A stretch of DNA of 37,074 nucleotides from the NCBI GenBank assembly GCA_019057795.1, contig JAHLWS010000035.1:1-37074 (forward strand), read 5' to 3'. This DNA comes from Promethearchaeota archaeon (GTDB lineage Archaea; Asgardarchaeota; Lokiarchaeia; Sigyniarchaeales; SOKP01). The translations under genes were made by a program, and so were the position numbers. The notes below the pieces were generated by a model. The model did no database searches and had not been told where the DNA came from. It saw only the letters and a list, made by a program, of their open reading frames with translations. Positions 1-37,074 of the stretch are shown in pieces (position 1 is the stretch's first letter; each line of letters begins with the position of its first letter).

Positions 1-789
1 ATCTACAAGGTCTTTAGCAATAGGTTTTCTAACTGTAGACCTTTTGACTTTAGGCTTTTTAGGTGGAGCTTTTTTGGAAACAGGCTTCTTAATAAGATTA
101 TTTAAGTATAAAACATAATTCTGAGTAATTTTTCCCTTATAATATGGAAAACCACCTGTCTTCTCCCGAAATTCTTTATTTATTTTTAATTTCCATTTTT
201 GAAATGTTTTCGTTTCACTCCCACTCCAAATGGCATTTTTCTTAGTTATTCTCTCATAAGTTTCAACTTCTGATTTGAATGTATTTAGTTTTTTAGGGGG
301 TTCTGGTTTTCTTACTTTTTTGGGTGCTTTTGGTTTGAATCTACGCATAATTTCCATTATTTCGTGACATTCAAAGACATTTCCTTTATTATCACTAAAA
401 TATGGAAGATCAAAACTATCTAAATAAATGGCAAAATCGAAGTAATTAGTATGATCAATCTCAGGACCCATATATTGAGCAATAAAGACGATTACATTCT
501 TATATTTAGAGATATTGATAATATTTCTTTTATATTCAGAGTATTGATAAAGAGAGATTTTTTCAAAATCAGTGATGGAAGATAATAATTTAATTTGAGC
601 TTTAGATTTAATTTGAACATCATATTCTTCATACTTTTTATTATTAATAATAGCATTGAGAGCAATTAAGGAATATTTTTCTTCTGAATCAAGGGTCATA
701 TTTAATAGAGCTTTTGTAAATTGTTTTATGTGATCCCATTCTGATGCATAAGCAATTCCAATGATTTCTTTGGGTATACTTTCATACAT
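1..789 (-). CDS. Hypothetical protein, runs off the window edge; basic Lys/Pro-rich linkers and two tandem ~29-aa repeats
   Basis: Not in the ORF track. ATG at 789-787 opens 263 stop-free codons to base 1 (MYESIPKEIIGIAYASEWDH...KKPKVKRSTVRKPIAKDLVD); AGGT lies just upstream. Confidence 0.85.
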   Translation of the reverse strand, partial: MYESIPKEIIGIAYASEWDHIKQFTKALLNMTLDSEEKYSLIALNAIINNKKYEEYDVQIKSKAQIKLLSSITDFEKISLYQYSEYKRNIINISKYKNVIVFIAQYMGPEIDHTNYFDFAIYLDSFDLPYFSDNKGNVFECHEIMEIMRRFKPKAPKKVRKPEPPKKLNTFKSEVETYERITKKNAIWSGSETKTFQKWKLKINKEFREKTGGFPYYKGKITQNYVLYLNNLIKKPVSKKAPPKKPKVKRSTVRKPIAKDLVD

Positions 790-1025
790 GGTCTAATTAC
801 CTAAAAAAAAGAAATATTCTAAAATGTTATCAATTATAAGCTTTTCCTATACTTATAACAAATAAAACTATTGTTTATTATATATTTAGATAATTCGGTA
901 AATTTTGTGAATGAATGATAAATTAAAAATTAATTGTTTCTATTCCAGGATTTAACTTTACTACCGTGTATTTCTTACTTTTTGTAATTTCATTACACAT
1001 AGTGTGTTAAAAATTCTTTATAAAA

Positions 1026-1877
1026 TCAAAAAAATAAGTTTTTTTCCGCAAACAGTTTGAATAGAGGATAATCTCCGGAAATATCTTGACCTTTCTCTTT
1101 AATATACGGATAAAGATTTTCTATTAAAAATTCAATCAATTTATCAGCTACAACCTCACAAATAATAGTACAACCTAGAAAATTATCCACGAGATGCTTG
1201 CGGTTCTCATTATAGAGAAAACAAAATTTTTTCATTTGTAGAGATATACCCTCAGCGGATAAGACGCTAATATGGTCCCATAAATCTTTAAAGCCACCTA
1301 AATGACTTGGAGCAATACTCATAAGCTCTTCTTTTAAAAGTTTAAACTTCAATTTTGAATTTCTACTATCTTTATAACCTAATCTCTCTCTAATTAATCT
1401 TAATTCCTTTTTAGCTTCAATATGACATAGAAAAATATATTTTTGCAAAAGCTTTTCGGCTTCTTTTGCCTTTGCAATATTAATTATTTTCCATCCAGAG
1501 CTTTTCTTACAACTAATTTCATTATTATTTTGATTTGAGAATCCTGTAGGATAAATCCAACATTGGGGAGGTTTAATACCAGATTTATGAATCAAACATC
1601 CATTTATTTCTTTATCAAAAAAAAAACATTTTCCCGTTTTTTCATTAAACCTTAATTGAAAAGTAAATATGTTGCTTCTAATGAAATCTCTTCTATTGGA
1701 ATATCCTCTTTTAATATATTCTTCGGCTAGAATTTTTGGAACATCAATTTTGATAGAACAACAATTACCCCTACAGATATGAGGATCTATACAATTAGGT
1801 CCTTCAATAGCAGATTTCATTAAAATGTTAAATTGCGCGATAATTTGCCAAAAGTAAAAATTATTTTGATCTTTCAA
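1026..1877 (-). CDS. YkgJ/CxxCxxCC-type cysteine-cluster (Zn/Fe-chelating) protein
   Basis: CIDPHICRGNCC...CFFFDKEINGCLIH...KPPQCWIYP matches the YkgJ Cys pattern; TTG start (alternative ATG at codon 20). Confidence 0.75.
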   Translation of the reverse strand: MKDQNNFYFWQIIAQFNILMKSAIEGPNCIDPHICRGNCCSIKIDVPKILAEEYIKRGYSNRRDFIRSNIFTFQLRFNEKTGKCFFFDKEINGCLIHKSGIKPPQCWIYPTGFSNQNNNEISCKKSSGWKIINIAKAKEAEKLLQKYIFLCHIEAKKELRLIRERLGYKDSRNSKLKFKLLKEELMSIAPSHLGGFKDLWDHISVLSAEGISLQMKKFCFLYNENRKHLVDNFLGCTIICEVVADKLIEFLIENLYPYIKEKGQDISGDYPLFKLFAEKNLFF

Positions 1878-1987
1878 GTTAATTAAATAATCTTAATTTG
1901 ATTTAATTAAATTTATATTTTTGAACTTTATTTTTTTATTGTTAAAAATTTGTCAATAAAACAATAAAAGATAAGGTAACAGAGAAA

Positions 1988-4093
1988 ATGTCAGATTTAA
2001 TAATCGTTGATATTAACGAGAAAGAAATAACTCTTTTAGATGGTCAATTAAACCAAAAAGAAATTAAAGGAAACGGAACAATTTTAATAAAGAACCCTAC
2101 CCAGAAAAGTCGGCTATGGAATTTAGGATGCGATTTAAAAGAAATTGTTAACACCACAATTAGTTCGAGAGAGTTGAATGTGGGTATTTTAAACCCTACT
2201 CAAGAATATACAAGCGAATACGAAGTTCAAAATTTAAAAGAACCTTCACTTAAAGTCGTCGATATTTTTGATACTACTGTGTCAATTTCAGATAAAGTAA
2301 ATAACGCATTTCTGTTTGAAACTGAAAATAAATGTAAATTGCAGTTAGTAATAACGAATCCCTTAGATATACCGATATCAAACATTAAAGTGAACAGAGA
2401 ATTACCCTCTTTCTTCCAAGGGATTGAAATTCTTAATCCTAATACCGGTGTTGCTAGTATAATTGAAGAGTCAGAATTAAGATTTTTGAATTGGGATATT
2501 GTTTCGTTAGATGGACAACAAAGAGCTGAGTTAGAATTAACTTGTATGGTAAATTTAAAAGATAGCGATGTAAAAGCATTAGGAACTTTAGATGTTACTT
2601 ACTTAATCAATAATTATAAACTAACAATGATTAATCCAGAAGTTCGAGGGCTCACTGATTCGATGTCTGGGATTGAGAGAGATGAGGGTTCTCAACCTGG
2701 AATGTGGGATTGTAGTGTTGAATTTATTAACGAGTCAGAGTTTCAAGTAAGAGTAGAAAATGTTAAGGTGTCACAAAAAATTACTACGGGAACCGAAAAT
2801 GTCGTATCTCAAGCCCCTAATCGATTACTTAATCCTGAACAATCGTGGGATTTTGATTTTCAAGTTGAATCTAAGGATGTTCCTGAATTAAGTTCCTCGA
2901 TCGAATTTACACCGTTATTTGTGGTGCTTACTAGAGTTGTTGGTGAAATTAATAAGGAGTCCACCGTTTACCCCGTTTTAAGAGCTAGTATAGATAAAGC
3001 TATTAATCCTCCCGAAGTTGACGCCTACGCGAATACAGACATGGTAATAGAAAATTCCATTGTTAATAATGGGACTTCAATTATAGAAGCAATTAACATT
3101 CTTGATGAAATTCCTCAAGATTTTGTACCGCCATTAGTAAATCAAGTAAAAGTTACGCTAGGAAATATAGATATTAGCTCTCGAACTGATTTTACTAAAA
3201 AAATTGAGCTTGCACCGAGTGACCAAAGTCCAGACTCAAAACACCAAATTATTATTAAACTTTTCAATCTATCTAAGGAATTTATCCAAGACGCTAAATT
3301 AATTGTCTCATACCCAATTAAAGCCAAGAATCCAAGACCACCTACAGAGATGCTTTATAAAACTCCTGTGAAAATAGAAATAAATAGCCCCGTTGAAGGA
3401 AATTTATTTACTAAATCTCCAGATATAGAACCAGAGATCAAAGTGAAATATGTTAAGCGTAAACTGAAAACGCTTAAAAGCATAAAACCCGGAATGTCTG
3501 AAGGAGAATTCTCCATTACCGTTAGAATCCAAAATAAAGGAAATGTAGAATTAGAAAATATTATTGTCAAGGATAAAATCCCTAAAGGTTTTGATTTAAC
3601 TAATATTAACATAGATGACTATAATGTAGTGAAAATCGGGGAAGAATCTGAATTACAAGTCAAGATTGCTGAATTGAAGGGAAATGAATCTTTAAGTCTT
3701 AATTACAGTTGTTCTGGACAGGGAGAATATCCAAGATATGAGCCTGAGATCAATGTTCAAGGCCGTGAAGGTTCTGAACTAACTCAATCCTCTGACGATC
3801 AAGTGGGGGCTCCCGCTCAAACTGTTAAGGGTTCTATTACTTCAATAAGTACAGAGAAAAGTGCTCTTATTAACGATCTTTTTTCAAATGTTTTTAAGAA
3901 AATCGATCAAACCATAACTGGAAACGTCTTAAGCGCTTTTATAGAAGATTTGAGGGACAAATTTCCCCCAGGACCTGTTTTACATCAATTTATGCAGTTT
4001 GCTAAAGATATCAAAACAGATAAATTAGTTATTGGTTCTTTAAGAGACGAAGTATTAGCAAAGTTAAAGGAGTTTAAGGAAAAATATACTTAA
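1988..4093 (+). CDS. Cytoplasmic multi-beta-sandwich (Ig/DUF11-like, N-terminal mu-homology-like) protein with C-terminal helical domain
   Basis: Repeated N-x(6-7)-I-x-V/I-x-D/R-x-I/L-P strands (NPLDIPISNIKVNRELP, NNGTSIIEAINILDEIP, NKGNVELENIIVKDKIP); no signal peptide or TM helix; AGGT upstream of ATG. Confidence 0.65.
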   Translation: MSDLIIVDINEKEITLLDGQLNQKEIKGNGTILIKNPTQKSRLWNLGCDLKEIVNTTISSRELNVGILNPTQEYTSEYEVQNLKEPSLKVVDIFDTTVSISDKVNNAFLFETENKCKLQLVITNPLDIPISNIKVNRELPSFFQGIEILNPNTGVASIIEESELRFLNWDIVSLDGQQRAELELTCMVNLKDSDVKALGTLDVTYLINNYKLTMINPEVRGLTDSMSGIERDEGSQPGMWDCSVEFINESEFQVRVENVKVSQKITTGTENVVSQAPNRLLNPEQSWDFDFQVESKDVPELSSSIEFTPLFVVLTRVVGEINKESTVYPVLRASIDKAINPPEVDAYANTDMVIENSIVNNGTSIIEAINILDEIPQDFVPPLVNQVKVTLGNIDISSRTDFTKKIELAPSDQSPDSKHQIIIKLFNLSKEFIQDAKLIVSYPIKAKNPRPPTEMLYKTPVKIEINSPVEGNLFTKSPDIEPEIKVKYVKRKLKTLKSIKPGMSEGEFSITVRIQNKGNVELENIIVKDKIPKGFDLTNINIDDYNVVKIGEESELQVKIAELKGNESLSLNYSCSGQGEYPRYEPEINVQGREGSELTQSSDDQVGAPAQTVKGSITSISTEKSALINDLFSNVFKKIDQTITGNVLSAFIEDLRDKFPPGPVLHQFMQFAKDIKTDKLVIGSLRDEVLAKLKEFKEKYT

Positions 4094-4130
4094 AAAATCT
4101 TTTTTATTAACCTATTTTTTTATTCTTTAT
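4094..4130 (+). terminator. Oligo-T archaeal terminator candidate
   Basis: tcttttttattaacctattttttt directly after the TAA at 4093. Confidence 0.4.
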
Positions 4131-4158
4131 TTAATTTAAAATCATCATTAAATAACAA

Positions 4159-4164
4159 TTTATA
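4159..4164 (+). promoter_or_regulatory. TATA-box candidate, probably a leaderless or short-leader transcript
   Basis: TTTATA about 26-31 nt upstream of ATG 4190, preceded by an A-rich BRE-like segment. Confidence 0.35.
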
Positions 4165-4189
4165 GTAAAATTTCATTATTATAAGGTAT

Positions 4190-5272
4190 ATGAATTCGTG
4201 TGAGCGTTATTTAGCAGTTTACGACGATAATGAGCGGAAAAAGTTAGATAGAGTTCCTACGCATGTTCAATATATCATGGAAGAATTTATCATCCAAAAT
4301 AAAGAGAATATATTAAGTCGATATAGTGGAAAATTATTCAATAATCTTTATTTCGATATTCCTTTAATTTTAGGTTTTGATTCTATTTTTGCACCCTTTC
4401 CCTTAAGCTTTAAAGTTAAAAGCATTAAGGTTGATGATGGAGCGGGAAAAAAAGTAAGAATTAGGGAAGATGGGCAATCAATCAAACGGAATACCTCCTA
4501 CTACGAGGGTGGATATATTAAAAATCTTGAAGTTTTAAATGAACTTATTGCTAATTTAAAGGAAGTAGACAAAAGTGAAATAATTAAAAAGACTATAAAT
4601 TTTTATGAAAAAATCTCGCCTTATATTTTTCCTATTTTAATTGTTGATGGCATTTTTGATAAAGTTTGGAAAAGCATGGGAATCGTTGCCTTTAGTCGAA
4701 ATTTTAAAAAAAATACCAAATTATATCGAGATTTAATTAAGTTTTATGCTAATTTAGCTCAAATTAATATTGAAGGATTGATAAACGCAGCAGGAGGAAG
4801 AGGAAAAATTTTGACTCTCTTGGACGATGTAGCTTATAAAGGGCACCCGATGATCTCGCCTGAACGGTGGGAAAAAGATTTTTTACCCTTTTATAAAGAA
4901 ATTACTTCAATAATTTCTGATGCCAGTATGATTTCTCAAATTCATACTGATGGAGATGTCACAGAATTAATTTCATCTTTTAAGAAAGCTGGATTCCAAG
5001 GATTACAAGGGTTTGAAGGAGGATGTGACCCTTATTATGTAAATGAACACCATCCAGACTTTATAATAGTAGGCTTTGGGGACGTATCCTATACGCTTCC
5101 ATATGGAACTCAAGATCAAATTGAATCTCATGTAAAAGAATTAATGACTGCTTTGAAAGAAAATAGACGTTTTGTCATAGGTCCTAGTACGGTTATATTT
5201 AAAGAAATTCCCTTAGAAAATGTGAGAACATTCGTTAATGCGGCAATAAAATATGGTAAATATAATTTCTAA
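4190..5272 (+). CDS. Uroporphyrinogen decarboxylase / MtaA-CmuA (URO-D) superfamily protein
   Basis: N-terminal ER..A......DRVP, DDVAYKGHPMISP, HTDG, C-terminal IPLENV...A..YG. Confidence 0.85.
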   Translation: MNSCERYLAVYDDNERKKLDRVPTHVQYIMEEFIIQNKENILSRYSGKLFNNLYFDIPLILGFDSIFAPFPLSFKVKSIKVDDGAGKKVRIREDGQSIKRNTSYYEGGYIKNLEVLNELIANLKEVDKSEIIKKTINFYEKISPYIFPILIVDGIFDKVWKSMGIVAFSRNFKKNTKLYRDLIKFYANLAQINIEGLINAAGGRGKILTLLDDVAYKGHPMISPERWEKDFLPFYKEITSIISDASMISQIHTDGDVTELISSFKKAGFQGLQGFEGGCDPYYVNEHHPDFIIVGFGDVSYTLPYGTQDQIESHVKELMTALKENRRFVIGPSTVIFKEIPLENVRTFVNAAIKYGKYNF

Positions 5273-5302
5273 AAGAGAGCAGTTTTATGTGTAATCTTAT
5301 TG

Positions 5303-6430
5303 TTATTGGAATTTATTCATCTCTTTCTTTATTCTTGTTTGTACGCTATTGACTTCAAGTTGATATTTTTCAATTATTTTAATTTTTTTATCTAATATTG
5401 GAGAATCAGTTTTCCTTTTTTCAATTTCTTTTCTAATAAAGTTATTATATGTTTTTATTTGTTCTAAAGAATTAATTATATTTTCTAAATATTCTAGGTT
5501 TTCCTTATTATTAGCCGAATTGATTGTTTGGTCCTTATGTTGTAGAAAAGCATCAAAGATATTCTCAGGTTTTATCTCGTAAGATTGACTTTTTGAATAA
5601 GGTTCTAGCCTTACTTCATCCAATATATTAGATTCATAATTAACTGATATATTTTTCATATAAGAAATGTCAATAAATTTATCTGCTCTTGATTGGTTGA
5701 TTGTTACATCCAATTCTTCAGAACCAATATCCAATTTTAATTTGTCTAATTCAACTTGAGTCATCAGTGGTGTAAACCTTACTTGTAAATGCTTCTTTCC
5801 ATAAAAATCTTCCTCATAACGAATTATTTGGGTGTATGTTTGAATCAAATCTTCGCCAATTGGAGCGAACAAAACGCCTTCGTTCGGATCGAGTTGTTGT
5901 AATAATGTAGATATTCGATCTTCTTTTATAGCACCAGTTACGAGGATTTTTTGCCAAGGATATCGTTCACTAAATCCTAATAAAGGATTTCTTACGATAA
6001 CTTCAACTTTCTCAAGAAGATTGGCTTTTCTTAAATTTTCCAAAGTAACATTTGCTATCTTTGGATTTGCTTCTATTATTACAATTCTACCATTTGGAGC
6101 TAATTTATGAGCTAACGCGGCGATATATCCGCTCTTTGCCCCTAAAATAAGTAAATCGTCATTATCATTCAAGATTAATTCTTGTAACATGATCGAAATC
6201 ATATGGGGGGCAGAGATCGTTCTAAGTGTTTCTGGTCGCTCTTTATTGAAGTAAAATAGAACTGGGGCATCGTTGTAAATTCTAACTTGAGCCTGTATTT
6301 CTTTTGGTATAAATTCTTTTAGAGGAACATCTAAAAATGCCTTAAATAACCTTATATCTCTCAAATAGCCATTAAAATATAGCGTAAATAACAACTGTAT
6401 CTTTGAACGAAATAATTTACGATTTTCCAT
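5303..6430 (-). CDS. pcm: Protein-L-isoaspartate O-methyltransferase-like protein with long C-terminal extension
   Basis: TISAPHM, SAM motif LILGAKSGY, PWQKILVTGA, LLQQL...G.L.APIG, VRFTPL; ~150-aa helical tail. Confidence 0.75.
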   Translation of the reverse strand: MENRKLFRSKIQLLFTLYFNGYLRDIRLFKAFLDVPLKEFIPKEIQAQVRIYNDAPVLFYFNKERPETLRTISAPHMISIMLQELILNDNDDLLILGAKSGYIAALAHKLAPNGRIVIIEANPKIANVTLENLRKANLLEKVEVIVRNPLLGFSERYPWQKILVTGAIKEDRISTLLQQLDPNEGVLFAPIGEDLIQTYTQIIRYEEDFYGKKHLQVRFTPLMTQVELDKLKLDIGSEELDVTINQSRADKFIDISYMKNISVNYESNILDEVRLEPYSKSQSYEIKPENIFDAFLQHKDQTINSANNKENLEYLENIINSLEQIKTYNNFIRKEIEKRKTDSPILDKKIKIIEKYQLEVNSVQTRIKKEMNKFQ

Positions 6431-6531
6431 TTTGCCTATAAAATATTGATAAATATTATAGTTATTATATCTATTTATATTAAAAGATTATAAAATACTA
6501 ATTGTGTCAAATCTGTTGGGATATTTAAGTT

Positions 6532-7110
6532 ATGTTTGTTTTAGACGCATCAAATTTTAAGGAAGCTAGGATAACTATATTTTTGATTTCTATAAATGTA
6601 CTTTTGTACTTTTTTTTCTCTTTAGCTTTCGAGGATTTATTTTATCAATTGGTTCAAATTAATAGCAAAATTTTTGTCGAACTTGAAATTTGGCGCCTTT
6701 TTACTTCCATGTTTTTACACGGTGACTTAATGCACCTTTTCTCTAATATGATTGCACTCTTGCTTTTTGGAACTTATGTCGAGCTCAATTTTTCTAAATT
6801 CGAATTCTTATTGATATACTTCATTTCAGGATTAATTGGAAATATGTTTTCATTATTTTTGTTACCTTTTAATATAATAAGCCTAGGCGCATCTGGTGCA
6901 ATTTTCGGATTGATTGGAGCTACTTTATCGTTTTTAATCGTGGAAAGGGACACTCCCCTCATAATTTTAGGCTTATTTTACGTGTTTTATTTCGTATTTT
7001 CTTCGTTTTCGCCTGGAATCAACTATTTTGCTCATATTTTTGGCTTATTAGGAGGATTTTTAACGGGTTATGCTCTTAAAAGGAAGAAAAGATCCTTTGA
7101 AACTTACTAA
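6532..7110 (+). CDS. Rhomboid intramembrane serine protease
   Basis: WRLFTSMFLH, HLFSNM, catalytic GASG and AHIFG; 6 TM. Confidence 0.95.
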   Translation: MFVLDASNFKEARITIFLISINVLLYFFFSLAFEDLFYQLVQINSKIFVELEIWRLFTSMFLHGDLMHLFSNMIALLLFGTYVELNFSKFEFLLIYFISGLIGNMFSLFLLPFNIISLGASGAIFGLIGATLSFLIVERDTPLIILGLFYVFYFVFSSFSPGINYFAHIFGLLGGFLTGYALKRKKRSFETY

Positions 7111-7118
7111 AATCGTTT

Positions 7119-7925
7119 TTAAGTTCTAATGTCCAATTTATTAAAAATAAATATAGTTATTAGAAACATAATTACTGGAGCAGAAATTAATCCAATTAAG
7201 TAACTTACTTCTTCTATTCCTAAAATAATCGCACCAGTAAGGAGATAATTGGAGATTACCTCGTTCATCATATTTACAAAATAGTAATATGTAATATTAT
7301 CTAAATCGAAAATTACAAAGAATTGTTCTACAAAGAAAAAATATAGAATGGGGATGAGTATTGAAACGATTACGTTACGCGTTAACGCTGATAGCATAAA
7401 CGATATCGAGAAACTAAAGAGAAAAGTCAAAAATACCATGAGGAATCCTACAAGTAAAACTTCTGAAGAAACAATTAAACCCGTGCTTATTAATATAACT
7501 ACCCCCACTATAACGAAAGACAAGAGTTCTAACGCGGTAGAATATAGAATTATCGCTATAACTTTTGATAATAAAATCCTTTTACGCGAGGGTGGCGTAG
7601 AATACAGCATCATAGCAAATTTATTTGAAAATTCCCCTGATACGATATCACTAAATATTATTATGTACATCAACCGAAAAAGTAAAATAGAAAAACCAAC
7701 AAAACCATTGAAAAACAAATAATCGATATCATATTGAGTGATTGTTGGGTATCTACTTGGATTGCCTAACATAAAACTTATCTTATGATAGGCAGTAAAA
7801 ACGGGAAAGATTATCATTATTACGCAAAAAATAGTTTTCCAACTTTTCAATATTTTTTTAAAAAAGAATTTAGTTAAAATAATTTGGTACTTGATGAACT
7901 CATTTTGCGTAACATTCTTTAACAC
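7119..7925 (-). CDS. ABC-2 type exporter permease
   Basis: 6 TM, DIVSGEFSNK...LYSTPPSRKRILLSK motif; GTG start 3 bp after the ATPase stop. Confidence 0.9.
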   Translation of the reverse strand: MLKNVTQNEFIKYQIILTKFFFKKILKSWKTIFCVIMIIFPVFTAYHKISFMLGNPSRYPTITQYDIDYLFFNGFVGFSILLFRLMYIIIFSDIVSGEFSNKFAMMLYSTPPSRKRILLSKVIAIILYSTALELLSFVIVGVVILISTGLIVSSEVLLVGFLMVFLTFLFSFSISFMLSALTRNVIVSILIPILYFFFVEQFFVIFDLDNITYYYFVNMMNEVISNYLLTGAIILGIEEVSYLIGLISAPVIMFLITIFIFNKLDIRT

Positions 7926-7928
7926 AAT

Positions 7929-8849
7929 TTAACCCTCCATAGTAAATTTATATATCTTTTGTAACACTCCCGTTAGTGGTCTCATTTCAATGTTGTTAAA
8001 GTTTTCCAAGTAGTTTTTTAATTCGTTTGGAAATTTGGTTTTGACAATTAAACTATCTCTTAAAACTGTTGGTCGTTCGAGGAACCACTCTTTTTTATCG
8101 GAATAAATTTCATTAATTTTTGTAATTACATCGTTTGCTTGAAATTTGTCAGAAAAGATTTCGTATTCGTCGTACTCTAAGTTTTTCATGAGCGAGAAAA
8201 TCGAATCAGAAATTTTTACTACGCCGTTATCTATGATCGTTACTGTATCTGCTAATTTTTCTATATCTGAGGTAATATGGCTTGATATAAGTATGGTAAG
8301 ACCTTGTTTTTGTTTTACCTTAATTTTGTTAATAAAATCCTCTCTTCCAAGCGGATCGATATTAGAGAAAGGTTCGTCTAAAACAACAACTTCAGGATTT
8401 CCTGCAAATGCTAGTGCGATACCCAATCGCTGACGCATACCTTGCGAATAAGATTTTGTTTTTTTATCCCAATATTCTTCTTTTAATCCGCACCATTTTA
8501 AATTAGAATCGATTTGTTCGGTCGTTTGTTTTTGTTTAGTTCTTAGTTCTAAAATTAACGCTACTAATTCTCTTCCAGTCTTACTAGGATAAAATCCTAC
8601 GTTTTCTGGTAAAAACCCTACTTTTTGACGTACTTGTTTCGATAGATTTTTAATGTTTTTCCCTAGAATCGTTATTTCTCCTTTTGAAGGTTTTATAAGT
8701 CCTAAGATCATTAAAAGCGTGGTCGTTTTTCAAGCACCGTTTGGACCTAAAAAGGCGAAACAGGATTTTTTGATCTCAAGTGAGAGATTGTTTACAACGG
8801 TTTTCTTCCCGTATTTTTTCGATAATCCTTTAAGAGTAATAATTGACAT
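7929..8849 (-). pseudogene. ABC transporter ATP-binding protein interrupted by an in-frame TGA in Walker A (pseudogene or sequence error)
   Basis: ATG 8849 MSIITLKGLSKKYGKK...FLGPNGA*KTT with TGA at 8732-8730, in frame with the track ORF 7929..8711, which carries YSQGM, LDEP and SSH motifs. Confidence 0.9.
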
Positions 8850-9078
8850 TAAAAGAGAAGAACTTGATTCTCATTAATATTAGTAATATGATGTTATAAA
8901 CAAGATTATTATTAAATGTATTTAAATTTCAGTCGCGTAAATCTGGATTTGTTTGATAGATAAACAATATATTTCAGAACATATAGATTATAATAATAGA
9001 ATAAAGCTATACATTTCTATAAAGACAATATATTGAGAAATCATTAATTGAAATAATCCCCCTATATTTCAGTACTCG

Positions 9079-9756
9079 TTATTTATTTGATTGAGTTTTC
9101 TTTTTTTTGTTTCTCATAGCAATTTCCATCGAAAAATCCCTAGGACAAATGTCGTTTAAAGGGCAAATATCGCATTTGGGACGAATTGGCATGCAAATTT
9201 CTTGTCCAAACCTCACAAATAATCGATTCACTCTAATCCATTGATCTCGATGAATAATTCTCTTCAATTCTTCTTCGGTTTGCCCTGGTTTAGTTGTTTT
9301 TATCCAACCTAATCTATTAGGGATTCTATGAACATGAACATCCACTGGTATTGCTGGAATTTTAAAAGCGTATACTAATACGCAATTAGCTGTTTTAGCG
9401 CCCACCCCAGGTAGAGAAACCAATTCTTCAAAATCTTTTGGAACAATTCCTTGATAATCTTCTGTTATTATTCGAGAAACTTCTTTAATGCGAGCCGCTT
9501 TAACCTTATAAAAGCCTGATTTATAAACTAACATCTCTAAATCTTCTACACTCGCTTCTGCGATTTCTTTTGGAGTTTTAAATTTTGTAAATAAACTATT
9601 TGTAGCTTCTCTAGTATTTGAATCTCTAGATCTTGCAGATAATATTGTAGATATTAAGATTTTAAATGGATCTTGTTTTTTTCTAGCTAACCCGTCAAGG
9701 TGAGCTTCTCCTTCTAAGGCTTGTTCTATTTGGTCTAAAATTTTGATGTAATTCAT
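9079..9756 (-). CDS. nth: Endonuclease III (HhH-GPD DNA glycosylase with 4Fe-4S cluster)
   Basis: LPGVGAKTA HhH, VDVHVHRI, CMPIRPKCDICPLNDIC. Confidence 0.95.
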   Translation of the reverse strand: MNYIKILDQIEQALEGEAHLDGLARKKQDPFKILISTILSARSRDSNTREATNSLFTKFKTPKEIAEASVEDLEMLVYKSGFYKVKAARIKEVSRIITEDYQGIVPKDFEELVSLPGVGAKTANCVLVYAFKIPAIPVDVHVHRIPNRLGWIKTTKPGQTEEELKRIIHRDQWIRVNRLFVRFGQEICMPIRPKCDICPLNDICPRDFSMEIAMRNKKKKTQSNK

Positions 9757-9768
9757 ATTTTAGCCTGA

Positions 9769-11172
9769 TCAGCTCATCTTTTCGAAAACATAGATTTTTC
9801 TTTTTATTATTTGATTCTTTTTGGCATCAATTATAGCTCTAACTTGTCCTTTCTTAAATTGAAGCTTTCGATTCGATTTATTTACTATTCTGTTTAGATC
9901 TAACATCGGTACTAGTTTAAAGTTGTGCTTCCTAGCTATTTCTTCAATCTTTAATTGAACTTCGCCTCCATCAATTGTATTGAAGATCGGTAATACGATA
10001 CATATTCTGCGCTTAGGTTTTAAAACTTTATAACCTTCTCTAAAAGTAGCTTCGTAAATCGAGTTTAGTTTTGAATCAATAAGCTCTTTGGCTTCTGTGT
10101 AGTAGGGTTTTTGTTTGTAAAAAGGTCCCAATTCCGGTTCTGTGCATATCCCATCAAAATATTCCTTGTTAAAAGAAGATGATAATTTCTTAATGTCTAC
10201 TTTTTTAACCCTTTCATTTAACAAAAGTGGAATTGGTTCCTCAAGCTCTTTTAAAAGCCAATTTAAATTACGCAATGTATTCTTAACTTTGGTTTTATCA
10301 ATGTCAGAACCATAAATTTGAAAATCCTCTATTAATGCAAATAAAAGAACAGTACCATTTCCCACAAATGGATCAAGAATTACATTATTTTCTCTTTCTT
10401 CAAATAAATTTAAAAAATTTAACATTATAATAGCCAATTTTGGCGAAATACTGCTTTTAAACTCCTTAAATGGCCTTTCTTCGTCAATCTTTTTTTTAAA
10501 ATTCGGATCGTCAGCCGTAAAAGTACGCGCGATATATACTCCTTCTTCTGTAAAACCAAATATAATTTCTGCACGATCTTTATTGAATAAGCCATATTTT
10601 ATCAAGTGATGGGGGAAAATTGGATTTAAATTACCCGCTTTAATATTTTCTTCGGGGTACTTATAATATAACGATTTTTCAGCACCGTTCTCTTTTAACA
10701 AACTCATAATGGATTTATTCAAAAAAGGTAGAAAATGTTTTACTAACACGTCAGAATAATAATCATCATCAAATAGGTTTGGATAGATGGATACTGCGTA
10801 AAATAGACTTTCATTTTGTATTCTTGGGAATATCTTATTAAGCGTGGAGTTTATAACTTTTAAAATTCCCTTTCTAGTAAAGTCAATCTTTTTGAATTTC
10901 TCAACTATTTTCGGAAAGGCGTCGTAGATAGTTTGTATATCGATAAAATCATATATCTCGGCGATTTTCTGGCAACCTCCTAAAATATATTGAATTTTCA
11001 TCAAATCATTTACGTAATACCTGCTCTTTTGCAGCGATTCAAACTCAACTATCGCGATGTTTGCCGAATAATCCGTTATTCTTCCTTTGAATTCTGAGTT
11101 CTTTAAAAGGTTGTCCAGCTCTGCCAAAGACAGTTGCCAGTTCGAACCTAACACAAAAAGAAACCTATTCAA
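9769..11172 (-). CDS. Trm11/TrmG10-like SAM-dependent RNA (guanine-N2) methyltransferase
   Basis: FVLG...LSLAEL N-terminus, SISPKLAIIMLN, DPFVGNGT, GSDID, TEPELGP; TTG start. Confidence 0.8.
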   Translation of the reverse strand: MNRFLFVLGSNWQLSLAELDNLLKNSEFKGRITDYSANIAIVEFESLQKSRYYVNDLMKIQYILGGCQKIAEIYDFIDIQTIYDAFPKIVEKFKKIDFTRKGILKVINSTLNKIFPRIQNESLFYAVSIYPNLFDDDYYSDVLVKHFLPFLNKSIMSLLKENGAEKSLYYKYPEENIKAGNLNPIFPHHLIKYGLFNKDRAEIIFGFTEEGVYIARTFTADDPNFKKKIDEERPFKEFKSSISPKLAIIMLNFLNLFEERENNVILDPFVGNGTVLLFALIEDFQIYGSDIDKTKVKNTLRNLNWLLKELEEPIPLLLNERVKKVDIKKLSSSFNKEYFDGICTEPELGPFYKQKPYYTEAKELIDSKLNSIYEATFREGYKVLKPKRRICIVLPIFNTIDGGEVQLKIEEIARKHNFKLVPMLDLNRIVNKSNRKLQFKKGQVRAIIDAKKNQIIKRKIYVFEKMS

Positions 11173-11258
11173 AAAAAAAACCTATTTATTAAATAAAAAT
11201 GGTTTACTGTGATTTTTAAAAAGAAGCATGTTATTTTTATTTTTAGGTTAAGTTAAGA

Positions 11259-12533
11259 TTAATCTTCGTCTAAAACATAATTAATAATTTTAATAATATC
11301 TGCTTTTCGAGCTTTAGCTGGGAGGTTAATCTCATTCTTTTTACAATAACTTTTCAATTCTTTCACGGTTAAACTATTCAGGTCGTCTGGTAATTCTTCA
11401 GAGGATACTTCTGGTGCGTTTTTCTTAGTTTCTTCTGTAAATTCTTCATCATCTGGTGTAAATGAGCGTTCAAATCTTTCTCCTGTAATGTTTTCAATTG
11501 AACTTATAATATCTTCTAAATCTTCTTTCTTCCTTTTCGGTATCAAATCTATAACTTTTTCCTCTTCTTTTTCTTCTTTTGCAGCTTCCTTAAACTCAAG
11601 TTTTCTCTGATATCTTTCTTTTTGAATTTCTTTTAATTCCTTCATTATTGATTTATAATTATCTTTAAAATGTTTTAGACTAACATTAACTAAATCAGAA
11701 AAACTTTCCCACCTTTTTTCTTTAACAATAGAATTTGCCCAATAAAACAAATCTTTTTGTAAATCGATAGTAATTACTTGTCCTACGGAGTTAACATCTA
11801 AAGTGAGCCATCTTAATATATTTGTAATTAATATATCATTATCAAAAGCAGAAAACCCGTATTCTCTTCCAAGAGACGAAAATATAGATAATGTCCCAAA
11901 AGCGACGACTTTACCTTTGTAGTATTTAACGGAAACAAGCAAGGGGATCTTAGGACTATCTTCTTCAATTGATTTCTGTTTTTTGAATCTATTCCTCCAG
12001 CAGTTTAAACCGCCTCTTACTAATACCTCAACCTGTATATTTTTTTCGTCTTCTACAAAGCCTAAGGTTGCTAACGAACAGGCGCTTGATAAAACTATCT
12101 TTTTTATGTTTTCGGTGATATAATGTGGTTTAAATTTTGTTAATAACGGTCTTTTTTGCAAATTAACGTAATTCACCGAGTCATATACTTCATCTGGAAC
12201 GAATTCAAATCCAAATTTCCTCACTAATTCATTTATGTTGGTTCTATTTAAATATTCTCCACCTCGGGAGCCAATAATAAGTAAACTTCCACCAGTTCTT
12301 ACGTATTCCTCTAAAACTTCTATTTCTTCCGGTTTTAAGTTAATGTTCTTAGGTATAGAAATAATAACTGCATCGTAAATTCGTGCTTTCTCTAACGCGT
12401 AAAAACCAGCCTCAATCTTTCCTAATTTATAAGCAGATGCAAATAAGAACTGAGTGAAATCCGAATAGCTAGAAGCTTCTAAAGTTAACATATTATTGTG
12501 ACTATAGTCTAATCCAATTTTAATAATTTTCAA
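11259..12533 (-). CDS. GIFT/IFT52-N (DUF4350-like) domain + ribbon-helix-helix + coiled-coil/acidic linker + SAP/HeH domain protein
   Basis: IGLDYSHNN, EIEVLEEYVRTGGSLLIIG, INELVRKFGFEF, GKVVAFG, DNDILITNILRWL; VITIDLQKDL..W...VKEKRWESFSDLV; LNSLTVKELKSYCKKNEINLPAKARKADII; TTG start after GGTGGG. Confidence 0.75.
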   Translation of the reverse strand: MKIIKIGLDYSHNNMLTLEASSYSDFTQFLFASAYKLGKIEAGFYALEKARIYDAVIISIPKNINLKPEEIEVLEEYVRTGGSLLIIGSRGGEYLNRTNINELVRKFGFEFVPDEVYDSVNYVNLQKRPLLTKFKPHYITENIKKIVLSSACSLATLGFVEDEKNIQVEVLVRGGLNCWRNRFKKQKSIEEDSPKIPLLVSVKYYKGKVVAFGTLSIFSSLGREYGFSAFDNDILITNILRWLTLDVNSVGQVITIDLQKDLFYWANSIVKEKRWESFSDLVNVSLKHFKDNYKSIMKELKEIQKERYQRKLEFKEAAKEEKEEEKVIDLIPKRKKEDLEDIISSIENITGERFERSFTPDDEEFTEETKKNAPEVSSEELPDDLNSLTVKELKSYCKKNEINLPAKARKADIIKIINYVLDED

Positions 12534-12727
12534 AAATACCCACCAAAATCATTTTAATAATTTTATTCTAAAATATAATAATTTCTACTTTTATATATTT
12601 TACAGTATAATTCTTACTTTTTTACTCGCTTAAAGAGAATAATAAAACCAAGTAATATTTCCATTTTATAAAATTGTAAAATGTTGATTTAGTTTAAAAA
12701 ATAAAAGAAAAAAAAGTTAAATAAGGA

Positions 12728-13825
12728 TTAGATTTTGACAACAATATTTTTTCTTGCTAGCAATAGCGCTATTCCTGCTTCTATAACTATTGGTAAAACG
12801 CCAACCAGAATCATTGTGAGTATAGGGTTTGCTATAAGAAAATCTCTATAACCATCTGCTAAAAACCCAACGTATTGATCGAATATAAATGCTATAATGA
12901 ACAAAAGTAGCATATTTTTTCCCATTTCGGAAAGCACTGGGACTTTAAAATTCATTTTCTCAAACCCATAAAAGACTGCGATCAAGAATCCAGATGCAGC
13001 TATTGCTAGCAAAGCAAGAGAGGTTGTGGCGTCGTGATGCTCTGCTGATTGAATCCAGTCAAAACAATAAAATGCTATAATCGCAATTGTAGATACTGGA
13101 AGAATTCTTTTCTTAAATCCAACATTAGGGTCGCTAGGATCAAGTTTATACCATTGAGAAAAGCAAGTACCTGCAATCGCAATGGCGGCGTGATTAAGAG
13201 CGTTCCACGGAAATATTAGAGGTCCATCGACTGGTCCATAATGGTCAAAAAACGGGAGAAAATATAATGTAGCGTGTAAAATTAGTATGCCCATACATAA
13301 ATAGATTCTATAATCCGCTTTTTTTGGAATAAGGAATACGCTTAAATACGCTGCGAACGAGCCAATTGCCAGATTTGCGAGCGTTCCTTTGTATAGAACC
13401 TCATCCCAAGGAATAGAACCTTCAAGAAGCAAACCTCCAATTAAACCATCAGCCAATAAGGCTAAGCCATATAGAACAGCAACCCTTATAATACCGTGTT
13501 TCCACGCCGCACCAATACCTTTCTTATCTCTTCTACTAGTAAATGCGATAAAACCAACATACCCTAATATAAACATGAATATTTGTTGGCCGATGTCTAT
13601 AATAGTGATTATCGCCGGATATCCTTTATAATATTGAAAGCCATGGTTTAAAAGAGGGGGTCCTATTGGAGTAACACCACCTAAAAAATCACCCGATAAC
13701 GGCCATGTTATTACAGAGACGATCAATAGAATAATAATTAAGCCTCGGAATTGATCTAACCATTCGTATCGCTTATGTAATTGTTCCGTTTTTTCTGATT
13801 CAGCTTCAATTTTTTCTTCAGACAT
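12728..13825 (-). CDS. HGSNAT/DUF5009-like membrane acyltransferase
   Basis: RYEWLDQFRG, conserved His (LLNHG), TIIDIGQQIFMFILG; about 10 TM; ATG at 13825 preferred over TTG at 13831. Confidence 0.75.
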   Translation of the reverse strand: MSEEKIEAESEKTEQLHKRYEWLDQFRGLIIILLIVSVITWPLSGDFLGGVTPIGPPLLNHGFQYYKGYPAIITIIDIGQQIFMFILGYVGFIAFTSRRDKKGIGAAWKHGIIRVAVLYGLALLADGLIGGLLLEGSIPWDEVLYKGTLANLAIGSFAAYLSVFLIPKKADYRIYLCMGILILHATLYFLPFFDHYGPVDGPLIFPWNALNHAAIAIAGTCFSQWYKLDPSDPNVGFKKRILPVSTIAIIAFYCFDWIQSAEHHDATTSLALLAIAASGFLIAVFYGFEKMNFKVPVLSEMGKNMLLLFIIAFIFDQYVGFLADGYRDFLIANPILTMILVGVLPIVIEAGIALLLARKNIVVKI

Positions 13826-13993
13826 TTTCAATCATTTTTTTCGATTTATATTATAAAATTTTTTAAAAAAATACTGTAATTATTAGTTTTGATCAATGCG
13901 AATTTAAAAATATCGCTTTAAAAAAACTTAACTTATTATAAGATTACGACGAATTAAAATTAATTTTATAAATTTTATACATGTGAGCTAAAT

Positions 13994-15454
13994 ATGAAGA
14001 AACGGGAGCTTATTTCGTTATTTTTCTTTTTATCTTTAATCTTAATCATTTTAATGGATAGTGCTTTATTCCTTCCTAATGAAGTTTTAATTGCTGCAGA
14101 TTTAGGTATATATTTTGATAGTATAGGGATCATCATTAGCGTCTATACCATCGTTAATGGAGTTTCGATACTAATGTTTGGTTATTTAACCGATTTGATA
14201 AAAAGAAAAAAGATTTTAATTTTTGCGGGGTGTTTATGGTCAATGACGGCTATATTACACATATTTATAGAAGAATTTTGGCAATTAATCCTTGCTAGAA
14301 TTGTTGCTGCGATTGCTGTAAGCGTAACAACTCCACTTGTAATTTCTTATTTAGCTGATATAATTTCATCGGATTCTCGTTCAAAATCTTTCGCCTTCTG
14401 GGGTTTAATATCATCTATTGGAAGTCTCGTTGCTGGAGCAATTGCTTTAGCGTTTAACGCTATTGACTATGGAGCGATTGAATCGTTAAGCATTCCTGAA
14501 AAAATTGACTTTATTGCCATTACTTATCCCGATTTTTTATATACATGGCGGTTACCGTACTTTTTCCTGGGAATTATTGCGCTTATCTTTACTATACTGA
14601 ATTTTTTTATTACCGTAGAACCTAAAAGAGCGGCAAAAGAGAAATATTTAGAAAATGTTTTAATAGACGAAGACATGCGCTATTCATATAAAATTAAATT
14701 TTCAGATTTGAAGTTTATTTTTAAAAGAAAGTCAAACTTCTTTTTAATGTTTAACTTTTTCGATGTTATTGCTTCCGGACTATTAGTAGCTTATATATTT
14801 CCTTATATTCAACTTGAAATTGGTGTTAATGTCGTTGATCTCAAGGTTATTATTTTATTATTGTTTGCGGTGGTGTTAGGATTAATCATTGGTCAGTTTG
14901 GGCTTGCACATTGGGGAGATAAAAAAGTTCAAAATGGAGATCTCTCTGGTAGGGTGAAGGTAGCGGTAATTTGTTCAATTTTAAATCTACCCTTTCTCTT
15001 ATTTGCATTTGCGATGTCACCTAATGTAACGAGCTCAACTTTCTTTTTTGGTGCTTTATTAGTCAACGATGTTGTATTTTGGGTTTTATGGTTAATTTAT
15101 TGCATGTTTATAGGTCTTGGGCTTGCTTTTACAATGGGTATTGGTCCTAACTGGTATAGTTCTCTTATTGATGTAAATTTTCCCGAAAATCGAGGTACCA
15201 TGATTGCGGTGGGCTCCTTTATTGACACTATAGGGCGCGCATCAGGCGCCATTATTGGTGGCTTCGTGGTTACTATGACAGGTAGTTTTTCTGCTACAAT
15301 TTTTTGGTCCACGCTAATTTTTGGACTAATTTCTATTTGCTTTTGGGTTCCACTTTTCTTTACTGCTGAAAAAGATTATTTAGAAATAAACGAGGAAATG
15401 AAAATTAGAGCTTCTTCGTTAAGCAAAATGAAAGTAGAGGAATCTAGGCAATAA
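13994..15454 (+). CDS. MFS transporter (spinster-like)
   Basis: FGYLTDLIKRKK motif A, YLADIISSDSRS, DVNFPENRG; about 12 TM. Confidence 0.9.
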   Translation: MKKRELISLFFFLSLILIILMDSALFLPNEVLIAADLGIYFDSIGIIISVYTIVNGVSILMFGYLTDLIKRKKILIFAGCLWSMTAILHIFIEEFWQLILARIVAAIAVSVTTPLVISYLADIISSDSRSKSFAFWGLISSIGSLVAGAIALAFNAIDYGAIESLSIPEKIDFIAITYPDFLYTWRLPYFFLGIIALIFTILNFFITVEPKRAAKEKYLENVLIDEDMRYSYKIKFSDLKFIFKRKSNFFLMFNFFDVIASGLLVAYIFPYIQLEIGVNVVDLKVIILLLFAVVLGLIIGQFGLAHWGDKKVQNGDLSGRVKVAVICSILNLPFLLFAFAMSPNVTSSTFFFGALLVNDVVFWVLWLIYCMFIGLGLAFTMGIGPNWYSSLIDVNFPENRGTMIAVGSFIDTIGRASGAIIGGFVVTMTGSFSATIFWSTLIFGLISICFWVPLFFTAEKDYLEINEEMKIRASSLSKMKVEESRQ

Positions 15455-15456
15455 TT

Positions 15457-16257
15457 TTAATGAGTAAGTGTTGTTTCTTCTTTAATTGATAGGACTTTTT
15501 TAATCCAACCAGGAAGGATAAATCCAAGGTAAAAGAAAAAAGTCGCTAACGCTAAGATAATTCTCATCAATACTAATAAAAGGGGACTCATCTCAATTAT
15601 GGCATCAAATATTGCAGAGATTCCAAATAATAAAAAACCTATCAATAAAAACCTTCCTTTCCAGCGAATCTCAGGAGGTTCTTCTTTTTTCATGGATTTT
15701 GCAGCAAAATGAAACCCTGTTATGCAAGCCGTCAATATACTCAAACCTAAAAATATCAATACAAAACCCTTATAATCAATGTCCATAGGATTAGTTGGAT
15801 CATGTATAATTCCTAGTAATGAATCAACAGGTGCTCCTGGAGCTAATAGAAGGAAGTATAATAAATACAATTCAAAAAAAATCGATATTATTCCATATAG
15901 GATAAGTACTGGCTTCTTTATTTTTGGTTTTATAGTAGACAAATAAACGTTTAGCCAGGCTAGTATGGCAATAGGCACGCCTACAGTACCAATAAGAACA
16001 TATATTTGGTAATTTAGAAACTCTCCAGTAATAATCCAATACAAATATCCCAATCCACTTGGATACCAAGGAGATAATGTAAAAATAATACATAAAAAGA
16101 AGTTAAAGATTAAAAACTGCTTTGTTTTAAAAAATTTAATCAAAACAATAAAACCTAAAAGAAAACTTAATAATACGGCAATTAAGGCAGTTAAGCCTGA
16201 AATTTTTGCTAAATCACTTAGAACTTGAAATATCATTTTCTCGACCTTTGGATTCAA
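15457..16257 (-). CDS. Stand-alone 7-TM membrane protein (HisKA-7TM/receptor-like)
   Basis: Seven hydrophobic segments, basic loop KSMKKEEPPEIRWKGRF before TM6, no soluble output domain. Confidence 0.7.
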   Translation of the reverse strand: MNPKVEKMIFQVLSDLAKISGLTALIAVLLSFLLGFIVLIKFFKTKQFLIFNFFLCIIFTLSPWYPSGLGYLYWIITGEFLNYQIYVLIGTVGVPIAILAWLNVYLSTIKPKIKKPVLILYGIISIFFELYLLYFLLLAPGAPVDSLLGIIHDPTNPMDIDYKGFVLIFLGLSILTACITGFHFAAKSMKKEEPPEIRWKGRFLLIGFLLFGISAIFDAIIEMSPLLLVLMRIILALATFFFYLGFILPGWIKKVLSIKEETTLTH

Positions 16258-16350
16258 AAAATTTTCTAAGTAAAAATCTTAAGTAATTACATAGCACAAC
16301 TACAGTAATTTAAATCTATTTTAATTTAAAAATGAGAATCAAAATTGAAA

Positions 16351-17208
16351 TCAATCTTTACATACTAAGATATCGACAACGACATGGTATAAATGTGGAC
16401 CATAACTTTTTACAAATCTTTTTGATAATAGCTTACATTTATAATTACTTGTTTCCGCAATTTCTTTAAATTCAATGAACAAACTTAGGTAATTTTCTTT
16501 CGTAGCAACACCTTCATAATGAAAGGTTGTTCCACTCTCCTTTATTAAAGTTAAAGCCTCTTTAATAAAGTCTTTTGGAGCTGGAAAAACACCCATAATC
16601 ACTCGATCAGCTCTCACTCCAGATTTACTCAATTTAATAACCTCGCTCTTACTATCGCCGTTAATTGGGATAATGATATTATCGAGATGATTAATTTTGA
16701 TATTTTCAGTTAAATATTTAAAGGATTCAAGGTTGAGTTCTATACTATATATTATTTTTGGCTTTGAATGTCTCGCGATTGGCAAAGAAAAGTATCCAAT
16801 ACCCGCGAACATGTCAACAATTACTTCATTTTCTTTCACTAATGTTGATAAAAATTTTCTTTCGTTCAGATTTCCCATACTAAACATTATCTTAGTAAAA
16901 TCGAATCTATAGATAACTCCGTGTTCTTTATGTTCCACAATTGGATTATCTTCTCCCACTAAAAACACGACATTTTCTGGTGTTCTATATTTTCCTTTAA
17001 TTTTGCCCGTGTTTAAATAAACGGACTTAGTACTCGGTAAAAGTTCCATATACTTTTTGGCAATGAGGATTTTTTTTTCCAGTAGCAAGGGATTTAATTT
17101 TATTATTATTACTCTACCAATAGTTTGGAAACCTCGCGGAAGAACTGATAATTCTTCGTCGTTCATTATCTCTCTTAACTCTTCCTTGAAGTTATCTTTA
17201 AATCCCAT
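16351..17208 (-). CDS. taw2: tRNA wybutosine-synthesis protein Taw2/TYW2 (Trm5/Met-10+ family)
   Basis: LPRGFQTIG, HKEHG, MFSMGNLNER, DMFAGIGYF, ADRVIMG, VKSYGP. Confidence 0.8.
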   Translation of the reverse strand: MGFKDNFKEELREIMNDEELSVLPRGFQTIGRVIIIKLNPLLLEKKILIAKKYMELLPSTKSVYLNTGKIKGKYRTPENVVFLVGEDNPIVEHKEHGVIYRFDFTKIMFSMGNLNERKFLSTLVKENEVIVDMFAGIGYFSLPIARHSKPKIIYSIELNLESFKYLTENIKINHLDNIIIPINGDSKSEVIKLSKSGVRADRVIMGVFPAPKDFIKEALTLIKESGTTFHYEGVATKENYLSLFIEFKEIAETSNYKCKLLSKRFVKSYGPHLYHVVVDILVCKD

Positions 17209-17358
17209 AAATGTTCAAAATTGTCTATAAATAAATTGAAACTTAAACCAAATCAAGTTAAATTATTATATAATAGTATATCAAACATATTATAATAATA
17301 GAAATTTATTCTATTATCTAAATATAAAATATGGTACTGAAAAATTAGTGGATAAAAA

Positions 17359-19218
17359 ATGACAAGTTTAAATGATAAAGAATTTTTAGTCGACGAAAAT
17401 AAAATATGGTTTACTGGCGGTTACTGGCCTGAAGGCGTTCCAAAGCAACTTAAAGACGTGGAAGGTATTGATATAACACCACTGTGGAAGGGATTTATTA
17501 AGTCTGCCGATGATTATGGAATATGGGATCAAGATATTTGTATATTTGCTTATGGTTCATACATGGAAAGAGTTAAACTAAGAAAATTATTTGAGTACGC
17601 AAAAAAATTTGGTACTTTCCTTTACCATACTTTAGGTATCAGAAAAGGAGATGTAGTAGCAATTGATCTTCCTAATTCTATAAATTTTGTTGTTGCCTAT
17701 ATGGGTTGTCAATATATTGGTGCAATCGTACAGGGTATCAATCCTACATATAAACCAATGGAGTTATTACATGCTCTAACTATGACGATGGCGAAAGTTT
17801 TAGTACTAATGGATATGTTATATATCGCTGGACCTGCTACTATTCTTCCAAAAACTAGCGTAAAGTACTTGATACCTTCGAATTTTACCGATTTTTTCAC
17901 CGCTGATGAGGAAACTATACAACAACTTGGTATTCCAAATGCTAAAGAAAAAATTCCAAATGAAACAGAGGATTACAAAATTCATTGGATGGACAAGATA
18001 ATAGCCGAAACTGAACCAAAAGATATTACCGTAGATATTGACCCATGGACTGATCCCGCAGTATACCTTATGACTGGTGGAACAACGGGGTTACCTAAAG
18101 TAGCTATGCTTAGTCATGCGAACCTCATCTCAAACTTATATATGATTAAACCGTGGACAAATCTCCAACCAGGTATGGTGACCATAGGATCTATCCCCTT
18201 CTTTCACAGCTTCGGACTCACGTGCGTAATGTCGGGAGCTTTATCTTTAGGAATGCAAATGCTTCTATTTCCAAAGCCCCCTTCAGACGATGTTTTATCC
18301 GAGACAATAAATAAACTTGAAGCCCCTCAAGGAATTATGTATACTGGCGTTGAAATGCTATTTAAGAGATTAACTGATTATGTAAATGAAATGGGCGTTG
18401 AGGAGTATAACAAAAAGTACGATTTTACGAAAAAACTGAAATATGCTACACAAGGAGCGGGACCTCTACACGATTATGTTCGCGTTCCTTTTGAAGATAT
18501 CTTTTGCCCGATACGAGTTGGTTATGGTTTAACAGAAACATCTCCTGTAGTAAGTGTAGCACCATTTTGGGGCCCAAATAAAGCTGGAAAATTAGGATTA
18601 CCCCTCCCTGGTACCGATTGGGCGATTTTTGATTCCGAAAATTTTGAAGCTGGACCAATTTGCGACGGAACTCTTGAAAAAAATAATTTTGGCGTAGAAC
18701 ATACGGGTGAAATCTGTGTTGCAGGACCTCAAGTCATGCTGGGTTATTTAGGAAAACAAAAGGAACAGGAAGATAACCTTAAAATGTGGGGCGGAAAACG
18801 CTGGCTACTTACGGGAGATATTGGATTTATGGACGAGCACGGTTTCTGTGAAATAAGAGATAGGAAGAAATCGCTAATCAAAGTTTCTGGTCATTCTGTG
18901 TATCCAAAAGAAGTCGAGGAACTAATGGGAAACCATCCTGCGATAGACCAAGTTGCTGTAGCAGGATTACCAGACGAAAAAACTGGTGAAAAGGTGAAAG
19001 CATGGGTAGTATTAAAGAAAGGGTTTAAAGTTGGAAAGAATATCGAAATTGAAGATATTAAAAAATGGTGCATGGAAAATATGGCGAAATGGAAGAGCCC
19101 AAGACTAATCGAGGTTGCTCGAAAACTCCCCGTGTCAATAACTGGAAAAGTACAGAGAAGAGTACTCCAAGAAAAAGATATTTCAAAAATGGAAAGCGGA
19201 AAAGAAATAAAAGGTTAA
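17359..19218 (+). CDS. fadD: Long-chain fatty acid/acyl-CoA ligase (AMP-forming)
   Basis: MTGGTTGLPK, GYGLTETSP, GPQVMLGY, TGDIG, DRKK, LPVSITGK. Confidence 0.92.
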   Translation: MTSLNDKEFLVDENKIWFTGGYWPEGVPKQLKDVEGIDITPLWKGFIKSADDYGIWDQDICIFAYGSYMERVKLRKLFEYAKKFGTFLYHTLGIRKGDVVAIDLPNSINFVVAYMGCQYIGAIVQGINPTYKPMELLHALTMTMAKVLVLMDMLYIAGPATILPKTSVKYLIPSNFTDFFTADEETIQQLGIPNAKEKIPNETEDYKIHWMDKIIAETEPKDITVDIDPWTDPAVYLMTGGTTGLPKVAMLSHANLISNLYMIKPWTNLQPGMVTIGSIPFFHSFGLTCVMSGALSLGMQMLLFPKPPSDDVLSETINKLEAPQGIMYTGVEMLFKRLTDYVNEMGVEEYNKKYDFTKKLKYATQGAGPLHDYVRVPFEDIFCPIRVGYGLTETSPVVSVAPFWGPNKAGKLGLPLPGTDWAIFDSENFEAGPICDGTLEKNNFGVEHTGEICVAGPQVMLGYLGKQKEQEDNLKMWGGKRWLLTGDIGFMDEHGFCEIRDRKKSLIKVSGHSVYPKEVEELMGNHPAIDQVAVAGLPDEKTGEKVKAWVVLKKGFKVGKNIEIEDIKKWCMENMAKWKSPRLIEVARKLPVSITGKVQRRVLQEKDISKMESGKEIKG

Positions 19219-19242
19219 TCTTTTTTATTATTTTTTTTAATT
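19219..19242 (+). terminator. Oligo-T terminator between convergent genes
   Basis: tcttttttattattttttttaatt directly after the ligase stop. Confidence 0.5.
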
Positions 19243-20868
19243 TTACTCGTTTAAGCGTTTATACGTTTTTTTCATAATTTTATATATATTGGTGAATTCA
19301 CCAAAAAGCTTGTCGTATATAGCTCTGTTTTCTGGATTTGGTTTAAAGACATTTGAATATTTGATTAGTCCGGGGATTTGATCCCAAGTAAGGTACCCCA
19401 GCCCAACTGACGCGATAAATGCAGCTCCACGAGCATTTGCTTGTATTGGGTCTTTAACTTGTTTAATTGTCCTATTAAGAACATCGGCAAAAATTTGACA
19501 CCAGATATTACTAGACGCCCCACCACCAATTATGTTAAGTTCGGGCATTACAACATCTTTTTTCGTCATTCCTGGATTTTCTTTCATTTTCCATTTTTGG
19601 ATGAATTTTTCAACATATTGAAGAAGCCACTTCACGTTATACGCAACACCCTCAAAGATTGCTCTTATTAGATGTTCTCGAGACATCTCTAACGATAAAT
19701 TGTAGAATCCACCACGAACAGCATGGTCATCGACTGGAGCTCTTTCTCCGATAAGCCATGGCGTAAAAATTAAATTATTAGAACCTGCTGGAACATTTTC
19801 TACAATTCGATCGAATATTTTATACACATCTGGAACTTGTTCCTCTCTTAATAATTCATCCTTATGATATAGAATCTTATCTCTTAGAAACGATAAAGCC
19901 CCACCCGCTATTTCTTGTTCGTTTGCTACAAAATACCGACCTTTTATTGCTGAGGGGAAGCTAGCCATATTATGAAAGATATCTGTTTTTTTGTATGGTA
20001 CATGACATAATAACCAGTCAGATGTTCCTATGTAAATATGACCTTCGTAATCTCTAACCGCTCCTGATCCAATAGTTGCTGTGTGTAAATCTGGTGCGCC
20101 CATGATCATTTTAACCCCCTTTTCTAAACCAAGTTCATCAGCTATTTCGTCTTTAATTGGACCTAGAACATCTGTAGACCATCTTAAATCTGTAGGGAAT
20201 TTATTTGGGTCGACTTTAACCATTTTCATTAATTTATTGTAATACTTAATATCGTTAATATTTCGAATGTCTGTTATAAAATGCATTTGAATGGAAGCAT
20301 AAGAGGCAGCAAATTTGCCCGTAAATTTTAAATTTATGTAATCGTGGGGTTCCAAAAACATGTAAGTTTTATCGTAAATTTCATTACGTTGATCTTTTAT
20401 CCACAAAATATGGGCCAGAGGATCTTTTCCTGATAAACTTGCGCCTCCACCTGTAAACTTAATTGATTTTAGCATTTTAATCGCAGAATATCCACTTACT
20501 TGGATTAAACTTTTATGGAATTTTTTCATATAAGGTGCACCTCGAGTGTCCATCCATATTATAGAATTCATTAAATGATCTCCATTTTTATCTACAGCCA
20601 CAGTACCACTCCATTGACTCGAATTACAAACACCCACTATGTCATTAACCGAGACTTTTCCGTTGTCAATTACTTGTTTAGCAGTCTTAAGAATGGCGTT
20701 CCACCAATCGTTTGGATCTTGTTCAGCCCCGCCGCCCTTTTCTACGTGTAAAGGAACTTCTTGAAACGCCCAATCGACAACTTCACCATGGGTTGAGACT
20801 ATGGCGGTCTTAGGTCCCCCTGTACCGTGATCAATTGCAAGTATATATTTTTTTTGTGAGTCTGACAT
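19243..20868 (-). CDS. FGGY-family carbohydrate kinase (xylulokinase-like)
   Basis: LAIDHGTGGPK, AEQDPNDWW, IIWMDTR, GTSDW, GERAP, RAIFEGVAY, GGGASS. Confidence 0.93.
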   Translation of the reverse strand: MSDSQKKYILAIDHGTGGPKTAIVSTHGEVVDWAFQEVPLHVEKGGGAEQDPNDWWNAILKTAKQVIDNGKVSVNDIVGVCNSSQWSGTVAVDKNGDHLMNSIIWMDTRGAPYMKKFHKSLIQVSGYSAIKMLKSIKFTGGGASLSGKDPLAHILWIKDQRNEIYDKTYMFLEPHDYINLKFTGKFAASYASIQMHFITDIRNINDIKYYNKLMKMVKVDPNKFPTDLRWSTDVLGPIKDEIADELGLEKGVKMIMGAPDLHTATIGSGAVRDYEGHIYIGTSDWLLCHVPYKKTDIFHNMASFPSAIKGRYFVANEQEIAGGALSFLRDKILYHKDELLREEQVPDVYKIFDRIVENVPAGSNNLIFTPWLIGERAPVDDHAVRGGFYNLSLEMSREHLIRAIFEGVAYNVKWLLQYVEKFIQKWKMKENPGMTKKDVVMPELNIIGGGASSNIWCQIFADVLNRTIKQVKDPIQANARGAAFIASVGLGYLTWDQIPGLIKYSNVFKPNPENRAIYDKLFGEFTNIYKIMKKTYKRLNE

Positions 20869-20990
20869 ATTAAATATAAATGTTCTTAAAGTAAATAAAG
20901 ATTTTTTTATGTAAGGCTTTCCTTTCTAAATTAAGTCTTTTTAATTGACTATACTATTTAATAATTTAAAGAATTTTTTGGGGATCTTTT

Positions 20991-22388
20991 ATGGAATATG
21001 AGGAAAAAATAGCTAAAATTAAGAATATTGTTAATTTGCCTATAAGTAAATTTAAACCAAATGAATTGAAGGGAATCATTGAGAGATACGAAAAAAATCA
21101 CAAGAAATCTAAAGAGGCTTTTGAAAGGGCTAAAAAAATCATACCAGGGGGCGTAGAACATAATCTTGCGTTTAATTACCCTTTTCCTTTAGCTAGTAAA
21201 AGGGTTTTTGATTGTTATATGGAAACTGTAGACGATGTTATATTAACAGATTATTTGATGGATGGGGGGCCCATTATTCTCGGTCATAATCACCCTATTT
21301 TAACCGAAAAGATTATCGAAGTTATTCGAGAAATTGGACCATGTCATGGAATAACTCACGAATACGAATATCTTGCTGCTGAAGAACTTCAGAAACATTT
21401 TCCATCTTGTGAAGTTATAAGATGGCTTCAAACTGGAACAGAAGCAGATATGCTTGCTATAAGGATTGCCAGAGTTGCTACAAATCGTAAATGGGTTATT
21501 AAAATCGGCGGAAGCTACCACGGATGGTCAGATCAATTGGTCTACGACATGCATGTGCCCGGTACAAAATTATTAGAATCACATGGGATTCCAAAATCAA
21601 TATTTAAATGGATGGATTCCTGCCCTCCCAACGATATTGAAACATTGCGCCAGATGTTTAAGGAGAAGCGAAAAGTAGCTGCCGTAATCATCGAACCTAT
21701 GGGGGGCGAGTCTGGAGCCAATCCCGTAAGACCTGGATTTAATAAAGAAGTGGAAGAACTTTGCCATGAAAATAAAACACTTTTGATTTCCGATGAAGTT
21801 GTGTGTGCTTTTAGGTTGCATATGGGTGGTGGTCAAGCTTATTATGGTTATGAACCGGATTTATCTGTGTTTGGTAAAATTATTGGCCATGGGTATCCTT
21901 CCGCTGCAGCTATTGGGGGTAAAGAAGAATTTATGAAATATTGTGCTGCAGGAGTGGGTGGTGGAAAAAGAGCTTATAGTGGGGGAACTCTAGCAGCGAA
22001 TCCATTAACGTGTGCTGCTGCTTATTATGCTATTAAATTAGTCGAAGAGACTGGAGCAACAGAAAAAGCTGGAAAGGCAGGAGCACGATTAGCAAATGGA
22101 TTAAATGAAGTTTTCGCTAAATACGAATTACCGTGGTTTTCATATAATCTTGGCGGTACAGTTCACTTTCATACCTCGTGCCTTTTTGGTTTAAGCTTTG
22201 ACATTTCTGAACAAGTAGGTCAGCTCCCGTCAAGGAAAAAGTTTATGGAACATATTGGTGCCGCTTTAGTGGATCAAGAAATAATTTCCGTGGCTGGAAG
22301 TAGATTTTACATGTGTATTCTCCACTCTGACGAAATTGTAGACGAGACAATCGAAAAAATAGACCTTATCTGTCAGAAAATAGAATAA
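20991..22388 (+). CDS. Class-III PLP aminotransferase (GSA-aminomutase-like), substrate uncertain
   Basis: IIPGGV, GTEA, SYHGWSD, IIEP, SDEVV, FGKIIG (PLP Lys), GGTLAANP. Confidence 0.9.
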   Translation: MEYEEKIAKIKNIVNLPISKFKPNELKGIIERYEKNHKKSKEAFERAKKIIPGGVEHNLAFNYPFPLASKRVFDCYMETVDDVILTDYLMDGGPIILGHNHPILTEKIIEVIREIGPCHGITHEYEYLAAEELQKHFPSCEVIRWLQTGTEADMLAIRIARVATNRKWVIKIGGSYHGWSDQLVYDMHVPGTKLLESHGIPKSIFKWMDSCPPNDIETLRQMFKEKRKVAAVIIEPMGGESGANPVRPGFNKEVEELCHENKTLLISDEVVCAFRLHMGGGQAYYGYEPDLSVFGKIIGHGYPSAAAIGGKEEFMKYCAAGVGGGKRAYSGGTLAANPLTCAAAYYAIKLVEETGATEKAGKAGARLANGLNEVFAKYELPWFSYNLGGTVHFHTSCLFGLSFDISEQVGQLPSRKKFMEHIGAALVDQEIISVAGSRFYMCILHSDEIVDETIEKIDLICQKIE

Positions 22389-22498
22389 TATTATATAATT
22401 TTTTTTACAATTTTTAACAGTAGGAAAAACAAACAAAAAACTTTATTTTCTCTAAACTCGAAATATTAATATTCTTAAACAAATTTGAAGTGAAAGTT

Positions 22499-23536
22499 AT
22501 GAGTAATCAGAATGAGATAATAGAACCCTCAAACCTATTTAACGACGATGGTTCGCTTGTTCAACGCGGATGGGCAAGAAAACCTTTATTAAAATACAAT
22601 AAGGAAAAAATAGGTAAAGGTTGGATGAGAATAAAAGAATGGGATCATTTTTCTGTGTTAAACAAGGACTTCGGATTTCAATTAACTATAGGAGATATAG
22701 GGTATTTGACTCAAATGAGTTATGCATGGCTCGATTTTAAAAGCATGAAAAGAGACGGTAAAGGTTTGTTTAAATTCTTTACAAAATCTAAAGTTCTTCC
22801 TTTAAACTCTTTAGAAGACAGCGTTATTGAGTTTCCGACTAAAAAATTTAACGCTACCATCTCGAAACAAGGCAATAAACGAATTCTTACTATTGACGAC
22901 CCCTCGTTTCAAAATAAGGGGATAAAAGGTTCAATTACACTCCATGACGATCCAAAAATGGATAATACTGTGGTCGTGACTGGATATGACGATCCAAGGT
23001 TGTTTTACTATAACCATAAGATTAATTACATGCCTGCAGAAGGCTCTATTGCGATTGGAGATAAATCGTATACCTTTGAACCTGAATCATCTTTTGGTCT
23101 CATGGACTGGGGGCGCGGGATATGGCCTTATAAAACTCATTGGCTCTGGGCTTCTGGTTGTGGACTTGTCTCTGGAGTGCCAGTTGCTTTTAACATTGGC
23201 TACGGTTTTGGTTTAGTCGGTAGTAAAGAAGGGGCAACCCATACGGAAAACATCATTTTCTACGATGGAAAAGCTCATAAAATTGATGAAGTTATATTTC
23301 ACCACGAAAACAGAGATCCTACAAAGTCTTGGAAGTTTACGAGCAACGATAATAGGTTTAATATGGTTTTGGAACCTATCATACCACATCGCGAAAAAAT
23401 GAATTTTGGATTAATTTATCTTAACTCTTCCTTGATGCATGGTTTTTTTTCTGGTGACTTAATTTTAGATGACGGAGAAAAGATTCATATTGAAAAGATG
23501 TTAGGTCACGCTGAAGATATTTATTGGCGCTGGTAA
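22499..23536 (+). CDS. DUF2804 family protein
   Basis: GWAR, RIKEWD, FYYNHK, DWGRGIWPY, NIGYGFG, TEN, GHAE; ATG 22499 preferred over GTG 22490. Confidence 0.85.
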   Translation: MSNQNEIIEPSNLFNDDGSLVQRGWARKPLLKYNKEKIGKGWMRIKEWDHFSVLNKDFGFQLTIGDIGYLTQMSYAWLDFKSMKRDGKGLFKFFTKSKVLPLNSLEDSVIEFPTKKFNATISKQGNKRILTIDDPSFQNKGIKGSITLHDDPKMDNTVVVTGYDDPRLFYYNHKINYMPAEGSIAIGDKSYTFEPESSFGLMDWGRGIWPYKTHWLWASGCGLVSGVPVAFNIGYGFGLVGSKEGATHTENIIFYDGKAHKIDEVIFHHENRDPTKSWKFTSNDNRFNMVLEPIIPHREKMNFGLIYLNSSLMHGFFSGDLILDDGEKIHIEKMLGHAEDIYWRW

Positions 23537-23600
23537 AAATAAGAGAAGCGTAATAATAAATTGAAAAAAAATAAGAAAAAATAAAAATTTATTTATATTT

Positions 23601-25064
23601 TTAAAGACCTAAATCATTTAATTTTTCTTTGTTTTGGGCCACTTTTTCTGGTGTTAGATCGTAAAACTTCCAAAAGAGGATTATTGTAATTAGTACGAAA
23701 ATTGCAGGAACGATAGCAGAATGAATTCGAATTCCAAATATTGCTAACTCTGGAGTAGGGCTCAAAGCCAATAAAGTAGCCAAGTCTGTAGCTCCCTCAA
23801 CAAATCCCGTAAAGATGTGGGTGAGAGCAATTGTGAGTACGATAAATGTGTGACCAAATCGGATAAAGAAAGCTTGAAAACCATAATAAATTGCGTATTG
23901 TCTCTTTCCCGTTTTAACCGCTAAATGATCGAGAACATCGCCCATCATTGGTGGATCAATAAACCAGCTGCCTCCTATCCCGATACCAAATAATAATAAA
24001 CTAATCATCCACAATTCAATACCAGAAACAAATATCATTGGTATAAATGTAAAGAATAAAACCCAACCTGATATTAAGCCTAATTTTTTATTATTATTTA
24101 TTCTCTTGGAAAGAAAAGTCCAAATTGGAACGGAAATTAAGGCACCTATCAGCATCGCGCCTAAGAGTAATGTTATTACCGTAGCTGGAGAATCTAATAG
24201 ATATGTTGTTATATAAAATCCCGATGTTTGTATCATTACACCAGAAATCTGGTATCCAAAAAAAAATATAACTTTCATCATAAATCGTCTATCAGAGAGA
24301 GCTGTTTTAGTAGTCTTAAAGAAGGATTCTACTTTTTCTTCCCCAATTGTTTGTTTTCTTTGTTCGTAAAGTTTTTTTAGTCTTTTATTTTCCCATATTC
24401 CAGGAATTACAGCGAGAAAAAGAACGAGACCAATGACAAGAGTGACGAGTGCTGAATTTCTATAAGTAATAGCAACACCAGTAGTAATGAACATTGGAGG
24501 GATAATTGCCGCTAGTACAAGTCCAATAATTCCCAAAATTGTTCCATATCCTTGGACTGTTCTTCGTTCGTTAAGTCCTGGAAACTTATCAGGATATATA
24601 GAAAGAACATTTACATCGTATAATGTGTTAAATGTGTCGTATAAGCAAATTGTACCCAAATACCACGAGAAAATTAGCCATTGGTTATCTGTAACTAACT
24701 GTGTGGTCCCATACCAAGAACTAGGAACAAAGAAGATAAGCAAATAAGCTAATAGCCATAAAGGAGCTGATATTATTATCCAAGGAACTCTTCGAATGCC
24801 CCATTTTTTTTCCCAAGGCATGCGATAAGCTAAACGTTCCATTAAATAGCCTATAAGGGGGTCGTTTACAGCATTCCAGATAGTATATAAAATAAACGCA
24901 AAAGCCGCTATTAGCGTATTCAACCCTATTACTACCTCATAAAAAAAGAAGACGGTAAAACCGAAAGCCGCAGCTATCCATTGACCGAACAACTCTCTTG
25001 ACCCATAACTAGCATGGATTTTCTTAGGATTTAAATAAACCTCTCTTTCTTCTATTTCAACCAT
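23601..25064 (-). CDS. GPH (glycoside-pentoside-hexuronide)/MelB-like MFS transporter
   Basis: IWNAVNDPLIG, GIRRVPWI, GDVLD...TGKR...YYG, FYDLT. Confidence 0.9.
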   Translation of the reverse strand: MVEIEEREVYLNPKKIHASYGSRELFGQWIAAAFGFTVFFFYEVVIGLNTLIAAFAFILYTIWNAVNDPLIGYLMERLAYRMPWEKKWGIRRVPWIIISAPLWLLAYLLIFFVPSSWYGTTQLVTDNQWLIFSWYLGTICLYDTFNTLYDVNVLSIYPDKFPGLNERRTVQGYGTILGIIGLVLAAIIPPMFITTGVAITYRNSALVTLVIGLVLFLAVIPGIWENKRLKKLYEQRKQTIGEEKVESFFKTTKTALSDRRFMMKVIFFFGYQISGVMIQTSGFYITTYLLDSPATVITLLLGAMLIGALISVPIWTFLSKRINNNKKLGLISGWVLFFTFIPMIFVSGIELWMISLLLFGIGIGGSWFIDPPMMGDVLDHLAVKTGKRQYAIYYGFQAFFIRFGHTFIVLTIALTHIFTGFVEGATDLATLLALSPTPELAIFGIRIHSAIVPAIFVLITIILFWKFYDLTPEKVAQNKEKLNDLGL

Positions 25065-25304
25065 ATTAATCTCTCTTAATTTTAAATATCCCCTACCCTA
25101 AAAACTAACTTTCATTTTAGAGTATTAATAAATATTTAAATTTAATTTATTCAATATATCTTTAGAGTCTTATAAATATTGCTTAATTAACCTCGAAATT
25201 TACTTTCTCGTACTTGTTTATTGTTGAAATTTTAAAAACTTTTATTACAAATTTAATTATATTGTTAGTCAAAGAACTATTTAAAACTTAATTTGGAGTT
25301 TATA

Positions 25305-25979
25305 TTGAAGATCGTTGTTTTTGCCCCTCATCCTGATGATGAAAGTTATGGCGCAGGAGGGTCTATTCTAACATGGCTTAATGAGGGTCATAATATTCAT
25401 ATTATTTGGCTTACGGATGGTAGAGCTTGTTATAGAGAACCAAAAATCATTGGCGATCTTGAAGATTGTGAAGCTACTAGAATCTCTGAAGATGAATTGG
25501 CTAAAATAAGATTGGCTGAGGCAGATGCTGCTGGTGAGTTTTTGGGAATTAAAAAGGAAAATAGACACTTTTTAAAATTTTTCGATCAAGAATTAAGGAA
25601 GCATATAGAAGAAGCGGTTGATAAAATTAAAGATATTTTAGAAGATGTTGATAGATTTGTAATTCCCAGCGCTAATAATAATCATCCAGATCATCAGGCA
25701 ACTTATGAAATTGCAGTTAAAGTAGCTGAAGAACTAAATCTAAAAAACCTGGAATTTTATGTGTACGCTTTATATAATCCTTTAAAAGCTCAAGATAAAA
25801 ATCTAGTTAAAATACGAATAGGGGATTTGAGATTTAAGGTGTATGACGCTTTGAAACTGCATAAATCTCAATTCTTTATGGATGATATGAAATGGCAAAG
25901 TCTAGCTATAAGAAACAGGAGAAGAGAACGGTTTGGTTCTTTCAAATTAAAAGATAAAAATAATTTTTATAACTTTTAG
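25305..25979 (+). CDS. PIG-L/LmbE family Zn-dependent deacetylase
   Basis: FAPHPDDE, TDG, R..EA, HPDH, HKSQ; TTG 25305 after GGAG (25295-25298) preferred as start. Confidence 0.92.
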   Translation: MKIVVFAPHPDDESYGAGGSILTWLNEGHNIHIIWLTDGRACYREPKIIGDLEDCEATRISEDELAKIRLAEADAAGEFLGIKKENRHFLKFFDQELRKHIEEAVDKIKDILEDVDRFVIPSANNNHPDHQATYEIAVKVAEELNLKNLEFYVYALYNPLKAQDKNLVKIRIGDLRFKVYDALKLHKSQFFMDDMKWQSLAIRNRRRERFGSFKLKDKNNFYNF

Positions 25980-25997
25980 ATAACTAATAATGATTTA

Positions 25998-26750
25998 ATG
26001 ATTGATGAAAAAAATTTAATTGAAGCCACAAAAATCGTAAGGAATTCCAAGAAAATCGTTGTGTTTACGGGAGCAGGATCTTCAACTGAATCTGGGATCG
26101 CAGATTTTAGAAGTAAGGGGGGTTTGTGGTCTCGCTACGATCCTTCAATTTATGCGAGCTACCACTACTTTCTGGAAGATCCAAGCAAGTTCTGGACTAT
26201 GCATAACGAATTAGTCGACATCGTAGCTAATGCGAAGCCAAATCCAATTCATTACGCGATTGTTGAGCTGGAAAAACTTGGGAAAATAATTGCAGTAATC
26301 ACTCAAAATGTAGACGCACTACATCAACGCGCGGGAAGTGGAACTTATAATAATATACCAATTTACGAATTACACGGTTCCTATGAAAAATTAGAATGTA
26401 TTAGGTGTAAAAAAGAATTTCTTTTTGAAGAAGTTGAGACTAAGAACGTAAAATATCCAGTTTGTGAATGTAGTGGGTATATAAAACCAAAAGTAGTGCT
26501 ATTTGGAGAACCATTGCGCCCAAGCGTGTTAGAAAGAGCAATGAACGCTTGTAGGTCTTGTGATTGTTTTATGATGATAGGAAGCTCTTTACTCGTATCC
26601 CCAGCAAATTTTTTACCTTCCATCGCGAAAGAAAGTGGAGCAAAAGTAATCTTCGTAAATCGAGAGCGTACCGCAATGGACGATATTGCTGATATCTTTT
26701 TAAAAGGTAGTGGAGGAGAAATTTTGTCAGAATTAATCCAAAGACTATGA
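25998..26750 (+). CDS. cobB: Sir2-family NAD-dependent protein deacylase
   Basis: TGAGSSTESGIADFR, TQNVDALH, ELHG, CxxC...CxC, VVLFGE, GSSL. Confidence 0.95.
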   Translation: MIDEKNLIEATKIVRNSKKIVVFTGAGSSTESGIADFRSKGGLWSRYDPSIYASYHYFLEDPSKFWTMHNELVDIVANAKPNPIHYAIVELEKLGKIIAVITQNVDALHQRAGSGTYNNIPIYELHGSYEKLECIRCKKEFLFEEVETKNVKYPVCECSGYIKPKVVLFGEPLRPSVLERAMNACRSCDCFMMIGSSLLVSPANFLPSIAKESGAKVIFVNRERTAMDDIADIFLKGSGGEILSELIQRL

Positions 26751-27049
26751 AAGAAATATAATCGAGAAATTTTCACTGAAATTAAAGTTAATTTTTAATA
26801 AAGTTATTATTGCTAAGAAAAAAGATAATCTTTAAATAATTTACAGTTGAATAGAGATTGGTACACTACTTTAAATAATTTGAATATTTATTCAATAAAT
26901 CTCGAAAATTAAACAGCGATTTCACTTGTTCAAAAATGTTTTAATACACTAATTCAAGTTAGACCGACAAATTTGGTTGGTATTTCTTGATAAATTCTAT
27001 TTAGGGATTTACGATACAACAGAGTATTTTATAAAGAGGATGTAATTTA

Positions 27050-28009
27050 ATGATTGTATTAATCGTAATGATTTTTATTCTCATAGGAGGAGTTGTTATT
27101 ATAATCTTCTCTAGTAGTTTTGCTGTAAAAAATTCAGCTTTACTTGCAACAGCTTTAGGGATATCACCATTAATAATTGGAGTGACTTTAGTATCCATAG
27201 GAACAGATATTTCTGAAATTTTTAATTCAATTATTTCCTGTTCTTTAGGTCACGGAGATATTAATGTAGGAGATTCGGTTGGCTCAGATCTCACGCAACT
27301 CACTCTAGTTTTTGGACTTCTACCACTAATTTGTGGTGCATTTCATGTTAATAGAAAGGACATAATAATATTAGGTGCTTGCGAAGTTCTGTCTTTATTA
27401 TTGATCTTTACAATTGTTGAGAAAGGATACATCACTCGTTTGAACGCGCTATTTATGGTTATCAGCCTTGTAATTTATTTTTGGTTAATCTTTAACGCCA
27501 ATAAAGAGAGCATAATGCATAGAGTAGAATTGATAGAAACGCCGCAAACAACAAAGAGTAAAAAAATTCTACTTTTGTTTGCTGCAATTGGTTTTGGTGG
27601 CGTCACAATTGGCTCCTATGCCATCGTAAATTCTGTTATTTATATATCGCAAGCTCTAAGTATTCACGAATATATCATCAGTTTCTTCATCCTCTCAATA
27701 GGAACATCGCTACCAGAACTCGTCGTTGATGTACACGCCCTTCGTCATGGTCATCATTCCATTGCAATTGGGGATATTGTTGGCTCTTGTATTGTTGATT
27801 CTACTTTATCTATAGGAATTGGCCTATTCTTCTTCCCTCAAGCGGTTTCAGCAGAATTAGCGGTTCCTACGGTTTTATATACGCTCGTTGTTAGTTTAAT
27901 TGTATTTGTTGTAATAGCAGTTAGACAAAAAATGGACAAAAAATTTGGAGTATTTTTTATATTCCTTTATATAATGGCTTATGTATTTCTATTTGGATTA
28001 GGAATATAA
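27050..28009 (+). CDS. Ca2+/cation antiporter (CaCA, YrbG/NCX-like)
   Basis: Two alpha repeats: GTDISE...GDSVGSD and GTSLPE...GDIVGSC; about 10 TM. Confidence 0.9.
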   Translation: MIVLIVMIFILIGGVVIIIFSSSFAVKNSALLATALGISPLIIGVTLVSIGTDISEIFNSIISCSLGHGDINVGDSVGSDLTQLTLVFGLLPLICGAFHVNRKDIIILGACEVLSLLLIFTIVEKGYITRLNALFMVISLVIYFWLIFNANKESIMHRVELIETPQTTKSKKILLLFAAIGFGGVTIGSYAIVNSVIYISQALSIHEYIISFFILSIGTSLPELVVDVHALRHGHHSIAIGDIVGSCIVDSTLSIGIGLFFFPQAVSAELAVPTVLYTLVVSLIVFVVIAVRQKMDKKFGVFFIFLYIMAYVFLFGLGI

Positions 28010-28054
28010 TCCTTGACTTTTTTAAGTGAACAGGATTAAATGTTACATGTTATT

Positions 28055-29251
28055 TTAATCTCTTATAGAATAGTCAATATTCTGGCGCCAAATTGGGGAG
28101 TTATCTCCTCTAGCCTTCTTTTCATCGATGACACGGGTAACAGTATAAAAAGGAACTTTAACTACCTTCGATCCGTCGTATTTCTTTATTTTCTCGCGAA
28201 AATCGTCCAAAAATCTCTTCCTTTCCTCGCGGTCTTTCTTGTTTTTCAGATGGTCTTTCTCGTATTCCCAATCAGAGTACTTAAGTATTGTTTGCTTAAG
28301 TTCTTCCGTAATTTTAACTTTACTTAACATTAGGAAACATCCAAGGACCATAAACGCTAAACGCGATTTTTTCTCGTAAGCGTAAGCGACTAATTTATCG
28401 TACGCCCTTTCAATTAAAATTTTATCCATGCTATCTGGGATTCTTCGGGGATATTTCTTATTTTCTTCGGGAGTAAGGTGGTCAATCATAATATCTATAA
28501 AATCAGAATCTAAGTTTGAAGCCTCGTCGTTTCCCTTAATAGAATACGACCATGTTTCGATCTTCTCTCGCTTGTTTTCTAGAGTTTTTACGAAAGGCTT
28601 GCCCGACCTTATTCCCATCAGTTCTCTCCCCAAGTCGTGCTCGTAAACGCCTTCAAAATCAGAAGTCGGCACCTTGTCTAGCGAGAGCACAAGAGCCTCG
28701 ATAAATTCCTCTAACTCTATTTTTGAAAAATTGAACGGGCTAAAATTTATAACCGATTCAAATTCTGGGGGAAAAGTCCTTGCTTCCGCAAAAAGAAAAA
28801 CGCGATAATCAGGAGACCAACCCCCGATGGAAGTTCCCGATTGGCCGTAATAAAAGGTAGCAGGAAATGTTTGACCTTTAGGAGTCTTAACAAACATCCA
28901 CACGTGAAATAGTTGCTCGCAACCACCGAACTCCGTTCTTGGGATCAAGGTTTTCAAAGCCCCGCCAAAAAATAAATCCAACTTCGGACTGTAATTAAGC
29001 AGGTCTTTGGAACCTTTTATTGGACCCTGAATTTCTATAGACCTTTTATAAACGCCTCTAAAGGCGCCAACGGAACAGAGTTTACTGCTCCCATCCCCTA
29101 TGATAAAGGAATTTTTAGATTTATAATCGTAATCCCTAAAAACAAACCCATACCCGTTAAATCCTATAGCTCCCTCTTTAAAATCGTCTTTTCCATCAGC
29201 AGCTCCGGAAACCAACTTAAGTAAACTTTCAATCTCCAATTTTTTATCCAA
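28055..29251 (-). CDS. Hypothetical two-domain protein; C-terminal half DUF4259-like
   Basis: 398-aa ORF with TTG start; WSYSIKGNDEASNL resembles the DUF4259 W....f.nD.a.d start; EERKRFLDDFREKI. Confidence 0.6.
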   Translation of the reverse strand: MDKKLEIESLLKLVSGAADGKDDFKEGAIGFNGYGFVFRDYDYKSKNSFIIGDGSSKLCSVGAFRGVYKRSIEIQGPIKGSKDLLNYSPKLDLFFGGALKTLIPRTEFGGCEQLFHVWMFVKTPKGQTFPATFYYGQSGTSIGGWSPDYRVFLFAEARTFPPEFESVINFSPFNFSKIELEEFIEALVLSLDKVPTSDFEGVYEHDLGRELMGIRSGKPFVKTLENKREKIETWSYSIKGNDEASNLDSDFIDIMIDHLTPEENKKYPRRIPDSMDKILIERAYDKLVAYAYEKKSRLAFMVLGCFLMLSKVKITEELKQTILKYSDWEYEKDHLKNKKDREERKRFLDDFREKIKKYDGSKVVKVPFYTVTRVIDEKKARGDNSPIWRQNIDYSIRD

Positions 29252-29334
29252 AAACGTGCTAAAAATTATTAATTAACTTAATGCATTAAATGTACGAAAA
29301 TATATAAAAAAAAAAGTATTTAAACTTTCACTCT

Positions 29335-29850
29335 TTACCGTTGTCTCAAATAAAGTTTAATCCAATCTTCTTCACCATCTCCTTTAAGACCTTTTAAATA
29401 ATGCTCTGCGTATTCCTGTAGATACGCTGCTTCATAAAGTAAACTTTGCGAATGAAAAATATTGAACGCGTAGTCTTGATAGCGGTTATGTATTCCTTCA
29501 AAATTTCCATCAAATCCAAGAAATTCTTTGTATTCTTCCGAGGTTATTATTCTTACGTTTTCGAGGTGATTTGAACCGTCGTCCTCTTTAACAGCTCTCT
29601 GAAGCTTTTTATTAATGTTTGCAATATCTCTATCGTTTTTCTGCCCTAATAAAACGATTACTAATAACCGATCTTCTGATTGATAATGTTTCTCAAATTT
29701 TTCCGCTATGGATTGAAAGTCTGATGTGTAAGTATAATCAACTGTAATAAGTTCAATTGAACTTGGAATTGATATTATATTTTGAAGAGGTTCAATATTA
29801 TTGTTTGTAAAAGGTCGTTCAATTTTTTTTCTTTTAAATTCTTCTTTAAT
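29335..29850 (-). pseudogene. Start-less 171-codon frame, possible PD-(D/E)xK-like C-terminal domain (5'-truncated or frameshifted gene)
   Basis: Stop-free IKEEFKRKKIERPF...ITVDYTYTSDFQSIAEKFEKHYQSEDRLLVIVLLG...DWIKLYLRQR*; no ATG/GTG in frame; an upstream GTG (29873) in another frame meets it at an A8 run (29823-29830). Confidence 0.7.
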
Positions 29851-29942
29851 TCAATGCTATTTATTATTTTCACATTTTTTTTCTTTCCTTAGATATTTTT
29901 CTTTTCTTACTTTATTTTATTTAATTGCTTTTCTTGTTTTAT

Positions 29943-29979
29943 TTACCTAATATAAGGTGCATTACTTACCTGATATAAG
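29943..29979. repeat. Imperfect 14-bp direct repeat with palindromic character
   Basis: TTACCTAATATAAG (29943-29956) and TTACCTGATATAAG (29966-29979), 23-bp period. Confidence 0.6.
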
Positions 29980-30076
29980 TTTTTGGTTTGGTTTTCTTTT
30001 GGTTTTTTATAATCCTTAATCCTTCTAATTTTCTTATCGAGTTTATATTCGGTTTGGTTGTCCCTTGCGAATAGGG

Positions 30077-30424
30077 TTATTCAGGTAAATAAAACTTACA
30101 TATAGTACACTGTTTTGCTTTTAATCGCCTATCAGGTCCGAGAATAATATATTTGCTTTTCATATCCCCGCCGCATTTTGGGCAGTTTTTCACAAAGTTC
30201 TCTTTTATTGAATCTAAAACTTTCTGGATGCTTTTCTCTAGCTGAAGTAATTCATTTGCGTTTTCTATTATTTTTTTCGCAGAGATAATGCCAATTCCCT
30301 TAATCCATGCTAGCTCTTCGGTTGTAGAGTTTGAAATCTCTTCAATTGTTTTCACACCTGCTTTATTAAGGTTTACAGCAGCTATTGGTCCAATACCTCT
30401 AACCCGTTCGAGCTCATTAGACAT
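30077..30424 (-). CDS. Helix-hairpin-helix protein with C-terminal Zn ribbon
   Basis: VRGIGP and IKGIG HhH motifs, CPKCGG...CTIC; ATG 30424 preferred over the track start 30466. Confidence 0.85.
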   Translation of the reverse strand: MSNELERVRGIGPIAAVNLNKAGVKTIEEISNSTTEELAWIKGIGIISAKKIIENANELLQLEKSIQKVLDSIKENFVKNCPKCGGDMKSKYIILGPDRRLKAKQCTICKFYLPE

Positions 30425-30598
30425 AAAAAACACTTTTATATGAATTATTCCACTTGAGAATGACAAAGATTACTACTTGAATGAATTATAAAGAAACTTA
30501 ACTTACAATATTTTTGAATTTATCTATATTAATTAATAATTGCAATACTAAAAGATAAAATTTGAGATGATAAAAAAAAGAAAAGATTTTAGTAAAAG

Positions 30599-31315
30599 TT
30601 ATTTTTCAATTTGACGCCCGACGCCGTAATACATCAAATAAGCACCTAAAAGAGCTAATATCAAGCCTACTACTCCTATTATGGTTCTAAAGGAGTCAAT
30701 ATTTAAAGTATTAGAGATAAAAATTCCATACATAAAGATGATAATTGAGCATAATCCGAATATAAAGAATTTCCACTTTTTTTTTATTAGCTCATCTTCA
30801 AATTTCTTATAAATCTGAAATGATAGATAAAGTGCTGAAAATATTGCAATAGTTTCGATCGCTACAACATATAAGAAGAATGGAAAACTCCAAATAGGGC
30901 TCCAATTTTCGTTAAAAGTAACACCATAACCAGGATAAAATAGAAATCCTATCATTGAAAACATAGCAATACCGTACACAATAAGAATAATTAATTGCTT
31001 CCTTGTTGTAATTGCCTTTTCAGATTTTAAAAGAATTAAATTAAAAACAACGATAAATATTGAAGAATAGAAGATAAAAAAGTTAGTGAGAAAGTTTAGC
31101 ATTAGCACAACAGATACATCGGTAAGAGGAGCATAAATAAAATTTATAATAAATCCAATAGCGGGAGATAAATAAAATCCTGAAAAGATTACATTTAGTC
31201 GTTTCCTATCTCTTTTGAGAATTTTGAACGCCAAAAAAAGGAAAAAAATACACATAAATCCTTGGGCTACATATATCGTTATAAAACGAATTATTGACAT
31301 TTGATAAAGAGTCAT
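30599..31315 (-). CDS. Stand-alone 7-TM receptor-like membrane protein (paralogue B)
   Basis: 7 TM; KILKRD..LN in the first loop, WSPIWS loop before TM5, KKFEDELIKKKWKFF, YYGVG. Confidence 0.8.
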   Translation of the reverse strand: MTLYQMSIIRFITIYVAQGFMCIFFLFLAFKILKRDRKRLNVIFSGFYLSPAIGFIINFIYAPLTDVSVVLMLNFLTNFFIFYSSIFIVVFNLILLKSEKAITTRKQLIILIVYGIAMFSMIGFLFYPGYGVTFNENWSPIWSFPFFLYVVAIETIAIFSALYLSFQIYKKFEDELIKKKWKFFIFGLCSIIIFMYGIFISNTLNIDSFRTIIGVVGLILALLGAYLMYYGVGRQIEK

Positions 31316-31454
31316 TGTTAAATCACATTTGAATTTGTTTTATTGTTAGAAATTTAAAATTTTTTTAATTTTGATAGACATATAATTGTATTTTTCCTAT
31401 TTAATTGTAATTCAATTCGATATATATCGAGATGTAAAAATAATATTAAAATTA

Positions 31455-32162
31455 TTATAATTGCTTCGCTACTCCATAATAAACAAAATACAGAGAAATA
31501 AGCGCGGGTAACGATGTAAGAGACCATATTAACCTAAAAGTTGGGTCGGCTAATGTATTGGAGATTGTAGTACCATAAAATAAAAAGAAATATGCGAAAA
31601 TACCAACTAAAAAATACTTCCATTTCTTTTTTAATTCCTTGTACTCGAACTTAAGATATAGTTTTAAAGAAAAATAAGTTGTAGGAACAATAGCTATCGA
31701 GCTACAAATAATAAAACTAAAGGTTAAGAAAGGCCAACTCCACTCGGGTTTCCAATCCGTACTTGCATTAATAACAATACCGTCTGGAATAAACCATAGG
31801 CTAAATAAAAGAACGCTAAATGTAATTATCAATACTAATTGAATTTTGGGAGTTATAACATCTACCGATTTGTCAATTATTAATACAAAAATGAGTAAGA
31901 AGATTAAAGAAAGGCACAGCAGATAGTAAGTTAAAAAATGTAGTATATGAACAACGGACTCTACTAAAATGAACGCGTAAATCAAATTTATAATAACTCC
32001 AAAAGCCACAGATAAATAAGCTCCACTTAATATAAGATTAGGTCCCTTCGACTCTCTCTTTAAAATTCTATACGCTATAAACAGAAAAAATAAACCAGTT
32101 AACCCTTGTACGAGAAAAACTTGAATGAATCTTGCTATATCCATATATTGCGCTAATAACAT
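31455..32162 (-). CDS. Stand-alone 7-TM receptor-like membrane protein (paralogue A)
   Basis: 7 TM; RFIQVFLVQG, RILKRE..PN, WKPEWS, KFEYKELKKKWKYF, ISNTL and YYGVA shared with the neighbouring gene. Confidence 0.8.
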   Translation of the reverse strand: MLLAQYMDIARFIQVFLVQGLTGLFFLFIAYRILKRESKGPNLILSGAYLSVAFGVIINLIYAFILVESVVHILHFLTYYLLCLSLIFLLIFVLIIDKSVDVITPKIQLVLIITFSVLLFSLWFIPDGIVINASTDWKPEWSWPFLTFSFIICSSIAIVPTTYFSLKLYLKFEYKELKKKWKYFLVGIFAYFFLFYGTTISNTLADPTFRLIWSLTSLPALISLYFVYYGVAKQL

Positions 32163-32319
32163 CGAATATTATCCCATTTCCTTTAATTATATAATATACA
32201 AGATTAATTTTTTTGTCTGATATTTTATATTCGATTTTTTTCTATATAACTATTTATTTTTAAAAGTAAATGTATCTTGAAAAAGGAATAATAAAAAGTT
32301 TAACAGAATTAAGTTCTTT

Positions 32320-32508
32320 CTATTTCTCTCGCCACTCCTGACCACATCTACCACACCTATATTTCTTACCGTATACTCTAGGATAATCGTTTATAATATT
32401 TCCTCTGTCAGTTGACTCGTGAATCAAATTTTTATGTTCTTCATTACAAGATGGACATTTTCGTCTTCCTTCAGTTTTTTCAATTGTCATTAAATTATCT
32501 TCTCCCAT
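32320..32508 (-). CDS. Small Zn-ribbon protein (TFIIS/RpoM-like ending)
   Basis: RRKCPSC...YGKKYRCGRCGQEWRE. Confidence 0.8.
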   Translation of the reverse strand: MGEDNLMTIEKTEGRRKCPSCNEEHKNLIHESTDRGNIINDYPRVYGKKYRCGRCGQEWREK

Positions 32509-32693
32509 TAAATTTCAACTCTAAAGAATAAACATTTTTATTTTGGTGTTAAGTTTGTTAATCAATTTATAAATATTAAGTTAACTTGTTTTTATTATCT
32601 AAAATGTATCCTTAGGATATTTGTTTAGTTTAGTAGTTGATTTATAGGATAATAATATTAGATACCTATCTTACACATATATAGAATTTCGTT

Positions 32694-33293
32694 CTACTTA
32701 GAAAGAATTCTTCCGTAAGCCTTTGCTCGTTCAAATAGCTCTGGGTTTAAAAATTCTAATTTGAAATGGATATCGTTTAAAATTTTATCGAAGACATCTT
32801 TAACATCTCTTTGTAGATTTTGAATTTTAAAACAATATAAAAGTTCGAGTTCTCTTGTTTTTTGGATTAAACTAAATTCATTTATTCTCCTTTCATTTGG
32901 AGTTTTGTTTTTTAAGATTAAAAAAGGGTCAATTCCTGCTAAAACAGATATGCCATCGAACATAAAGCGTTGAGAAAATTTAGTATAATTTTCAATATTA
33001 ATGTTATTAATCGATTTATCATTGTAAATATTTGCTGCGATTATGATTGCGTCAAAACTATTAAAGGGAATTTTCTTGCTAATTAAATCCTCAAAACTTT
33101 CTGCAAGAATGGCTTTTAATTTTATAGGAATACCATTAAATAGAAGTAAAAACTTCCAAATTAAGTCTTCCGAAGCATATTTTAAAGCAATTTGCTTTAA
33201 ATAATCTAAAAAAATCCTTTTTTTAGAATCTTCCGTACCAACAAGACCCAAATTGATGGTATAACTAAATTCTTTCAAAACTTTACTTGTCAA
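32694..33293 (-). CDS. Rab/Ras-like small GTPase fold with degenerate G motifs (pseudo-GTPase)
   Basis: Colinear with Rab: EFSYTINLGLVG, FNGIPIKLKAI, DAIIIAANIYNDKSINNI, VLAGID, RRINEFSLIQKTRELEL, DVKDVFDKILNDI; TTG start. Confidence 0.7.
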   Translation of the reverse strand: MTSKVLKEFSYTINLGLVGTEDSKKRIFLDYLKQIALKYASEDLIWKFLLLFNGIPIKLKAILAESFEDLISKKIPFNSFDAIIIAANIYNDKSINNINIENYTKFSQRFMFDGISVLAGIDPFLILKNKTPNERRINEFSLIQKTRELELLYCFKIQNLQRDVKDVFDKILNDIHFKLEFLNPELFERAKAYGRILSK

Positions 33294-33373
33294 AAAAAAT
33301 AATTAAGGTTCTTAATTTAATAATATAATAAAATAATGCAAATATAAAATATTGATTAAATAATCTTTTCAAA

Positions 33374-34300
33374 ATGTTAATAATTTACGCGCTATTAATC
33401 GTAATGATTATTATCTGGAGTTTCTCATTTGTTCTAGTGGATATTGCCCTGGAATTTGTTCCACCTATGTCTATTGCGTTAACTAGGTTTCTAATAGTAT
33501 CAATGGTATTTATTATTGTTGATCTATATTTTTTTATTAATCGAAAAAGACAGGGTGATAAATACAACAAGAAAAAAGAAAATCTTCGATACACAAGAAA
33601 GGAATGGATATATTTAATTATCGCAAGTTTTTGTGGTATTTTGCTTTTCTTTATTGCTCAATATTCTGCAATAGAATTAATTGGACCCTCCTTACCCGCA
33701 TTATTCGTGTGCCTTTTATCCCCAGTAGTAATAACAATTTTAGCTTTAATCTTTTTTAAAGAAAAGTTGACTAAGGTTAAAATCCTGGGTTTTGCTATTG
33801 CAACTATAGGCGGTTTTTTGTTAGTTACGGGAGGAGATTTACGAACACTTACTCCAACAACGCCTAACTTCTTAGGTTATATATACGCTCTTATGACGCC
33901 TATGATATGGGCGATTTATTCAATAATAACAAAAAGAATTATAAGAAATAAATCAAATTTTAAAACCTTAAAATACATTGCTTATTTTGGGACAATACAG
34001 TTGTTCATTATCGTAATATTAAATAATGAATTGCTCATTTTTACCCAGAATTTTTTTAATATTTATGTTTTTCTAATAGGAATATATTTAGGTATTGGTT
34101 GTTATATTATCGGGTATTTTATCTGGCAGAAATCACAAAAGGAGCTTAAATCTTCGAAAGGAGCCTCTTTTTTGTATGTAGAACCGTTTTTAACTCTATT
34201 ATTTTCAATCCTCCTAAACAGAACTGAAACTATACTACTATGGAATATAGTCGGTGGAGTTATTGTATTGGTTGCTGTGTTAATAATAAATTACAAATAG
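33374..34300 (+). CDS. DMT/EamA family transporter
   Basis: IIWSFSF, LTRF, FFKEKLT, FLYVEP; 10 TM in two repeats. Confidence 0.93.
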   Translation: MLIIYALLIVMIIIWSFSFVLVDIALEFVPPMSIALTRFLIVSMVFIIVDLYFFINRKRQGDKYNKKKENLRYTRKEWIYLIIASFCGILLFFIAQYSAIELIGPSLPALFVCLLSPVVITILALIFFKEKLTKVKILGFAIATIGGFLLVTGGDLRTLTPTTPNFLGYIYALMTPMIWAIYSIITKRIIRNKSNFKTLKYIAYFGTIQLFIIVILNNELLIFTQNFFNIYVFLIGIYLGIGCYIIGYFIWQKSQKELKSSKGASFLYVEPFLTLLFSILLNRTETILLWNIVGGVIVLVAVLIINYK

Positions 34301-34430
34301 TATAAATTTTAACATAACTAATACTCCGCATAATTCTTTAGAACACTTTTTCAAGAAACTCATCAGATAGCATTGTAATTACAATTATAGATCAAAAACT
34401 ATAAATGAGGAATTATTAGTAATTAATCTT

Positions 34431-35138
34431 GTGAGCAATCATATACTTTTTATTGGGGATAGTATCACTGAAGGAAAAATAGGAATTAATTTTGTTGATA
34501 TGATTAAACTCAGATATCCAGATATTCATTGCCATAATAAAGGACATGGTGGAGACACTCTACTAGGAATCATTACACGGCTGATAAAGATTCTAAAAAA
34601 AGACATGTACAAATATTCTGCTATAGTAATTGAAGCTGGTCATAATGATATTCTCTTGCCTCACCTCAAATTAAGATGGCCTGTTATGAGAATAAAACAA
34701 GTCACTCCGGTGTCTCAAATGAGTATTATTCTCAATCAAGGGCTAAAAACAATTGTATCCCTTACTAAAGCAAAAATAATATTAACTACTTTAAGCTGTA
34801 TAGGAGAAACCTTTAATTCTCAACTGAACCAAAAAAGAAGATTGGTAAACGAACAAATTAAGAACACTGGTCACAATTATGATGCATACATTGCTAAAGT
34901 GAGTTCTCTCTTTGACAGTATCATATTAAAAAGTAATTCGAGCAGTTATCTTATCGATAATCCATTTAACTTAGTAATTGATTATTTTAGGTCTAAAAAA
35001 TCAATTTGGGCTGATAGAATAAGTAAAAAAAGGAACCTCAAGTTGACTATCGATGGAGGACACCTTAATAGTAAAGGGGCAAAGATATATTGTAGAGAAA
35101 TATCAAAAGCTTTGGATAATATTTTTTATAATTGTTAG
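34431..35138 (+). CDS. SGNH/GDSL hydrolase
   Basis: FIGDSIT, GHGGDT, AGHND, DGGHLN; GTG start with TATAAA about 30 nt upstream. Confidence 0.92.
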   Translation: MSNHILFIGDSITEGKIGINFVDMIKLRYPDIHCHNKGHGGDTLLGIITRLIKILKKDMYKYSAIVIEAGHNDILLPHLKLRWPVMRIKQVTPVSQMSIILNQGLKTIVSLTKAKIILTTLSCIGETFNSQLNQKRRLVNEQIKNTGHNYDAYIAKVSSLFDSIILKSNSSSYLIDNPFNLVIDYFRSKKSIWADRISKKRNLKLTIDGGHLNSKGAKIYCREISKALDNIFYNC

Positions 35139-35240
35139 GGTATATACATAATTTTAAAAATAATGTCATCAATAAAAATTTTATAAATCTTAAAATCTTA
35201 AAAATACTTAATTTATACAAAATAGTAGGGTATAGAAACA

Positions 35241-35393
35241 ATGTCAAAATCAAAAAATATAGACAAGACTAGCAAAGGATTAATATTTGGTTCCGATAAT
35301 CCGAATGTTATTGAAGTCAAGGATTTGAGAAAGACTTATGCGGGCAAGAAAGCCATAGAGGAAGTGAAATCAAATAAGGAGGAATACTTATGA
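35241..35393 (+). pseudogene. N-terminal stub of an ABC ATPase (50 aa), ending before Walker A
   Basis: MSKSKN...NVIEVKDLRKTYAGKKAIEEV...* ; its TGA overlaps the next ATG (ATGA). Confidence 0.6.
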
Positions 35394-36321
35394 AAGCGAT
35401 TGTATACACGAAATACGGACCACCGGATGTACTTCAGCTCAAAGAAGTAGAAAACCCTACTCCTAAGGACAACGAAATACTGGTAAAAGTATATGCGTCA
35501 ACAGTTACATCGGGGGTGGTGATAATTCGAAGTGGTATGAAAGATTTTTCTCTCTTGATGCGGTTCTTCGGTCGATTAATGTTTGGTCTCAGAAAACCAA
35601 AAAAAACGATACTAGGGTATGAGGTATCCGGGGAAGTGGAATCAGTAGGCAAGGATGTGAAATTATTTAAGAAAGGAGACCAGGTTTTTGGAAGTACCAC
35701 TGGATTGAAGTTTGGTGCTTATGCCGAGTACGTGTGCCTCCCGGAAGAATGGAGGGCAGGGGTGGTGGCAAAAAAACCAGCCAATATGACTTATGAAGAA
35801 GCCGCTGCCGTCCTATTGGGGGAATTACTGCATTGCATTTTCTTAGAAAAGGAAATATCCAGAGCGGACAAAAAGTTCTTATCTATGGAGCTTCTGGAAG
35901 TGTAGGTACTTTTGCGGTACAGCTTGCCAAGCACTTTGGGGCAGAGGTTACCGGGGTGTGCAGTACCACAAATTTAGAATTGGTGAAATCTCTGGGAGCA
36001 GATAAGGTAATTGATTACACTAAAGAGGATTTTACAGAAATAGGTGAGCTTTATGATTTCGTCTTTGATGCCGTTGGAAAAAGCTCGTCTTCAAATTGCA
36101 AGAAGGCTTTAACTCCAAACGGGACATTTATGACAGTTAGTAGGGGGTTGGCAAGGGAGAGGACTGAGAAACTAGTTTTTCTCAAAGAGCTTATTGAGGC
36201 GGGAAAGATCAAATCGGTCATAGATAGACACTATCCGTTGGAACAAATTGCCGAGGCTCACAGGTATGTTGAAACAGGACACAAAAAGGGAAATGTAGTA
36301 ATAACTCTAGACCATAATTAG
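35390..36321 (+). pseudogene. MDR-family NAD(P)-dependent alcohol dehydrogenase/quinone oxidoreductase split by a 1-nt deletion
   Basis: [15 protein letters not shown]...EEAAAV, then a frame switch at GTCCTATTGGGGGA (35810-35823, expected GTC CCT ATT GGG GGA = VPIGG) into ...[10 protein letters not shown]...GHKKGNVV; strong AAGGAGG RBS. Confidence 0.9.
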
Positions 36322-36340
36322 TGTTTTAATAAGTAGGCTA

Positions 36341-36560
36341 TTATATATTTTTTGAAACCATTTTTTCCAACTCTTTAACCAATATATCATCAATTGGTTT
36401 TATTGAACTTTTGTCAATTAATTTGGAAGCTTGTTCTCTTGCCCTTTTTCTAGTTGACTTTGAGCCAGATTTTTTCCATGCGTCTCGAGATAATCGATCT
36501 ATTATCGAACTTGTTAAAAACAATTCTTTTCTAAATAGCTTTATAGTCGATGGATGCGAT
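36341..36560 (-). pseudogene. mttB: C-terminal remnant of a trimethylamine methyltransferase (MttB) family gene
   Basis: HPSTIKLFRKELF...IIDRLSRDAWKKSGSKSTRKRAREQASKLI...PIDDILVKELEKMV matches the MttB C-terminus; the remaining ~400 aa are absent. Confidence 0.65.
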
Positions 36561-36638
36561 CTATTTAGTATAATCATCCTTATAAAAAAACAATACAAAA
36601 ACTCATTTAAAATAAAAACCATTCGTAGAGAGAAATAG

Positions 36639-37074
36639 ATGAATTTCTTGAAAAAACAATTATTTACTCATATTGTTTTTATTCTTTTTTCTATCTTTTT
36701 AATTACTACAATATTATATTTTATTATACCTCCTGAAATTCTCAATTTTCCCCAAGTTGAATTTATTAAGGTTTTATCGTCCTTATTTAATTTTGATCTT
36801 GAATTTGAAAAATATAATAACACATATTTGGTTATAACATCAAATTTTTCTTGTCAATTATCAAATGAATTATCTGGTTTTATCTTTGTATTTATTATTA
36901 TATTTTTTTGCTTTTTTACTAAAATAAATTTGAAAGAAGGATTGCTTCTTAAAGCAATTTTTATTCCTATAAATTTTTTTTTGAATTTATTGAAAATTAT
37001 AGAACTTTTAACATTATCCTTTGATTTCACTTCACTTTATTTTTATGATATTATACTGGGAATTATTTATTATC
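36639..37074 (+). CDS. Partial multi-TM protein, possibly a degenerate archaeosortase/exosortase
   Basis: ATG 36639 open to the window end (145 codons): TM, loop, QLSNELSGFIF, TM, FFLNLLKII. Confidence 0.55.
   Translation, partial: MNFLKKQLFTHIVFILFSIFLITTILYFIIPPEILNFPQVEFIKVLSSLFNFDLEFEKYNNTYLVITSNFSCQLSNELSGFIFVFIIIFFCFFTKINLKEGLLLKAIFIPINFFLNLLKIIELLTLSFDFTSLYFYDIILGIIYY

What the first reader, a model, noticed from the sequence alone, without database searches (positions are those of the whole stretch)
30077..33293. Co-oriented cluster: Rab-like pseudo-GTPase, Zn ribbon, two stand-alone 7-TM receptor-like genes and an HhH/Zn-ribbon protein (candidate receptor-G-protein-like module)
Seen: five consecutive minus-strand genes encode a small-GTPase-fold protein, a 62-aa Zn ribbon, two tandem 7-TM paralogues with no fused output domain, and a nucleic-acid-binding HhH-Zn-ribbon protein. 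Known: prokaryotic 7-TM sensor domains (HisKA_7TM type) normally signal through a fused kinase or cyclase, whereas GPCRs signal in trans through a basic TM5-TM6 loop. Inference: these receptors need a separate transducer, and the adjacent GTPase-fold protein and Zn-ribbon proteins are candidates, giving a possible archaeal 7-TM/G-protein-like pathway. Caveat: intergenic gaps of ~140-185 bp suggest separate promoters, so the linkage may be incidental.
Basis: partly seen in the sequence, partly recalled or inferred. Interest (0 to 1): 0.75.

Follow-up and report, generated by a model that had tools for sequence, protein, structure and literature searches.

The report
Stand-alone GPCR-fold receptors beside dead GTPase
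This Asgard (Loki) archaeon has two membrane proteins with the fold of human G-protein-coupled receptors next to a GTPase-shaped protein that has lost its GTP-binding motifs, but the five genes look like three separately expressed units inherited together in an old gene block, not a shown receptor-G-protein pathway.

Summary
All five genes are real. The two 7-TM paralogues are predicted to have the GPCR fold (Z about 14-17 to solved GPCR-fold chains), are closer still to bacterial HisKA_7TM sensor domains (TM 0.69-0.76), and belong to a large, almost wholly stand-alone Lokiarchaeia family. The GTPase-like protein has a Ras/Rab fold, but 0 of 68 orthologues keep G1, G3 or G5: a pseudo-GTPase, not a switch or a G-alpha. 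The 62-aa zinc ribbon is a free copy of the Loki gelsolin (2DGel) tail domain; in one genus it is fused to the pseudo-GTPase, so these two are a likely pair. The gene order is conserved across the family, but so are unrelated flanks. An opposite-strand oxidoreductase gene splits the run in nine genera, and a conserved T-tract isolates the HhH gene. Other 7-TM paralogues sit by ThiF/GNAT enzymes or a winged-helix-like gene instead. Verdict: interesting parts, unproven module (about 20% that the pseudo-GTPase/Zn pair is the transducer; about 2% for a true G-protein cycle). First readers of this scan noted the same cluster in other genomes.

The parts
32694..33293 (-). Ras/Rab-fold pseudo-GTPase (199 aa) with an extended, conserved C-terminal helix; single copy, found only in this Lokiarchaeia family
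   Evidence: fold; 0/68 G1, G3, G5; distribution; dN/dS 0.10-0.38
32320..32508 (-). Stand-alone Loki2DGel-type zinc-ribbon domain (62 aa); fused to the pseudo-GTPase in genus g18
   Evidence: PMC9433394; fusion in L142, L143 and G061 in two contig pieces
32280..32297 (-). T-rich tract after the Zn gene, candidate archaeal terminator
   Evidence: sequence; T-tract in 7/25 genus loci and 17/28 loci of the family set; function inferred
31455..32162 (-). 7-TM paralogue 1 (235 aa), stand-alone; absent or broken at this locus in several lineages
30599..31315 (-). 7-TM paralogue 2 (238 aa), GPCR/HisKA_7TM fold, ECL2 hairpin, about 6-residue tail, no output domain
30572..30584 (-). Conserved T-tract after 7-TM paralogue 2, candidate terminator separating the HhH gene
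   Evidence: 29/29 genus loci versus 1/29 on the other strand; 26/29 versus 0/29 in the family set
30077..30424 (-). HhH (RadA-N-like) plus zinc-ribbon protein, 115 aa; probably its own transcription unit; the HhH part is replaced by another repeat in genus g18
33374..34300 (+). EamA transporter, divergent flank used as synteny control
   Evidence: adjacent to the pseudo-GTPase in 29/29 loci
27050..28009 (+). Na/Ca exchanger, convergent flank used as synteny control
   Evidence: adjacent to the HhH gene in 20/22 loci

Best explanation
Three functionally separate units co-inherited in a slowly rearranging chromosomal block of one Lokiarchaeia family. (1) Pseudo-GTPase plus zinc ribbon: a nucleotide-independent scaffold that is delivered, through the same Zn domain that ends Loki gelsolin, to whatever structure that domain binds, most plausibly the actin-related machinery (pairing shown by fusion in one genus; target inferred). 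(2) Two stand-alone 7-TM proteins: small-molecule sensors of the HisKA_7TM/GPCR fold that lost the fused enzyme, bind ligand in a pocket lined by the conserved polar residues R10, N58, Y61, N202 and R210, and pass a conformational change through a conserved basic cytoplasmic face to a soluble partner encoded elsewhere (fold predicted with high confidence; sensing, pocket and partner inferred). (3) An HhH/Zn nucleic-acid-binding protein behind its own terminator boundary.
For: Controls are as conserved as the cluster: EamA-pseudoGTPase 29/29 and HhH-exchanger 20/22, against Zn-7TM 14/20; a second Zn-domain gene stays 29-51 kb away on the same contig in nine relatives; shared upstream genes run across most genera. 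An opposite-strand CCG/Fe-S gene lies between the pseudo-GTPase/Zn genes and the 7-TM genes in genera g19-g24, g26, g27, g29 and some g1 and g28. T-tracts: after the last 7-TM 29/29 and 26/29, after Zn 7/25 and 17/28, after the pseudo-GTPase only 1/31 and 4/39. Fusion of pseudo-GTPase and Zn. 7-TM homologues in other families have no pseudo-GTPase found (0/24 genomes) and other neighbours; there the free Zn gene mostly lies beside or within 5 kb of the gelsolin gene. Other 7-TM clades sit by ThiF/GNAT genes or a winged-helix-like gene, and one has a fused cytoplasmic domain. 83 Ras-family matches in this genome make a GTPase-fold neighbour likely by chance, about 20-26% for 3-4 loci.
Against: In the divergent genus g18 the upstream flank is wholly different and EamA and the exchanger are gone, yet pseudoGTPase-Zn, 7-TM and the Zn-ribbon gene remain consecutive. 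A 7-TM gene stays in the block in nearly every genus with enough contig (11 kb away in G088). In one genome of another family a free Zn gene is divergent from a 7-TM gene (L091). Separate promoters do not exclude one pathway. No RNA or binding data were obtained; terminators are inferred from sequence.
Confidence: 0.62

Rival explanations
1. A real family-specific module: the 7-TM proteins signal through the pseudo-GTPase/Zn pair acting as a nucleotide-independent adaptor (closer in role to an arrestin than to G-alpha), possibly coupling an outside cue to gelsolin/actin via the shared Zn domain.
For: Order conserved in most of 13 genera; retained in g18 despite loss of other flanks; conserved basic cytoplasmic face of the 7-TM and conserved C-terminal helix of the pseudo-GTPase; Zn domain shared with 2DGel.
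Against: Flanks equally conserved; insertions split the two halves in nine genera; Zn gene missing from the locus in g22, g26 and a g1 subclade, and paralogue 1 in others; 7-TM family exists where no pseudo-GTPase was found; no specific rate co-variation (only 9 genomes, weak test).
Confidence: 0.2
2. Canonical GPCR-like pathway: the 7-TM acts as exchange factor on the adjacent protein, which cycles between GDP and GTP.
For: GPCR fold next to a Ras-like fold.
Against: 0/68 intact P-loop, DxxG or SAK motifs against 54/57 (P-loop) and 51/57 (DxxG) in control GTPases; no G-alpha family match above cut-off in the genome; the C-terminus is not free in the g18 fusion; no DRY, CWxP or conserved NPxxY and no room for helix 8.
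Confidence: 0.02
3. The 7-TM proteins are not signalling receptors but GPCR-fold membrane proteins with another job (trafficking or cargo chaperone, lipid-handling protein), as some eukaryotic GPCR-fold proteins are.
For: [quoted passage not shown]
Against: Nearest predicted structures with a named family are all sensor domains of kinases, cyclases and phosphohydrolases; lineage-specific expansion and tandem arrays (up to 13 matches per genome) are typical of receptor families; one clade sits among ThiF/GNAT enzymes.
Confidence: 0.16

Closest known systems
HisKA_7TM (PF16927) sensor domains of bacterial/archaeal kinases, GGDEF and HD proteins
   Same: Same predicted 7-TM fold over the whole length, TM 0.69-0.76 by query; feature search names the same family as nearest.
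   Different: No Pfam match in any of 50 members; no fused enzyme; ends about 6 residues after TM7.
Eukaryotic GPCRs (classes A, B2, C, F) and other GPCR-fold proteins
   Same: All 50 best VIA-align rows are GPCR-fold chains, Z 14.0-16.9, rmsd 3.4-4.6 A over 208-231 residues; N-out topology by positive-inside rule; stand-alone.
   Different: 5-14% identity; no DRY, CWxP, conserved NPxxY or ECL2 cysteine; no G-alpha match in the genome. Prokaryotic GPCR-fold proteins are already described (PMC10760455, PMC13581589), and Asgard-eukaryote GPCR/7TM structural clusters are listed in bioRxiv 10.64898/2026.10.28.762692 (whether they include this family could not be checked).
Loki2DGel / MKD1-2DGel C-terminal Zn domain (PMC9433394; PDB 7WHG)
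   Same: 68% identical to this genome's gelsolin tail; the paper already notes free 64-residue copies and C-terminal copies on unrelated proteins.
   Different: Its linkage and fusion to a pseudo-GTPase are not in that paper's sections read.
Ras-fold pseudo-GTPases (AGAP1 GLD, p190RhoGAP pG1, AAGAB) and Asgard Rab-like GTPases
   Same: Fold (Z 15.2 to AGAP1 GLD, tied with Rab proteins); loss of G motifs.
   Different: Stand-alone, archaeal, family-restricted, extra C-terminal helix; no paper on Asgard pseudoGTPases found.

Membership tests
G-protein-coupled receptor | 7-TM bundle with GPCR topology | tested here: met
   (predicted model)
G-protein-coupled receptor | Class A motifs (DRY, CWxP, NPxxY, ECL2 cysteine) | tested here: not met
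   2, 0, 10 and 4 of 133 sequences
G-protein-coupled receptor | Heterotrimeric G-alpha encoded in the genome | tested here: not met
   PF00503 no match over cut-off in G000
G-protein-coupled receptor | Ligand-driven nucleotide exchange on a G protein | not testable with these tools
   needs biochemistry
HisKA_7TM (PF16927) | Profile match over the curated cut-off | tested here: not met
HisKA_7TM (PF16927) | Same fold | tested here: met
   TM 0.69-0.76 to predicted 7TM sensor domains
HisKA_7TM (PF16927) | Fused kinase, cyclase or phosphohydrolase | tested here: not met
   best 150 relatives all 329 aa or shorter; none at 502-2000 aa (weak test)
Microbial rhodopsin | Retinal-binding Lys in TM7 | tested here: not met
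   0 of 133
Active Ras/Rab small GTPase | Ras-like fold | tested here: met
Active Ras/Rab small GTPase | G1, G3, G4, G5 motifs | tested here: not met
   0, 0, 4 and 0 of 68
Pseudo-GTPase | Intact ORF under purifying selection with eroded G motifs | tested here: met
Pseudo-GTPase | No nucleotide binding or hydrolysis | not testable with these tools
   inferred from motifs only
Loki2DGel-type Zn domain | Two CxxC pairs, Tyr-tipped loop, sequence match to 2DGel tail | tested here: met
Five-gene operon | Uninterrupted co-orientation without internal terminators across relatives | tested here: not met
Five-gene operon | Co-transcription in RNA data | not tested

The most novel reading that the evidence does not exclude
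Lokiarchaeia have freed a GPCR-fold sensor from its fused kinase and, in this family, couple it in trans through a dead Ras-fold adaptor carrying the gelsolin-type Zn domain to the actin cytoskeleton: a prokaryotic parallel or relic of the step from fused 7-TM sensors to stand-alone receptors with G-domain partners.
Probability: 0.15. Interest if true: 0.9.

Novelty: new variant of a known kind. Interest (0 to 1): 0.5.

Why it matters
How eukaryotic GPCRs arose, and what 7-TM receptors signalled through before heterotrimeric G proteins, is open. Prokaryotic GPCR-fold domains are normally fused to their output enzyme; this family is stand-alone, expanded (516 clusters at 50% identity) and present in complete Lokiarchaeia genomes (G044, G050, G055), so the question 'what binds the cytoplasmic face' can be asked directly. 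The pseudo-GTPase-Zn fusion also gives a handle on the unexplained Zn tail of Loki gelsolin. The specific five-gene G-protein pathway, however, is not supported.

Tried and rejected
Complex prediction of 7-TM paralogue 2 with the pseudo-GTPase gave no answer (score 0.00); it is neither evidence for nor against binding. Pfam/NCBIfam gave nothing for the 7-TM or GTPase-like proteins; PDB sequence search gave only weak hits. Microbial rhodopsins and G-alpha chains were not among the 50 best fold matches, which does not exclude them. Sigma-70 promoter/terminator scan was at chance level and does not suit archaea; TATA-like counts were only modestly above shuffles in two gaps and not in the others. 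Rate co-variation on 9 genomes was uninformative, highest for EamA-pseudoGTPase. The Zn-domain tree (58 columns) was mostly unresolved; it cannot say whether the g18 fusion is ancestral or arose by read-through of the intergenic gap. My early view that the pseudo-GTPase was genus-specific was wrong: it is family-wide. A 393-aa 'fusion' in L174 runs into ribosomal S3-like sequence in one assembly and was discarded as a probable misjoin. Literature searches found no paper on this family; supplements of two relevant preprints were not held.

Full report
Observation. Look-alike clusters place the genome in Promethearchaeota/Lokiarchaeia. All five genes show dN/dS below 1 in every orthologue pair tested.

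The 7-TM proteins. They are 42% identical and have two or three more paralogues in the genome. Pfam does not recognise them. An AlphaFold2 model from 50 homologues has pLDDT 92.7, seven helices, a hairpin between TM4 and TM5 and a three-residue TM5-TM6 loop. Against 48,161 solved chains the 50 best matches all have the GPCR fold, Z 14.0-16.9; Foldseek agrees, TM 0.4-0.7 with E-values above 0.001. Among predicted structures the nearest named relatives are 7-TM sensor domains of kinases, GGDEF and HD proteins, TM 0.69-0.76. A profile search finds 516 clusters; the best 150 are all 329 aa or shorter, with a median of 6 residues after the TM7 Tyr-x-Gly. Charge bias gives N-out topology. Conserved polar residues near the outer ends of helices (R10, N58, Y61, N202, R210) and basic ones on the inner face (R35, R39, K178-K180) fit a ligand pocket and a partner surface; this is inference from sequence position, since I could not inspect coordinates. 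GPCR class A motifs and the retinal Lys are absent. That prokaryotes have GPCR-fold sensors is known (PMC10760455; PMC13581589), and a recent preprint lists Asgard-eukaryote GPCR and 7TM clusters (10.64898/2026.10.28.762692). I found no paper on this stand-alone family.

The GTPase-like protein. Model pLDDT 89; Rab/Rho hits at E about 1e-8, Z 15; 95% profile match to the genome's own Rab-like proteins. None of 68 orthologues has an intact P-loop, DxxG or SAK motif, against 54/57 (P-loop) and 51/57 (DxxG) in controls. It diverges 2.5 times faster than the 7-TMs across the genus. What is conserved is K7, the last strand and an added C-terminal helix. It is single-copy in 117 of 129 family genomes, all 13 genera, and was not found in 24 genomes of other families, although 18 of those carry 7-TM homologues. 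The genome has no G-alpha match over cut-off and 83 Ras-family matches.

The zinc ribbon. It is 68% identical to the tail of this genome's two-domain gelsolin and matches Loki2DGel 7WHG. PMC9433394 described this domain, its Tyr-tipped loop and free copies, and supposed it binds a cellular structure. New here: in genus g18 the pseudo-GTPase carries the domain as a C-terminal fusion (326 aa in G063 and G064, 84% identical; G061 in two pieces). No T-tract follows the pseudo-GTPase gene (1/31, 4/39). These two genes are therefore the best-supported pair, though the fusion may have come from read-through of the gap and the Zn gene is missing from the locus in several lineages. In other families the free Zn gene usually lies beside or near the gelsolin gene.

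The HhH/Zn protein. HHH_5 plus a zinc ribbon, the slowest-evolving gene of the five. A long T-tract precedes it in 29/29 and 26/29 loci, almost never on the other strand, so it is probably transcribed alone. In g18 the HhH part is replaced by two copies of another short repeat while the ribbon stays.

Is the linkage meaningful? The order holds across the family, but so does the surrounding block: divergent EamA 29/29, convergent exchanger 20/22, against Zn-7TM 14/20, and a related Zn-domain gene remains 29-51 kb away in nine relatives. An opposite-strand CCG/Fe-S oxidoreductase gene lies between the pseudo-GTPase/Zn genes and the 7-TMs in nine of the twelve other genera; by parsimony the compact five-gene run is secondary (no species tree was built). 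The one observation pointing the other way is g18, where the upstream flank is replaced yet pseudoGTPase-Zn, 7-TM and the ribbon gene stay together; a downstream sirtuin gene also stays in G064, so a single breakpoint upstream explains it.

What the rest of the family says about mechanism. On the 7-TM tree other clades have other conserved neighbours. One sits among a ThiF enzyme of the PRK08223/PRK14851 type and GNAT-like genes in shuffled orders; a second lies convergent to a homologue of one of those genes; a third always follows a winged-helix-like gene (fold judged by eye); one cluster has a fused 75-residue cytoplasmic domain also found on other Loki proteins. This fits ligand sensors that pair with various outputs, and suggests an acylated small molecule as ligand for at least one clade. 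Earlier notes of this scan describe ThiF/GNAT plus 7-TM kinase cassettes in bacteria; I saw the Loki case before reading them and did not test theirs.

Verdict. Shown: the genes, their predicted folds, motif loss, the fusion, the conserved block and its interruptions. Inferred: sensing, terminators, cytoskeletal link. Three co-inherited units 0.62; adaptor module 0.20; non-receptor role 0.16; true G-protein cycle 0.02. New variant of a known kind, interest 0.5.

Noticed in passing
G000 C8:16031-20846; L108, L109, L111-L114, L119, L120: A paralogous 7-TM clade sits among a ThiF enzyme and two GNAT-like genes whose order is shuffled between genomes, often beside a PAS histidine kinase: candidate signal-synthase plus receptor locus.
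   Followed up: partly
G000 C71:1230-2598; L101-L104, L116-L118: Another 7-TM clade always follows a 180-215 aa winged-helix-like gene, with a 350-aa Rab fusion and a nitroreductase upstream in most; arrays of up to four 7-TMs.
   Followed up: partly
P0095/P0243, L206:10001-10990: 7-TM member with a fused 75-aa cytoplasmic domain that also ends four or five other proteins of G000; no Pfam or PDB match.
   Followed up: partly
window 15457-16257: Member of a second stand-alone multi-pass membrane family, weakly similar to the 7-TMs (hhalign 50%); homologues lie just upstream of EamA in genus g28.
   Followed up: partly
window 28055-30076: A 398-aa ORF without family match plus 825 bp without a long ORF, between the HhH gene and the exchanger; not seen at this place in relatives, probably a recent insertion.
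   Followed up: partly
window 35390-36622: Only the last 72 residues of the trimethylamine methyltransferase gene that flanks this block in relatives remain (36344-36559; full copy on C59), next to an oxidoreductase-like gene split across two overlapping frames: a rearrangement scar.
   Followed up: partly
L182-L188 (G061, G063, G064): In genus g18 a free Zn-domain gene directly follows a 319-333 aa Zn-tailed (gelsolin-sized) gene on the same strand; free and gelsolin-tail copies group by family rather than by architecture in a weak tree.
   Followed up: partly
L083, L086, L092, L093, L095, L106: A longin-like gene lies within two genes of a 7-TM in three families; such genes are common in these genomes, so this may be chance.
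   Followed up: no
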